A DNA stretch of 64,000 nt, from NCBI GenBank assembly GCA_964632485.1, contig CAZWDO010000007.1, positions 1 through 64,000 on the forward strand, given 5' to 3'. Positions 1 to 64,000 of this stretch are shown piece after piece (positions within the stretch are counted from its first letter, which is position 1; the number at the start of each line of letters is the position of its first letter). The position numbers and the translations under genes are program-made. The DNA is from an uncultured bacterium (lineage in GTDB: Bacteria; JAGOEH01). Under the pieces are notes generated by a model. The model searched no databases and was not told the origin of the DNA. It saw only the letters and a program-made list of their open reading frames with translations.

Positions 1-118
1 CTGCAATACCGTCGCGATAAAATCTTCAGCATCCATCACCTCCATGTTCTCTTTAACATCAGAAATAAAACTTTAATCATTTTTCCTATCAATTGGATAA
101 ATTACCCGTAACTCAAGA

Positions 119-1249
119 CTACATTTTCAGAGTGGAATTCCACTCGGTAATCTGGTTTCGTCCCTGATGTTTGGAATGATAGAGCGATAAATCAGCTTTT
201 TTTATCATATCCTGGGAAGATTTGGGCTGATGGGATTTAAACGAGACAATTCCCCCGGAAATGGTTATTTTAATAATGCTATCTTCAAATTCCACTTCCA
301 TATTTTCCACTCGCTGGCGAATCCGTTCCGCCACGATCATCGCCTGGTCCAGCGCCGTGTTGTTGAGAATCACGGAAAACTCCTCCCCGCCATAGCGGCA
401 GGGTAAATCGGTCGAACGCACATTGCAGCGGATAATCTCGGCCGTGCGAATCAATACTTCATCCCCCATCTGATGCCCATAAATGTCATTAATTCTTTTA
501 AAATGATCCAGATCGATCATCAGCAGGCTCAACTCGGTTTGATAACGCTCGCTCAGACGGAAACTCTCCAGCAGTCTCCGTTGAAAATACTTATTGATAA
601 ATAGTTTGGTCATCCCGTCCGTGATAGCCAGGTCATATAAATGAGCATTTTCAATGGCAATTGCCGATTGGATTGAAATTTTCTGAAATAATTCCAGATC
701 AAAATTGTTAAAATTCCGCTCATTGAGCTTATTGATCGCTTCAAGCACTCCCAATATTTGACCATTGACAACCAACGGCACGGCCATCACCGTTTTGGTC
801 TGATATTTAGTCTGGCGGTCTGCCAACATACTGAAGCGGGAATCGAAGCACGTATCCTCAATTAAAATAGGTTGGCCATTTTTCCACACGGTGCCCGCGA
901 TTCCTTCCCCCATTCCCAAACGGATGGGATCAAGTTTTTCCATATCCGCTTCGTTGGTGACGACTGCAAATTTTAATTTTTTTGCCTCTTCATCGATCAA
1001 TAAAACACTTATATTTTCACATTCAAGTAAAATTCGCGTCTGATCCAGAATGGCCTTCAGCACCGTGCGTTTATCCAGACTGGTTGTAATAAACGAATTA
1101 ACGTCGATCAGCGCGCGCAATTTTTTATTCTGCTCCTGCAATTCAGCAATCGTGTTGAGAGGCGGCGCTGAATACTCGCTGCAAGTTAACGCTTCATTGG
1201 ATAATTTTGTCATTCCACCGGAACTATTTGATTTCATGGTCACCTTCAA
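119..1249 (-). CDS. GAF-GGDEF diguanylate cyclase
   Basis: GAF domain (GEGIAGTVW...VPLVVNGQILGVLEAIN) followed by TDGMTKLFIN, IDLDHFKRINDIYGHQMGD and an intact GGEEF with an RxxD I-site (RSTD-LPCRY-GGEEF). The true start may be a downstream Met. Confidence 0.95.
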   Translation of the reverse strand: MKVTMKSNSSGGMTKLSNEALTCSEYSAPPLNTIAELQEQNKKLRALIDVNSFITTSLDKRTVLKAILDQTRILLECENISVLLIDEEAKKLKFAVVTNEADMEKLDPIRLGMGEGIAGTVWKNGQPILIEDTCFDSRFSMLADRQTKYQTKTVMAVPLVVNGQILGVLEAINKLNERNFNNFDLELFQKISIQSAIAIENAHLYDLAITDGMTKLFINKYFQRRLLESFRLSERYQTELSLLMIDLDHFKRINDIYGHQMGDEVLIRTAEIIRCNVRSTDLPCRYGGEEFSVILNNTALDQAMIVAERIRQRVENMEVEFEDSIIKITISGGIVSFKSHQPKSSQDMIKKADLSLYHSKHQGRNQITEWNSTLKM

Positions 1250-1275
1250 TTATAAGGTTATGGGCCTGTATTTTT

Positions 1276-1304
1276 AATATAAAAAGCCCGCTCCAAATTG
1301 TCAA
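1276..1304 (-). promoter_or_regulatory. sigma70-type promoter for the diguanylate cyclase
   Basis: Minus strand TTGACA (1304-1299), 17-nt spacer, TATATT (1281-1276). Confidence 0.7.
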
Positions 1305-1527
1305 GCAAAATATTTTTTATAAATTTATTAAGTTTAAGCTTGATTTAACTTGATTTTCAGGATAAATAGGATTATGAATCTAAGTTAAGCCCACCCGGGT
1401 TGCCGTTGATTTAAGGAAACACCCAAGCTTAAATCGGGACGTCCTGCGAAATTCATAACCCCTGAAACGGATTTAATATCATAGGGGATTTTATAGCTGA
1501 ATCCGGAAAGATGAGAATGCTGATAAT

Positions 1528-2826
1528 ATGGACGAATTTATTCTAATACTGGCGCCACCGGTATGGACCGGTTTAGCGCCGTTGAATTTAGCTTACTTAT
1601 GCCACCATCTTAAAAAATTAAATATTATGCCGCGAATCTGGGATTTGAACACTCTTTACTACCTTCAATCAGCGGCGCGCCGGCGAAACCGGTGGACGCT
1701 GTTCAATGCCCGGGAAGAAGAAACCTTTATCCGCGAATTTATAATCTGGTTCGAACATCATTGGCCAGATTGGGTAAATAAAATAAATGTGAATCCACCG
1801 ATTGGCATCGGGTTTACTCTATATCAATCCAATCTGCAAACGGCCACAATAATTGCCCGATTTCTGCGTGAGAATTTCAAAGAAATCCCGTTGATTGCCG
1901 GAGGACCCCAAGTCCAATACGAGGAATGGACCCATTCGGTATCAACGAAGATAGCCCCATTTTTCGATAGCTGGGTAGTCGGCGAAGGGGAAGCGGCATT
2001 AAAAGAAATTGTTACGGCGCAAACCCCCGGACGCTATCACCACCCATTAAATAGTATGATGCAAGCGGGATTTCCCGATTTTTCCCATTTTGAACTCAAG
2101 CGGTACGGCAGGCAACGCGCTCTCCCGGTCTCATTTTCCAGGGGCTGTATCCATCGATGTACATTCTGCGCGGAATGTCGATTGTTTCCCTGTTATAAGC
2201 AATACGACCCCGGCGAATTTGTCGAGCGTCTGCAGGAAATGACCCAAACTTACCATTTACACTGGGTCACTTTTTTAGATTCCCTGATTAATGGAGATTT
2301 TGAGGCGCTGGCAATACTCTGCGAAAAAATGATCAATAGGGGCTTAAAACTTCACTGGGACGCCCAACTGGCAATTCGTCCCGACATGCCCATGGAATTA
2401 TTCAGACTCATGAAACGCGCCGGTTGCAACCAGTGTTTTATCGGCCTGGAAACCGCCAGCAACCGTCTGCTTCAGCAGATTCGCAAACCCTATCATTCGG
2501 AAGAAGCCGCTCAATTTCTGGAAAATATGAAAAAAAACCAATTATTCGCGGAAATCAGTCTGATTGTCAATTTACCTGGCGAAGAAGAAACAGATTTCCA
2601 TTCTTTGCTCGATTTTTTTGATAAATATCATCCCCTAATCGCTAAAATCGCCCAGATCAATCCGTTTATACCGCTCCCGGGAACTCCATATTATACCAAA
2701 TTTTCACCAGATTCTCAGGATAAAAATCAATCAAAAATTCAACAAATATTAGCAATCGCCGAAAAATATCATATTCCTTATACTAAAAGCTATATACAAA
2801 ACCTAAATTTTGAAGCTTCTCCTTGA
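1528..2826 (+). CDS. B12-binding-domain radical SAM protein
   Basis: N-terminal cobalamin-binding-like region (PLNLAYL...LIAGGP...VVGEGE) and SRGCIHRCTFC (CxxxCxxC), FIGLET, PLPGTP. Confidence 0.88.
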   Translation: MDEFILILAPPVWTGLAPLNLAYLCHHLKKLNIMPRIWDLNTLYYLQSAARRRNRWTLFNAREEETFIREFIIWFEHHWPDWVNKINVNPPIGIGFTLYQSNLQTATIIARFLRENFKEIPLIAGGPQVQYEEWTHSVSTKIAPFFDSWVVGEGEAALKEIVTAQTPGRYHHPLNSMMQAGFPDFSHFELKRYGRQRALPVSFSRGCIHRCTFCAECRLFPCYKQYDPGEFVERLQEMTQTYHLHWVTFLDSLINGDFEALAILCEKMINRGLKLHWDAQLAIRPDMPMELFRLMKRAGCNQCFIGLETASNRLLQQIRKPYHSEEAAQFLENMKKNQLFAEISLIVNLPGEEETDFHSLLDFFDKYHPLIAKIAQINPFIPLPGTPYYTKFSPDSQDKNQSKIQQILAIAEKYHIPYTKSYIQNLNFEASP

Positions 2827-2917
2827 AAAAAAAACTGCCCATTCATTTTTAGCTTGACAATTTTTACTTTTTTTTATTAATTAGATATAAAGGACCCATC
2901 AAACCGGATGGTGGGAG

Positions 2918-4510
2918 ATGAGCAATCAAAAAAGCAAACCCGAACGTTTTTCAGAGGAAGAATATATGTCTATCAAGAGCCGAATAACCGATTTTTTAAG
3001 CCGTGTGAGCAAAATTTTGGGTGGCGGAGGGGAAAAAGCCATCCAGAAGCAGCTATCGATGGGGAAGTTGACCGCTCGTCAGCGGATTGAAGTGATTTTA
3101 GATCAAGGGTCGTTCCAGGAATATGATCTTTTTGTTGAACATAAGTGCCAGGATTTTGAGATGGAGAAGAAGACGCTGGCCGCCGATGGCGTCATAACCG
3201 GTATCGGCATGGTACACCAGCGGCCCGTGGCGATTTTCGCCCAGGATTTTACGGTGGCCGGCGGTTCGCTGGGTCTGATGCATGCCCGGAAAATTACCAA
3301 GGTCATGGATCATGCCATGCGTTTGGGGATGCCGTTGATCGGTATTAACGATTCGGGCGGCGCGCGGATCCAGGAAGGCGTCAATTCCCTGGCCGGATAT
3401 GGCGAAATTTTCTATCGCAATACCCTGGCTTCGGGCGTTGTCCCTCAATTATCGGTCATCCTCGGCCCATGCGCCGGCGGCGCGGTCTATTCACCGGCGC
3501 TGACCGATTTTGTCTTTGTGGTCAACAATATATCTAAAATGTTCATCACGGGCCCGGAAGTCATTAAAACCGTTCTCGGTGAGGAAATCTCTATGGAGGA
3601 ATTGGGCGGCGCCCGGGTGCATACCGAAATCACCGGCAACGCTCACTTTTACGCGGAAAATGAACAGGAATGCTTTGAACAGATTAAAAAACTATTATCG
3701 TACTTACCGGCCAACAACCGGGAAAAACCGCCTTTAATTGCGCCCAGAGGCCCCAAAACCAAACTGGAAATTGAACACATTGTTCCCCCTCAGGCGAACA
3801 AACCCTATGATATGCGCCATATCATTCAGTGCCTCTGCGATGATTCGGAATTTTTCGAAGTTCAAGACCTATGGGCAGCCAATATAGTCATCGGGTTTGC
3901 CCGGCTGCACGGCCAAACGATCGGAATTATCGGCAATCAGCCGTTAGTCCTGGCCGGAGTCCTTGATGTGGATTCCGCGGACAAAGCCGCGCGCTTTATC
4001 CGGTTTTGCGACGCATTCAGCATCCCGCTACTGACGTTAGTGGACCTGCCGGGGTATCTGCCGGGAATCGACCAGGAACATGCCGGAGTTATCCGCCATG
4101 GAGCAAAAGTCCTTTATGCCTATAGTGAAGCCACGGTGCCCAAAATTACAGTTATCCTGCGTAAAGCGTATGGGGGGGGATATATTGCCATGTGTTCCCG
4201 CCACCTGGGCGCGGATTTCGTTTTCGCCTGGCCGACGGCGGAAATTGCCGTTATGGGTCCCGAGGGAGCCGCCAATATTATCTTCCGATCAGAGATCACT
4301 TCAGCCCCCAATCCCCAGGAAATGCGCCAGCAAAAGGTAAAGGAATATACCGAGAAATTCGCAAATCCCTATGTAGCCGCCGCCAATGGGTATGTCGATT
4401 CGATTATCAAACCCGAAGAGACTCGCGCCACGCTGATTCAAACCCTGGCCATCGCCGCGAATAAAACCGTAACCCCCGAATACAAAAAACATGGAATTCC
4501 ACCGGTGTAA
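2918..4510 (+). CDS. acyl-CoA carboxylase carboxyltransferase subunit (PccB / methylmalonyl-CoA decarboxylase alpha family)
   Basis: QDFTVAGGSLG, NDSGGARIQEG, GPCAGGAVYSPALTD, RKAYGG, AEIAVMGPEGA and C-terminal KKHGIPP. Confidence 0.95.
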   Translation: MSNQKSKPERFSEEEYMSIKSRITDFLSRVSKILGGGGEKAIQKQLSMGKLTARQRIEVILDQGSFQEYDLFVEHKCQDFEMEKKTLAADGVITGIGMVHQRPVAIFAQDFTVAGGSLGLMHARKITKVMDHAMRLGMPLIGINDSGGARIQEGVNSLAGYGEIFYRNTLASGVVPQLSVILGPCAGGAVYSPALTDFVFVVNNISKMFITGPEVIKTVLGEEISMEELGGARVHTEITGNAHFYAENEQECFEQIKKLLSYLPANNREKPPLIAPRGPKTKLEIEHIVPPQANKPYDMRHIIQCLCDDSEFFEVQDLWAANIVIGFARLHGQTIGIIGNQPLVLAGVLDVDSADKAARFIRFCDAFSIPLLTLVDLPGYLPGIDQEHAGVIRHGAKVLYAYSEATVPKITVILRKAYGGGYIAMCSRHLGADFVFAWPTAEIAVMGPEGAANIIFRSEITSAPNPQEMRQQKVKEYTEKFANPYVAAANGYVDSIIKPEETRATLIQTLAIAANKTVTPEYKKHGIPPV

Positions 4511-4818
4511 TGACAATGAATACTAAATTAAATATCGATGACACACTTTACGAAACCCGTTTGACCTCCAAATATGAAAACCGAAGACTCTACTATCCCC
4601 ATAATCCTCATCATATTAAGGCGGTCATTGCGGGAGTTGTCCGGGAGATTCCCGTTAAAATCGGACAAAAAATCCAACCCCATACGACGTTATTGATCCT
4701 GGAAGCGATGAAAATGCTGAATCCAATTCAATCTGAAGTGGGCGGCACGGTCAAAGCCATCCATGTGAAAACCGATCAGCAGGTGCCCCGCAATCAACTG
4801 CTCATTGAACTGGAATAA
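4510..4818 (+). CDS. biotin carboxyl carrier protein
   Basis: EAMKM biotinylation motif; start overlaps the upstream stop (TAATG). Confidence 0.92.
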   Translation: MTMNTKLNIDDTLYETRLTSKYENRRLYYPHNPHHIKAVIAGVVREIPVKIGQKIQPHTTLLILEAMKMLNPIQSEVGGTVKAIHVKTDQQVPRNQLLIELE

Positions 4819-6494
4819 TGGAATTCATCTGGGAAACTCACGGAATCCATGCCGGTACCGGTAAAGACCATGTCAAACATGGTATTGATCAACTGGAATC
4901 GGTCGCCGAAGAAGCAATTCGACGCCATTACCCCGGCATCACTTTTATCATCCATTCTCCCCGGCTTACACGGGTTCGCTACCAATCGGAACGAAATACT
5001 GACATAAAATTTATCCGGGGCGATCGGGCTTTTTTTGAATACCCTCAACGCATCCGTCAACTTAAAGAACAGTATCAAAATAAAATTGAAATCCGCTTTG
5101 GTATAGAACTGGAATGGATGGGCGGGGATCTGGGCCTGCCCTGGAACCGTTCAAAAATATTTCAATGCCATAAAGCCGATTTTGTAATCGGTTCCGTTCA
5201 TTTTTCCCGTGAAGGCCTCCCGTATGACGGAACTGCCGAAGAGGCCCAGGAATTATTGAGACTTCGCGGGAGCGTGGAGAACTACTGGCTGGGATATTTG
5301 GAGGAAATGATCGAAATGATCGATCAGTACCGGGAATTAATCCATGTAGTGGGTCATCTGGACCTGCCTAAACTGCATATTCCCATGCCAGCCGAGATGA
5401 TCGACCTGGATCGATCAGGGCATATCCTGGCACGACGTTTGCGCATCCTGCTTGAAATGATCAGCGAATCTAAACTGGCCCTGGACGTCAATTTGGCTGG
5501 TATTCGCAAGGGTTGCGGTCTCTATCCCCACCCGCAGATACTCAAACGCGCGGAACAGTTGGGAATTCCCTTCACGATTGGCACAGATGCCCATTCCCTG
5601 GAAGATTTGGGCGCCCATTACACCCAAGGTATTGAAGCCATTCAAAATGCAGGATATGCCTATTATATTAGTTTTTCGCGCGGAATTGCCGAAAAACGCC
5701 CTTTACAAGAAAATCCGGAAATCCAACACCCCTTTCACCTCCTGAATCTGGCAGTCGGAATTTTAGGACAACGGACAACAAAAACTGAAGGGTTAGTCAT
5801 GCCCCGTTTTGCGTTTGGCGGTTCCTTCCGCTGCCTTCTTCCCATTTTTCCAACTGCCGTTTCCCTGGGTGAATTCCATGCCATCCGGGTCCGACGTCAG
5901 GATCAAAAACTGATCACTATCAGCGATCAGACCCCGCCACCCACCTCTGAACCGGGCCGATATCTATTTTCCCACCATCAGGACTTGCCCGGAACCATGG
6001 CTATCCTCTTCAATACCCTCGCTTCTGAAGAAATTAATGTCCAAACCGCTTACCTGCAATCCCTGCATGACGGGACAGCTACCGCCTATTTGACCGTCAA
6101 TGCCGGGGATGAAGAAATTCAAAATGCGATTGAATTTATCAAAGGGACTGCCGGCGAACGATTCATTGAACTATCGATTCAAATACGCGATACAATCCCC
6201 CCCTTTTATCATCAGGGGAACTATCTGCTGGAAATTGACGGGGTGGACCTGCCTATCCCCATCTCCCCCCAAATGATCATTACAATTCATAACAACCGCC
6301 CGGGTACGCTGCTGATTCTATTAAGCGCCCTGGCGTCTCAACATATCAATATTCATGATCTGCAATTGGGAGAACGAGGTTCAAAAGGCTATGCGGTTCT
6401 GGGCGTTAACGGCCCGGAAAATACTATTAAAATATTACTCTCCCAATTAGGTAACCAGTTTTTCGAGGCGTCCCTGATTGAAGTCGGCGCCTGA
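4818..6494 (+). CDS. PHP-family (HisJ-like) phosphoesterase fused to two ACT domains
   Basis: PHP motifs GIELEW, DFVIGSVHF, GHLDLPK, GTDAH; C-terminal ACT-like units HQDLPGT...INVQ and HNNRPGT...INIH; TAATG coupling to the BCCP gene. Confidence 0.8.
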   Translation: MEFIWETHGIHAGTGKDHVKHGIDQLESVAEEAIRRHYPGITFIIHSPRLTRVRYQSERNTDIKFIRGDRAFFEYPQRIRQLKEQYQNKIEIRFGIELEWMGGDLGLPWNRSKIFQCHKADFVIGSVHFSREGLPYDGTAEEAQELLRLRGSVENYWLGYLEEMIEMIDQYRELIHVVGHLDLPKLHIPMPAEMIDLDRSGHILARRLRILLEMISESKLALDVNLAGIRKGCGLYPHPQILKRAEQLGIPFTIGTDAHSLEDLGAHYTQGIEAIQNAGYAYYISFSRGIAEKRPLQENPEIQHPFHLLNLAVGILGQRTTKTEGLVMPRFAFGGSFRCLLPIFPTAVSLGEFHAIRVRRQDQKLITISDQTPPPTSEPGRYLFSHHQDLPGTMAILFNTLASEEINVQTAYLQSLHDGTATAYLTVNAGDEEIQNAIEFIKGTAGERFIELSIQIRDTIPPFYHQGNYLLEIDGVDLPIPISPQMIITIHNNRPGTLLILLSALASQHINIHDLQLGERGSKGYAVLGVNGPENTIKILLSQLGNQFFEASLIEVGA

Positions 6495-6501
6495 CAAGAT
6501 G

Positions 6502-9500
6502 TTATTTCAACAACAGCATCTTAGATGTAAGCGCTCCATTTTTGCCCGATAACCGGCAAAAATAGATGCCCGACGGATAAGCATAACCGATCTCCGGCCA
6601 GCTAAAATGATGCCAGCCCTCAGATACCAGGGGAAAATCGCGTTTTTCCAATTCCTGGCCCAGAATATTATAAATACTGATCTCCAAACCCTGCGATTGC
6701 GGGAGATAATAGCTGATTACCGTCCTGGGATTGAAAGGATTGGGATAATTCAGCAGCATCAACGACGGATTTTTTAAAACTGATTCAGCAGTGGAAATCA
6801 AGCTAGCCGGAGACCATATCGCGCTCATTTTTTCACTCTCGTTGTAATTCAAGTCGAACGCCGTAACAGCATAATAAACCGTATCACCGGAATCGGCCCG
6901 CCATTCATCATAATAAAAGGTATCCAGAACGGTCTCGGATAGGATATGCCAACCGCTATCCGGGTCGGTTTTTTTATAAACAGTATAGCATTTCCAATCT
7001 AAGTCCGAGCATCTATTCCAGGTCAATTGCAAAATTTCAGAAACGACATTGTGAATATTCAGAACAGCCGGCGCCTGGGGAGGCAGTGTGTCGGCCTGGG
7101 ATCGGGTGGTAATCAATTGATTATCAACGGTTGTCATATTCCCCCACACATCCTGCGCCATGATCGTTAATTTGTAGGTATGATTGGCCGGCAGGGAAGG
7201 AATCAGCCTCCTATGATTTTAAATGAGATCAATATCACTGACAGTATAGGGGTAATTCTCCGTCAGATCGGAATAATCGACATACGCCGTGGTTAATTCG
7301 TCCGTTTGGAGATAGACCTGGATAAAGTCAAGGCCATCGACCAAGGCTATAGAATCGATAACGGGAGGCGCCTGATCGCTCGAAGACCCGGTTTGAAATT
7401 CCCCTTCGACTATATCACTCCAACGTCCATCAACATCACTGACCGAGTTTTGAAAATGATAAGCCCGGTTCGATTGCAATCCCGAAAAGATAATATAATG
7501 CTGGATACTTCGCAAAAGGTTATCCTGGGTCTGTAACAGATTAGCGGCGTCATAAAGAGAAACCAGAGTCAGCGTCGGTTTGTTGGTGGACCCATGAAGT
7601 ATAGCCATCTCACTGGACAGGGAGGATATCGTAGGAGGTTTCAATAACCGGGGTGTGAGTTGATCGGGCTGTTGAAGGGTGGTACTCCGCAAAATACGGT
7701 CATCGAAAACCCCTTGATTTTGATTGATATCGCTGCAGACAATCGTGAAAAAATACTCCTGGCTGTTTTCAAGATCATAAATTGTAATCAGATGCTCGGT
7801 GGCATAGTCATCCGACGACTGGATAGAGGGGTTATCGAGGCTCTTACCCCAGGCGACTGAGGCCATCGCGGGTTCGTTGGTCTTGAAATAGAGAGAAATA
7901 TAATGATCGCCCCGTTCATAGATTGACGGCCCTTCAGTAATCACCGGCGCTTGCGTATCGGAGCTGGTATTGGTAGTAAATGAGGGCCAGCCGTCCAGAG
8001 GCAGGCGCCACAAACCGGTTACGGGAATTTTTTTACTCAGGGAAAAAGCCTGTGGATAGCGGAGTTTATTCCCGGCGATATCGGTCACTTCGAGGAAATA
8101 CTCATATTCAACCCCCGGATTAAGATCGGAAACAATCAGACGATGACTTTTCGAAAACTCTTTTGCAGAAACACTATTGGTGATCGCCGGCTGATTCTTA
8201 TCCCAATAGTAGAAAGCCGGAAGGGATTCCTCATCCGTCAGAAATTCAATAAAGAACTGCCGATCGTAAACTTGAAGACGAGGACCGGCTGTAATAAGCG
8301 GAGGGATTGTATCGCTGGCAGCCAGAGTCATAAAGCTGTCGATGTATCCAGCCGCTTGTAAGCCGGCGGCATCGATGGCAGTGATCCGATAGTAATATTT
8401 TGTGTTGGAAAGCAGATTATTCAGCCGCAGCTCATGTTTAAGTTTACTCTCGGAAACTGAATAACAGCGCCAGTTACTGGTATCGGCGCCCGGCGCCAAT
8501 ACGACATCGGCCCGAGCTGGACGTTGGGTCTGCCAGACCAGGCGAATCCCCTGGGAGGTGGGATTGGACGAGAGTTGATAAATTAAACGTAAATCCTCTA
8601 CCGGCAAACTGTCGCCCAGGGTCCGAAACCGATTTTTAATAGTTATAAATGCGTTATTCGCAGGATTCGCCAAAAACCAGCGATAATAATAAAGTGTATT
8701 GGGGGTCAGCCCGGAAAGAACATACCGATGCTCCAATGTCGGCTGAGTGATTTCCCGCATCAGGATGCACAGCGTATCGGTTCCAAAGTAGATACGGGAA
8801 ACGGCGGGACGATCCGTTTGGATCAATAAAACGGCTTCCTGAGCCGTTATGTTCGCGACTAAAGGACCTTCAACAATTGACGGCGCGTATTCCGCCTCCT
8901 CTGAGCGGGTGTGGAAGCTGAATGGAGCGCCAGTGAAGGTTTTTCCCTGATTATCGAATAAGATAATCTGGCCGGTATATGCCGTAGAATCAATCAGGGA
9001 ATCGAGCATTACCCGGTGGTTATAGCTGAAATTTGAATCAATTTTAGTGAATTGGGTTGGACCGGCCGTTACGTTCCAGAAAATCTGAGCGGTCGTTTTT
9101 TTGGAGCTCTGCCATTCGATGAGCGCCTCATGAACGCCGATATAGGGTACAACAGGCCCGGAAACGAATGCGGGAGAAGTAGTATCGGCTGATGCCGCTG
9201 TCGCCACTGAATCTCTCAAATATACGCGCTGATTATGATAACGGTCGCTAAGCGCAACTGTGATGCGGTAAAAGGTAGCAGGAGTCAATCCGCGCAAAAC
9301 CCATTGAAAATGAGTTTGCCAGGTCGTATCCTGGAAAAACAGGGAATCGAGCGCATGATAAGGTTGAATCATGACCGTTACCGCTGACGGTTCATTGGTT
9401 TCCCATTCAAGCTGTAAAAAATCGGCGCCCCTGTCAATGATACGAATCGGGGAAACGAGCGCCGGAGCCACTGTATCGGCCACAGTTTTAAACCCATAAT

Positions 9501-12500
9501 TCAAGCGGGAGTAATTCCCCCGCCAATCAGCGGCGGCAACCGACACTACTTTGATTACGCCCGATTCCCAAAGTTCGCCATGGATAACCCGCAGCATATA
9601 ACCCTGCGCAGTTCGCTGGTATTCCAATGAATGGCGAATGCCATCCACCCATACCTGAGTCATCGCCGTATCAATACCGCTGAGGGAATCTTCAACTCTT
9701 AGAACCACCTGACCATTTAACGGCGCATTAATCTGGTTCGCTTCAGGCCAAAGAGGAGTAATGACAGGACCCACGGTATCAGAAGATTCACCCTGCAGCT
9801 CCACTCTCAATGACCGAATGGTATCCGCCGGGCCCAGATTTAAAGGCGTTGCATGCTTGTAAGGAAGATATCCCTCTTTTTCAACGGTCAGGGAATAGCT
9901 ACCTGAAGCCAGACGAGTAAACCGGAATATGCCCAGCGTATCGCTTATTGCCTGTATCAAGAGAGTATCACGGGAAAGTAGCGCCCGGCAGTTAACTAAA
10001 AACTCACCACTAATATCATCAACCGCTTGGCCCATCACCACGCTCCGATTATACAGATGAGGTTTGGGCAGGGGGAAAATTACAATCGAATCGGCGATCT
10101 GATTTTTAGTGACTGAAATGGGAATGGCCGTCCGGATATCGGATACACTATCATACCAGGTCTCAAAATAATTTTCGGACCCGCTGGCAGCTACCCGGTA
10201 TGTTCCGGCAGGCAAATTTAAACGAAAATTCCCACTATTGTCTGTCCGCGCTTCAAACCGGTCACTCTGCGCATTGATCGCGGTAACCGTTGTTGTAAGG
10301 GGATATGACGCCCATGAGTAGGGAAACCGATAAACCACGCGGCCGCGGATCTCTCCGGTTTGTTCAAGCGCGGATGACAAACGCTGCCAGCGGGTAAAAT
10401 CAAAATAGAAATCGGGGCGGGGTCCCGCAACGATCAACGAGTCTATCACCTGATCATTATCTCTATCCAATTTACTCAGATAATCGGACCCTTCGAAATT
10501 TTGATTATTATTGCTGTCGATAATTGCCTTGAAATAGTAAGCCCCGGGCGAGACGATCTCCAGCGAATAACGGTTATCGTCAGCAGCTTTGGAAAACTGT
10601 TTAAAAGGCGATAACAGACTGGAATCCAGACTACACCCCACCCAGGCCGGGGGTGAAAAGCTCCAGGGAGATTGGATCATCCCCCGGAGTGTGAATAACG
10701 GAAGACGCATTTCAATGTCGATCTGGGTCAGACTCTCGTCGCGTCGAATGATAGTCAACGTATCGCGCGCGCCATCCCGATTGGCATCATAATAAAATCC
10801 AGGCTCGATTGAGTCCGGAAAATGATTACCGGTGGTATCAAGGTAAGCAAAAACGATGTATTGCCCCGGATTCAAACCTTCAAACCGAAATGAGTAGTCA
10901 CTGCCAGTAAGTTGTTGTTTGAAAAAATCGATAAAATTATACAAAACGACATAAACCGGCCAGGAAGTCGTCCGGTTCAGACGAACGGTTCCCTGCGCGG
11001 AAGCGCCCCCAACGGTGGTTGAATCCACCTTTAAGCGAATATTGATCCCACGCAGGGTGTCTCCGGCGGATACCATCAGTTCCCGACATTGTTCCTGGTT
11101 GGACAACTCATAAAAACAGTTTTCAACTCGTAGCGAATCAGTGTCCGGATCATTCCCGGAATACAAACCGGCAAAGACCTGATACCCCCCCGGCCGGAGT
11201 GAATCCATGCGATAACTGCCATCGTGGTTGGAAACGGGGACCCAACGGTTGCGGGTTGAATCAGTTGTATGCTCCGCCATTACAGCCAGAAACCCGTCCT
11301 GGCCGGTAAGATTTTGTACGACGCCTTCGATACAGCCATAGGGAGTGGCAGCCGGCGGCACAATTCCATGATAAATATTGATATTAGTAACCGTCTGTCC
11401 ATCGGCCAGATGGATAATCACGCAGTTAGTGTCACTGTAATCGCGTTGATAGCAGAATTCCGGTTCATTCTCATCGATCTCTTTATCGGCGTCCAGATCG
11501 GACCAACTGAAAACTTCATAGTTGCCGGCAGGCAGGCTGTCCAGCAGATAAAAACCGGCAGAACCGGGACGGGCTCCTTTCAAAAGGCCTTCCCACCCGG
11601 GACACTCCAGGCATTCGGCTGCAACATAGAGAGGAAATTGGGCGGTGGAATCCCAGAAAACGCGCCCGCGAATGCTGGAAGTCCCTACAGGTTTTAAATA
11701 ATGTTGAAATTTAAAACTAATATCAGCATGATTCGGCTCCGCTTCACTGATGGAAACCTCACTGCACTGATTATTCGCAGAATCCTGCATATAACACGCC
11801 AGAAATTCGCTGGTATCATGAATCTGGTTATTGTTTTCATCAATAAAAGCATCCACAATATAGATACCCGTCAACAAACTGTCAAATTGATAATAATGAT
11901 TCGCATCGAGATTTCTGCTCTGTTGCGAAGGACCCCAAAGCCGGACAATAATAGGGCCGTTGCGATCGGTTTCGTTGCGAACATAGCCACTGATGGAGCC
12001 AATCGGTTCGCCCGGAGGCGCAAACTCCTTAAATTCCAGATTGATGGCTGTAACATGCTGATTCTCGGCCAGGGGGATCACTGTGCACCCGGTATCCTCC
12101 ACATTTTGCTGATAACACACATACCAGTCATTGGGTCCGGCGTTATGGTTGCGGTCGCGATCGAGTACTGCCTCAACGATAAACGCGTCATAGGTCAAAC
12201 TGTCCAGGCGATAAGCGCCACCCGTTTCGGGCAGCTCGATCTGAGCGCCTAAAAAATTATCGGATGTTCGCACTACCCGAACCAGAATCGGCGCACTTTC
12301 CTGAGCGCTGTTGGTAACTGTACCGCTGATCGACGCATTTCCCTTTTGCGCGGGAGCGGATTGGACCAGAGTGATCGCCACCCCCGGAATAGTGCTGTTT
12401 TCGGCGCTGAGCGTCATTTGTCTGTGTGATGAATCCCCAGGAATATAGCTATTTGCCGTATCCACCGTCAGCGCGCGCGCCAGCAGAGTTCCCAACATCC

Positions 12501-12609
12501 CGCTCTGGTTATCAATCACGCCCGGGACGCTTTCTGCCCGGGATGTCAGATTAAACACGACTACCATACCCATCCAAAGCCAAAATAAATAAAAAATAAA
12601 AGGTCTCAT
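6502..12609 (-). pseudogene. ~2000-aa secreted multidomain surface protein (Ig-like repeats, FN3-like repeats, T9SS-type CTD) interrupted by one in-frame TAA at 7219-7221
   Basis: ORFs 7219..12675 and 6502..7161 are in the same frame and read ...SDIDLI*NHRRLIPSLPANHTYKLTIMAQDVWGN... through an FN3-like repeat. Likely start ATG 12609 after AAGGAG. C-terminal NYPNPFNPRT...SGIYFCRL...KMLLLK. The stop could be an assembly error. Confidence 0.8.
10400..12342 (-). repeat. six ~110-aa Ig-like protein repeats with Dx[DN]x[DN]-type loops; the first four carry a C-x9-C pair
   Basis: Each unit starts S-I-S/R-G-x-V-like and has a G-x-Y-x-V/F strand followed by an Asp/Asn-rich loop. Cys pairs: CYQQNVEDTGC, CYMQDSANNQC, CYQRDYSDTNC, CFYELSNQEQC. 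Boundaries are approximate. Confidence 0.7.
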
Positions 12610-12695
12610 ACATATCTCCTTGCTAAAAAAGGCCAGTCTATATAACCAATTTAACACAAATGAGCGAAAAATCAAGGAAAAACATCCGATTTTAT

Positions 12696-14051
12696 TTAAA
12701 AAACCAATGTGAAGATTGTCTCAATACCCGGTTTGGAATGGACGATGATCGCGCCGTTATGCGCGCGCATCACCTGTTTGGACCAGGACAACCCGATACC
12801 GGAACCTTCGGATTTTGTCGTATAAAAGGGAATAAAAATTTTTTCCATATTTTCCGGCGGAATTCCCACTCCATTATCAGTGACACGAATCCAGGCATGA
12901 CCTTGATAATCGCTACCTGCTGATAATTCAATCCGCCCGTTCTCCATGTTATCCAATGATTGGATGGAATTAATCATCAAGTTCAGTAAAACCTGCTCAA
13001 TCAGCGATGGATCAACGTTAAATTTTATATGAGGAGGATGAACATGATGCAGAACCTCAATGGTGTTTTTCTCACCCAGATATACCTTTACCAGACGGAA
13101 TATCCGATTAAAAATTTCCGTCACAGATATAAGTTGAAATTCAGGATTCACTGTTTTTACAATGCTTCGATAAGCCTGCACGAAACTCAACAGGCCTTCG
13201 CTTCGTTTTTGAATGCTGGCAATCCCTTCGACGATATCCTCGATCGTCTCCTGGTTCTGAGCGGATGTGGAAAATAAACCGGGTTTTTGAATCAGATGAG
13301 CGATCGTCGAAGACAAGGAATGAATGGGAGTAATTGAATTCATCAGCTCATGAGTCTGGGTCCTCATTAATTTTTGCCAGGATTCAGTTTCCTTTTCATC
13401 CAATTCAAAATGAATATTCTGAATTGAAAGGAGCAGATACTCCTGATAAGCCATTCTGAAAAGCGTTACGTTCAACAGGAGTTGGTAAAACGTATTTTCA
13501 TGGCAAAACGAGATGATTTTCTTTTCGTTATGCCGCATCTCGTTTAACGTTTGGAACATGGGTTCAGGCAACCGGGAAATTGTCGTGATTTGCGAACACC
13601 CCAGCAAACGTTTGATATAATGATTCATCAGGATAATCTCTCCGCTATCTTTTTTAAATACAATAATACCTGCCCGGACGGACTGGATAATCGTATGGAA
13701 TAATTTATTCATTTCCTCATTTTCAAAGCGAATCTTCTGAAATTTTTTGATAATCCGGTTAAAGGCGGAATGAAGATTTTGAAACGAATCGTTATCCTGA
13801 GTAGATGGAAATTGAATGGAAAAATCAGCATACTCCATTGAAAATAAAAACCGGGCCAGTCTATTATTGGTTTGATCAATATATTCAAATAATTTCAGCA
13901 TTTGGAAAATAAGTATCGGCAATAAAACGACCGCTATCAACGGATAAAAATCCATTACCACTACAAGCGCAATTATAAAGATATTGGTGATAATCAGGAT
14001 GAATTGGAAAAGAGTGATAAGTCTGAACCGATTAAATACCATATTTTTCAA
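12696..14051 (-). CDS. membrane sensor histidine kinase (NtrY-like)
   Basis: Two N-terminal TM helices, H-box THELMNSITPI, N-box QVLLNLMINS, G1 DNGVGI, F PFYTTK, G2 GSGIGLS. Confidence 0.93.
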   Translation of the reverse strand: MKNMVFNRFRLITLFQFILIITNIFIIALVVVMDFYPLIAVVLLPILIFQMLKLFEYIDQTNNRLARFLFSMEYADFSIQFPSTQDNDSFQNLHSAFNRIIKKFQKIRFENEEMNKLFHTIIQSVRAGIIVFKKDSGEIILMNHYIKRLLGCSQITTISRLPEPMFQTLNEMRHNEKKIISFCHENTFYQLLLNVTLFRMAYQEYLLLSIQNIHFELDEKETESWQKLMRTQTHELMNSITPIHSLSSTIAHLIQKPGLFSTSAQNQETIEDIVEGIASIQKRSEGLLSFVQAYRSIVKTVNPEFQLISVTEIFNRIFRLVKVYLGEKNTIEVLHHVHPPHIKFNVDPSLIEQVLLNLMINSIQSLDNMENGRIELSAGSDYQGHAWIRVTDNGVGIPPENMEKIFIPFYTTKSEGSGIGLSWSKQVMRAHNGAIIVHSKPGIETIFTLVF

Positions 14052-15444
14052 GTCTTCGATATAAAGAGGCGCGGGTTATGCCTAATTCTTTGGATGTTTG
14101 GGATATATTGCCTCCGTTTTTTTTCAACACTTGAAGAATCGTGTTTTTTTCTAATTGACGTAGATTCAATGCGCTTTGTTTTTCTTCTGAACATGATGAG
14201 TGGGATGACTGAATTAAAAAATCAGCGGACAGTAATTCATCGGATTCAGCCATAATTACCGCTCGTTCAACAGCGTGTTGGAGTTCCCTGACATTTCCGG
14301 GCCATGAGTATTCTTTAAGAAGCAGCTTGATATCCGGATTAATCCCCAGCAGCGGCTTATGATATTTTCTTTTATACAATTCCAGATAATGGCGTAGAAG
14401 AATCGGGATATCATCAGCGCGCTCGCGCAAAGGCGGGATATTAATTTCCACCGTATTGATGCGGTATAGCAAGTCCTGGCGGAACCGTTGATCATAGATC
14501 ATTTGATGGATCGGCATATTCGTCGCGCAAATAAGCCGAACATCAATCTTTTTATGTTTAGTAGAACCGACACGAATTATTTCACGGTTTTGCAGCGCGC
14601 TCAGAAGTTTCGCCTGTAAAGACAAAGACAGATTGCCGATTTCATCTAAGAAAAGGGTCCCGCCATCCGCCAATTCAAATCGACCGGGTTTATCTGATTT
14701 TGCATCGGTAAACGCCCCCCTGGCATATCCAAAAAGCTCACTTTCAAAAAGCGTTTCCGGAATGGCGCCCATATCGACCGCGATAAATGGCTGATGACTC
14801 CGCAGCGAATGCAAATGGATAGCGCGAGCCGCCAGTTCTTTACCTGTTCCGTTCTCTCCAAGTATCAATACGTTCACATCTGTTTTGGCGACTTTACGCG
14901 CCATTGAAAAAACCTGTTGGATGGATCGGCTTTCACCAATCATCTCCATCGAGTGGAAAGATGACTGCTTTACCATTTCAGAATTGGCCTGCTGCAATGT
15001 CTGAATCTCCCGTTTCGATTGACTGAGCTTTGCGGCTGTTTGAATAGTAGCGACTAACTTTTCATTTTCCCACGGTTTAATGATAAAATCGACCGCGCCC
15101 TGTTTTATGGATTGAACCGCCAGATCAATTTCTCCATAAGCTGTTATTAAAACAACACTGGTAGCAGGATATCGACTCAAAGTTTTTTTCAGCCATAACA
15201 TTCCTTCCGCGCCATTTCTTTCACTCCCGGAAAAATTCATGTCCAGAATCAACACATCAAACTCCATCTCCTTAAAATGCTCATCGATTCGCTCAGGCTC
15301 TTTCTCTGTTTTTACTATTTCAAAATATTGCTTTAATAATATGCGTAACGCTTTCAGGATATCTTCATTATCATCAACAACCAGAATCGACGCATTTGAT
15401 TTTTTTTCGTTAAAAAATTCCATATTCCATTTCCTCATATTCAC
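14032..15444 (-). CDS. sigma54-dependent response regulator (NtrC family)
   Basis: REC domain (VVDD, LDMN, KPW), AAA+ GENGTGKE, GAFTDA, LDEIG, WPGNVREL and a Fis-type HTH. Confidence 0.96.
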   Translation of the reverse strand: MNMRKWNMEFFNEKKSNASILVVDDNEDILKALRILLKQYFEIVKTEKEPERIDEHFKEMEFDVLILDMNFSGSERNGAEGMLWLKKTLSRYPATSVVLITAYGEIDLAVQSIKQGAVDFIIKPWENEKLVATIQTAAKLSQSKREIQTLQQANSEMVKQSSFHSMEMIGESRSIQQVFSMARKVAKTDVNVLILGENGTGKELAARAIHLHSLRSHQPFIAVDMGAIPETLFESELFGYARGAFTDAKSDKPGRFELADGGTLFLDEIGNLSLSLQAKLLSALQNREIIRVGSTKHKKIDVRLICATNMPIHQMIYDQRFRQDLLYRINTVEINIPPLRERADDIPILLRHYLELYKRKYHKPLLGINPDIKLLLKEYSWPGNVRELQHAVERAVIMAESDELLSADFLIQSSHSSCSEEKQSALNLRQLEKNTILQVLKKNGGNISQTSKELGITRASLYRRLEKYGI

Positions 15445-15505
15445 TAAACAATGATTTATCTTAAATATAATTTAAAAAACCAACTTGTCAAGAATTTTAT
15501 AATAG

Positions 15506-15542
15506 TGTCCGATACCGGACAAATTATGTCCGAATTCGGACA
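15506..15542. promoter_or_regulatory. tandem palindromic enhancer (UAS) for the sigma54 activator
   Basis: TGTCCG-ATAC-CGGACA (15506-15521) and TGTCCG-AATT-CGGACA (15527-15542), 21 bp apart, ~70-100 bp upstream of a -24/-12 site. Confidence 0.8.
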
Positions 15543-15607
15543 GTTTTAAAATCAATATTCGCATTCAATTCCAGCTAACTTCTTGAATAAAAAAGGAATT
15601 GTAAGAT

Positions 15608-15623
15608 TGGAACAAAAAATGCA
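15608..15623 (+). promoter_or_regulatory. sigma54 (-24/-12) promoter of the exporter operon
   Basis: TGGAAC-AAAAA-ATGCA with exact GG-N10-GC spacing (GG 15609-15610, GC 15621-15622). Confidence 0.8.
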
Positions 15624-15659
15624 TCAGGAACAGTTCACTTATTTAAAAAAGGAAAAGCG

Positions 15660-16907
15660 ATGGATAAAGTGATACTTAAAAAAAAATGGACACCCAACCG
15701 ATTCTTGATTATTTCTTTGGCGCTCATACCCCTTTTAATGATTTTAATCTATTTTTTCAGGGATAAAAACCGAAAGATATGGGTTGACAAAGAAAAAATA
15801 CTGATATCAATGGTTGAAATGAAGGATTTCAGCGAGTATATTTCTGTTGTAGGGCAAATATATCCTTTAAAAACAATCTATATCGATGCGGTAGAAGGCG
15901 GCATCGTGGAAGAAAAATTTGTTGAGGAAGGTAAGGAGATAAAAAAGGGGGATAAAATTTTAAAACTTTCCAACACACAGCTTTTATTAGATATCATGTT
16001 CAGAGAATCGCAGTTATACGAGCAGATCAATAATCTGCGCAATACGCGCATTCAAATGGAACAGCATCGGATCATGTTACAAAACGAGTTGCTTGAAATT
16101 GAGTACCAACTGAAAGGAGAAACTAAGCAATTAGAAATAAACAGGCAACTGATAAAGAATGAATTGATTTCCCGGCAGGAGTTTCTGGATCAGGAGGACC
16201 GATATGCGCTGTTAAAAAAGCGTAATGAATTATATATGGAATCCTGGCGCCAGGATTCACTATTCAGAAAATTGCAGATTGACCAATTAGAGCGGTCCAT
16301 CAACTATATGGAAGGAAATTTGAATATTGCCCGGCAAAATTTAGATAATTTATTGATTAAAGCCCCAATGGATGGATTATTAAGTTCATTGAAGGCTGAA
16401 ATTGGCGAATCTAAAGCCGTTGGATACCGGATCGGACAGATTGACATTATTCATCAATTCAAGGTCAGAGCGGATATTGATGAGCATTATGTTTCAAGAG
16501 TTTTCCCCGATCAGATCGGCAAATGCAACATTGCTGACTCTTCATATCAATTAGTAGTAAAAACGATTTATCCTGAAATAAAAAATGGAAAATTCCAGGT
16601 CGATTTAAATTTCATTCACGGTTATCCCGCCCATATCAGAAGGGGGCAGACATTGCATATCGATCTGGAATTAAGCAGTCAGTATCGAGCCGTTGTGATT
16701 CCCAAAGGCGGATTCTATCAAAAAACCGGCGGAAACTGGATTTTTGTTTTGAATCGGGAGCAGACTCAATCCCGTAAAAAGTTTATTCGTATCGGCAAAC
16801 AAAATCCGCAGTACTTTGAAATATTGGAAGGATTAACGCCAGGTGAGTTTGTGATCACCTCGGATTATGAGCTATTCGGCGAATCGGAAATAATTGATTT
16901 CAACTAA
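15660..16907 (+). CDS. periplasmic adaptor (MacA/HlyD-like membrane fusion protein)
   Basis: N-terminal TM, lipoyl half-motifs (EGGIVEEKFVEEG; IKAPMDG), long coiled coil, C-terminal EILEGLTPGEFVITS. Confidence 0.9.
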   Translation: MDKVILKKKWTPNRFLIISLALIPLLMILIYFFRDKNRKIWVDKEKILISMVEMKDFSEYISVVGQIYPLKTIYIDAVEGGIVEEKFVEEGKEIKKGDKILKLSNTQLLLDIMFRESQLYEQINNLRNTRIQMEQHRIMLQNELLEIEYQLKGETKQLEINRQLIKNELISRQEFLDQEDRYALLKKRNELYMESWRQDSLFRKLQIDQLERSINYMEGNLNIARQNLDNLLIKAPMDGLLSSLKAEIGESKAVGYRIGQIDIIHQFKVRADIDEHYVSRVFPDQIGKCNIADSSYQLVVKTIYPEIKNGKFQVDLNFIHGYPAHIRRGQTLHIDLELSSQYRAVVIPKGGFYQKTGGNWIFVLNREQTQSRKKFIRIGKQNPQYFEILEGLTPGEFVITSDYELFGESEIIDFN

Positions 16908-16919
16908 AGGAGACATGAC

Positions 16920-17609
16920 ATGATTAAAGCTCAAAACCTGTCTAAAACCTATCTAACAGAAGAAATAGAAACAACGGCGGTCAATCGGATTAATCTTGAG
17001 ATCAAGCCCGGTGAATTTACGGCTATCATGGGGCCTTCGGGTTGTGGAAAATCCACATTGCTCAATATACTCGGATTATTGGATAACCCTTCCGACGGTC
17101 ATTATTTTTTTATGGATGAAAATGTTTTAAAATTAACTGAACGTCAAAAAACGAATCTGCGCAAAAGCAATATCGGGTTTATTTTTCAAAGTTTTAACCT
17201 GATTGAGGAATTGACAATTTTTGAAAATATTGAACTTCCTCTATTATATTTGGGAGTAAAATCAGACGTCCGCAATAAAAAAGTGGATGACACCCTGGAA
17301 CGGGTGGGGATTATTCACCGGCGCAATCATTTTCCCCAGCAATTGTCCGGGGGGCAACAGCAACGAGCGGCAGTCGCGCGGGCCATCATCGCAGAGCCAA
17401 AACTGATTCTGGCCGATGAACCCACCGGGAATCTGGACTCCAAAAACGGCGATGATGTGATGGATCTATTATCTCAGCTCAACGCCAATGGATCCACGAT
17501 TATCATGGTCACCCACTCGCCCACTTACGCAGAACGCTCGCACCGGGTTATTCACTTGTTCGACGGCCAGATTATTACTGAAAATGTAACCGGTGTTTTC
17601 CATCTATAG
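16920..17609 (+). CDS. ABC transporter ATP-binding protein (MacB/LolD family)
   Basis: [32 protein letters not shown]. Confidence 0.96.
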
Positions 17610-17628
17610 AGGATTGAAAGGATAAATC

Positions 17629-20037
17629 ATGCTTAAAAATTATTTAATAGTCACTTTCCGAAATCTGTTTAAAACAAAACTGTTCTCATTTATAAATATC
17701 ATAGGATTGACCATAGGAATATCGGCATGCCTGCTAATTATCTACTATGTGCAGTTTGAAAAAAGCTATGATAAATTTTATAACAATATGGACAGGGTTT
17801 ACCGGGTCCGATACGAGCGCACAGATGCGGAAGGTCAGACAGCCCGCTTCGCATCATGCTGCCCTCCCGGGGCGATTCGAATTCGCAGCATGCTTCCTGA
17901 AGCGGAAAAAACCGCCAGAATTTTCCGCTATCAGGCTTCGGTGTTGATTGACAACTCTGCTTTTTTCGAGGAGCGTATGTTTTTTGTCGAAAACGAATTT
18001 TTCGATATTTTTAGCTATTCATTCATATCGGGCGATCCCAGCGCGGGCATTAGCGAACCCAATACCGCCTTTATTTCGGAATCCACAGCAAAAAAATACT
18101 TTGGGAATCAAAATCCGATTGGAAAAACCATCCGGGTCGATAAAAAAATTGATTACCGCATTACGGGCGTCTTTATAGATTCTCCCAGAAATTCTCACCT
18201 AAAAATGGATGTTGCGCTATCATTTCCCAATCTTTATCAATTATATGGAAACGACATTGACGAATCATGGGGCGATACCGGTTTTTATACCTATATACTC
18301 TTGAAGAACCTGACCGACCCACAGTTGTTTGAGAAAAAATTGAACCAAATCGTAGAAGATGAAATCGGAGAAGCGTTTCGGGCATATAAATTAAAGGTCG
18401 AATTAATAATACAACCCCTGGCTGATATCCACTTGAAATCCCATGTCATGCAGGAATTCGAAGCGAACGGCGATGCCGATACCGTCGATTTTCTGTCGAT
18501 CATCGCGGGATTCATTTTAGTTGTAGCCTGCATCAATTACATCAATCTTTCAACATCCCGATCCCTCGCGCGGGCAAAAGAAACCGGGTTAAGAAAAGTG
18601 ATCGGCGCCTCCCGCTTACAGCTTATTACCCAGTTCTTTTTCGAAACTCTGATCATCAACATTATCTCAATTCTCTTAGCATTGGCGCTGATATTCTTCA
18701 TACTCCCCTATTTCAATAAATTCAATCATTTGCCGGATAATTACTCTATTTTCCAGCAGACCTGGTTTTGGCTGATTCTGACGGCTATTTTTTTTATTTG
18801 CGTAATTTTATCCGGAATTTATCCGGCGTTAGTTCTCTCATCCTTTAAGCCGGTTTCAGTATTAAAAGGAAAATTTGCAAATTCTGCCAAAGGAATTCGC
18901 CTCAGAAAGGGACTGGTCGTCGGCCAATTTATTATTGCCATTTCGCTGATCAGCTTGACGCTGACGGTATTCAACCAATTATCCTATATGAAAAACCAGG
19001 AACCGGGTTTTAGAAAAGAACAAGTACTGTGTGTGCGACTGCCGCGGGTAAGGACCGATGGCTTCGGTTCAAAAGCCGCTGTGTTTAAAGATAGGGCGAT
19101 CCGCGATCTGGGCGTCATTAACGCCTCCATTGTTACTGAAGCGCCGGGAAAACAGATATACTGGGATGCCGGCGATATCCATCGGGTCAACACAGATGAA
19201 GGTAAAAACTATTATATCGTTGGAATTGACTATGATTTTATTAATGTATTCGATACAAAAATAATCGCCGGCAGAAACTTTTCCAAAGAGTTTACGTCCG
19301 ATAGCGGCAGTTTGCTTTTAAATGAAACCGCCGTGAAATGGCTGGGATTTGAAAACGCGCAAAGCGCTATCGGCCAGCAGGTCAGTTATTGGGACCAAAT
19401 CTTCACGGTAGTCGGTGTTTTAAAAAATTACCATCAACAATCCTCAAAATTTGATTTTGAACCGCAAATCTATCGACTCATGCTGAACGGCCGCGGATTG
19501 CGGGGCTTTTTCGCTCTCTATATTCCGTCTCAGGATGTTCAAACAACTCTGAAGAAAATTCAGAACACTTATTTTGAATTATTTCCCGATAATCCCTTTG
19601 ATTTCTTCTTTCTGGATGATTATTATAATCGGCAATATGAAAGTGATGAAAAATTTGGAGCTGTTTTTGGTATTTTCTCTTTTCTGACCATATTCATTAC
19701 GTGTTTAGGCATTTTAGGTTTATCATATTTTATGACACTTCAGAGGACCAGGGAGATTGGTATCCGAAAAGTATTAGGCGCCAATGCCAACCAAATAATC
19801 AGACTATTGTTAAAAGAATATTTGTATTTACTTTTCATCGCGTTTTCCATTACGCTGCCCATATCCTATTTTGGAATGAATTATTGGTTAAATTCATTCG
19901 CTTCAAGAATCGAGTTGACCATAGGATTATTTGTGGCGCCGTTAGCAATCAGCGCTGGTTTTATGGTCATAACCGTTATTGCTCAGGTGATTAAAGCCGC
20001 CTCTGTCAATCCGATCCAAACCATCCGTTACGAATAG
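17629..20037 (+). CDS. ABC transporter permease, duplicated MacB/FtsX type
   Basis: MLKNYL...INIIGLTIG start, ACINYINLSTSRSLARAKETGLRKVIGA, QRTREIGIRKVLGA, and terminal NPIQTIRYE. Confidence 0.93.
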   Translation: MLKNYLIVTFRNLFKTKLFSFINIIGLTIGISACLLIIYYVQFEKSYDKFYNNMDRVYRVRYERTDAEGQTARFASCCPPGAIRIRSMLPEAEKTARIFRYQASVLIDNSAFFEERMFFVENEFFDIFSYSFISGDPSAGISEPNTAFISESTAKKYFGNQNPIGKTIRVDKKIDYRITGVFIDSPRNSHLKMDVALSFPNLYQLYGNDIDESWGDTGFYTYILLKNLTDPQLFEKKLNQIVEDEIGEAFRAYKLKVELIIQPLADIHLKSHVMQEFEANGDADTVDFLSIIAGFILVVACINYINLSTSRSLARAKETGLRKVIGASRLQLITQFFFETLIINIISILLALALIFFILPYFNKFNHLPDNYSIFQQTWFWLILTAIFFICVILSGIYPALVLSSFKPVSVLKGKFANSAKGIRLRKGLVVGQFIIAISLISLTLTVFNQLSYMKNQEPGFRKEQVLCVRLPRVRTDGFGSKAAVFKDRAIRDLGVINASIVTEAPGKQIYWDAGDIHRVNTDEGKNYYIVGIDYDFINVFDTKIIAGRNFSKEFTSDSGSLLLNETAVKWLGFENAQSAIGQQVSYWDQIFTVVGVLKNYHQQSSKFDFEPQIYRLMLNGRGLRGFFALYIPSQDVQTTLKKIQNTYFELFPDNPFDFFFLDDYYNRQYESDEKFGAVFGIFSFLTIFITCLGILGLSYFMTLQRTREIGIRKVLGANANQIIRLLLKEYLYLLFIAFSITLPISYFGMNYWLNSFASRIELTIGLFVAPLAISAGFMVITVIAQVIKAASVNPIQTIRYE

Positions 20038-20113
20038 GCCATCCAATGTCGTAATCAAATGCAAATAGTGTGTCAGTGTCGGGCGATCCCACCCAATAAA
20101 CCAGTCCATATAC

Positions 20114-20203
20114 TCACACTACCAGGCCGCCGTTTTCTTTTTTGAAAGTAGAAAGGCGTTTGTCGTGGAAACAGTTTTCAAATTCGACCTTTAACTTATT
20201 CAT
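20114..20203 (-). pseudogene. possible truncated N-terminal stub of an ATPase-like gene downstream of mod
   Basis: 29-aa ORF MNKLKVEFENC-FHDKRLSTFKKENGGLVV. The first 11 aa resemble, from memory, the N-terminus (M-x-K-L-x-[IV]-x-[LF]-E-N-C-Y-G-I) of AAA/ABC ATPases found in RM loci. Confidence 0.35.
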
Positions 20204-20232
20204 ATAGAACTCTATTCAATAAAATCACGATA

Positions 20233-22161
20233 TTAAAACGCAATCAATTTATCGCCAAGCAAATGTTTTAAATTCCATTTCATTGTTGTATCAAGTGACC
20301 GCTCAAGACAGATGAAGATAGTTTCCTTATATGTTTTCAGGCCCTCCAAAGTCTGTATGTCAATAGACATATCCATACATATAAGGCATTCTTTAAAGTT
20401 GTCTTTTATACGGTAAACCTTGTTTTTTGCAAAAAGTGCTTCTTGTGTTTTAGAATAATTCAGCATAAAACCGTTTTTCAGAAGCACTTCATCAAAGATA
20501 TTTTTCTCATCAATCATTGCCAGAAACATGGCTTCCTTTTCTTCAATATATTTATCCAAAAGCGCGAGATTTTCATCTTCAGTTTTTGTCGGATCGGGTG
20601 CGAATTCTATGCGGGGGAAATTGGACTTGGCTAGTTTATAAACTTTGAAGCCTGTTTTAAATGGAGCTTTGTCTTGGTCTAAGAGATTAAGTTGTTTCTC
20701 AGCCTCTTCTTTCTCAATTTTTTGAATTACTCTTTTGTTTCGTTCGATGGTAATGTCAGAGATTTTATTAAAACCGTTTTTAAATGCGTCGGTGTCCTGG
20801 TCTGTAAGTTCTGGAAATTGTATCTGAATAAATTTTCTATTACCACTATCTTCATTGTTTAATTCCATTACAGCCTGACCAGTGGAACCAGAACCAGCAA
20901 AAAAATCAAGAACCAAACTATCATTCCGGTCATTTGAAATTGCCAAAAAGTATTTAATGAGGTCGACAGGCTTTGAAAAGGAGAAAACTTTTGCCCCAAA
21001 CAGATCAACTATTGCTTTATTCCCGTCTTCACTCATCCCAACTACTTTAGGTAGTTGCGTAGATACTGTCTTCATTGCATCTTCAGAACCATACTTTTTC
21101 AATGCCTTTGCTTTGTCTTCACTTTCAAAAACACGAAAAGCCGGTGCGCTAATCTTTAAAAAATCATAATCATCAGGAAAAACTATTTTTCCTTTATCAT
21201 AGTATTCTTGAAAAGAATCTTTTGTAACACCCCAAATTCGTTGCCGATTATATGGATAGGATTTCCCCGTTTTGGGATTTACCATATTGAATGTTGAATT
21301 AGGTCTTTCCTCAGCAGTTCTTTGTGTTGTCAAATCAGCCAAACGCCATCTGTCATTCAAGAAGTCATCTGTTTGATAATACTTTCTTTCGTAGCCCAGT
21401 CCTGCGCCATAGCCACCCTTTGTATATGCGACTATCCACTCATAGTCCTGTGAAACACCAAATGGAACATCACTTTTGGCAGTTCGCTTTTTCCACGGGA
21501 ATGTCGCAATAAAGTTTTCTTCCCCAAAAACTTCATCGCACAGTTTTACAAGGTTATATAGTTCATTATCATCAATTGAAATAAAAATGGCTCCACTATC
21601 TTTCATTAGTTGTTTTGCTAATAAGAGGCGGGGATATAACATTGACAACCAATTTGAATGATAGCGTCCGCTTGATTCTGAATTAGTATCAACGGTAACT
21701 CCATTGACTGTAACACCGATATGTTCCCAGTAATTTTCTTTTGATTCATCCCACCTATCAGAATAGACAAAATCGTTTCCTGTATTATAAGGTGGATCAA
21801 TGTAGATAATTTTTATTTGTTCCCGGTATCCCGAGAGCAAGCACTTCAGACTTTCAAGGTTTTCTCCCTCAATAATTATATTACCATCAGCGAACTCTGG
21901 ATTAACGCTTCTTGTTTCATCATAAACAAGCGTTGCTTTACTTGGTGTAAAAGCATTCCGTTTAGCCTCACTCTTACCGAACCATTTAAATTCAAACCGC
22001 TCGGTTTCTTTGACCAGATCAGGGTCAATAATTTTTTTCAGTTCATCGGAATTCAATTTCCCTTCTACAGTAAAAAGGTCTGGGAAAAGGGTTTTCAGCG
22101 TTTCGAGACGCTCTTTATTTAAATCAGGAGTTAGCATAAGCTTTTTATCGAGTTCAGACAT
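20233..22161 (-). CDS. mod: type III restriction-modification DNA methyltransferase (Mod)
   Basis: IIIEGENLE, IYIDPPYNTG, HSNWLSMLYPRL, IFISIDDNE and VLDFFAGSGSTG (beta-class amino-MTase order). Confidence 0.95.
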   Translation of the reverse strand: MSELDKKLMLTPDLNKERLETLKTLFPDLFTVEGKLNSDELKKIIDPDLVKETERFEFKWFGKSEAKRNAFTPSKATLVYDETRSVNPEFADGNIIIEGENLESLKCLLSGYREQIKIIYIDPPYNTGNDFVYSDRWDESKENYWEHIGVTVNGVTVDTNSESSGRYHSNWLSMLYPRLLLAKQLMKDSGAIFISIDDNELYNLVKLCDEVFGEENFIATFPWKKRTAKSDVPFGVSQDYEWIVAYTKGGYGAGLGYERKYYQTDDFLNDRWRLADLTTQRTAEERPNSTFNMVNPKTGKSYPYNRQRIWGVTKDSFQEYYDKGKIVFPDDYDFLKISAPAFRVFESEDKAKALKKYGSEDAMKTVSTQLPKVVGMSEDGNKAIVDLFGAKVFSFSKPVDLIKYFLAISNDRNDSLVLDFFAGSGSTGQAVMELNNEDSGNRKFIQIQFPELTDQDTDAFKNGFNKISDITIERNKRVIQKIEKEEAEKQLNLLDQDKAPFKTGFKVYKLAKSNFPRIEFAPDPTKTEDENLALLDKYIEEKEAMFLAMIDEKNIFDEVLLKNGFMLNYSKTQEALFAKNKVYRIKDNFKECLICMDMSIDIQTLEGLKTYKETIFICLERSLDTTMKWNLKHLLGDKLIAF

Positions 22162-24844
22162 TGGTTAATTCCTCCGCTTTATTTTTAAATGTCGAGTATT
22201 CTTTAATAGGCGCACAATAATTGACCTTGGCTTCGATACCTAAAGCCTCAAAGTGTTTTATTGCGCACTTTATTTTATACACTTCATTTTCAGTGAGTGA
22301 TTTTCGGTCATTTATATCGTTGGTTCCTTTAGTTTCAATAACGAAATAATATTCTCTGCCTTTTTCTTCCCGTAATTTTTTCTTTTTCAACACAAGGCCG
22401 AAGTCAGGATTGTATTCACCGGCCGGGGTTTTGATTACATAAAAGGGCGGAAGCTTTAAAAAGCATACAACTTCTGTATCACTGTCTGCTTCGCGGGCAA
22501 AGTTCTGTTCATGCTCACTATCCCAAATAATATGGTCATAAATGCACTTATTGGGCGTCGGTTCGATTTTGTCTGTATTTTTAACAATGAACTGCTCAAA
22601 CTGGTTTATATCAAATGTTTGCCCAGTAACACGGTAATCGAGCGCGCGTAGCATTTCATCCAGTTCAATATAGCGGATTTTTTGAACTGCTTCCTGCAAA
22701 AATCGAGGTGGGTTTTTCAATATTTCTTTTTTGTTCTCAAAACCCTTTACAATTTTAAAAGCTGTAGGATACGCAATGCCTGTATTTTCACTTAACTCTT
22801 CAATCAGGTCTATCGGTGAAAAAGCGGTAGCAACAATTTTGTTTTGAGTTCGAAAATCTTGAGTCTGTATTCCTTCTTCGGACATGCTTTGAAACCTGCC
22901 AAGCGCAACCTGTACTTGGTGTTCTGAAATTTTTATTTCATTTATTGCTTTAATGGATTCTGCAATAATTCTATCTTCATCAAAGGAAACAAGATATTCT
23001 GTTTTTTGAGCCAGCCGTTTCCAAAATTCACAAAAAGACGGATTGTTAAAATGGATATCATTTCTTGACAAACGCTTTTTAGTAGTTTTTTGTCCCTTAT
23101 GAGTATTACGTGTTTCGGCTCCGGCTTCGCTTGTTCCATAAATTTCTGCTATTTCCGATTGATATTGTGATACAAAGGCTTCATAGGTTTCATTCGGGAT
23201 AACGGTAAGAAGGTTTATTTCATCGCCTTCTATTGTTTCCGGCGTATCATACACCCGCAGCCCATCCTGATTAACGCAAATACGAAGTCCACGGCCAATT
23301 TCCTGTCTTTTTTTTATCTCACTGTAACTCTGATTCAGCGTCGCTATGTTAAAAACATTGGGATTGTCCCATCCTACACCGAGGGCAGAGTGAGAAAAGA
23401 TAAACTCGACTGGATTATCAAGCGATAACAATTCTTCTTTGGATTTCAGGATAAGGTCGTAAAGCGCTTTGTTATTGCGCATCGAACCTTCATTGTCCGT
23501 AAAATCACCTTTTCCGGTTTGAGCAAAATAATAGCCTTGCGATAGTTCTATTTTTGAGTTTTCTGCTTCCTTGCCATAAAAATCTTTATACGCTTTTCTA
23601 TATTGTTCTACAAATGCATTTTTTATAATTCCGTCCGGTTGAATGTAGTTATCAACCCTATCAATAAAGGTAAGAGAGAGACATTTGATCCCATAGGGTT
23701 TAAGTTTTTCTTTTTTCCTAAAATGGCAGTCAATAAGCCAATAAAGCTGTTCACCGAATATTACGGAATAATCTTTGGCTTGCTCACCCTCATAAATGAT
23801 TGAGCCGTTTTTGAACTTTACAAAGCCCTTGCCACGAATTGGGCGCGCAATTTGTTCAAGGATATATCCTTTGTAAGTAATATTTCCGGTTACTTCATGT
23901 AAATCTGCGTTTTTATCAATTTTTTTTGTGTGCTTAAATTTAAAACCGTTTGCAGTTTGATGCCATGTTTTTAAAACTGCCTTGGGCTCACCCTTTCCTA
24001 TTTCGATTTTTATAAGTTCGATTTTCATAGACGCTTCATCGTTCTTTTCAGAAACAGTTAAAACCTCTATTTTTTTAACAATACCCTGTTTATAACTATC
24101 ATGTGGCGTTAAACGGTAAATAAGATTGGTTAAAACTTTATGCGTTGCAGAATACCTGATTTTGAATAGCGGACCCAGTGTTTTCATTCTCTCAATCGAA
24201 TTATCCGTATCCATACCTTCCTGTGGCTCGTCCATTATAACAATCGGATTTGTACGGGAAATAGCCTCGATATAGGCCATATTTGAGAATAAATCTTCAC
24301 GGTGCGCCTGATTTAAAATACGGTCATCGGAATTAAATGACTGAAGCGTCATTACCATAATCTGTGGATGCTGTTCTTCAACAAAATTAGTGACCTTTGA
24401 AAGTCGTTTGCTGTCATATTCAAAATAGCTGGGCTTGGTGTTGTAAATATATTCCAGTTGTTTTTCAAATGTTTTTAGAGTTGTTAGAACGCCTTCTTTG
24501 ATTGCAACGGATGGAACGAGGATAATAAACTTTGTAAAGCCATAATGTTTATAGAGTTCAAAAATGGTTTTGATATATACAAGGGTTTTACCAGTACCGG
24601 TTTCCATCTCGACGCAAATATCATTAGTCTGCTGAATATTTGCCGTGTCTTCTTTTATACCATTTTCAAGGGCGGCGTCTTTTAGATTCTGAATAATTTC
24701 ATCGTTTGATAATGAAAGTAAGTTTGAACGGATTCCTTCAATACAAGCATTGTCGAAAGTGTTTTTTTCCTGTCCGTTAAAAACAGAAATTACAGCCTTA
24801 ATAGCTTGTTGCTGATATTCTAACTGTTCAAGTTTTAATTCCAT
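22154..24844 (-). CDS. res: type III restriction endonuclease (Res)
   Basis: EMETGTGKT, VPSVAIKEG, IMDEPQ, RYSATH, GWDNPNVF, QEIGRGLR and a PD-(D/E)xK nuclease (YNPDFG...IETKG). Confidence 0.95.
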   Translation of the reverse strand: MELKLEQLEYQQQAIKAVISVFNGQEKNTFDNACIEGIRSNLLSLSNDEIIQNLKDAALENGIKEDTANIQQTNDICVEMETGTGKTLVYIKTIFELYKHYGFTKFIILVPSVAIKEGVLTTLKTFEKQLEYIYNTKPSYFEYDSKRLSKVTNFVEEQHPQIMVMTLQSFNSDDRILNQAHREDLFSNMAYIEAISRTNPIVIMDEPQEGMDTDNSIERMKTLGPLFKIRYSATHKVLTNLIYRLTPHDSYKQGIVKKIEVLTVSEKNDEASMKIELIKIEIGKGEPKAVLKTWHQTANGFKFKHTKKIDKNADLHEVTGNITYKGYILEQIARPIRGKGFVKFKNGSIIYEGEQAKDYSVIFGEQLYWLIDCHFRKKEKLKPYGIKCLSLTFIDRVDNYIQPDGIIKNAFVEQYRKAYKDFYGKEAENSKIELSQGYYFAQTGKGDFTDNEGSMRNNKALYDLILKSKEELLSLDNPVEFIFSHSALGVGWDNPNVFNIATLNQSYSEIKKRQEIGRGLRICVNQDGLRVYDTPETIEGDEINLLTVIPNETYEAFVSQYQSEIAEIYGTSEAGAETRNTHKGQKTTKKRLSRNDIHFNNPSFCEFWKRLAQKTEYLVSFDEDRIIAESIKAINEIKISEHQVQVALGRFQSMSEEGIQTQDFRTQNKIVATAFSPIDLIEELSENTGIAYPTAFKIVKGFENKKEILKNPPRFLQEAVQKIRYIELDEMLRALDYRVTGQTFDINQFEQFIVKNTDKIEPTPNKCIYDHIIWDSEHEQNFAREADSDTEVVCFLKLPPFYVIKTPAGEYNPDFGLVLKKKKLREEKGREYYFVIETKGTNDINDRKSLTENEVYKIKCAIKHFEALGIEAKVNYCAPIKEYSTFKNKAEELTNV

Positions 24845-25216
24845 CTAATTCTATCCTCTTTTTCTTTCTTCATACCCAACACGGACGTTAGGCATTCTTG
24901 AGGGGCAAGTTTTATTCTTTTCTTCAAAATACCTCTTTAACATTCTTAATGCACATATATTCATCCTGTCATCGCCGCCCAAGAATTTATCACAACGTTT
25001 GGATACCTGCCATAAGGCGTATATTCTTCCAGATTCAGAACATTTTCTGCTATGTGGCATTTATTTTTCCATAATAGTTAAACGCGAAAAGTAAACTTTC
25101 TCCATAGCTTTTGGACTCAGTTGGCTACTTTTGCTGAACTGGTTTTAACCATTTACTTACCAATGCTGTCACTCCATTTTTGTAACGGTAGTTAATTTTT
25201 TTTAATCTGCTTTAAT

Positions 25217-25245
25217 ATTATATAAAGTTTCTGGGTCATTGTCAA
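25217..25245 (-). promoter_or_regulatory. consensus sigma70 promoter pointing into the res-mod insert
   Basis: Minus strand TTGACA (25245-25240), 17-nt spacer, TATAAT (25222-25217). Confidence 0.8.
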
Positions 25246-25247
25246 GC

Positions 25248-25283
25248 AAAAAAAAACCGGCGAGAGCAAAAGCTCCCGCCGGT
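25248..25283 (-). terminator. Rho-independent terminator of the TBDR/CTD/PorV operon
   Basis: Minus strand ACCGGCGGGAGC-TTTT-GCTCTCGCCGGT followed by a T run, ~20 nt after the PorV-like stop. Confidence 0.88.
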
Positions 25284-25302
25284 AAACGGATATTTAAAGC
25301 GC

Positions 25303-26331
25303 TTAGAAAGCGACTTTAAAACTAAAGATATGACTGGCGTCGAAGTACTGGCAATTCCGGAAGGTGTAATCAAACATCAGGTTCGATCCACCCAGTTGAT
25401 ATGCCAGACCCAACCCTGCGGTCAAGTCGAACAAACGGTCTTCGCTATCAGTGTTCATGCTATAAACATAACCGAGACGAGCAAAAACCATTTTATTGAA
25501 ACCATATTCCACACCGGTTTTAATGGCATCGTTTTCAAAGTTGTTGCTTTGAAAAGCGCTGCTAACGGAGAGTTCGCTATTGATCATTAACGGATGGGTA
25601 TAAGAGAGCCCCATATCAACGCTGGCCGGCAACTGATTGGAAGAGGAAGTCCGATCGACAAAGTTTTTCTTGCCGCCCGCTTCCATGAAATTGGTCAATA
25701 AACCGGAACCGGTGAAGGTCATGTTGGTACCGATATTGCTGACCAGCAAGCCCAGATTGAGTCCTTCCAGGCCGCCAATCTGGCGATACTGGATACCCAC
25801 ATCAAAAGCGAAGGCGCTGGCGCTGGCGCGCGGAACCGATTCCGTGATCAGTTTACCGTTGATACCGACCTGAATCACATCGGTCAGCCGACGTGAATAA
25901 GTAACGCCCAACGTCGCGAAAGTCGGGGAATAGGTACGGCCATAAGCGCCGTCCATATCTCCGTTAGTCGTCATCGGGATATCGCCGAATCCCAAGGATT
26001 TGAGACTGACCCCGACATGACCGAAACGTCCGGCATTGACGCCGATGGCAAAATAGTTGACTCTGATATCGAATAGATAGTTCATCGTACTGAACAACAC
26101 GGCCGCTTTGCTTTCCATCATGGAAAGTCCGGCGGGGTTCCAGTAGATCGCCTCGACACCCTGCGTAAAAGCTACCGTGGCGCCGGCCAGTGCGACATCG
26201 CGCCCACCGACCGGGATCTGTACCTGGGTCCCGGATGCCGTTCCCGTCCGGTCTTCATCTCCCGCATACATCGGCAGCAGGAGTGCGAGACTTAAAAGCA
26301 AAGTCAGAAAAATTATGATGGTTCGTTTCAT
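25303..26331 (-). CDS. PorV/PorQ-family (FadL-like) outer-membrane beta-barrel
   Basis: Signal peptide, IPVGGRDVALAGA...AIYWNPAGL motif, amphipathic strands, terminal aromatic F. Confidence 0.85.
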   Translation of the reverse strand: MKRTIIIFLTLLLSLALLLPMYAGDEDRTGTASGTQVQIPVGGRDVALAGATVAFTQGVEAIYWNPAGLSMMESKAAVLFSTMNYLFDIRVNYFAIGVNAGRFGHVGVSLKSLGFGDIPMTTNGDMDGAYGRTYSPTFATLGVTYSRRLTDVIQVGINGKLITESVPRASASAFAFDVGIQYRQIGGLEGLNLGLLVSNIGTNMTFTGSGLLTNFMEAGGKKNFVDRTSSSNQLPASVDMGLSYTHPLMINSELSVSSAFQSNNFENDAIKTGVEYGFNKMVFARLGYVYSMNTDSEDRLFDLTAGLGLAYQLGGSNLMFDYTFRNCQYFDASHIFSFKVAF

Positions 26332-26355
26332 TATGACACTCCCATGTTTGGTGAC

Positions 26356-29300
26356 TTAATAATACTCGAGAATCTGCTGGCTCTGGATGATCATCAGTTT
26401 CAGCATCTTGGTTTTTCCCAGATCCGGCATATCGATGTACGCGACATACATACCGCTGGCTACCGGCAGATCAGCCGAATTGCGTAAATCCCAACGGTTA
26501 AATTGAGTGGCGTCATCTTTTTCCAATTTCCGCACCTGCACTCCGGCCAGGTTGAAAATGCGAATCGTCGCTTTTTGCGGTAAATGGTTAAAAGTCACGA
26601 AACGGTTAAATCGATTCGGTTCCTCCGGATTGTTAGCATAATAGGGATTCGGAAAAACGTTAATGTTCGCGATATCTTCCTTGGCTAACGCATCGGAATT
26701 AGTAACCGCGGGAGCAGTAAAAGCGAATTGATCGGAAATTGCATTGGGTTTGTTGGTAATGATGCGGAACACCGTGCCGGTTTCTGGCATGGCCGCGCGC
26801 TGGTTTCCGGGGAAACCGTCACCGACGCTGCCGCCGTTCCAGCTCACGAACACCATGCGGCGAATCGCATCTGTACCAGCCGTCAAGGCACCCAGGTATT
26901 CATGATTCGCTGTATTATTCTGTACATCGTTGGCAATGGCGTTATATCCTGCGCTACCGGGCGTCTCATCCGCCGGTATCACCCAGTAAATCCAGTCGGA
27001 TTCCGGATCGTTGTCGCCGCCGGAGACACTGTGGTCGAACGCCCACAGATTGAAAACGCCATCCGCTTCATTATCGATCAGATAGGGGAAATAGCGGATA
27101 TCATCGCTCGCATCATCCGGAGTATTGATACCGGTGTTCCACAGTTCGAAAGGCACGGGCATCACGGTGCCGCCGGTGCCGGCGCCGGTGACGAAGGCGT
27201 TCGGTTCATAACCGACGCCACCCGCACTGGTGAAGCGGATTTCCCAATCGTAGGGCACGATCAGGGGCCAGCGAGCGCCGCCCTGGGTCACGCGGGGAAT
27301 GAATTCCTCGTAGGGACCTCGGCTGCCGTTGTCGCCGGTATGAATCAGCCATGTAGAGCTGTTGGTGCTCTGTTGCGCGCCGTAATCATTTGGACTCAGG
27401 GTATGGGTCGATGGAAAATCGTACCAGTTAGCCGCGGCGCCGCGGTAATTATCGCCCAGATCGCCGCTGGCATTAGCCACGCACTGGAAGTCCTTGAAAT
27501 CGTTGGGCGGACCGGTCACTTTGACCTGAAGTCCGTCGAATACAGGCTGATCGCTGCGTTCACTAAATGTCGCCGACTGTGGCTGCCCGGAAACCTTCAC
27601 CGTACCGGCGGTCACATCACGGACATTCCACAACAATTCGCCATAGGTATCGGAAGTGGAATCCTCATCAACGGTAAAATAAATCTGGTATTCATGGCCG
27701 GTATTTTTGGAGGGGTCAACCACCGTAATCTGGACCTGACCATCACTGGCTCCGGTATGGGTTACCGTAACGAGATCAGCGGGATCGGCGCCAAACCGTT
27801 CCCCGGGTTTAGAACCCTGTACCGTGACAGACGTCACCAACAACGAAGACTCCAAGGATTTATCCTCGATCAGTTGCGGGGATTCATTGTAATTATAGGC
27901 CGTCACCGCAAAATAGTAAGCTTTGCCCTTAATCAGCGGAGTACCATCAAGATAATCCTTATCAACAACAAAATAACGCTGTACGCCTTTATCTTCGCCG
28001 AATTGGACCGGGATATCCACCACTTGGCCGTATTCCGCTACGAAAATTCTGCCGTTGATGGTAGTTACGCCGTCAGTTAAATCAAAAGTGCCGATACGCA
28101 CTGCCTGATCCTTGCTGGAGGAGGCGCTGGGCAATTGATAGAGATTATAGCCCTGAAAATCGTAGCCGGTTACCGGATTTTTCGCTTCCGTAACAGCGAC
28201 CGCAGTGGCGTCATCGCCCCAGGTGATCACAATTTTATCTTCATAGGGGGAGGCAATAACCGTAGGGGAAGCCGGTGCTTTCGGCACTGTGGCGAACAGA
28301 TCGTTATAGAGTTTCTGGGCCACGATATCGGTCGTTTTCATAGCATTGACGGAAGAGATATTATTACTGCCTAACCCGCCAACCAATGCTACTACGACTT
28401 CCTGCGTGTCGCCGACAGCCATGTTAAATGGACCGGAAGAGAGCAGGATGCGGCGATCGCCGGAGGGGAGATTCGTTCCCGTTCCATCGATATCGCCCGT
28501 ACCGGCGACAGGGTCACCGGATAAGGGATACACTGTCGGTTGTCCGGCATAAGGTCCGGCTCCGGCAATATAGGGAGAAGGATTGGCAACTTCTATGCTG
28601 GGCGTGAAACCGCGCAGCAGGTTATAAAACTGCAAGGTACCGTCATAGACGCCCTGATCAGGGTCATCATAGGCGGAACCAGCGGCAAAATAGGTAAACG
28701 ACGTCATGGGCAGGTTAACCCATCCGGCTTCAGTGCGTTTCAGGTCCTTGATACCGGTATCGATCGCATCATCGATGCCGTTTTTGTTCAGGTCCTGGCC
28801 AGCAATTCCTGGAACCAGCGGTCCCTGGAAAAAATCGTATCCGGCCGCCGGAGGAACGATACCAAAGGCATCGTAATCGCCGTCCGTGGATTCGCCATTA
28901 TACGCATATCCCAGGCTCAGCAGGGTATCGCAACCGGCGAAATCATTGGAGGAGACACCGACGTCAGGGTCGCACCATTTACAGACAAACATGGAATCAA
29001 TTAATTTTCCAGATTTGTTGATAAATTTATATTTCTGGAAAATAATCTGGCCCAGGGCCGCATTTGGCTGATTATAGCCCCAAACCGTAATCTGCAGTTC
29101 CAGTCCGATCGGCTGGGAACCATAGAGGTAGGTTGTGTTGGCAGATTCTAAATCGTTCATGACCCACCATATTACCTGATCGGCATTTGCGATACCGGGC
29201 TCATCAGTGCCGGCAGTAAAGATGCCATCGCCATCGATATCGACCCAGGGGGCGCCGAGATCGACGGGCCAATTGGCCCAATCATCAGCATATTGGGCGA

Positions 29301-29838
29301 TAACTGCTTCGCACTCAGCATCGCTGACATCATTAAAGGTTTTCATGTTGACTTCAGCCGCATCCTGTTTGACCTGGCTATTGGTCAATGTCGCCCAGTC
29401 GCGGCGAATACGATAAATCCGGGCTCGGTCATTATTGGCATCAATAGCCACGGCGGAAGCACCCGTCCCCTCAACCCAACCCGGCTGCGTGCCGGTACGA
29501 TAGGCAAAACCGCCGACGCGCAGTTCTCGTTGAGTTTCAGTCCTGGGATAATAACCACCCCAGACGATACCTTCTTGAAATATAGCGGCGGCAGACGCGC
29601 GGGGATAGATACCACCCGAGTTATTGGCCGGGTCAAGGGCCATTTTGCCTTCATAATAGACCCAAGAAGACCAGTTGCCGATATTAATCAGCGTGCGGGT
29701 CACTTTAGTGGCCGCAGTCTTAGCCAGGCGCGGACCATATTGGTTGCTTTGCGGCGCCCAGGCTTCCAATGAACTGGTCATGAAAAGGAAAAGCAACCCG
29801 AGAATCAGCCCGAGCGCTTTATTGGTTCGTTTTATCAT
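26356..29838 (-). CDS. large secreted protein with T9SS type-A-like C-terminal sorting domain
   Basis: Signal peptide; Ca-loop motifs (DIDGDGIF, DLNKNGIDD); FN3-like YYFAVTAY; CTD INVFPNPYY...FNHLPQKATIRIFNLAG...WDLRN...VASGMY. Confidence 0.85.
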   Translation of the reverse strand: MIKRTNKALGLILGLLFLFMTSSLEAWAPQSNQYGPRLAKTAATKVTRTLINIGNWSSWVYYEGKMALDPANNSGGIYPRASAAAIFQEGIVWGGYYPRTETQRELRVGGFAYRTGTQPGWVEGTGASAVAIDANNDRARIYRIRRDWATLTNSQVKQDAAEVNMKTFNDVSDAECEAVIAQYADDWANWPVDLGAPWVDIDGDGIFTAGTDEPGIANADQVIWWVMNDLESANTTYLYGSQPIGLELQITVWGYNQPNAALGQIIFQKYKFINKSGKLIDSMFVCKWCDPDVGVSSNDFAGCDTLLSLGYAYNGESTDGDYDAFGIVPPAAGYDFFQGPLVPGIAGQDLNKNGIDDAIDTGIKDLKRTEAGWVNLPMTSFTYFAAGSAYDDPDQGVYDGTLQFYNLLRGFTPSIEVANPSPYIAGAGPYAGQPTVYPLSGDPVAGTGDIDGTGTNLPSGDRRILLSSGPFNMAVGDTQEVVVALVGGLGSNNISSVNAMKTTDIVAQKLYNDLFATVPKAPASPTVIASPYEDKIVITWGDDATAVAVTEAKNPVTGYDFQGYNLYQLPSASSSKDQAVRIGTFDLTDGVTTINGRIFVAEYGQVVDIPVQFGEDKGVQRYFVVDKDYLDGTPLIKGKAYYFAVTAYNYNESPQLIEDKSLESSLLVTSVTVQGSKPGERFGADPADLVTVTHTGASDGQVQITVVDPSKNTGHEYQIYFTVDEDSTSDTYGELLWNVRDVTAGTVKVSGQPQSATFSERSDQPVFDGLQVKVTGPPNDFKDFQCVANASGDLGDNYRGAAANWYDFPSTHTLSPNDYGAQQSTNSSTWLIHTGDNGSRGPYEEFIPRVTQGGARWPLIVPYDWEIRFTSAGGVGYEPNAFVTGAGTGGTVMPVPFELWNTGINTPDDASDDIRYFPYLIDNEADGVFNLWAFDHSVSGGDNDPESDWIYWVIPADETPGSAGYNAIANDVQNNTANHEYLGALTAGTDAIRRMVFVSWNGGSVGDGFPGNQRAAMPETGTVFRIITNKPNAISDQFAFTAPAVTNSDALAKEDIANINVFPNPYYANNPEEPNRFNRFVTFNHLPQKATIRIFNLAGVQVRKLEKDDATQFNRWDLRNSADLPVASGMYVAYIDMPDLGKTKMLKLMIIQSQQILEYY

Positions 29839-29877
29839 GACATCTCCTTAAGTTTAGTTAACACTTGCTTCTCGTGA

Positions 29878-32800
29878 TTAATAGGAAAAATGCATGCCGA
29901 CGAAAATCTGACGGGGACTACAGTAGAGCTCCTGGTCGATTTCACTCAGGTAGGCCTGGCTGTTCTTCACATTGATGGCCCGATAGAGATCGATGTAATC
30001 CTGGCCACCATAGGCACTGATAAACCCGCCGGAATAGGTGGGATTACCGAGATAACCATCGTCACTGGCGCTACCGGTCGCCTGATACACATTAATCACA
30101 TTTTTGGTGTTGAACAGATTAGTGACACGTAAAAAGATGCCGATATCAAATTTTCCTACGTTAAAACTCTTGTCTAAGCGGAAATCCACATTGAAATTCC
30201 AGGGAGTGATCGAGGTATTCAACGGTTCCAGTGCATAACGGTTACGCGTATCGTTCATATAATCGACCGCTGCTTCATAAGCCGTAACCTGACCACCTGG
30301 GGGATAATAAACGTAGGTGTATGGATGGCCGCTGTTGAAACTCATCAACAGATTGAGGCCCATCTGTTCTAAAATAGGACCACCATCGCCTTTGTCAAAA
30401 CGATAGTCCAGGATGAGAGCGCCACGATGTGTCTGGCTGAAATCCAGGGGAGAAAGAATCGTAGGTTTCTGAGTGGCGCGTTCAGCCGCTGCCACATAAG
30501 CGTTTTCACTGGATCCGGTGCCTTCGGCGCGTGTCAGCGTGTAATTCAACTGAGCCTGCAAACGATTAGTGCGACGTAGGGTGAACTTTAATTCCAAACC
30601 CTTGGTCGTCGCGAAATCGCCGTTTATCAACCGGTTATAGGCGCTGATAATGGCGCCCGGCTCCGGCGTAACCTTTTCAACCATGGTCTGACCCTTGACG
30701 TTCTTATAAAAACCGGACAGGTCAAAAGCAGCCACGGAAGATAATTGTTGACGGAAACCGATCTCATATTGGGTGGAACTAATCGGTTCAAGACCGAATC
30801 CGATCGGAGCGGAATAGAAGAGCCCACCGGCAATCTGGTCGTAGAGTGAAAAACTGTCATAATAGATATCGTTCAACTCAGCGGTTTGCCAAAACTTACC
30901 ATACTGCATGTAGAAGACGGTTTTATCACTGACCGGGAATGAAAAACCCAACCGGGGACTGACTTTAATAAACGGATCGACCTGTTTCCATTCGGATTCG
31001 GGAATCACCTTGTTCACCTTGTCAATATTGGCTGGATTGGTCGGATTAAGCAACGTCCAGTCATCGGTATCGAAATAATCAACGCGAAAACCGGCATTGA
31101 TGATCAGGAACTTATATTCGGCTTTATCCTGAACATAGAACGAACCGAAGGTGGGATGCTTGGCGCCATCGAAACCTTCATCCAGTTCATTGCCGTAAGG
31201 ATCATAGCCATAGATCACGCCATTCCAGCGTCGCCAGACATCGCGCGGAATCGAATCGGAGATGACCGCATCGAAAGAGGAGATCGCCATAGTATCGATC
31301 GGAGCGATTCCTGATTCCGGATCTTCGGTCAGCCACTCTTCCGGCGCATACTGATTGAGTACCGACATGACGCGGGGATTAATATTGAAACGGCGCAGGG
31401 TGTAATATTTATAATCCAGGCCGATTTTCAATTCATGCACATTCGTCAACTGGCTGACGAAATTGATCGAACCGCTTAAATAGCTTTGATTCGTCTGCGT
31501 ATAACTGCGAGTGCCATCGCGATAATTCATCAACGAACCGTCACGGGTAAACGGAATGCCGTTGACAAGGTAGTTTTCCTGAAACACCCAGCGACTGAGC
31601 ATATAATCCGCAGAATCGATTTTAGGATTGACATAATTGGCATCCGCCCATTTTTTCCAATCCGTGCCAAACCAATCATCATTGGTTTCGGACTCACGGT
31701 TGTAAAAACTCAGCTTTACATCATAGTAAGTAGTGGGGCTGAGTACATGGGTGGCCGAACCGCTTAACAGCAAAGTATTAAAAAGAATATACTGTTTACG
31801 AGTATTCAAAATATCCAGCATGGGGGTATCATCAAGGCCGCCATCAGTCTTCCCGTATTGTTTAAACCAACTATAAACCGCGCTCAAGCGAAAGCGAACC
31901 GGTTTGAAATCAAAGAGCAGGGTGCTGTTGAGCGCCAATTGGTTAGTTTCGTTACGGGGGGTAAACCCGTCGGGATATTCAAGGTCCACCGTATCGGGAT
32001 GCCCGCTGGAAACTTTAGTGTTTGCGGGATTCCCATCCACCAGGTTTTGAAAACTAAAACCCTCGCTGAAGCGTTTCATGGCATCGCCAGTAAACGCATT
32101 TTCAAGGGCCACAAAAAAACGGACATTTTTGCTCAATAGCGGACCGCTAAAAGAAGCTGATAAAATATGATCCTGATAGGCATAAGTATTTAGAAACTTT
32201 TTGCCTTCTCCAGCAAATTTGTCGGTTTGGAAATCAAAGGTGGCTTTGTAGTCCGCGCCTCCGGTTTTCAATTCGGTTTTAACGATGCCGGAATTGGCGC
32301 CGCCATATTCAGCCGTATAGCCGCCGGCCAGTACCTGGACTTCTTCCACGGCATCCTGAATCACATATACCGCATTGGTGTTATTCAATGGATTGACCGC
32401 AGAAGCGCCGTCCAAATAATAGCCGACTTCCTGAGATCTTCCACCACGGATATAAACATTGTTGTCCTGAACATTCACGCTGCTTTGGACCGACAAAATC
32501 TGCTGAATTCCCCGTACCGGAATATTGGATAATTCCTCTGAGTTGACCTTGGAAAAGCTTTGGGTCATATTCTTTTCCACCAGGGGTCGTTCGGCGCGAA
32601 TTACCACAGCATCCATCACTTCCAACGTGGTTTGTTCCAATGAAAAATTCACGTCGGTCGTAACGCCGGCGGAAACACGGATGTTCTCCATGCTCACTTT
32701 CTGGTATCCCATCAAAGTGACGATTACCGAATAGGATCCGACGGGGACGTTCATAATTACATAATATCCATCACCATCTGTAACAGCTCCACGATTGGTG

Positions 32801-32943
32801 CCGTCCAATACGACATTAACGCCGGGCAACATTTCCCCGGTCTCTTTGTCTTTGACCAAACCTTTGATTTTACCGGAAGATTGCGCCATTAACGCGACGG
32901 GCAGCCATAGTAAAATCATCAACAAAAGCGTTTTTTTGACCAT
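29878..32943 (-). CDS. TonB-dependent receptor with N-terminal carboxypeptidase-regulatory-like domain
   Basis: GKIKGLVKDKETGEMLPGVNV, plug IRGGR...YYLDG...GGYTAEYGGANSG, SPRLGFSFPV, C-terminal PRQIFVGMHFSY. Confidence 0.93.
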   Translation of the reverse strand: MVKKTLLLMILLWLPVALMAQSSGKIKGLVKDKETGEMLPGVNVVLDGTNRGAVTDGDGYYVIMNVPVGSYSVIVTLMGYQKVSMENIRVSAGVTTDVNFSLEQTTLEVMDAVVIRAERPLVEKNMTQSFSKVNSEELSNIPVRGIQQILSVQSSVNVQDNNVYIRGGRSQEVGYYLDGASAVNPLNNTNAVYVIQDAVEEVQVLAGGYTAEYGGANSGIVKTELKTGGADYKATFDFQTDKFAGEGKKFLNTYAYQDHILSASFSGPLLSKNVRFFVALENAFTGDAMKRFSEGFSFQNLVDGNPANTKVSSGHPDTVDLEYPDGFTPRNETNQLALNSTLLFDFKPVRFRLSAVYSWFKQYGKTDGGLDDTPMLDILNTRKQYILFNTLLLSGSATHVLSPTTYYDVKLSFYNRESETNDDWFGTDWKKWADANYVNPKIDSADYMLSRWVFQENYLVNGIPFTRDGSLMNYRDGTRSYTQTNQSYLSGSINFVSQLTNVHELKIGLDYKYYTLRRFNINPRVMSVLNQYAPEEWLTEDPESGIAPIDTMAISSFDAVISDSIPRDVWRRWNGVIYGYDPYGNELDEGFDGAKHPTFGSFYVQDKAEYKFLIINAGFRVDYFDTDDWTLLNPTNPANIDKVNKVIPESEWKQVDPFIKVSPRLGFSFPVSDKTVFYMQYGKFWQTAELNDIYYDSFSLYDQIAGGLFYSAPIGFGLEPISSTQYEIGFRQQLSSVAAFDLSGFYKNVKGQTMVEKVTPEPGAIISAYNRLINGDFATTKGLELKFTLRRTNRLQAQLNYTLTRAEGTGSSENAYVAAAERATQKPTILSPLDFSQTHRGALILDYRFDKGDGGPILEQMGLNLLMSFNSGHPYTYVYYPPGGQVTAYEAAVDYMNDTRNRYALEPLNTSITPWNFNVDFRLDKSFNVGKFDIGIFLRVTNLFNTKNVINVYQATGSASDDGYLGNPTYSGGFISAYGGQDYIDLYRAINVKNSQAYLSEIDQELYCSPRQIFVGMHFSY

Positions 32944-33359
32944 GCTTTGTCCTCCTACTGGTTAGAAAACGCATACGTTTAGGAAACACACAACTTACTA
33001 CAATTAATTTAGTATCCCCCTCCTTTCCATTTTTAAAATGTGATCATGGCTTAAACCGGTTGAGGTCGAACCGTGAGATACCATTACTTTATTCCTCACC
33101 TTTCTAAATAACCGGAACGGTTACGTTACTCTCACCGAATCACTATGTTGGAAGCTCTTTTCATGCCGGACATCCTGTCCGCAAATAAACAGACAGGTTA
33201 TCCGTACCGCAGAACCCCGGTACGGGCCGGAATGATCCGGTGCAAACGTGCGTAAAACACCTCAATTATTACTAAAATTACGCAAAAAAGATGGTTTGTC
33301 AAGACTTTTTTTCAAAAATCTTTATTTTATACAAAATTGTTTCGTTACTTTCAATCATT

Positions 33360-36300
33360 TTAACGTGGATCGACCGGTGAGGGATAATCTACATCGCGGG
33401 GATCAGCCTCAATCTCCTGCTGTAAGTGTTCAACCGCTTTCAATAATTGAGGGTCTTTGCCCTGGATTTCATCTTCCGGCCGGTTAACAACCAGAATATC
33501 CGGTTGAACTCCCTTCGATTCCATCATATTTCCTTCATTATCCCACAATCCGACAAATGTTTTTCGAACAATCCCGCCATCGATCAGTTGACTCGGCACA
33601 ACGGCAATGACGAATCCCAGCGTCGGAACTCCGATCACCTTTCCCAATTTTTTAATCTGAAAGGCGCGTGGAAAGACTTCGGCATCGGAATAGGAGTATT
33701 CATTGATCAGTACGGCCATTTTACCATAGAACCCGTCGTCAGGGCGTTCCTGGAGAAATCCATAGCGTTCCCTCGCCGTCATATATTTAGTCCGTTCCAG
33801 CACATCGATTAAATCAGGATCGATGCTTCCTCCTCCATTATAGCGGACATCGATAATCAATCCCTGTTTATACCGGTACTCCTTGATTTTGCTGCGGAAT
33901 TCCCGTAACCCGGTACCGGACATATCGCGCAAATGCAGATAACCAATCTGATGGCGGCTGAGTGAATCGACAAGGCGGGCATTCTGCTGTATCCAGTCAT
34001 AATAGCGCAAATTAATTTCGGTCGCGATAGGTTCAATCGTAATTTCACGGGCTTTTTCCGGATCGGGTTCCGAACCGATGGACAGAACCAAACGGCTTTT
34101 AGAATGATAGATCAGCAATTCCCGGTATGGATTCTGATCGATAGAAAGGGGGTTGCCGTTAATAGCAAATATATAAGTACCTGATTTCAATTGCAGCCAG
34201 GTATCGTCCAGGGGGGAGCGGTAAGCGATCTGTTCGCTCTCGCCAGGGTAAATTTTGCCGATGCGATAATATTGATTCTTATCGTCAGGAACAAAAGTGC
34301 AACCCAACAGAGCCATATTATAGCGGGGAGGAGAATAGCTATTGCCGTGAAAATCGCCGCCGTAAGCGCCTTGATGCGAGGCATTCAATTCGCCCACCAA
34401 CTTCTGGAGCAAAAGGTTCAATTCCTGACGGGAGGCGACATAAGGGAGAAAATTCCGATAATAAGCTCCCAGGCTATCCCAATTCAGGCCATGCATATTG
34501 GGATCATAAAAATTGTATTTAACCATGCGAAAAGATTCATTGAAAATCTGCCGCCATTCCTGACGGTGATCGATGCGGATTTTTAAGGATTTGACATCGA
34601 CCTGATCCGTTTTTTTTGAAGTGGATCCCGTTTCTTTATCATCTTTTTTAGTTCCGGCGGAGCTGCCGATATTCACAATGCGCACTACACCGTTGGAATA
34701 AACGGCTAATTTTTTAGCCCGAGCCGCGATAACGTAATTATCGATGTCCGCTATAGCCTGCTTTATTTCTTTATCATCAATCACATAATAATTCAAGGAA
34801 ATACGGCGGAAGCGCGAATGCCAGGAACCGGCGTCAAGACGCATAAAATAGATATATTTCGATGTCAATTGTAAATTATCGATGCGGCCCCTTAATTCGG
34901 GAATATATACCGATCGCTGGGCTAAACCGTCAAAATCAATTTTAATTTTTTCTACATTGAGCGGTTTTGTTTCTTCTTCATCATTATCCTTGTTTTTTTT
35001 CTTCTTTTTCTCATCATCAGCCATGCCTGGTTCTTCCTCATCATTTTTAAGTTTGATCCAGGGTTCTCCCCCTTTAGACAAACTCAGATAGAAGCCATAA
35101 CGGGTTCCGGTCGTGGCCGGATTGGCTTTGAGATAGACAAGACCTTTGCCGTCGGGAGTAAAACGGGGATTGGAATAACAGGCAGTCGGCAATTGCAATT
35201 CCTTTACAATGCCCTCTTCACGGTTATAAAGTCGAAGTTCTGTAATTCCATTACGTTGCGTTATCACATAGACTAACCATCGACTATCCGGCGCCCAGTT
35301 AAAATCGCCAAACACCTCGCTGTCGCAACTATCAATCAACACCGATTGGCCGCTGGATAAATCTACCGTATAAAGCCGACGGTCATTCGTGGAATACAAA
35401 ATAAAACGGCTGTCGGGAGACCATTCCATAATAACCTTAAAATTTTTCGTATCCGTGATGCGTCTCGGCTTGCCCTGGTTTTTCTGGTCAACAACATAGA
35501 TTTCCTCTTCACCGTCACGATCGGAAAAAAAGGCCACCCATTTACCGTCGGTTGACCAGGATGGCGAATGATCGCGGGCTCCGCTCGATTGCGTATAATT
35601 GCGGGTAATCCCTTCTTCCACCGGGAATGACAGTATTTCGCCCCGGTATTCACCCGCGATTCGTTTTGCTGACGGTGAAATGCTGATATCCGGGTTTACC
35701 CGTTCCGGGATCAGATATTCCACCAGATCCAGATGGGAATCGGCTTGCAGGATCACTTCAATCTCTTTCACTTCCCGAGAGTGCAAATCAAGGCAGAACA
35801 GTTTGCCGTCATTGATAAAAACAATACGGTTGCCGGCAAAATCAATCGACGGGAAACTAACCCCATCGAATCCCTGGCGGGTAACCTGAGTCACCTGGCG
35901 GGTAGCAGGGTCCAGGTGATAAATGTTAGCGGCTCCGTCTCGGTCGGAAACAAAATAATACCCGTCAAACCCGGTCATAGGCCACATATCGTTACCCGGA
36001 TAATCCGTGAGCTGTTCAAATTGTTTGAGCTGAAAATCGTAGCGCCAAACATCGAGATTGGCGCTTCCCTGGTATCGTTTCCACCACCAGAACCTTAAAT
36101 CATGGCGATTGTAAACAAAATAACGGGCATCACCGGTAAACATACCGCAACTTCCGCGATCCATCGGCAATTTTTGCGGATTGGCAGCATTGAGGCCGAT
36201 CGTGTAGAACTGATCAAAATAGCGGCTGTAAGCGTCGCGGTTTGATAAAAATATAACCGATTGGCCGTCGGGAGTCCAATCCACTACCTGGTTATTTTCC

Positions 36301-36620
36301 GGATACCAGGTCAATTGCCGGATTTCTCCCCCCATTACCGGTACGGTAAAAACATTATCACCGCCCAGATATTCACCGGTAAAGGCAACGGTTTGCCCAT
36401 CAGGCGAAAAGCGGGGACAGGTTTCCTGGCCGATATGCGATGTTAACCGCCTGGCGGTTCCTCCATCCTTATTCACTATATAAAGATCCGTATTATAGAC
36501 AAAAACAACCTGATCACCTTCAATGTCCGGGAATTGCATAAAAAGCGCCTTTTGATACTGCGCGGATAATTGAATAGACCCAAGTAACAGGCCGAGCACC
36601 AAAACGAAATAAAACTGCAT
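33360..36620 (-). CDS. tricorn-like S41 protease with signal peptide
   Basis: PD40/beta-propeller repeats (PRFSPDG, PSWSTDG), EWRQIFNE, GELNASH, PDZ-like region, GYLHL, IDVRYNGGG, SYSDAE (catalytic Ser region), GVQPDI. Confidence 0.93.
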   Translation of the reverse strand: MQFYFVLVLGLLLGSIQLSAQYQKALFMQFPDIEGDQVVFVYNTDLYIVNKDGGTARRLTSHIGQETCPRFSPDGQTVAFTGEYLGGDNVFTVPVMGGEIRQLTWYPENNQVVDWTPDGQSVIFLSNRDAYSRYFDQFYTIGLNAANPQKLPMDRGSCGMFTGDARYFVYNRHDLRFWWWKRYQGSANLDVWRYDFQLKQFEQLTDYPGNDMWPMTGFDGYYFVSDRDGAANIYHLDPATRQVTQVTRQGFDGVSFPSIDFAGNRIVFINDGKLFCLDLHSREVKEIEVILQADSHLDLVEYLIPERVNPDISISPSAKRIAGEYRGEILSFPVEEGITRNYTQSSGARDHSPSWSTDGKWVAFFSDRDGEEEIYVVDQKNQGKPRRITDTKNFKVIMEWSPDSRFILYSTNDRRLYTVDLSSGQSVLIDSCDSEVFGDFNWAPDSRWLVYVITQRNGITELRLYNREEGIVKELQLPTACYSNPRFTPDGKGLVYLKANPATTGTRYGFYLSLSKGGEPWIKLKNDEEEPGMADDEKKKKKNKDNDEEETKPLNVEKIKIDFDGLAQRSVYIPELRGRIDNLQLTSKYIYFMRLDAGSWHSRFRRISLNYYVIDDKEIKQAIADIDNYVIAARAKKLAVYSNGVVRIVNIGSSAGTKKDDKETGSTSKKTDQVDVKSLKIRIDHRQEWRQIFNESFRMVKYNFYDPNMHGLNWDSLGAYYRNFLPYVASRQELNLLLQKLVGELNASHQGAYGGDFHGNSYSPPRYNMALLGCTFVPDDKNQYYRIGKIYPGESEQIAYRSPLDDTWLQLKSGTYIFAINGNPLSIDQNPYRELLIYHSKSRLVLSIGSEPDPEKAREITIEPIATEINLRYYDWIQQNARLVDSLSRHQIGYLHLRDMSGTGLREFRSKIKEYRYKQGLIIDVRYNGGGSIDPDLIDVLERTKYMTARERYGFLQERPDDGFYGKMAVLINEYSYSDAEVFPRAFQIKKLGKVIGVPTLGFVIAVVPSQLIDGGIVRKTFVGLWDNEGNMMESKGVQPDILVVNRPEDEIQGKDPQLLKAVEHLQQEIEADPRDVDYPSPVDPR

Positions 36621-36644
36621 AAGGTCTTTCCTTTCTATAAAGGG

Positions 36645-38075
36645 TTATAAAAATCGAAATGATGATTCTAAAGCGAACCGGCGCCTCACTTCTTCTGAAC
36701 TGCCGGACTGTCGATAGCGGAAGGTTAATTCCCACTCTCGAGATCCACTCGCAACAGCCGCTCCAGCTTTTACTTCGAAAACTTTTACCCGTTTTCCCTC
36801 TAATTCCAGATCATGAGTCTTCAATTCCCAGGCCAGGCCGGGAAATACGCGCCATCGTTCATTAAGATAATATTCAGTTGTAAAACGCCAGGCGAAAGCG
36901 GATAGCGAATACTCATCGGCAATATCCGCCAGATAATCGAAGTGTTTATAGTTGCCAATCTCAATTTCGCATTGCTGGTATATCGTTAAAATAACCGGAA
37001 TCGCGCGCCACCGGTTATACAAAGACCCGCTGAAGGCCGGGATATTTGATTCCTGATAGAGGTAGGGATAATCGTAGGAACGGCTCCAGGCATCTTTCAT
37101 CTGCCAGCCGACTCGGAGCCCGTATCCCTGAGATCCGGACGGTAAAAAATGAAATTCCAGGTCTCCGGCGTAAATTTCTTCCTGATATAAACCCCAATTA
37201 CGCCGGGTACTTCCTCCGTCGCTCAACACATTCTTCCACAAATTATAATGCATATTCAATAATAGATTAACCTGAGGCGAAATTTTTTCCAGCCAGGCCC
37301 CACGGAATCTGAATGTTTGAATTTTCTCCCAGTTATCGCATGAAGAACCGGTGCGAACCCGGCTGACGTTACTGCCAAAACGCTCTTCCACAATGGGATT
37401 CGCTAATTCTTTCGGGGCTTCCAGTTGCGTATGTTCATTCCCCCAGGCCAGCTCAATGCCGCTCTGGCGGCGAGGGCCCACATAACCGAGGTTGATTCCC
37501 CAAAGCGCTGTGCGATTAGTATTTTCAGCTTTGATGAATTCATCTCTGAGACTTTTAAGCAAACGATATTCCAAAAAGGGAGCCAAGACCCATTGCCGAT
37601 AAATTCGTTGAGCATAGGCAAGCTGGATGGGAATTTCCTGAATCGCCATCGTTCCGGCGCTGTAATCGAGAATCTGAAAAAAATGGCGGTAGGGATCGAT
37701 ATTCAATGCCCGGTATTGATCGGACAATATCTGTTTGGTAAAGCCGATATTGCCCTGAAAAATCCGTTGGCCGGGACTATAATCGAAGCGCTGGCGGTAT
37801 TCAATGCCGGCGCTGAGCGACTGCCGGGGATCGTATTCCCGACGCAGACCGCCTTCAATCCAACAATTGGTTTGTTGAAGATAATAATGGGTGCCTGAAG
37901 GGTCGACTACAAGACCAATCGGCTGGCCAACCCGATCCCAGAGATTAAAATCCCAGTCTCCATCTTCTAATAAAATATGATCATCGAAAAAGAAAAGACG
38001 TGTCTCATTGGCAAACATCAAAGAGGAAAAACTCAACCCAAACAGAAAAAAACTGAAAATAACTTTTTTAATCAT
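36645..38075 (-). CDS. outer-membrane beta-barrel protein (DUF6850-like)
   Basis: Signal peptide, aromatic-rich alternating strands, terminal FRFL; position after a DUF4876-like gene is typical of this family. Confidence 0.6.
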   Translation of the reverse strand: MIKKVIFSFFLFGLSFSSLMFANETRLFFFDDHILLEDGDWDFNLWDRVGQPIGLVVDPSGTHYYLQQTNCWIEGGLRREYDPRQSLSAGIEYRQRFDYSPGQRIFQGNIGFTKQILSDQYRALNIDPYRHFFQILDYSAGTMAIQEIPIQLAYAQRIYRQWVLAPFLEYRLLKSLRDEFIKAENTNRTALWGINLGYVGPRRQSGIELAWGNEHTQLEAPKELANPIVEERFGSNVSRVRTGSSCDNWEKIQTFRFRGAWLEKISPQVNLLLNMHYNLWKNVLSDGGSTRRNWGLYQEEIYAGDLEFHFLPSGSQGYGLRVGWQMKDAWSRSYDYPYLYQESNIPAFSGSLYNRWRAIPVILTIYQQCEIEIGNYKHFDYLADIADEYSLSAFAWRFTTEYYLNERWRVFPGLAWELKTHDLELEGKRVKVFEVKAGAAVASGSREWELTFRYRQSGSSEEVRRRFALESSFRFL

Positions 38076-38084
38076 TTAAATCCT

Positions 38085-39242
38085 TTATTCCTGCCGTCCA
38101 GGCGTCGGGGCATCGAGAATTTCAAAATCAATCGAGGAATTATCGGTATCAAAGCCCGCTTTGATGCGCTGCATCGATTTTCCGGAATAAGTGCTGATAC
38201 CGACGCCGGTAAAACCTTTATCTACCCGCGCATCCATCACCTTCAGCGAAGTGGCGGAGGAACGATATTCCACGCCATCGATGATCGTTTCCAGAGCGAT
38301 GCCGTCGAGATATCCCCCGGGATAGAGCGGATTTTCATCGGGAACGGCATCCTCGCCGGTGCACAACAGCAGGATATCCGAAGTTCCAGCGATCATAAAA
38401 TCGTAGCGTTTATCGGGCTGAATGCAAAATATATTGGGAACCATCGGATTATCCAGGTCGGCATAATCCAGTCGATTGACAAATTCCCAGTCAGCGCCGC
38501 TAAGGTCGATACTGTTGGGCACGTACTCCTGATGATTGCGGGCATCGGAGGCCAGCAGGAGGTATTGGCGCGGCGCGACGGGATAATCGCCGCGGGCGCG
38601 GAAATAGGGAGCGCGGTCCACTACCGGTTCGCCGGGGAAACGCCAGATCGTTGTGAATGTTTCCAACTCCCCATCACCGTCCAGATCCTGCAACGCCTGG
38701 TTCGACCCCCCACCACGAATAACGACCATACCATCCAGCCAGACGGTATCATCGGAGGCATTGTAAAGCTCATAAAACTGGTCGTGATAATAGAGAATGT
38801 CATTGGCTGACCAGGCGGCAAAAATCTCGTTGATCTTTAATCCCGGCCGAATTAAAAAAACCGGCAAAACGGTATCGATCACCTGGTACGATTCAAGTTG
38901 AAATTCACCGCCGCCGCCCAGCATGCGGTTATCGTTCAATTCTTTAGAAAACCCGATTATATAGGAAGCCGATATCAGCCGCTCAAACCGGATAGCGCCC
39001 GAACTGTCGGTCCATCCCTGATAATTGACCAGGGAAGACTTAAGTTCGATGCGAATGCTTTCCGGGGAAAAAATAGCGCCCGCCAGCTCATTGGCCGGAG
39101 ACATATCCAATTGAATATGAACGGTTCCCTGGCCTTCAACCCGCGTGGGTTTGGACTCACGATAGCAGGCAAAAATCAGCCATACCAGCGCGAGGGATAC
39201 CCATCTCCATTTTTTTATAAAATTAGTCATATTTATCGCCAC
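38085..39242 (-). CDS. DUF4876-family lipoprotein
   Basis: Lipobox-like IFAC; INEIF...DQFYELYNASDDTVWLDG, IDLSGADWEF, DTDNSSIDF. Confidence 0.8.
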   Translation of the reverse strand: MAINMTNFIKKWRWVSLALVWLIFACYRESKPTRVEGQGTVHIQLDMSPANELAGAIFSPESIRIELKSSLVNYQGWTDSSGAIRFERLISASYIIGFSKELNDNRMLGGGGEFQLESYQVIDTVLPVFLIRPGLKINEIFAAWSANDILYYHDQFYELYNASDDTVWLDGMVVIRGGGSNQALQDLDGDGELETFTTIWRFPGEPVVDRAPYFRARGDYPVAPRQYLLLASDARNHQEYVPNSIDLSGADWEFVNRLDYADLDNPMVPNIFCIQPDKRYDFMIAGTSDILLLCTGEDAVPDENPLYPGGYLDGIALETIIDGVEYRSSATSLKVMDARVDKGFTGVGISTYSGKSMQRIKAGFDTDNSSIDFEILDAPTPGRQE

Positions 39243-41722
39243 CTTCCCAAATCGGATAAATAGCCACTTATTTCAAAACCGAAATTTATGCCACTTTCAC
39301 GGGTAAAATAGGATTTTTCATATTCATGATAATATGACCCGTCAGTATTCAACAAATTCCGGATATAAAGTGAATATTCAAAACTGCGAATAATCGATTT
39401 ACTGAGGGTCACATCCCAGAGCCAGTAACCATCCGCCGTGAACCACTCATTTTTCCAGGCTTCCAGCGTATAGGGATCGTTATACACACTTTTTTTCCAG
39501 GCTAAATGCTGAGCGGAGAGCGAGAGCCATGCGCCCAATTGCCGCGAAACATAGCTTAAGTTATACTTAAAGAGCAGTTGTTGATTGGCGGGGCGATTGC
39601 CGGGGTGCCACCAGGGTTCGTCCAGGGACAAATCGGGGCTGGAATAATAGTTCAGACCTGCCGCGCTGATTTCATTATAAGACCAATCACTTCCAATTTG
39701 TAGGCGTATTCCTGACCAACTTTGAGTTTTAAGTATAAATTCAATTCCCTTTTTTTCCGCCTCGCCGATATTTTGGTAAAATGAAAATGTTTCCTGAGGA
39801 TACTCAATCATCCCCTTTTCGTAGTAATCAACAGGATAAGAACGGGTAGAAGGGGTTTTTTTTCGTTCTGAATAATAAAAGGATACTCGCATTGAGGCCC
39901 ATGATCTAAAAATCTGCTCATATCCAAAATCATATTTTGTTTCATAATATCCTTGTAAAGCGGGATTTGATTTTTCCAGCGAGTATCCGATCAGCTCGTC
40001 TGTAATCGTATCGACCAGGACATCATAATCGCGCGGTTGATAAATCATGTCAAAAGAAGGGGCTTTGGCGGTCCTGCCATACCCAAAGCGGACTTTTGCG
40101 CCGCGCCATAACCGCAATAGGAAACTCAGGCGCGGACTCACGTAATCACCCTGACGGGCATTGCTAAACGGGGTGACCATATCAAACATATCATAGCGAA
40201 TACCAAGATTGAGCGTGAACACTAGACCCAATTTAGCTGTGATTTCATCTTCTAAATACAACGCCAATTGATTGGTTCCGGGAAACCAGTTATAGGAAAA
40301 GGAACGATCAGCGCTATATTGGCCGTAATAGTTTTGTTGGGGATCAATGATCACCCCCTGACCGCGATTCACATCGTAGCGGAAATCGAAGCCACTGCTC
40401 AACTCGTGCAGCCAGCGGCCCTGTCTGCGCCGGTACTTCAGATTTAATTGAGCGCCGGGATTATAGAGCTCTCCCTTGTCCCAGATTTCGCCAATATAAG
40501 AGGTCGGATCCCCCTGGACTAATTTAGAAGCATAGCGGTCCTCACGGCGGAAATTCAAATATGCCCGAAATTCAGCCTTGAATCTCTTGTCGGGCTGCCA
40601 TATTGCTAAAATCGTCTGATTGGCAAACCAGCCATGGTTGTATTTTTTCTGCTGTTGATAATCAGTGGGTTTTTCATCATCCAGCATTTTATTTCCCATC
40701 AGTGTATAATCAAATTTTAAGCGGTCTTCCAGCCAGCGCCCCTGGAATTTCAGAGTAGCGCCCAGTCGGACCCATTCATCGCCGGTTTTCCTCAGATCAC
40801 GTTCGCTGTAAGCATAATCCATAAAAATCGAATAAGTATGCCCGCCTCGAGCGATCCCCTGGTCGAAGGACAACTCCTTGGTGGAACGGCTATACTTCAT
40901 TTTGAGTTTGGGCTGACGATGTTGGGATTTCATTTTTACATTGATAATCCCACTGGTGAGATCGCCATATTGGGCCGAGGGGATACCCTGGATAATTTCA
41001 ATGGATTCAATATTATCCGCCGCCAGCATCCTCAAATCGATGCCCTCCGCCGCTGATGTTTGAACAGTTGAACCCAAAGCAACACTTGCCATTGACGCAT
41101 TATTAGAAATAGGCACTCCTTCGATCATAATTTGGGTTCCAAACGTTTCAATACTCGTATTGGGTCCGCGCACCGCAGTGGTCACCTTGCCATCGAGGCC
41201 GATTTTACTTGATTTCAGCACTCCCGGCGCCAATTGCAGGGCGTCCCCCAGGTTCGTAGCCTGCATGTGCTCGATCTCTCCCGAACGTATCTCAAAGGTT
41301 GTCGTGGATTGATTGCTGATAATGGGTTTATCGGATGTTACCTCAATACTGCCAATTGAAAACACTTGCTCGCTCTCCCCCATCCCCGGCAACAGGGATA
41401 AAGTAACTACTGTGGTATCGCCGGCAACAACCTGGACATGGGTCTGCGTCACAACAGCAAAACCTGGTTTGCTCACCTCCAGCGCATAGTCGCCGGCCGG
41501 GATGTTCGGGATGATAAACTGTCCCTCTTTATTGGAAAAAATAACATGCTCAAACGGCTTTAACTTAATGATGGCATCAACCACCGGCTGATCGGTCACC
41601 GCATGGACCACTTGTCCCCGGATAACGCCATTTTCATTAGCAAGATGGTCCCGGGGAATCGTTATCAAAATTGCAACCCAATATAAGGAAAGAAAAAAAA
41701 TCGTTTTACCCGGATAGTTCAT
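39233..41722 (-). CDS. TonB-dependent receptor
   Basis: N-terminal GVIRGQV domain; plug IEHMQATNLGDALQLAPG, EGVPISNNAS, GIDLR, GIPSAQYGDLTSG; barrel with SPRLSF. Confidence 0.93.
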   Translation of the reverse strand: MNYPGKTIFFLSLYWVAILITIPRDHLANENGVIRGQVVHAVTDQPVVDAIIKLKPFEHVIFSNKEGQFIIPNIPAGDYALEVSKPGFAVVTQTHVQVVAGDTTVVTLSLLPGMGESEQVFSIGSIEVTSDKPIISNQSTTTFEIRSGEIEHMQATNLGDALQLAPGVLKSSKIGLDGKVTTAVRGPNTSIETFGTQIMIEGVPISNNASMASVALGSTVQTSAAEGIDLRMLAADNIESIEIIQGIPSAQYGDLTSGIINVKMKSQHRQPKLKMKYSRSTKELSFDQGIARGGHTYSIFMDYAYSERDLRKTGDEWVRLGATLKFQGRWLEDRLKFDYTLMGNKMLDDEKPTDYQQQKKYNHGWFANQTILAIWQPDKRFKAEFRAYLNFRREDRYASKLVQGDPTSYIGEIWDKGELYNPGAQLNLKYRRRQGRWLHELSSGFDFRYDVNRGQGVIIDPQQNYYGQYSADRSFSYNWFPGTNQLALYLEDEITAKLGLVFTLNLGIRYDMFDMVTPFSNARQGDYVSPRLSFLLRLWRGAKVRFGYGRTAKAPSFDMIYQPRDYDVLVDTITDELIGYSLEKSNPALQGYYETKYDFGYEQIFRSWASMRVSFYYSERKKTPSTRSYPVDYYEKGMIEYPQETFSFYQNIGEAEKKGIEFILKTQSWSGIRLQIGSDWSYNEISAAGLNYYSSPDLSLDEPWWHPGNRPANQQLLFKYNLSYVSRQLGAWLSLSAQHLAWKKSVYNDPYTLEAWKNEWFTADGYWLWDVTLSKSIIRSFEYSLYIRNLLNTDGSYYHEYEKSYFTRESGINFGFEISGYLSDLGRWR

Positions 41723-41734
41723 TAATCCTTCATT

Positions 41735-42775
41735 CTACCTTTGTCGTTGCGGGAGTTGACGCATCGCAATCCGAAAGCCAACGGCATCATTTTTATCCAT
41801 AGCCTGAAAATGACCCCGGTGAGTTACAGGGAATCCATGGCGATTGCTGTTGCGGTAGGAACTGGAAAAGCAGGGGCCGAAATCACCGCCGCGAACAACT
41901 TTGATCCGTTCCGGCAAAGGCGCTGCAGGACCAGTTGGATTTTTCAGTTTACGCTGGAATGCTTCTTTATAGTAATCGGCGCGATACCAATCGCCACACC
42001 ATTCCCAGACATTGCCCAGCATCTGGTAAATGCCATAGGCGCTTTGACCGGCGCTAAAGGCATGTACGGGAGCGGTGTTGACAAATCCATCACTCCATTC
42101 GTAACCATTCATGCGCGCCAATTCGAGTGTATCACCCCAGGGGTATCGATGCCCGGAATGGTTTTCAGGCGCCGGATCAGCCCAGCGAGCCGCTTTTTCC
42201 CATTCCGCTTCGGTAGGCAGCCGAACTTCTGCTCCCCATTCCTGGCTCAACCATTGACAAAAAGCTTCCGCCTCATAAAAGCTGATACCCATGACCGGCC
42301 GATCTTCACTATAGGAATAGGCAGCCTCATGCCAGGGAAGATTTTCACCTTGTTGCCAATAATAGGGTAAAGTGATATCAAGACTATCAATAAAGCGTCG
42401 GCCATCCACTGACCAAAGTGTCGAATCCTGATAACCACCCGCCTCGACAAATCGGTTAAAAGCGCGATTTGTTACCTCATAACGCCCGATCCAAAACCCA
42501 TCGATCCAGACTGTATCATCATATTGAATCACTTCAATAAATTGTCCATTTTGATAAATAAAGCGCGTAAAGAATTCATCGTTTTGATTATCGTGATAAA
42601 GAGTATCCCAACTATTTCCCCGCGTAAACCAACCGCCTTCAATCCATACCAGTTCCAAATCCTGCGATTCCAATAGTGGTTCGTTAAAAGAAATATCTTC
42701 CGGTTCGCGCGAGGAACATCCCTCAACGAATAAGAACAATATAAAATTAAGGAAAACGAATAAAAAAAATTTCAT
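41735..42775 (-). CDS. SUMF1/FGE-sulfatase-fold lipoprotein
   Basis: Lipobox VEGC; YEVTN, RLPTEAEWEKAAR, YPWG, GNVWEWC, VVRGG, VGFR. The canonical FGE catalytic Cys pair is absent. Confidence 0.88.
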   Translation of the reverse strand: MKFFLFVFLNFILFLFVEGCSSREPEDISFNEPLLESQDLELVWIEGGWFTRGNSWDTLYHDNQNDEFFTRFIYQNGQFIEVIQYDDTVWIDGFWIGRYEVTNRAFNRFVEAGGYQDSTLWSVDGRRFIDSLDITLPYYWQQGENLPWHEAAYSYSEDRPVMGISFYEAEAFCQWLSQEWGAEVRLPTEAEWEKAARWADPAPENHSGHRYPWGDTLELARMNGYEWSDGFVNTAPVHAFSAGQSAYGIYQMLGNVWEWCGDWYRADYYKEAFQRKLKNPTGPAAPLPERIKVVRGGDFGPCFSSSYRNSNRHGFPVTHRGHFQAMDKNDAVGFRIAMRQLPQRQR

Positions 42776-43431
42776 CAGAACCGGCCAATTTTAAACTGCA
42801 TAAAAAAAGAAAATCCGCTAAGATTGTCAGCATTGAACTGGGCCAATTCGTCGACGAAAAGACGTCTATAGGCTAACCCGGATGCCATCCGAAAATATTC
42901 TGTTAGGTTAAATTCAATTCCCACAGCAGGTTCAATGATAAAAAATCCAGTTTCCTTGCCAGTATCCACTTCATCTCCTTCATCCCGCAAATTGATGCCA
43001 CCGCCACCAATCAATATCCGCGTTGTGGCATGCCATTTTTTCTGGTAATCCCAAATTCCTTCCAGAAAAAGCCCGCCATAACCCATATTCAGGTACTTCA
43101 CCCGGTGATTTGGCGGGGGGGCTTGTGAGGGGAAATTGGAGTCTACAGGATTATCGGCTTCAATATCGGTCATCAATCGGCATCCAGCTCCGCCAATCAC
43201 CCAGGAATGACTGATGACAATACCCCCGCATCCACCGTAAAATAACGCAGGTTGGCCATCCACACTGGAAAAAAAAATCCAGGGTCCGCCATAACCGCCT
43301 AATTCGCGAATTTCTTTCTTTAACTTATCCATATCAGTAGAATCAATAAATTCCTCCTGGCTATTGTAATTCCAGCCAAAAGCAATCTGTGAAGCCAAAA
43401 GGATAAATAAGCATATAGAAAACGTACGCAA
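42775..43431 (-). CDS. small outer-membrane beta-barrel, hypothetical
   Basis: Signal peptide, Gly/aromatic beta-strands (GGYGGP, YGGL, FFIIEP), terminal F; GTG start. Confidence 0.7.
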   Translation of the reverse strand: MRTFSICLFILLASQIAFGWNYNSQEEFIDSTDMDKLKKEIRELGGYGGPWIFFSSVDGQPALFYGGCGGIVISHSWVIGGAGCRLMTDIEADNPVDSNFPSQAPPPNHRVKYLNMGYGGLFLEGIWDYQKKWHATTRILIGGGGINLRDEGDEVDTGKETGFFIIEPAVGIEFNLTEYFRMASGLAYRRLFVDELAQFNADNLSGFSFFMQFKIGRF

Positions 43432-43663
43432 CTGAATCTCCTTAAAATGAGCGTCTATTTGTTAATATCATAAAAAAATATATAATAAATTTCATTGTGA
43501 ATGTCAAGTTTTTTTTATCAATTTCAGAAATTTTTACACTAACAATAACTCAGAGTTCAGTAACAAAATTTCCGACATGACCGACATTTGACGTAAACTT
43601 CGAGCAAAGAGATAAAATAGAGCAACTGAAAGGATAAAGCCCCGATTAGAAACAAAATCCGGA

Positions 43664-43689
43664 CAGCGCGCACCGGCTGATGCGCGCTG
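43664..43689 (-). terminator. hairpin downstream of the SPFH gene, probable terminator
   Basis: Perfect 9-bp stem CAGCGCGCA/TGCGCGCTG ~20 nt past the stop; the U-tract is imperfect. Confidence 0.55.
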
Positions 43690-43706
43690 CTGAACCTATC
43701 CGATAT

Positions 43707-44630
43707 TTATGAATTTTCTTTTTGAATGTTAAAGGCGCTTTTAACAACTGCCGTTACACTGGCGATATCCGTTAAATTAGTCGGCAGAATCATAGTATTA
43801 TTTGTTTTAGCAAGTTGCGCGAACGATTGAATCCAATCGGTGGCGATACGTAACTCAACCGATTCCTTACCACCCGGTTGTTCGATGGCTTTGGCGACCA
43901 TTAAAATTCCCTCAGCAGTGGCCTTCGCGGCTTCCAAAATCTGAGCGGCGTTTCCCTTGGCTTCATTTTCCATTTTGATCTTGATACCTTCTGAACGGCG
44001 GATCGATTCCTGCTTATCCCCTTCTGAGCGGTTAATTTTAGCTTGCATTTCACCTTCGGACAACGCTATTTTTTCACGTTTTTCACGCTCAGCGCGCATC
44101 TGCTTTTCCATGGCATCGCGAATCGAAGGGGGTGGTTCGATATTACGAATCTCATAGCGGGTAACTTTAATACCCCAGGGATCAGAAGCTTCATCAATGG
44201 ATTGAACAATCTGGCCATTCACGTTTTCACGCGATTCAAATGTTTTATCCAAGTCAAGCTTGCCGATTTCGGAACGCATCGTTGTTTGCGCCAACTGGAC
44301 AATGGCAAATTGATAGTTCGTTATACCATAGCTGGCTTTGGCCGGATCAATGACACGCATATATAAAATGCCGTCAATTTCCACCGAGATATTATCTTTT
44401 GTGATACACATCTGCGGCGGAACATCAATCGCCTGTTCCTTTAGTGTATGTTTGTAGGCAATCTTATCGATATAGGGGATCAGAATATGAAAACCGGCGC
44501 CTAAAGTACGGGAATATTTTCCCAAACGTTCGATTACGAACACTACCTGATTCGGTACGACGACCGCTGTTTTGAAAACTGTGATAATCACAATTAAAAC
44601 AATGATCGCCAAAACGGCAACAGATGACAT
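43707..44630 (-). CDS. SPFH/stomatin-like (paraslipin/QmcA) protein
   Basis: IERLGKY...GFHILIP, CITKDN, LAQTTMRSEIG, WGIKVTRYEI, MEKQMRAERE. Confidence 0.95.
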   Translation of the reverse strand: MSSVAVLAIIVLIVIITVFKTAVVVPNQVVFVIERLGKYSRTLGAGFHILIPYIDKIAYKHTLKEQAIDVPPQMCITKDNISVEIDGILYMRVIDPAKASYGITNYQFAIVQLAQTTMRSEIGKLDLDKTFESRENVNGQIVQSIDEASDPWGIKVTRYEIRNIEPPPSIRDAMEKQMRAEREKREKIALSEGEMQAKINRSEGDKQESIRRSEGIKIKMENEAKGNAAQILEAAKATAEGILMVAKAIEQPGGKESVELRIATDWIQSFAQLAKTNNTMILPTNLTDIASVTAVVKSAFNIQKENS

Positions 44631-44672
44631 GATGCCTCCTGTTTTAAAGGTTCAAAATCGCTTAAAATAGGG

Positions 44673-45113
44673 TTACACTTTTTCAACTTCAATCGTTAAA
44701 TTGTTCATCCCGGAAACGCGCGCCGAATCGCCGGCGGGAATGACGCTTGACGCCGTTGCCTTCCATTCACTTCCCTGATAGCGAACCCGGCCTTTGCCTT
44801 TAGAGGGATCAATCGTTTCCAGAACCGTTACAACAGCCCCTTTTTCGACTTTAAAATTAATCGTATCTCCTTCAGTATCTTCCCGGCCGGAAAAAATGCG
44901 GGTAAAAAAACGTCGCAAACTGAATAATAACACCAGTGACGACATAAGGAACACGATTACCTGGGACGTCAAGCCCAGGGTCCATCCCAGCCAGGTTGTC
45001 AAGGCAACTATCAAGGCGCCGCCCCCAAAAAAAGCCAAAACAAAACCGGGAACAAAAATTTCAAAAAATACAAATAGCAAACCCACGATCAGCCATAGCA
45101 AAGCCGGGCTCAT
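44673..45113 (-). CDS. NfeD-family membrane protein
   Basis: Three TM helices, WLIVG...EI..PG, and OB-fold GRVRYQGSEWKA; adjacent to the SPFH gene. Confidence 0.9.
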   Translation of the reverse strand: MSPALLWLIVGLLFVFFEIFVPGFVLAFFGGGALIVALTTWLGWTLGLTSQVIVFLMSSLVLLFSLRRFFTRIFSGREDTEGDTINFKVEKGAVVTVLETIDPSKGKGRVRYQGSEWKATASSVIPAGDSARVSGMNNLTIEVEKV

Positions 45114-45351
45114 GTTTCACTCCTGGTTAGATGTTCACTTTATAATATAATCTTTTCAGTTTTAAACACAAGTTTTTTAAAAAAAAAAATTTAGTCGGTT
45201 ATTACCCTATTATAGGATGCAGTTGAGGTAGTAACTTTACTCTTACTGTATTCAGCTCTTTGAAGAGCTTATAGGGAATGGAAGAACAACACCTCCCGTC
45301 AATTCACATACTGTAACAGTGTCCTACCGTGTAAAAGATGTCAGTGGAAAA

Positions 45352-45434
45352 TGCCGAAGGCGGGACTCGAACCCGCACAGGCAGGGCCTACTACCCCCTC
45401 AAGATAGCGTGTCTACCAATTCCACCACTTCGGC
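45352..45434 (-). tRNA. tRNA-Leu(GAG)
   Basis: GCCGAAG acceptor stem, anticodon arm CTATC-TTGAGGG-GGTAG, long variable arm, GTTCGAGTC T-arm; CCA not encoded; lies downstream of secG. Confidence 0.96.
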
Positions 45435-45529
45435 AATCTCAAATTTGCTTCAGAACAGATCCATATTAACCATTAGCCAGCTCATACCGGGTTTCCGGGT
45501 AGGAGCGGCCCACCGGTTTAATTACCTTT

Positions 45530-45919
45530 TTAATTTACAGGTTGCGAAACGGACGAATCTACCGGAACAGCTTGAACTGGCGTATTCTCCCTGGGCGTCG
45601 CATTGTCCTGGATCGGGGGCATTGTCGGGGCTGGTGTTGCTGATTGTTCTGAATTCAGCAATTCCTGTACCCGGCTAGTTTCAACACCCCGGCTATTATA
45701 AATAATCGTAATTAATAGCGAAGAGACCATAAAACTGGCTGCCAGGACGGTTGTCGCTTTCGAAAGGAACGTAGCTGTTCCGCGCGTACCGAGCAAGCTG
45801 GTAGCGCCCCCGCCGCCCAAACCGGCGGCTAATCCTCCGCCCTTGCTTGATTGCAACAAAACGATAATGATTAATAACACCGAGATGAGTGTGTGGATGA
45901 CGAATAAGACATAGAGCAT
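45530..45919 (-). CDS. secG: preprotein translocase subunit SecG
   Basis: VLLQSSKGGGLAAGLGG...FLSKATTVLA with two TM helices. Confidence 0.95.
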   Translation of the reverse strand: MLYVLFVIHTLISVLLIIIVLLQSSKGGGLAAGLGGGGATSLLGTRGTATFLSKATTVLAASFMVSSLLITIIYNSRGVETSRVQELLNSEQSATPAPTMPPIQDNATPRENTPVQAVPVDSSVSQPVN

Positions 45920-45928
45920 GGACTTCTC

Positions 45929-46681
45929 CTATTGAAAATTCACAATACGTAAAAAAGAATCAAGTTTCAAACTGGCACCACCAACCAATCCGCCATCGAT
46001 ATCGTTTTGACTCATCAATTCATCAATATTTTCTGGTTTAATACTGCCACCGTACAAAATGCGGATTTTCTCGGCTGTTTCGGAACCGAACATTCGCAAA
46101 AGCAACGAACGGATATAAGCGTGCATTTCCTGGGCTTGGGCTGGAGTTGCCGTTTTACCGGTGCCAATCGCCCAGACAGGTTCATAGGCAATTACTAATT
46201 CCTGAGCCCGATCAATGGCTACATTTGCCAATCCTTGCTCAATTTGACGTTTAACAACATCTTTTTCCGCGCCGCTCTCGCGTTCCGCGAGTTTTTCTCC
46301 CACACATACAATGGGTTGTAAATGCTGATCTAATACAAGCGCCACTTTTTCGGCTACGGTTTCATCCGTTTCACCATAATATTCCCGGCGTTCTGAATGT
46401 CCGATAATCACAGAGGAGACACAGAGGCTTTTCAGCATAGCGGGGCTAATTTCACCCGTATATGCGCCTTCATTTTTCAGAGCGCAGTTCTGAGCTCCCA
46501 CCTGCACTGCCGTACAACAACACAGGCGAACAGCCTGATCAAGATATAAATACGGCGGGCAGATCAACACTTCCCGTCCCTCGGGCATTTCACCGGATTG
46601 GACCAGGGCTGATATAAAAGCCACCGCTTCTTTGTATGTCTTATACATTTTCCAGTTACCGGCAATTAGAGGTTTTCTCAC
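45929..46681 (-). CDS. tpiA: triosephosphate isomerase
   Basis: AGNWKM, GAYTGEIS, IIGHSERR, AYEPVWAIGTG, LYGGS, GLVGGASL. Confidence 0.99.
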   Translation of the reverse strand: MRKPLIAGNWKMYKTYKEAVAFISALVQSGEMPEGREVLICPPYLYLDQAVRLCCCTAVQVGAQNCALKNEGAYTGEISPAMLKSLCVSSVIIGHSERREYYGETDETVAEKVALVLDQHLQPIVCVGEKLAERESGAEKDVVKRQIEQGLANVAIDRAQELVIAYEPVWAIGTGKTATPAQAQEMHAYIRSLLLRMFGSETAEKIRILYGGSIKPENIDELMSQNDIDGGLVGGASLKLDSFLRIVNFQ

Positions 46682-46695
46682 AATAGATTCCTTCC

Positions 46696-47898
46696 TTAAT
46701 TATCCTGAATCGCAGCGATACCTGGCAATACCAAACCTTCCAGGTATTCGAGACTTGCGCCACCACCGGTTGAAATATGGGTAATCCGGTCTTTCAATCC
46801 AGTCTGCGCTATTGCCGCTGCGGAATCACCGCCGCCAATAATCGATACGGCATCGTTATATTGCGTGGCATGGGCAATCACTTTGGCCAGTTCAATTGTT
46901 CCGTTAGCGAAAGCCGGCATCTCGAATACGCCCATGGGACCGTTCCATACGATTGTCTTGGCCGTCTTTAAAACTGCGGAAAATTTTTCAATCGTCTTCG
47001 GCCCGACATCCAATCCCATCCATCCGGCGGGGATTTCAGCTTTATCAACCGTCTTATGTTCGGCGTCCGCTTTGAATTCAGCCGCAACGACCACATCATC
47101 CGGCAACAGTAATTGCACGTTCATTTTTTTGGCTTTTTCGATAATCTCCTTAGCGATTTCCAGCCGGTCGTCCTCCACCAGGGATTTTCCTATCTCCAGT
47201 CCCATCGCCTTAAAAAAGGTGAAAATCATTCCGCCGCCGATCAGCAAGGCATCAACTTTTTCCATCAGATTGATAATCACATTGATTTTATCGGAAACTT
47301 TTGCGCCGCCCATCACAGCAACATACGGTCTGGTGGGATTTTCCAGGGCCATACCGAGGAATTTTACTTCCTTGGCCATCAGATAGCCCAAGGCATTTTC
47401 AGCGATATAATCCACCACTCCCGCCGTTGAAGCGTGCGCGCGATGAGCCGTGCCAAACGCATCATTGATATAAACATCGCCCAAACCCGCTAATTTCCTG
47501 GCGAATTCAGGATCATTTTTTTCTTCTTCTTTATAAAATCGCAGATTTTCCAACACGACAACATCACCCTCCGACATCTGTGAAATGGCCGTCTCCACGG
47601 TTTCTCCCACACAGTCTTCCACAAAACGTACGGGTTTTTTCAGCAATTCACCCAGACGTTCCGCTACGGGTTTCAGACTCAATCCCGGTTTCTTTTCTCC
47701 TTTAGGTTTCCCTAAATGAGACATTAAAACTAATTTACCGCCTTCGGCAACTACTCTTTTTATGCTGGGCAAGGCTTCGACAATACGGTTATCATCCGTA
47801 ATTTTCCCGGTAGTTTTATCCATCGGAACATTAAAGTCCACACGCATCAAAACGCGTTTATTCTTGAGAGTCAGTTGGTCAATCGTACGTTTTGCCAT
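46696..47898 (-). CDS. pgk: phosphoglycerate kinase
   Basis: [52 protein letters not shown]. Confidence 0.99.
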
Positions 47899-47916
47899 AA
47901 TCTTTTATCCTGTTGT

Positions 47917-48927
<1,011 letters not shown>

Positions 48928-49322
48928 TTAATTCCTCCTTGTTTGAAGTCGTCTAATATTATAAAAAAAAAACCGAAATGTCAAGCCTTTTTTTCAGCTT
49001 AAACAAAAGTTTTGAATTAAATTGTACCTGACATCCACTTAAAATTTTATTTAGAATCGTAATATATTTGAAAAAGATATTGACAAAATCAGTTTAATTG
49101 TATTAATTTATAGCGGTCCATAAAACTCTGGCAATCGGTAATAGAATTGTAGAGTCAGTTCGTTGGATCATAACTAATTCCTTAATTGCCATTGGATTAT
49201 TCAGGTAAATGCAATAACGCAGGAGTTAAAGCGCATTAAATATTGATACTATCTTATTATTTATGAATTAAACCAGAACGTGTCTGAAAAAAACAATCAC
49301 ACCTTTTTCAGGGAGATGAGCT

Positions 49323-50360
49323 ATGCAAGGCTGTAAATTCGGAACCCATCGGGTTCTCGAACCTTCAGGGGTATTACCCCAACCTGCCCGACGAATTGAC
49401 AATACAATGGAACTCTATGACAATGAGATACTTTTAAATGTCATTCGACTGAATATAGATTCCGCTTCTTTTCATCAAATCGTCCAGGAAGTCGGGCGGG
49501 ACCCGGAAAAAATCGCCGCCAAAGTGCAATCCATAGTGAGCGAACGCGGTAAAATGCACAATCCGGTCACCGGCTCAGGAGGAATGTTGATCGGCAAAGT
49601 CGCAGAGATCGGATCAGCTTTAGCCGGCAAAACCGATTTGAAACCGGGTGACCGCTTAGCCACTTTGGTTTCTCTATCCTTGACACCCCTCAAAATTGAC
49701 CGTATTAAAAATGTTTTGCTCGACCAGGACCAAATTGAAATTGAGGGTCGCGCGATTCTTTTTGAGAGCGGTGTTTATGCGAAATTACCCGAAGATATGA
49801 ATGAGACATTGGCGCTCTCAATATTGGATGTAGCTGGAGCGCCGGCTCAGACAGCCAGACTGGCCCAAAAAGGCCAAACAATATTTATATTGGGCGCCGG
49901 TGGTAAATCGGGATTGTTGTGTACGGCAATGGCGCGCGACGTGGTTGGAGCGGAAGGCGCGATCATCGGTCTGGTACACAGCGAAAAATCGCTGGCCACC
50001 GCGCAGGAATTGAATATGTGCGACCATCTGATCCGCGGGAATGCCGGAGATGCCCTGTTCGTTTACCGGGAACTGGAAAAACTCACGCAAGGACGAATGG
50101 CGGATCTGGTCATAAATTGTGTGAATGTACCGGATACTGAAATGGCTTCTGTACTGGCTTGCCGCGATCGCGGTACCGTTTATTTCTTTTCCATGGCTAC
50201 CAGTTTCACTAAAGCGGCGCTGGGCGCTGAAGGGATTGGCTATGATATCGACATGATCATTGGCAATGGGTATTGCCACGACCATGCCCAGATTTCTCTG
50301 GAAATTGTTCGCAAACATCCAATATTACGTTCAATTTTTGAACAAAAATATCTCCACTAA
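49323..50360 (+). CDS. kdd: L-erythro-3,5-diaminohexanoate dehydrogenase
   Basis: GTHRVLEP.GVLPQPA, LNIDSASF, GKMHNPVTGSGGM, SLVSLSLTPL-like segment, LDVAGAPAQT, FFSMATSFTKAALGAEG; lies upstream of kamA. Confidence 0.92.
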   Translation: MQGCKFGTHRVLEPSGVLPQPARRIDNTMELYDNEILLNVIRLNIDSASFHQIVQEVGRDPEKIAAKVQSIVSERGKMHNPVTGSGGMLIGKVAEIGSALAGKTDLKPGDRLATLVSLSLTPLKIDRIKNVLLDQDQIEIEGRAILFESGVYAKLPEDMNETLALSILDVAGAPAQTARLAQKGQTIFILGAGGKSGLLCTAMARDVVGAEGAIIGLVHSEKSLATAQELNMCDHLIRGNAGDALFVYRELEKLTQGRMADLVINCVNVPDTEMASVLACRDRGTVYFFSMATSFTKAALGAEGIGYDIDMIIGNGYCHDHAQISLEIVRKHPILRSIFEQKYLH

Positions 50361-50391
50361 TTCAGAAGTTAATTATAATAAGGAGGAAATC

Positions 50392-51663
50392 TTGACAGAA
50401 GCCTATCTCAAATATGCCCAGCGCCAACAGGTGTCGCCAGAGGAATGGAATGACTGGCGCTGGCAATTGAAAAACCGAATCCACACGGTCGGGCAACTCA
50501 AGGAGCTGATACCTCTGACTGAAATGGAAGAAAAAGCAATTGCCGGAGCCCTTTCCACCCTACGTATGTCCATCACGCCCTACTATTTCAGTTTGATCAA
50601 CCCGGACAATCCCTACGATCCCATTCGAAAGCAGGCCATTCCCACGGCGGATGAACTCTATCGCAGTCCATCGGACCTTCATGATCCTCTGGCGGAAGAC
50701 GTGGACTCTCCCCTTCCCGGGCTGACCCACCGCTATCCCGACCGTGTATTATTGTTAGTGACCGATCAGTGTTCCATGTATTGCCGGCATTGTACCCGGC
50801 GAAGAAAAGCGGGAGAAACAGACCAGTCGCTGCCAATGGAAATAATCGAGAAGGCCATCGATTATATTCGTCATCATCCCGAAATCCGCGACGTTCTGCT
50901 TTCAGGAGGGGATCCTTTGGTGATGGCAACCGATCGATTGGAACAGATTATCCGGCAGATACGTGAAATTGAACACGTTGAAATCATTCGTATCGGTTCC
51001 CGAACTCCGGTCGTGATGCCTCAACGAATCACGGATGAACTGGTTACAATGCTCAGACGCTATCATCCGCTCTATATTAATACGCACTTTAATCATCCAC
51101 AGGAATTCACGATTGAATCCCGAACTGCCCTGAGTAAACTGGCCGATGCCGGCATCCCCCTGGGAAACCAATCCGTCCTGCTAAGAGGAATCAACGACCA
51201 ACCCGATATCATGAAAAACCTGGTACATCAACTACTCAAAAACCGTGTCAAACCCTATTATATTTATCAATGTGACTTGTCAGAAGGAATCAGCCATTTT
51301 CGCACTCCGATCAGTATTGGCATTCAAATCATCGAATCGCTGCGGGGGCATACTACCGGCATGGCAGTACCCACTTTTGTCGTCGATGCTCCGGGTGGCG
51401 GGGGGAAAATTCCAGTCATGCCCGACTATTTAATTTCACAGGGATACAACCGGGTAATCTTACGCAACTATGAGGGAGTGATTGTCGCTTACCCGGAGCC
51501 CATTCAATATTCGATCAATCCGGCAGAATATTGCGGGCAAATCGACCCCCTGCAAAAATCGCAAGACGGGATTATTTCACTGATGACGGGCAATGCCAAA
51601 GTGATTGAGCCTAAAGAACTCGCCCGGAATATCCGCCGCCGGGATTCATCTTCCACTGATTGA
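50392..51663 (+). CDS. kamA: lysine 2,3-aminomutase
   Basis: WNDWRWQ, LTHRYPDRV, CSMYCRHCTRRR, SGGDPL, NTHFNHP, DAPGGGGKIP, RNYEG. Likely TTG start at 50392 after AGGAGG. Confidence 0.96.
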   Translation: MTEAYLKYAQRQQVSPEEWNDWRWQLKNRIHTVGQLKELIPLTEMEEKAIAGALSTLRMSITPYYFSLINPDNPYDPIRKQAIPTADELYRSPSDLHDPLAEDVDSPLPGLTHRYPDRVLLLVTDQCSMYCRHCTRRRKAGETDQSLPMEIIEKAIDYIRHHPEIRDVLLSGGDPLVMATDRLEQIIRQIREIEHVEIIRIGSRTPVVMPQRITDELVTMLRRYHPLYINTHFNHPQEFTIESRTALSKLADAGIPLGNQSVLLRGINDQPDIMKNLVHQLLKNRVKPYYIYQCDLSEGISHFRTPISIGIQIIESLRGHTTGMAVPTFVVDAPGGGGKIPVMPDYLISQGYNRVILRNYEGVIVAYPEPIQYSINPAEYCGQIDPLQKSQDGIISLMTGNAKVIEPKELARNIRRRDSSSTD

Positions 51664-51669
51664 ACGATT

Positions 51670-52650
51670 GTGAAAACAACTACATTGGTCGGTTTGAGCA
51701 GGGATGCCGGAAAAACCAGCTATTTAAATTATTGGGTCGCGCAAAATCCCCAACTTAGTTACTGTTTGGCTGCCCTGGGAACTTCCCGCGTAAAAACCAT
51801 TGATAATCGGGCAATTTGCAAACCCCGCTGGCATATTCCTCGTGGCGCAATTTTTACGGCGCTCTCACTATCAGTAAAATCATTCACTGGCTTGCTCGAA
51901 GTAATCGCTGTGATTCAGCCGGATACCCCATTGGGTCCTGTTTGCCTATATCGAACCAAGGCCCGGCTTGAGGTCCAATCATCAGGACCCAACCACGCCG
52001 CTCCGTTGATAGAAGTCCACCGCATCGCTCGTGCTTGGGGTTGCCGGCATTTTATCATCGATAGCGCCTTGGACCGTAAAGCGCCATTGGATCTGGAGTT
52101 TATCGATGAAATGATCCTGGCGGTCGGAAACGACTCCCCGCAGGATACCTTTGCCGATATAAGCGCCCAAATCCGCTATTGGTCCCTCATCACTGCCTTA
52201 CCTCCACCGCCATTCCCCATCATGGCCACCCATTCCTCCCACCCGCAATCTTTTTCCAAAAATGGCAGGATCATCCGAACCTTTGATTTCCCTTTTTTAG
52301 GAAAAGAGCCCCTCATAATACGCCAACTGATCGAAGATAAAAGCCCCTATCTTTATTTACCCGCCAGTTTCACGCGCCAAAGCTGGGAAAAGATCAGCGC
52401 GCTTTATGAACACTGGAGGGGAAATTTTATTGTGCCAAGCGTATTTAAGATTCACTTATCCCTGCCGATACTCAACCGGCTTGATCAAAAAATCAATGTG
52501 ATTCACTCCATCTGTTTTGATAAACTGGTAGTGAATTCTTATTCCACCCAGGGCGCTCATCGCGATTGTCGCGAATGGCGCCATCGATTCCGTTCGGTTT
52601 TTCCTCAATTGAACACTATCGATATCAGTGAAATCACGAGCCGATCATGA
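51670..52650 (+). CDS. kamB: KamB-like protein (lysine 5,6-aminomutase reactivase subunit)
   Basis: P-loop-like GLSRDAGKTS, TPLGPV, IIDSALDRK; located between kamA and a MutS-like gene. Confidence 0.72.
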   Translation: MKTTTLVGLSRDAGKTSYLNYWVAQNPQLSYCLAALGTSRVKTIDNRAICKPRWHIPRGAIFTALSLSVKSFTGLLEVIAVIQPDTPLGPVCLYRTKARLEVQSSGPNHAAPLIEVHRIARAWGCRHFIIDSALDRKAPLDLEFIDEMILAVGNDSPQDTFADISAQIRYWSLITALPPPPFPIMATHSSHPQSFSKNGRIIRTFDFPFLGKEPLIIRQLIEDKSPYLYLPASFTRQSWEKISALYEHWRGNFIVPSVFKIHLSLPILNRLDQKINVIHSICFDKLVVNSYSTQGAHRDCREWRHRFRSVFPQLNTIDISEITSRS

Positions 52651-54284
52651 ATACAAAAACTGCTGGGTTTATCCCTCTGGATATAAAAAATATTTTGGCC
52701 AATTTGCGCTTTTCAACCCCTTTTTGCTCTCAAATGGAACGTAATCCCCCTCTTTTTAACCGACAGCAGCAGAATGAATGCCAGCTTCATTATCAGTTGC
52801 TTGGAGAATGCTTGCTTCATTTCGGGAAACATCCTGATAAACTGATCAGAATCCGTTCGTTGCTTTCCCATTTTGAGATGCTTTCTTTTCTGGATCGTTT
52901 AGCGACGGAACCGGTTCAACCGCTTACCATTGAACAGTTCTTTCTTCTAAAAAAATTTCTTTTATTATGGTTTGAATTGATACCCATGGTAACGGCAACC
53001 CCTTTGCCCCCCTTGCCCCGATTAGAAAAAGCCGTTGAGTATTATCAAATGCTCGACCCGGACGTTGAAAAAAAACCTACCTTCGCCTTTACCGGCAAAC
53101 ACACTCCCCGATTATCCATACTCTGTGAAGAACTGCGCGATATACAACAACACCTGGAGGAAACAGAAGCAGCGTATTGGGGGGAGCTTAAGGCTCGCTG
53201 GCAGATTCCGATAGGCTGCGAACGAATTAGTCTCTCCAAACTCCATGATGGAGAAGCTATTGAAAAATGGCTTAAGAGTGACGAGTTTTATATAATTGAA
53301 GAAAACTATGCGAATATCATCTTTGCCCCCCGGCGGCCGCCAGAAGCGCTTGAACTTGATAGACAGCAAAACTTAATCTTGCGGCAAATCTCAGATGAAG
53401 AAGAAAATGTCGCCCGGAATCTGACAACTATGCTTATAAAAAATTGTGATTTCCTTTTTACCATCATTTCCCATCTGGCGCAAATTGATCGATTGCTCAC
53501 GTTTGTAACATACGGTTTGGAAACCCAATCTGCCATCCCCCAATTGAACAATGAAACCATCCGCATAAAAGCGGGACAGTTTATTTTTACAGCTCGCCAG
53601 TTAGATAGTGAAGGAATTCAGTATCAACCGCTGACGATCGAACTGGATCAGCCGGCTAACATATTAACAGGTATGAATATGGGAGGGAAATCCATTCTAT
53701 TGCGCAGCCTCGGGTTTCTCTGTTATCATTTAAAATTGGGATTGCCAGTGCCGGCGGAATCCTTTTGCGGCCCTTTATTTGATGAAATATTTTATCTGGG
53801 AGAAGAGACCCGTTTGTCGAGCCATACTCTCAGCTCTTATAGCCGCGAAATTGAGATTCTGATTGATTGCTTAAACCGACCCGGCTTGCATCTGTTTTTG
53901 ATCGACGAATTATCGCGTGGCAGCAATCCGTCGGAAGCCGTTGCCCTGAATACCGCCTTAATGGACGAATTGCAGCAATCCGGGCACTGGTTTGCGCTGG
54001 CGACTCATTTCGATATCCCCCGCTATTCCCCTTTTTGGCAATTCTGGCAAATGCGCGGACTGGAAGAGATTCCGGATAATTTCTGGAATAACCTGCAATC
54101 ACTAGCGGTTCGGGATCGCTTGCAACAACTTCAATCCCACCTATCCTATCAGGCGCGCAAAATTGAAGCGCAAACCCCTATTCCGCTGGAAGCCTTACAT
54201 ATAGCCGAAATTTTGGGTTTACCCCCAACCATTTGTAAAAAAGCAAAAGAATTATTAAACAATCCCATTATCAAACCCCAATAA
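52647..54284 (+). CDS. kamC: KamC-like MutS-family ATPase (reactivase subunit)
   Basis: TGMNMGGKS, LSSYSREI, IDELSRGSNPSE, ATHF, EALHIAEILGLP; lacks MutS mismatch-recognition domains. Confidence 0.8.
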   Translation: MNTKTAGFIPLDIKNILANLRFSTPFCSQMERNPPLFNRQQQNECQLHYQLLGECLLHFGKHPDKLIRIRSLLSHFEMLSFLDRLATEPVQPLTIEQFFLLKKFLLLWFELIPMVTATPLPPLPRLEKAVEYYQMLDPDVEKKPTFAFTGKHTPRLSILCEELRDIQQHLEETEAAYWGELKARWQIPIGCERISLSKLHDGEAIEKWLKSDEFYIIEENYANIIFAPRRPPEALELDRQQNLILRQISDEEENVARNLTTMLIKNCDFLFTIISHLAQIDRLLTFVTYGLETQSAIPQLNNETIRIKAGQFIFTARQLDSEGIQYQPLTIELDQPANILTGMNMGGKSILLRSLGFLCYHLKLGLPVPAESFCGPLFDEIFYLGEETRLSSHTLSSYSREIEILIDCLNRPGLHLFLIDELSRGSNPSEAVALNTALMDELQQSGHWFALATHFDIPRYSPFWQFWQMRGLEEIPDNFWNNLQSLAVRDRLQQLQSHLSYQARKIEAQTPIPLEALHIAEILGLPPTICKKAKELLNNPIIKPQ

Positions 54285-54289
54285 AAAAT

Positions 54290-54997
54290 ATGGTTCATTT
54301 CCCCCGATATTTCCGTTCTCCCCCACCCTATATGAAATGGCTGATAGTGTTAGGTAAGCTAATAGTATATGCGCACATCATGTTGCTTATCTACGGTTTA
54401 TTGGGCGCGCTGTTTCTAAAGATTTTCAATCCTCCCATTCACTCGCTTGGCATTTATCGCTGGATAACACGAGGATATTTGTTTCATACTGAAAATTTTA
54501 TACCCATCAGTCGGATATCGCCATTATTACCTCAGGCAATTGTTACCGTTGAAGACGCAAAATTCTTTGAACATATAGGCATTGACTTTGAAGCGGTAAA
54601 AAAGGCCTGGAAAATCAATCTGAAAAAGAAGCGCAACGCTTTTGGCGGCAGCACAATCACCCAACAATTGGCGCGAACCATGATGCTAATGCCGCAGAAA
54701 TGGTGGATTCGAAAATATGCCGAGTTGTATATCTCCCTGGAATTCGAATTGATTCTCAGCAAAGATCGCATGCTTGAATTATATTATAACTATGTGGAGT
54801 GGGGTCCAGGAATTTACGGCGCTCCTGCCGGCGCTCTCTATCATTATAAAAAAGCCCTTCAAAAACTCAAACGCGATGAGATCATTCGCCTGGTCGTTAT
54901 CCTGGCTAATCCCTTGAAATATACACCCGCAAATTTTGCTCAATCCCGTCAGATGCGTGTCCGCTATCGATATTTACAACGATATTTACCAAAATAA
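54290..54997 (+). CDS. mtgA: monofunctional peptidoglycan transglycosylase (GT51)
   Basis: VEDAKFFEHIGID, GGSTITQQLA, RKYAE, KDRMLELYYNYVEWG. Confidence 0.92.
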   Translation: MVHFPRYFRSPPPYMKWLIVLGKLIVYAHIMLLIYGLLGALFLKIFNPPIHSLGIYRWITRGYLFHTENFIPISRISPLLPQAIVTVEDAKFFEHIGIDFEAVKKAWKINLKKKRNAFGGSTITQQLARTMMLMPQKWWIRKYAELYISLEFELILSKDRMLELYYNYVEWGPGIYGAPAGALYHYKKALQKLKRDEIIRLVVILANPLKYTPANFAQSRQMRVRYRYLQRYLPK

Positions 54998-55072
54998 CGC
55001 TACTGATTCTATAATACTGATCGCTAAAGCAACAATCCTGAAATTACATAATATAATGATAGTAGAGTGGGT

Positions 55073-55156
55073 TGCCGAAGGTGGGACTCGAACCCACATG
55101 AGTTTAACCTCGCAGGATTTTGAGTCCTGTGCGTCTGCCAGTTTCGCCACTTCGGC
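55073..55156 (-). tRNA. tRNA-Leu(CAA)
   Basis: GCCGAAG acceptor stem, anticodon arm CAGGA-CTCAAAA-TCCTG, long variable arm, GTTCGAGTC; CCA not encoded. Confidence 0.96.
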
Positions 55157-55168
55157 TGGGTGATAATA

Positions 55169-55249
55169 AATATAAGCAAATTTTATGGAAATGTCAAGCG
55201 AAAAAATAAAAAAAGATGACTTGACAAATTTTCAGATTTTTATTATTAT
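55169..55249. promoter_or_regulatory. back-to-back sigma70 promoters for tRNA-Leu (minus) and the ilv operon (plus)
   Basis: Minus TTGACA (55197-55192)-N17-TATATT (55174-55169); plus TTGACA (55221-55226)-N17-TATTAT (55244-55249). Confidence 0.75.
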
Positions 55250-55277
55250 GGGAAAAACCATTAGCAAGGAAAGAACC

Positions 55278-56954
55278 ATGAAACTAAAAGGCGCGCGAAT
55301 TATCGTGGAATGTTTAAAACGCGAGGGAGTCGACACGATATTCGGCTATCCAGGGGGACAGGTGATTCCTTTTTTTGATGATTTTTATCAATATGGAGAA
55401 GGAATACAATTAATTATTCCCCGACATGAGCAAGGGGGGGCCCACGCGGCAGATGGTTATTCACGCGCTACCGGGAAAACCGGAGTTGTTATTGCGACTT
55501 CCGGCCCAGGCGCAACAAATACAGTAACCGGCATAGCGACCGCATATATGGATTCAATTCCCATGGTTATAATCACCGGCCAGGTTCCCTGCAACGCCAT
55601 CGGTACGGATGCGTTTCAGGAAGCGGATATTACCGGGATCACTCTGCCCATAACCAAGGCAAGTTTTTTGGTGTACCATGTCGAGGAATTGGCGGAAACC
55701 ATGAAAATGGCGTTTTACATTGCCCGTAACGGCCGACCCGGTCCCGTGCTCGTTGATATTCCCTCGGACATTCAAAAGAGTGAGGGACAATTCCACTATC
55801 CAGAAAAAATTGAGTTATCCAAGTATTCACCGAAAGAACATGAACATCCCCGGCAGATTAAGAATGTGATTCAACTGCTCGCCAATGCCACCAAACCGCT
55901 GATATTAGCTGGTGGTGGCGTTATCTATTCTGATAGCGCCGAATTGTTGAACAATTTTGCCGACCGCTACAACGTTCCAGTCACCCATACTATGATGGGG
56001 TTGGGCGTTTATCCCTCCAAAGAATCTCTCTATATGGGCGGAGTCGGGATGCATGGCGCGGTGTATGCCAATTATGCCGTGCAGAATTGCGACCTGCTGA
56101 TCGCGCTGGGGGTTCGCTTTAGTGATCGCATTGTCGGAAGTATTAAGACTTTCGCGCCAAAAGCCCGTATCGTGCATGTCGATATTGATGCGGCGGAAAT
56201 CGGAAAAAATGTTCGATCCCATTATCCGATCATCGTTAATGTCAAACAGTTTCTAACGGAAATTTTGAGTTTGGAAGCCCCGGCAACTGACTATTCTGCC
56301 TGGCTTGAAGAATTAAGTTTGCAAAAAAAAGAACGCCCCTTATGCTATCATAATGATGGCTCTCTAAAACCCCAATATCTGTTGGAGCTGATCAACCAGT
56401 ACTTTCCGCAGGACCGCATTGTGGTCACCGATGTAGGCCAAAATCAGATTTGGTCATCCCAATTCATAAAAGTGACTCACCCTCGTTCCTTCCTGACATC
56501 CGGCGGCTTAGGAACCATGGGATTTGCCCTGCCGGCGGCGATCGGCGCCCAAATCGGCTTGCCGGGACGCCCGGTGATTGCTATCGCCGGGGATGGTGGA
56601 TTCCAGATGAATATTCAGGAACTGATGACTATCCGCCGTTATCGACTGCCCATAAAAATTTTAGTACTGGATAATACGTACCTCGGCATGGTCCGTCAAT
56701 GGCAACAATTATTTTGCGACAAACGCTATTCTGGTACTTGCATGCAGGATAACCCGGACTTTGCAAAGATAGCCGATGCCATTGGTATTCATTCCGCCAC
56801 GATCAACACGGTCGAAGAAGCCGAATCGATCATGCGGGAATTTGCCCACTACCCATCCGCCATGCTGGTTCATGCTCATATCAATCCCGAAGAAAATGTG
56901 CTGCCAATGGTTCCTTCAGGAGCATCACTTTCCCATCCATTAACCGAATTATAA
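55278..56954 (+). CDS. ilvB: acetolactate synthase large subunit
   Basis: FGYPGG, RHEQGGAHAADGY, TSGPGATN, DAFQE, GGLGTMG, GDGGFQMN...N. Start at MKLKG (55278) after AAGGA. Confidence 0.97.
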   Translation: MKLKGARIIVECLKREGVDTIFGYPGGQVIPFFDDFYQYGEGIQLIIPRHEQGGAHAADGYSRATGKTGVVIATSGPGATNTVTGIATAYMDSIPMVIITGQVPCNAIGTDAFQEADITGITLPITKASFLVYHVEELAETMKMAFYIARNGRPGPVLVDIPSDIQKSEGQFHYPEKIELSKYSPKEHEHPRQIKNVIQLLANATKPLILAGGGVIYSDSAELLNNFADRYNVPVTHTMMGLGVYPSKESLYMGGVGMHGAVYANYAVQNCDLLIALGVRFSDRIVGSIKTFAPKARIVHVDIDAAEIGKNVRSHYPIIVNVKQFLTEILSLEAPATDYSAWLEELSLQKKERPLCYHNDGSLKPQYLLELINQYFPQDRIVVTDVGQNQIWSSQFIKVTHPRSFLTSGGLGTMGFALPAAIGAQIGLPGRPVIAIAGDGGFQMNIQELMTIRRYRLPIKILVLDNTYLGMVRQWQQLFCDKRYSGTCMQDNPDFAKIADAIGIHSATINTVEEAESIMREFAHYPSAMLVHAHINPEENVLPMVPSGASLSHPLTEL

Positions 56955-56966
56955 AAGGGCGGACCT

Positions 56967-57512
56967 ATGAATAAAGCAAATCCAGTCTCCAAGCATATTG
57001 TTTCCGTATTAGTCTGGAATAAACCGGGCGTGCTGATGCGTATTACCGCGCTTCTTAAACGGCGGGGCTTCAATATCGAAAGTATCAGCGCCGGCAAATG
57101 GGTTGATCCACGCCTGACCCGCATCATTATTGCTGTTATCGGTGACGAACAGATACTGGAACAGGTTGAACGGCAGATGTACAAGGTCATCGATACAGTT
57201 CATGTCGCTCCCATAAACCCCAATATGAATGTGGAACGGGAAATGGCATTAATCAAGATCAAGCCGGTAAGCATGAGTAAAGCGGAGATTGCCCAGATTG
57301 TTGAAATTTTTCGGGGCAAAATCGTGGACGCTAACCGCGAAGGTTTCATTGTAGAAATTACCGGACAAGTCGGGAAAATTGACGCTTTTATTAACATGCT
57401 GGGCGTAAATGATTTAATTGATATAACCCGGACAGGCAGCATTGCTATGAATCGCTGGTCGGCGCCGGATAATCACACAAATGATTTTATTACCGGCGAA
57501 GTTTCGGAATAA
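56967..57512 (+). CDS. ilvN: acetolactate synthase small regulatory subunit
   Basis: NKPGVLMRI...[20 protein letters not shown]. Confidence 0.95.
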
Positions 57513-57522
57513 AGGAGTATCC

Positions 57523-60214
<2,692 letters not shown>

Positions 60215-60702
60215 ATGATGGAATTTCAATTTAGAACTCACCTCCTGCCCACCGATGCCCAATCGGTGGGCAACCTGGTTGCGGCTACCCGCTTTTTTAA
60301 TGAAGAAGAAATTNNNNNNNNNNGGTAGAACTGGTTCAGGAAACTCTTGATCAGGGAGAGAGATCAAGCGGATATAGCTTTATTTTCGCCGAAAATGACA
60401 ACACCTTGGCGGGGTATGCCTGCTATGGACCCACTCCCTATACTCAAAAAAGTTATGATCTCTATTGGATCGCCGTGGATCCAAAATTTCAAAACCAGGG
60501 TTTAGGAAAAATACTCCTGCAAAAATCTGAAGAGGAATTAATTAAATTGGGCGCCGGCCAGGTATTTATAGAAACCGCCGGACGCCCCTTATACGAACCG
60601 ACGCGAACTTTTTATCTCCGTAACGGGTATCTTCTCGTCGGCCAACTCCCCGACTTCTATAGCCCGGGAGATAGCAAACACATCTTTTATAAAAAATTAT
60701 AA
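60215..60702 (+). CDS. GNAT-family acetyltransferase, spanning an assembly gap
   Basis: MMEFQFR...FFNEEEI-[N gap]-VELVQE...GYACYGPTP...LYWIAV...QNQGLGK...FYLRNGY. Confidence 0.85.
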
Positions 60703-61449
60703 TCGATCAATCTTATTTTGAATGCGGGATTGTTCCGATGAACTATTTAAAATTTTTTGATAAATGACCAATGCTTCCGGTTTTCTCTCCAGCTTAACCA
60801 ATAAATCCGCCTTCATTTCATAATATTCCTCAGGGATTTCTTCCTCATTATCTTCTTTATTTTTTCCCAATAGAGCAATGGCACGATCAATCGATATCAA
60901 ACCCTGTTCAAACTCCCCGAGTTGATATAAGTTTTTTGCCTGCCAAAGATAGGCATCTGTATGGTTCTCATTGGTCTCAATCGCTTTTTTCAAGGCTTCC
61001 CCAGCCTGCGTGTAATCCCCTTTTTCGTAATAAGCTTCTCCCTTATGCCGGAAGGGACATGACCACTTGGGGTTAGTTTCATTAAGCTGCTGATAAATTG
61101 AAATAGCTTGATCATATTCCTGGATGTTCAGGTAGAGATTGGCCAATAGGAATTTATCTTTAGCTTTCATGGATTGCAGATGGGATTCGGCTAATTTCAG
61201 CAACTCAACGGAGTACAAATAATAAATATAACTTTGCATGCTCAATGCGCGCCCGGATTCTTCGGGCAGGGAACGCGCTAATTCTTGCCATGCAGCGATA
61301 GAAATTTGAAAATTTTCCGCCGACGGGGTTTCTTTGAATACCTTATATTTTTCGTTGGCAGCGGCCGATAAATCCTCATTTTTTTGAGCATAACTCCAGG
61401 TTGTCACTATGAAAACCAGTATCAACATCAATCGAAAAGATAAACGCAT
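60697..61449 (-). CDS. exported tetratricopeptide-repeat protein
   Basis: Signal peptide from ATG 61449 (after AAGGAG); TPR units (LANLY...YDQAISIYQQL, KGEAYYEKGDYTQA). Confidence 0.85.
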   Translation of the reverse strand: MRLSFRLMLILVFIVTTWSYAQKNEDLSAAANEKYKVFKETPSAENFQISIAAWQELARSLPEESGRALSMQSYIYYLYSVELLKLAESHLQSMKAKDKFLLANLYLNIQEYDQAISIYQQLNETNPKWSCPFRHKGEAYYEKGDYTQAGEALKKAIETNENHTDAYLWQAKNLYQLGEFEQGLISIDRAIALLGKNKEDNEEEIPEEYYEMKADLLVKLERKPEALVIYQKILNSSSEQSRIQNKIDRL

Positions 61450-61618
61450 AGAAGCTCCTTTCAGTTTTTTAAAAAAAATCATTTTTTTATTAAACTACCA
61501 TTGATTTTTTTTGTTTCCTTTTTTATATTATAATATTCAAAAAAGTTACCGGAACTTTTTACACAGTCAGATGTTTATAATTATTAAGTATAACCCATAG
61601 CAATAAAAGGAGTCAAGA

Positions 61619-62528
61619 ATGCTCAAATCTCATTTGAAGACAACTTGGATTTTGGTTGTTTTCAGTTTAACCGTATTATTAATCAGCCCGGCTGAGGCCT
61701 GGTGGATTTTCGGCGGGAAACAGAAAGCCGGTTCGGTAACCATTCTGCACACAAATGATTCCCACGCTCAAATTCAGGGTTGTGGATGTCGTCACGCAGG
61801 TGGCGGTTTAATCAAACGCGCTTACAAAGTCAAAAATATCCGTGATTCACTCAGTGAAATCGCTATTTTAGATGCTGGCAATATCCTTTTTGGAGATGGA
61901 ATATCTGACATGTCGTTTGGCCGTTTTATGGTCGATGCGCTAAATCTCATGCAATATAATGCGATCAACATAACTCCCTACGAATTCAAATATGGGACCG
62001 ATACGCTTTTAAACTTACAAAAACTGGCCAAATTCCCATTCATTTCTGCCAATGTTTGCGATAAAAATACAAGCAAACCCTTATTTCAACCATACACAAT
62101 CCTTACGGTCGCCGGGCTCAAAATCGGGGTTATCGGAATTTCCCATCCATCGACCCTTACCGCCATTCCTGAAGCCGCTAATTACATCACCATCCTGCCG
62201 ATCGGCGACGTCTTACCGGGCCTGGTAAAAAAAATACGGAATGATGTGGATATTCTGGTAGTGCTCAGCTACAGCGGCTGGGAGAATGATCGCTCCCTCG
62301 CATCCGATTTCACTGGAATTGACCTGATCCTGGGGGGTTACACTAACGGCAGGGCNNNNNNNNNNACAGGCATTCCGCGATGGAAAATATCTGGGTCTCG
62401 TCTCTATCACCAAATCCGATCAAGATACAATTCCTCTTGAAAGCAGTGGCGCCTTGGTCTCTATGGAGAAAGATGACATGGATGACGAATCTATGCGTGA
62501 ATTAATCGCTAATTACAGGAAAAAATAG
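61619..62528 (+). CDS. UshA/5'-nucleotidase N-terminal-like metallophosphoesterase with degenerate ligands, spanning an assembly gap
   Basis: TILHTNDSH, GCGC, LDAGN, FPFISANV, KIGVIGI, IDLILGG; after the gap the frame continues QAFRDGKYLG...LIANYRKK* to 62528. Confidence 0.8.
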
Positions 62529-62549
62529 CTATAAAAACGGGGCAAAACG

Positions 62550-64000
<1,451 letters not shown>

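What the first reader, a model, noticed from the sequence alone, without database searches (positions are those of the whole stretch)
4818..6494. PHP phosphatase fused to two SerA-type ACT domains with intact serine-binding residues
Seen: a HisJ-like PHP domain followed by two ACT units, IHNNRPGTL...INI and HQDLPGT...INVQTAYLQS. Known: the E. coli SerA ACT domain (IHENRPGVL...GVNIAAQYLQT) binds L-serine through the His and Asn of HxN plus the later Asn, and all three are present in the second unit here. The linker LLEIDGVDL resembles the ASB-ACT junction of type I SerA and serine dehydratase beta. The usual N-terminal PHP HxH is replaced by HGIH. Inference: this is an amino-acid-regulated phosphatase, possibly a non-SerB phosphoserine phosphatase or an allosterically controlled histidinol phosphatase. 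I do not recognise this architecture as characterised.
Basis: partly seen in the sequence, partly recalled or inferred. Interest (0 to 1): 0.72.

Follow-up and report, generated by a model that had tools for sequence, protein, structure and literature searches.

The report
PHP phosphatase with two ACT sensors
This gene encodes an uncharacterised metal-dependent phosphatase fused to two amino-acid-sensing domains, and comparative genomics points to it being an unrecognised, self-regulating enzyme for the last step of serine synthesis.

Summary
Window 4818-6494 (+) is one 558-aa ORF: a HisJ-family PHP phosphatase domain, a ~85-residue linker domain and two ACT domains. The catalytic and metal-ligand residues are conserved. 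The C-terminal ACT keeps the His/Asn/Asn that bind serine in E. coli SerA; the first ACT has His/Asp/Asn, the Asp as in M. tuberculosis PGDH.

It belongs to a conserved family (50-65% identity over the full length) in Marinifilaceae, Spirochaetota, Ignavibacteriota and Flavobacteriaceae. Databases call it "histidinol-phosphatase HisJ family protein". My literature searches found no description of it.

A histidinol phosphatase role is unlikely: 31 of 36 carrier genomes, and this genome, have another candidate.

"SerB is missing" is uninformative alone: 0 of 36 carriers have SerB, but so do only 12 of 301 Bacteroidia, and 34 of 36 carriers have DUF1015/SerBK.

In 201 Flavobacteriaceae genomes, the fusion occurs in:
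- 10 of 28 genomes with SerC but neither DUF1015 nor a SerB-like gene
- 8 of 139 genomes with DUF1015
- 0 of 33 genomes with a SerB-like gene

DUF1015 status changes 4-5 times within the fusion clade.

Best reading (about 0.5): an amino-acid-gated, probably serine-gated, PHP-fold phosphoserine phosphatase. Substrate and effector are inferred, not shown.

The parts
4818..6494 (+). Whole ORF, 558 aa plus stop: PHP phosphatase, linker domain, ACT1 and ACT2.
   Evidence: Full-length homologues at 55-65% identity.
4816..4820 (+). TAATG overlap: the stop codon of the upstream 102-aa biotin-carrier gene overlaps the start codon of the fusion, suggesting translational coupling. This arrangement is specific to this genome.
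   Evidence: The upstream genes are an mmdA-like carboxyltransferase and a biotinyl carrier. This neighbourhood is not seen in the other 75 loci examined.
4818..5702 (+). HisJ-family PHP domain (residues 1-295). Conserved candidate metal ligands: H8, H11, D17/H21, H46, E97, H128, H180, D257, H259.
   Evidence: Foldseek best hit is T. thermophilus histidinol phosphatase 2yxo, TM 0.85 on the target.
5703..5954 (+). Conserved linker domain (residues 296-379): a long helix followed by short strands. No Pfam family matches it.
   Evidence: The match to M. tuberculosis PGDH 1ygy residues 316-529 spans C-terminal-model residues 2-262, a range that begins in this stretch (only the first and last aligned residues are reported).
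5955..6188 (+). ACT1 (residues 380-457), beta-alpha-beta-beta-alpha-beta. H387/D389/N407 lie at the SerA-equivalent ligand positions.
   Evidence: Sub-threshold Pfam ACT hits. Model topology. Conservation.
6189..6269 (+). Connector with a beta-hairpin (residues 458-484, containing YLLEIDGVDLPIPIS).
   Evidence: Aligns to the stretch before the ACT domain in E. coli SerA and in the type I PGDH model.
6270..6482 (+). ACT2 (residues 485-555). H491/N493/N511 correspond to E. coli SerA His344/Asn346/Asn364.
   Evidence: Pfam ACT and ACT_AHAS_ss above cut-off. Residue-level alignment to SerA. 82 columns at rmsd 1.6-2.4 A and 26-28% identity to PGDH ACT domains (2p9e_D, 3k5p). Ligand roles taken from passages of PMC6300728.

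Best explanation
The gene encodes an allosterically controlled PHP-fold, metal-dependent phosphomonoesterase.

Shown: a catalytically complete HisJ-type PHP barrel is joined, through a conserved linker domain, to two ACT domains. In the model these are arranged like the tandem ACT-like regulatory modules of IlvA and aspartate kinase.

Inferred: an alpha-amino acid binds at the ACT1/ACT2 interface. The His/Asn(Asp)/Asn residues that hold the carboxyl and amino groups of serine in SerA are present in both ACT units, which makes L-serine or another small amino acid the most likely effector. Binding would shift the ACT pair and the linker domain and so change phosphatase activity.

Inferred from comparative genomics: the substrate is most likely O-phospho-L-serine. 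Like histidinol phosphate, it is a 2-amino-alkyl phosphate. The enzyme would then be a non-HAD phosphoserine phosphatase that carries the serine sensor of a pathway whose SerA lacks an ACT domain.

Speculative: where the serine-kinase-like DUF1015/SerBK is also present, as in this genome, a serine-inhibited phosphatase could help decide whether the phosphorylated pathway runs towards serine synthesis or serine use.
For: Architecture and residues:
- Domains, models and structural matches.
- All ten columns invariant across 9 fusions and 24 standalone HisJ-family proteins are kept: H46, P48, E97, H128, D137, Y160, H180, D182, D257, H259.
- H491/N493/N511 align to the SerA serine ligands. ACT1 has H387/D389/N407, with Asp at the second position as in M. 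tuberculosis PGDH (Tyr461/Asp463/Asn481).

Not needed for histidine:
- This genome has a separate 278-aa HisJ scoring 142 bits against the equivalog cut-off of 133. The fusion scores 88.
- Of 36 carrier genomes, 25 have a further HisJ-family gene and 24 a bifunctional HisB. 31 of 36 have at least one of the two.
- The same redundancy argument led GapMind 2026 to an IMPase-like phosphoserine phosphatase, which has genetic support (passages read).

Serine pathway in this genome: SerC is present, SerA is 316 aa without an ACT domain, and there is no SerB.

Flavobacteriaceae sample of 201 genomes:
- DUF1015 is found in 139.
- All 61 DUF1015-negative genomes I could identify have SerC. Of these, 33 have SerB or a HAD-PGDH-ACT fusion and 28 have neither.
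- The PHP-ACT fusion is in 10 of those 28, 8 of the 139 and 0 of the 33. Fisher p = 1e-5, which overstates significance because relatives are not independent.
- On the fusion-protein tree, DUF1015 status changes 4-5 times, with at least 2 changes forced by well-supported branches.
- Urechidicola has serC-serA-yggS where Namhaeicola has serC-serA-DUF1015-yggS.

Precedent for a phosphoserine phosphatase with two ACT domains: M. avium SerB2, solved with serine at its ACT domain, appears among the structural hits. SerB-model matches in Bacteroidia lie in ORFs of about 410 aa, against a 219-position model.
Against: - No enzyme assay or genetic data exist for this family.
- This genome and 34 of 36 carriers have DUF1015/SerBK. 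In at least some carriers it lies within about 2.5 kb of serC or directly beside serA. No phosphoserine phosphatase is therefore 'missing' there.
- The fusion was never found next to serA or serC in the 76 + 18 loci examined.
- 18 of the 28 'gap' Flavobacteriaceae lack the fusion. Another unknown phosphoserine phosphatase must therefore exist, and it could equally serve the fusion carriers.
- All Flavobacteriaceae fusions form one clade, so the enrichment may partly reflect shared ancestry.
- Every residue invariant in the standalone HisJ family is retained, so histidinol-phosphate activity is not excluded.
- The His/Asn/Asn residues bind the carboxyl and amino groups common to all amino acids. 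They do not prove serine specificity.
- 7 of 9 Spirochaetota carriers gave no type-1 SerC match. Other SerC types were not searched.
Confidence: 0.5

Rival explanations
1. It is a histidinol-phosphate phosphatase whose activity is tuned by an amino acid (histidine or another) through the ACT pair.
For: - It scores above the hisJ_fam subfamily cut-off, 126 bits against 90.
- Its closest solved structures are histidinol phosphatases.
- All columns invariant in the standalone HisJ family are kept.
- In 5 of 36 carriers (two Ignavibacteriota, two Spirochaetota and one Flavobacteriaceae MAG), neither a standalone HisJ nor a HisB phosphatase domain was found.
Against: - It is below the HisJ equivalog cut-off, 88 bits against 133.
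- It is redundant with other candidates in 31 of 36 carriers and in this genome.
- It was not seen in a his operon in any locus whose neighbours were annotated.
- The ACT ligand residues are of the SerA type.
- This reading does not explain the enrichment in genomes lacking DUF1015 and SerB.
Confidence: 0.12
2. It is an amino-acid-gated phosphatase acting on some other phosphoester, for example another phospho-amino acid or a phosphorylated intermediate unrelated to serine or histidine synthesis.
For: - Gene neighbourhood is lineage-specific and gives no pathway clue.
- The fusion coexists with DUF1015/SerBK in most carriers.
- Many PHP-domain positions are conserved in the fusion but differ from standalone HisJ. 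Examples: R54, K64, R67, W109, R111, K113, Y136, and I45 where 21 of 24 standalone proteins have Glu. This suggests a changed pocket.
- In this genome the gene is coupled to a carboxyltransferase and biotin-carrier pair.
Against: - No specific alternative substrate is indicated by any result.
- The Flavobacteriaceae co-occurrence pattern points specifically at the phosphoserine step.
- The ACT residues are of the SerA type.
Confidence: 0.3
3. The PHP domain is not an enzyme here; the protein is a sensor or regulator that merely binds a ligand.
For: The N-terminal ligand region (residues 1-20) is modelled with low confidence. It carries a 3-residue difference from standalone relatives, and its alignment is ambiguous.
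Against: - All metal-ligand positions are invariant or nearly so across 25 members from several phyla.
- There is 50-65% identity over the whole length, including the active-site motifs.
Confidence: 0.05

Closest known systems
PHP-type histidinol-phosphate phosphatases (HisJ/HisK; T. thermophilus 2yxo, Listeria 3dcp, L. lactis 4gc3/4gyf)
   Same: Same fold and the same conserved active-site positions, including the GHLDLPK motif shared with the Thermus enzyme. Sequence E-value 1e-16; Foldseek TM 0.85 on the target.
   Different: About 25% identity. Carries an extra 260-residue regulatory half. Below the HisJ equivalog cut-off. Redundant with other histidinol phosphatase candidates in most carriers.
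ACT regulatory domain of E. coli SerA (type II PGDH) and ASB+ACT module of M. tuberculosis PGDH (type I)
   Same: ACT2 aligns to SerA residues 295-398 with the three serine ligands conserved. 82 columns align at 1.6-2.4 A. The whole C-terminal half matches 1ygy residues 316-529 at Z 12.5.
   Different: Attached to a phosphatase, not a dehydrogenase. Two ACT units sit in one chain, so the ligand sites would form within a subunit rather than between subunits (inferred).
ACT-ACT-HAD phosphoserine phosphatases (mycobacterial SerB2; about 410-aa SerB of Bacteroidia)
   Same: Same logic: a phosphatase joined to two ACT domains. SerB2 was solved with serine bound at its ACT domain and appears among the structural hits.
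   Different: The catalytic domain is unrelated (PHP barrel versus HAD) and the domain order is reversed. No TIGR00338 match within this protein.
Recently proposed SerB replacements: DUF1015 'SerBK' and the IMPase-like phosphoserine phosphatase (GapMind 2026, PMC13759103; passages and supplement snippets read)
   Same: Candidate filler of the same pathway gap. The IMPase-like case is likewise a paralogue of a histidinol-phosphatase family in genomes that already have HisB-N.
   Different: Different fold. The main text of that paper does not contain 'PHP'. This family mostly coexists with DUF1015.

Membership tests
HisJ-family PHP phosphatase (TIGR01856 subfamily) | Score above the curated subfamily cut-off, and a PHP barrel fold | tested here: met
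   126.4 bits against a cut-off of 90.2. Foldseek hit to 2yxo with TM 0.85 on the target.
HisJ-family PHP phosphatase (TIGR01856 subfamily) | Full set of metal-ligand residues (two His after strand 1, Asp/His in the first loop, His, Glu, His, His, Asp, His) | tested here: met
   H8, H11, H21, H46, E97, H128, H180, D257 and H259 are invariant in 25 members; D17 is >=90% conserved. The exact pairing of the N-terminal His residues is ambiguous (low pLDDT). Ligand roles are recalled from PHP literature, not measured here.
Histidinol-phosphate phosphatase HisJ (equivalog NF005996) | Score above the equivalog cut-off | tested here: not met
   88.4 bits against a cut-off of 133. The genome's separate 278-aa HisJ scores 142.2.
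Histidinol-phosphate phosphatase HisJ (equivalog NF005996) | Acts as the genome's histidinol phosphatase (sole candidate, or in a his gene context) | tested here: not met
   Another candidate is present in this genome and in 31 of 36 carriers. No his genes among the annotated neighbours.
ACT domain (Pfam PF01842 clan) | Beta-alpha-beta-beta-alpha-beta fold, present twice | tested here: met
   ACT2 is above the Pfam cut-off. ACT1 is sub-threshold by sequence, but both units have the topology in the models. The pair matches tandem-ACT modules at Z 14.1-14.6.
SerA-type serine-binding ACT site | His, Asn (or Asp) and Asn at the positions of E. coli His344/Asn346/Asn364 | tested here: met
   H491/N493/N511 by profile alignment, conserved in >=90% of members. 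ACT1 has H387/D389/N407. Ligand roles taken from PMC6300728 passages.
SerA-type serine-binding ACT site | Actually binds L-serine and transmits inhibition | not testable with these tools
   Needs binding and kinetic assays.
SerB phosphoserine phosphatase (HAD, TIGR00338) | HAD catalytic domain | tested here: not met
   No TIGR00338 or HAD model among the NCBIfam or Pfam hits of the protein. It could only be a functional analogue, not a family member.
Phosphoserine phosphatase activity (EC 3.1.3.3), any fold | Hydrolyses O-phospho-L-serine in vivo | not testable with these tools
   Only indirect support: enrichment in genomes with SerC but without DUF1015 or SerB-like genes, 10 of 28 against 8 of 172.

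The most novel reading that the evidence does not exclude
This family is a previously unrecognised, PHP-fold type of phosphoserine phosphatase with its own built-in tandem-ACT serine sensor. It fills the 'missing SerB' gap in part of the Flavobacteriaceae. In organisms that also have the kinase-like SerBK (this genome, Marinifilaceae, Spirochaetota, Ignavibacteriota), it acts as the serine-controlled valve that sets the direction of the phosphorylated serine pathway.
Probability: 0.4. Interest if true: 0.75.

Novelty: new variant of a known kind. Interest (0 to 1): 0.64.

Why it matters
Phosphoserine phosphatase is one of the steps most often left unexplained when amino-acid biosynthesis is reconstructed from genomes. 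In GapMind 2026 (passages read), serB is still missing in 16 of 208 prototrophs.

A PHP-fold enzyme for this step would have three consequences:
- It would correct the annotation of a family carried by at least 157 species genomes and now labelled histidinol phosphatase.
- It would reduce false auxotrophy predictions for Flavobacteriaceae and other groups.
- It would give a second, independent example of a phosphoserine phosphatase that recruited two ACT domains.

It would also bear on how the thermodynamically puzzling DUF1015/SerBK pathway is controlled.

Tried and rejected
- Conserved gene neighbourhood. I clustered neighbours in 76 loci and then in 18 Flavobacteriaceae loci. Neighbours are lineage-specific: a 166-183-aa protein of no known family in 16 Marinifilaceae loci; a PPIase and then a TrpB-like PLP enzyme in Spirochaetota; RecG and an M1 peptidase in Flavobacteriaceae. 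There is no serA, serC or his linkage. The carboxyltransferase and biotin-carrier coupling in the window is unique to this genome.
- 'Carriers lack SerB' as a test. This is true in 0 of 36 carriers, but I rejected it as evidence because only 12 of 301 Bacteroidia pass the SerB cut-off and DUF1015 is present in 34 of 36 carriers.
- Relatives in the window's own phylum. Only 3 genomes are held, and the other two lack the fusion, so there is no power.
- Acidic-to-basic pocket switch. Fusions have I45, T256 and G234 where the standalone relatives have Glu, Asp and Glu. I do not use this as evidence: the verified L. lactis, Thermus and Listeria enzymes also have Thr or Ser before the catalytic Asp, and I had no model coordinates to locate the residues.
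- ESM Atlas search of the C-terminal half gave only generic ACT clusters at scores 0.75-0.76.
- The Ghodge 2013 paper on L. lactis histidinol phosphatase (PMC3570733) is not held. Substrate-contact residues of that enzyme are therefore not used.
- One literature search was badly worded and returned only noise.
- PMC10804674 concerns HAD-type enzymes only.
Full report
**1. The observation**

Window 4818-6494 (+) is a single 558-aa ORF. The only in-frame start is the ATG at 4818, which overlaps the TAA of the upstream gene (TAATG).

Pfam places PHP at residues 20-225, PHP_C at 242-271 and ACT / ACT_AHAS_ss at 487-544, all above gathering score. It gives only sub-threshold ACT hits at 388-428. 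NCBIfam gives hisJ_fam at 126 bits (cut-off 90). The HisJ equivalog model NF005996 scores only 88 bits (cut-off 133). There are weak hits of the last ~70 residues to both PGDH models.

By sequence, the solved relatives are:
- the histidinol phosphatases 2yxo, 3dcp and 4gc3, matching the N-terminal half;
- E. coli SerA, matching residues 441-538.

**2. Structure**

An AlphaFold model built on a 25-sequence alignment has pLDDT 85.5 and pTM 0.86. It is weak only at residues 1-20 and 51-68. A separate model of residues 296-558, built on 30 sequences, has pLDDT 91.8.

Both models show two beta-alpha-beta-beta-alpha-beta units, at residues 380-457 and 485-555. A helix-plus-strands linker domain (296-379) precedes them, and a beta-hairpin connects them.

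Structure searches gave the following:
- The whole model matches Thermus histidinol phosphatase best (TM 0.85 on the target).
- The C-terminal model matches the regulatory domains of aspartate kinase (3l76: Z 14.6, 168 residues aligned, 3.7 A) and IlvA (9d2s: Z 14.1, 152 residues, 3.0 A).
- It also matches residues 316-529 (ASB+ACT) of M. tuberculosis PGDH (1ygy: Z 12.5, 166 residues, 3.0 A).
- Foldseek adds PGDH ACT domains (82 columns, rmsd 1.6-2.4 A, 26-28% identity: E. coli 2p9e_D and 3k5p) and M. avium SerB2.

The refutation criterion 'the C-terminus does not model as ACT' is therefore not met.

**3. Ligand residues**

The profile alignment to E. coli SerA places H491, N493 and N511 on His344, Asn346 and Asn364. 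In the passages I read of Grant's 2018 review (PMC6300728):
- These three residues hold the carboxyl and amino groups of bound serine.
- The serine hydroxyl is read only through water and main-chain atoms.
- M. tuberculosis PGDH uses Tyr461/Asp463/Asn481' instead.

By position in the two near-identical ACT motifs (my own alignment by eye, supported by the conservation), ACT1 has H387/D389/N407. All six residues are invariant or >=90% conserved.

These residues argue for an alpha-amino-acid site. They do not prove that the ligand is serine. That the sites lie at an intramolecular ACT1/ACT2 interface is inferred from the match to IlvA and aspartate kinase.

**4. The catalytic domain**

Across 25 family members, H8, H11, H21, H46, E97, H128, H180, D257 and H259 are invariant and D17 is nearly so.

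I aligned 9 fusions with 24 standalone HisJ-family proteins. All ten columns invariant across the whole set are kept in the fusions: H46, P48, E97, H128, D137, Y160, H180, D182, D257, H259.

However, an HxxH form (HGGH/HGCH) is also present in 18 of the 24 standalone proteins. The automatic alignment of this stretch is ambiguous. By eye, the fusion carries a three-residue insertion after HGIHAG.

Many PHP-domain positions are conserved only in the fusions: R54, K64, R67, W109, R111, K113, Y136, and I45 in place of Glu. Without model coordinates I cannot say whether these line the substrate pocket.

**5. The family**

The word-indexed search returned 616 hits. The best 120 are all 556-610 aa, 55-65% identical and cover >=98% of the query. 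Where a source names them, they are called 'histidinol-phosphatase HisJ family protein', 'histidinol-phosphatase' or, in one case, 'hypothetical protein'.

In the library clustered at 50% identity, only three full-length representatives appear, at 55%, 41% and 41% identity. The shorter hits there are probably fragments.

A scan of species genomes found 157 encoding a relative. The 80 loci kept came from Marinifilaceae, Spirochaetota, Ignavibacteriota/Melioribacteraceae, Flavobacteriaceae and Paludibacter. The window's own phylum holds only three genomes, and the other two lack the gene.

**6. Gene context**

In the window the gene is the last of four + strand genes: a B12-binding radical SAM protein, an mmdA-like carboxyltransferase and a 102-aa biotin carrier precede it. 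This arrangement is not seen in any of the other 75 loci.

Neighbours elsewhere are lineage-specific, and the annotated representatives include no serA, serC or his genes. Gene context therefore gives no functional clue.

**7. Is it the histidinol phosphatase?**

This genome has a separate 278-aa HisJ that passes the equivalog cut-off. Its only HisB-N-like hit is a GmhB fusion.

I examined 36 carrier genomes:
- 25 have a further HisJ-family match.
- 24 have a bifunctional HisB above cut-off.
- 31 have at least one of the two.
- 5 have neither: two Ignavibacteriota, two Spirochaetota and one Flavobacteriaceae MAG.

GapMind 2026 used the same redundancy argument, redundancy with HisB-N, to predict an IMPase-like phosphoserine phosphatase. 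That prediction was then supported genetically (passages read).

**8. Is it the missing phosphoserine phosphatase?**

This genome is 98% complete. It has SerC, a 316-aa SerA without an ACT domain and no SerB (best hit 24 bits).

None of the 36 carriers has SerB above cut-off. That alone means little, for two reasons:
- Only 12 of 301 sampled Bacteroidia have SerB above cut-off.
- GapMind 2026 shows that DUF1015 'SerBK' can replace SerB. DUF1015 is present in this genome and in 34 of 36 carriers. Where I compared coordinates it lies within about 2.5 kb of serC, and in Namhaeicola directly beside serA.

The two carriers without DUF1015 are close relatives. Urechidicola has serC-serA-yggS where Namhaeicola has serC-serA-DUF1015-yggS.

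I then took an even sample of 201 Flavobacteriaceae genomes, each >=90% complete. DUF1015 is present in 139 of them. I could identify 61 of the 62 DUF1015-negative genomes.

| Group | Genomes | With the PHP-ACT fusion |
|---|---|---|
| DUF1015 present | 139 | 8 |
| No DUF1015; SerB above cut-off (about 410 aa) | 15 | 0 |
| No DUF1015; about 630-aa protein with weak SerB-model match | 18 | 0 |
| No DUF1015 and no SerB-like gene ('gap') | 28 | 10 |

- All 61 identified DUF1015-negative genomes have SerC.
- In the one about-630-aa protein examined, the domains are HAD + PGDH + ACT, that is a SerB-SerA fusion.
- The full-length PHP-ACT fusion occurs in 18 of the 201 genomes.
- Fisher's exact p is 1e-5, or 3e-5 without the two seed genomes. 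This overstates significance, because related genomes are not independent.
- On a tree of the fusion proteins, the Flavobacteriaceae copies form one clade. Within it, the DUF1015 state changes 4-5 times, with at least 2 changes forced by well-supported branches.
- So DUF1015 has been lost or gained repeatedly in fusion-bearing lineages, while 18 'gap' genomes without the fusion must use something else.

**9. Reading**

The catalytic chemistry (a metal-dependent phosphomonoesterase) and the presence of an amino-acid-binding regulatory pair are well supported. The substrate and the effector are inferred.

Phosphoserine and histidinol phosphate are both 2-amino-alkyl phosphates. Histidinol-phosphatase-like enzymes of two other folds have been confused with, or found to be, phosphoserine phosphatases. 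Phosphoserine phosphatases with two ACT domains already exist (SerB2).

I therefore rank the readings as follows:
- about 0.5: a serine-gated PHP-fold phosphoserine phosphatase;
- about 0.3: another substrate;
- about 0.12: a regulated histidinol phosphatase;
- about 0.05: a non-catalytic sensor.

The idea that this enzyme sets pathway direction where SerBK coexists is speculation.

**10. Novelty**

Three literature searches returned no paper describing this architecture:
- 'phosphoserine phosphatase' + PHP + 'ACT domain';
- 'phosphoserine phosphatase' + 'polymerase and histidinol phosphatase';
- 'histidinol phosphatase' / 'ACT domain' / 'PHP domain'.

The main text of GapMind 2026 has no occurrence of 'PHP' or of the carrier taxa. 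Its supplement snippets on serB name only Bacteroides thetaiotaomicron, Lysobacter, Xanthomonas and Synechocystis, and no PHP-family protein. The library lacks most subscription journals, so prior work elsewhere cannot be excluded.

I classify this as a new variant of known kinds: a PHP phosphatase combined with ACT regulation.

Noticed in passing
window 1528-4818 (+): A B12-binding radical SAM gene (weak similarity to PhpK-type methyltransferases), an mmdA-like carboxyltransferase (797 bits, below the mmdA cut-off of 999) and a 102-aa biotin-carrier protein form a tight + strand cluster ending in the fusion gene. No membrane decarboxylase subunit lies beside them. The arrangement was not seen in any related locus.
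   Followed up: partly
window 6502-12675 (-): A 219-aa protein with a T9SS C-terminal sorting domain lies next to a 1818-aa protein with CarboxypepD_reg, fn3 and purple-acid-phosphatase N-terminal repeats. This is probably a secreted or cell-surface pair.
   Followed up: no
whole genome G000: The window's genome belongs to a phylum with only three genomes in the held GTDB set. It has T9SS-type sorting signals.
   Followed up: no
L112:1991-3883 (Flavobacteriaceae genome G382): A 630-aa protein combines an N-terminal HAD (SerB-like) domain, a PGDH and a C-terminal ACT domain, which looks like a SerB-SerA fusion. ORFs of 628-662 aa with the same weak SerB-model match occur in 18 of 61 DUF1015-negative Flavobacteriaceae; only this one was domain-scanned.
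   Followed up: partly
L090 (G019) versus L091 (G020): Two Flavobacteriaceae differ by a clean presence or absence of DUF1015 inside an otherwise identical serC-serA-(DUF1015)-yggS cluster.
   Followed up: yes
L114:4144-6351 and L113:4995-6512 (Spirochaetota): The DUF1015 ORFs here are 505-735 aa as crudely called, with an N-terminal region that matches no Pfam family. They are not adjacent to serA or serC; their neighbours are a class-III aminotransferase, an FGGY kinase, a GGDEF protein and MFS transporters.
   Followed up: no
Spirochaetota loci such as L014:10693-12129: A TrpB-like PLP enzyme (TIGR01415, function unknown) lies downstream of the fusion on the same strand, usually after a cyclophilin-FKBP PPIase. 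Its cluster is present in 13 loci.
   Followed up: partly
Flavobacteriaceae sample: 18 of 201 Flavobacteriaceae genomes, 10 of them <=2.2 Mb, have SerC but lack DUF1015, any SerB-like gene and the PHP-ACT fusion. At least one more unknown phosphoserine phosphatase type is implied.
   Followed up: no
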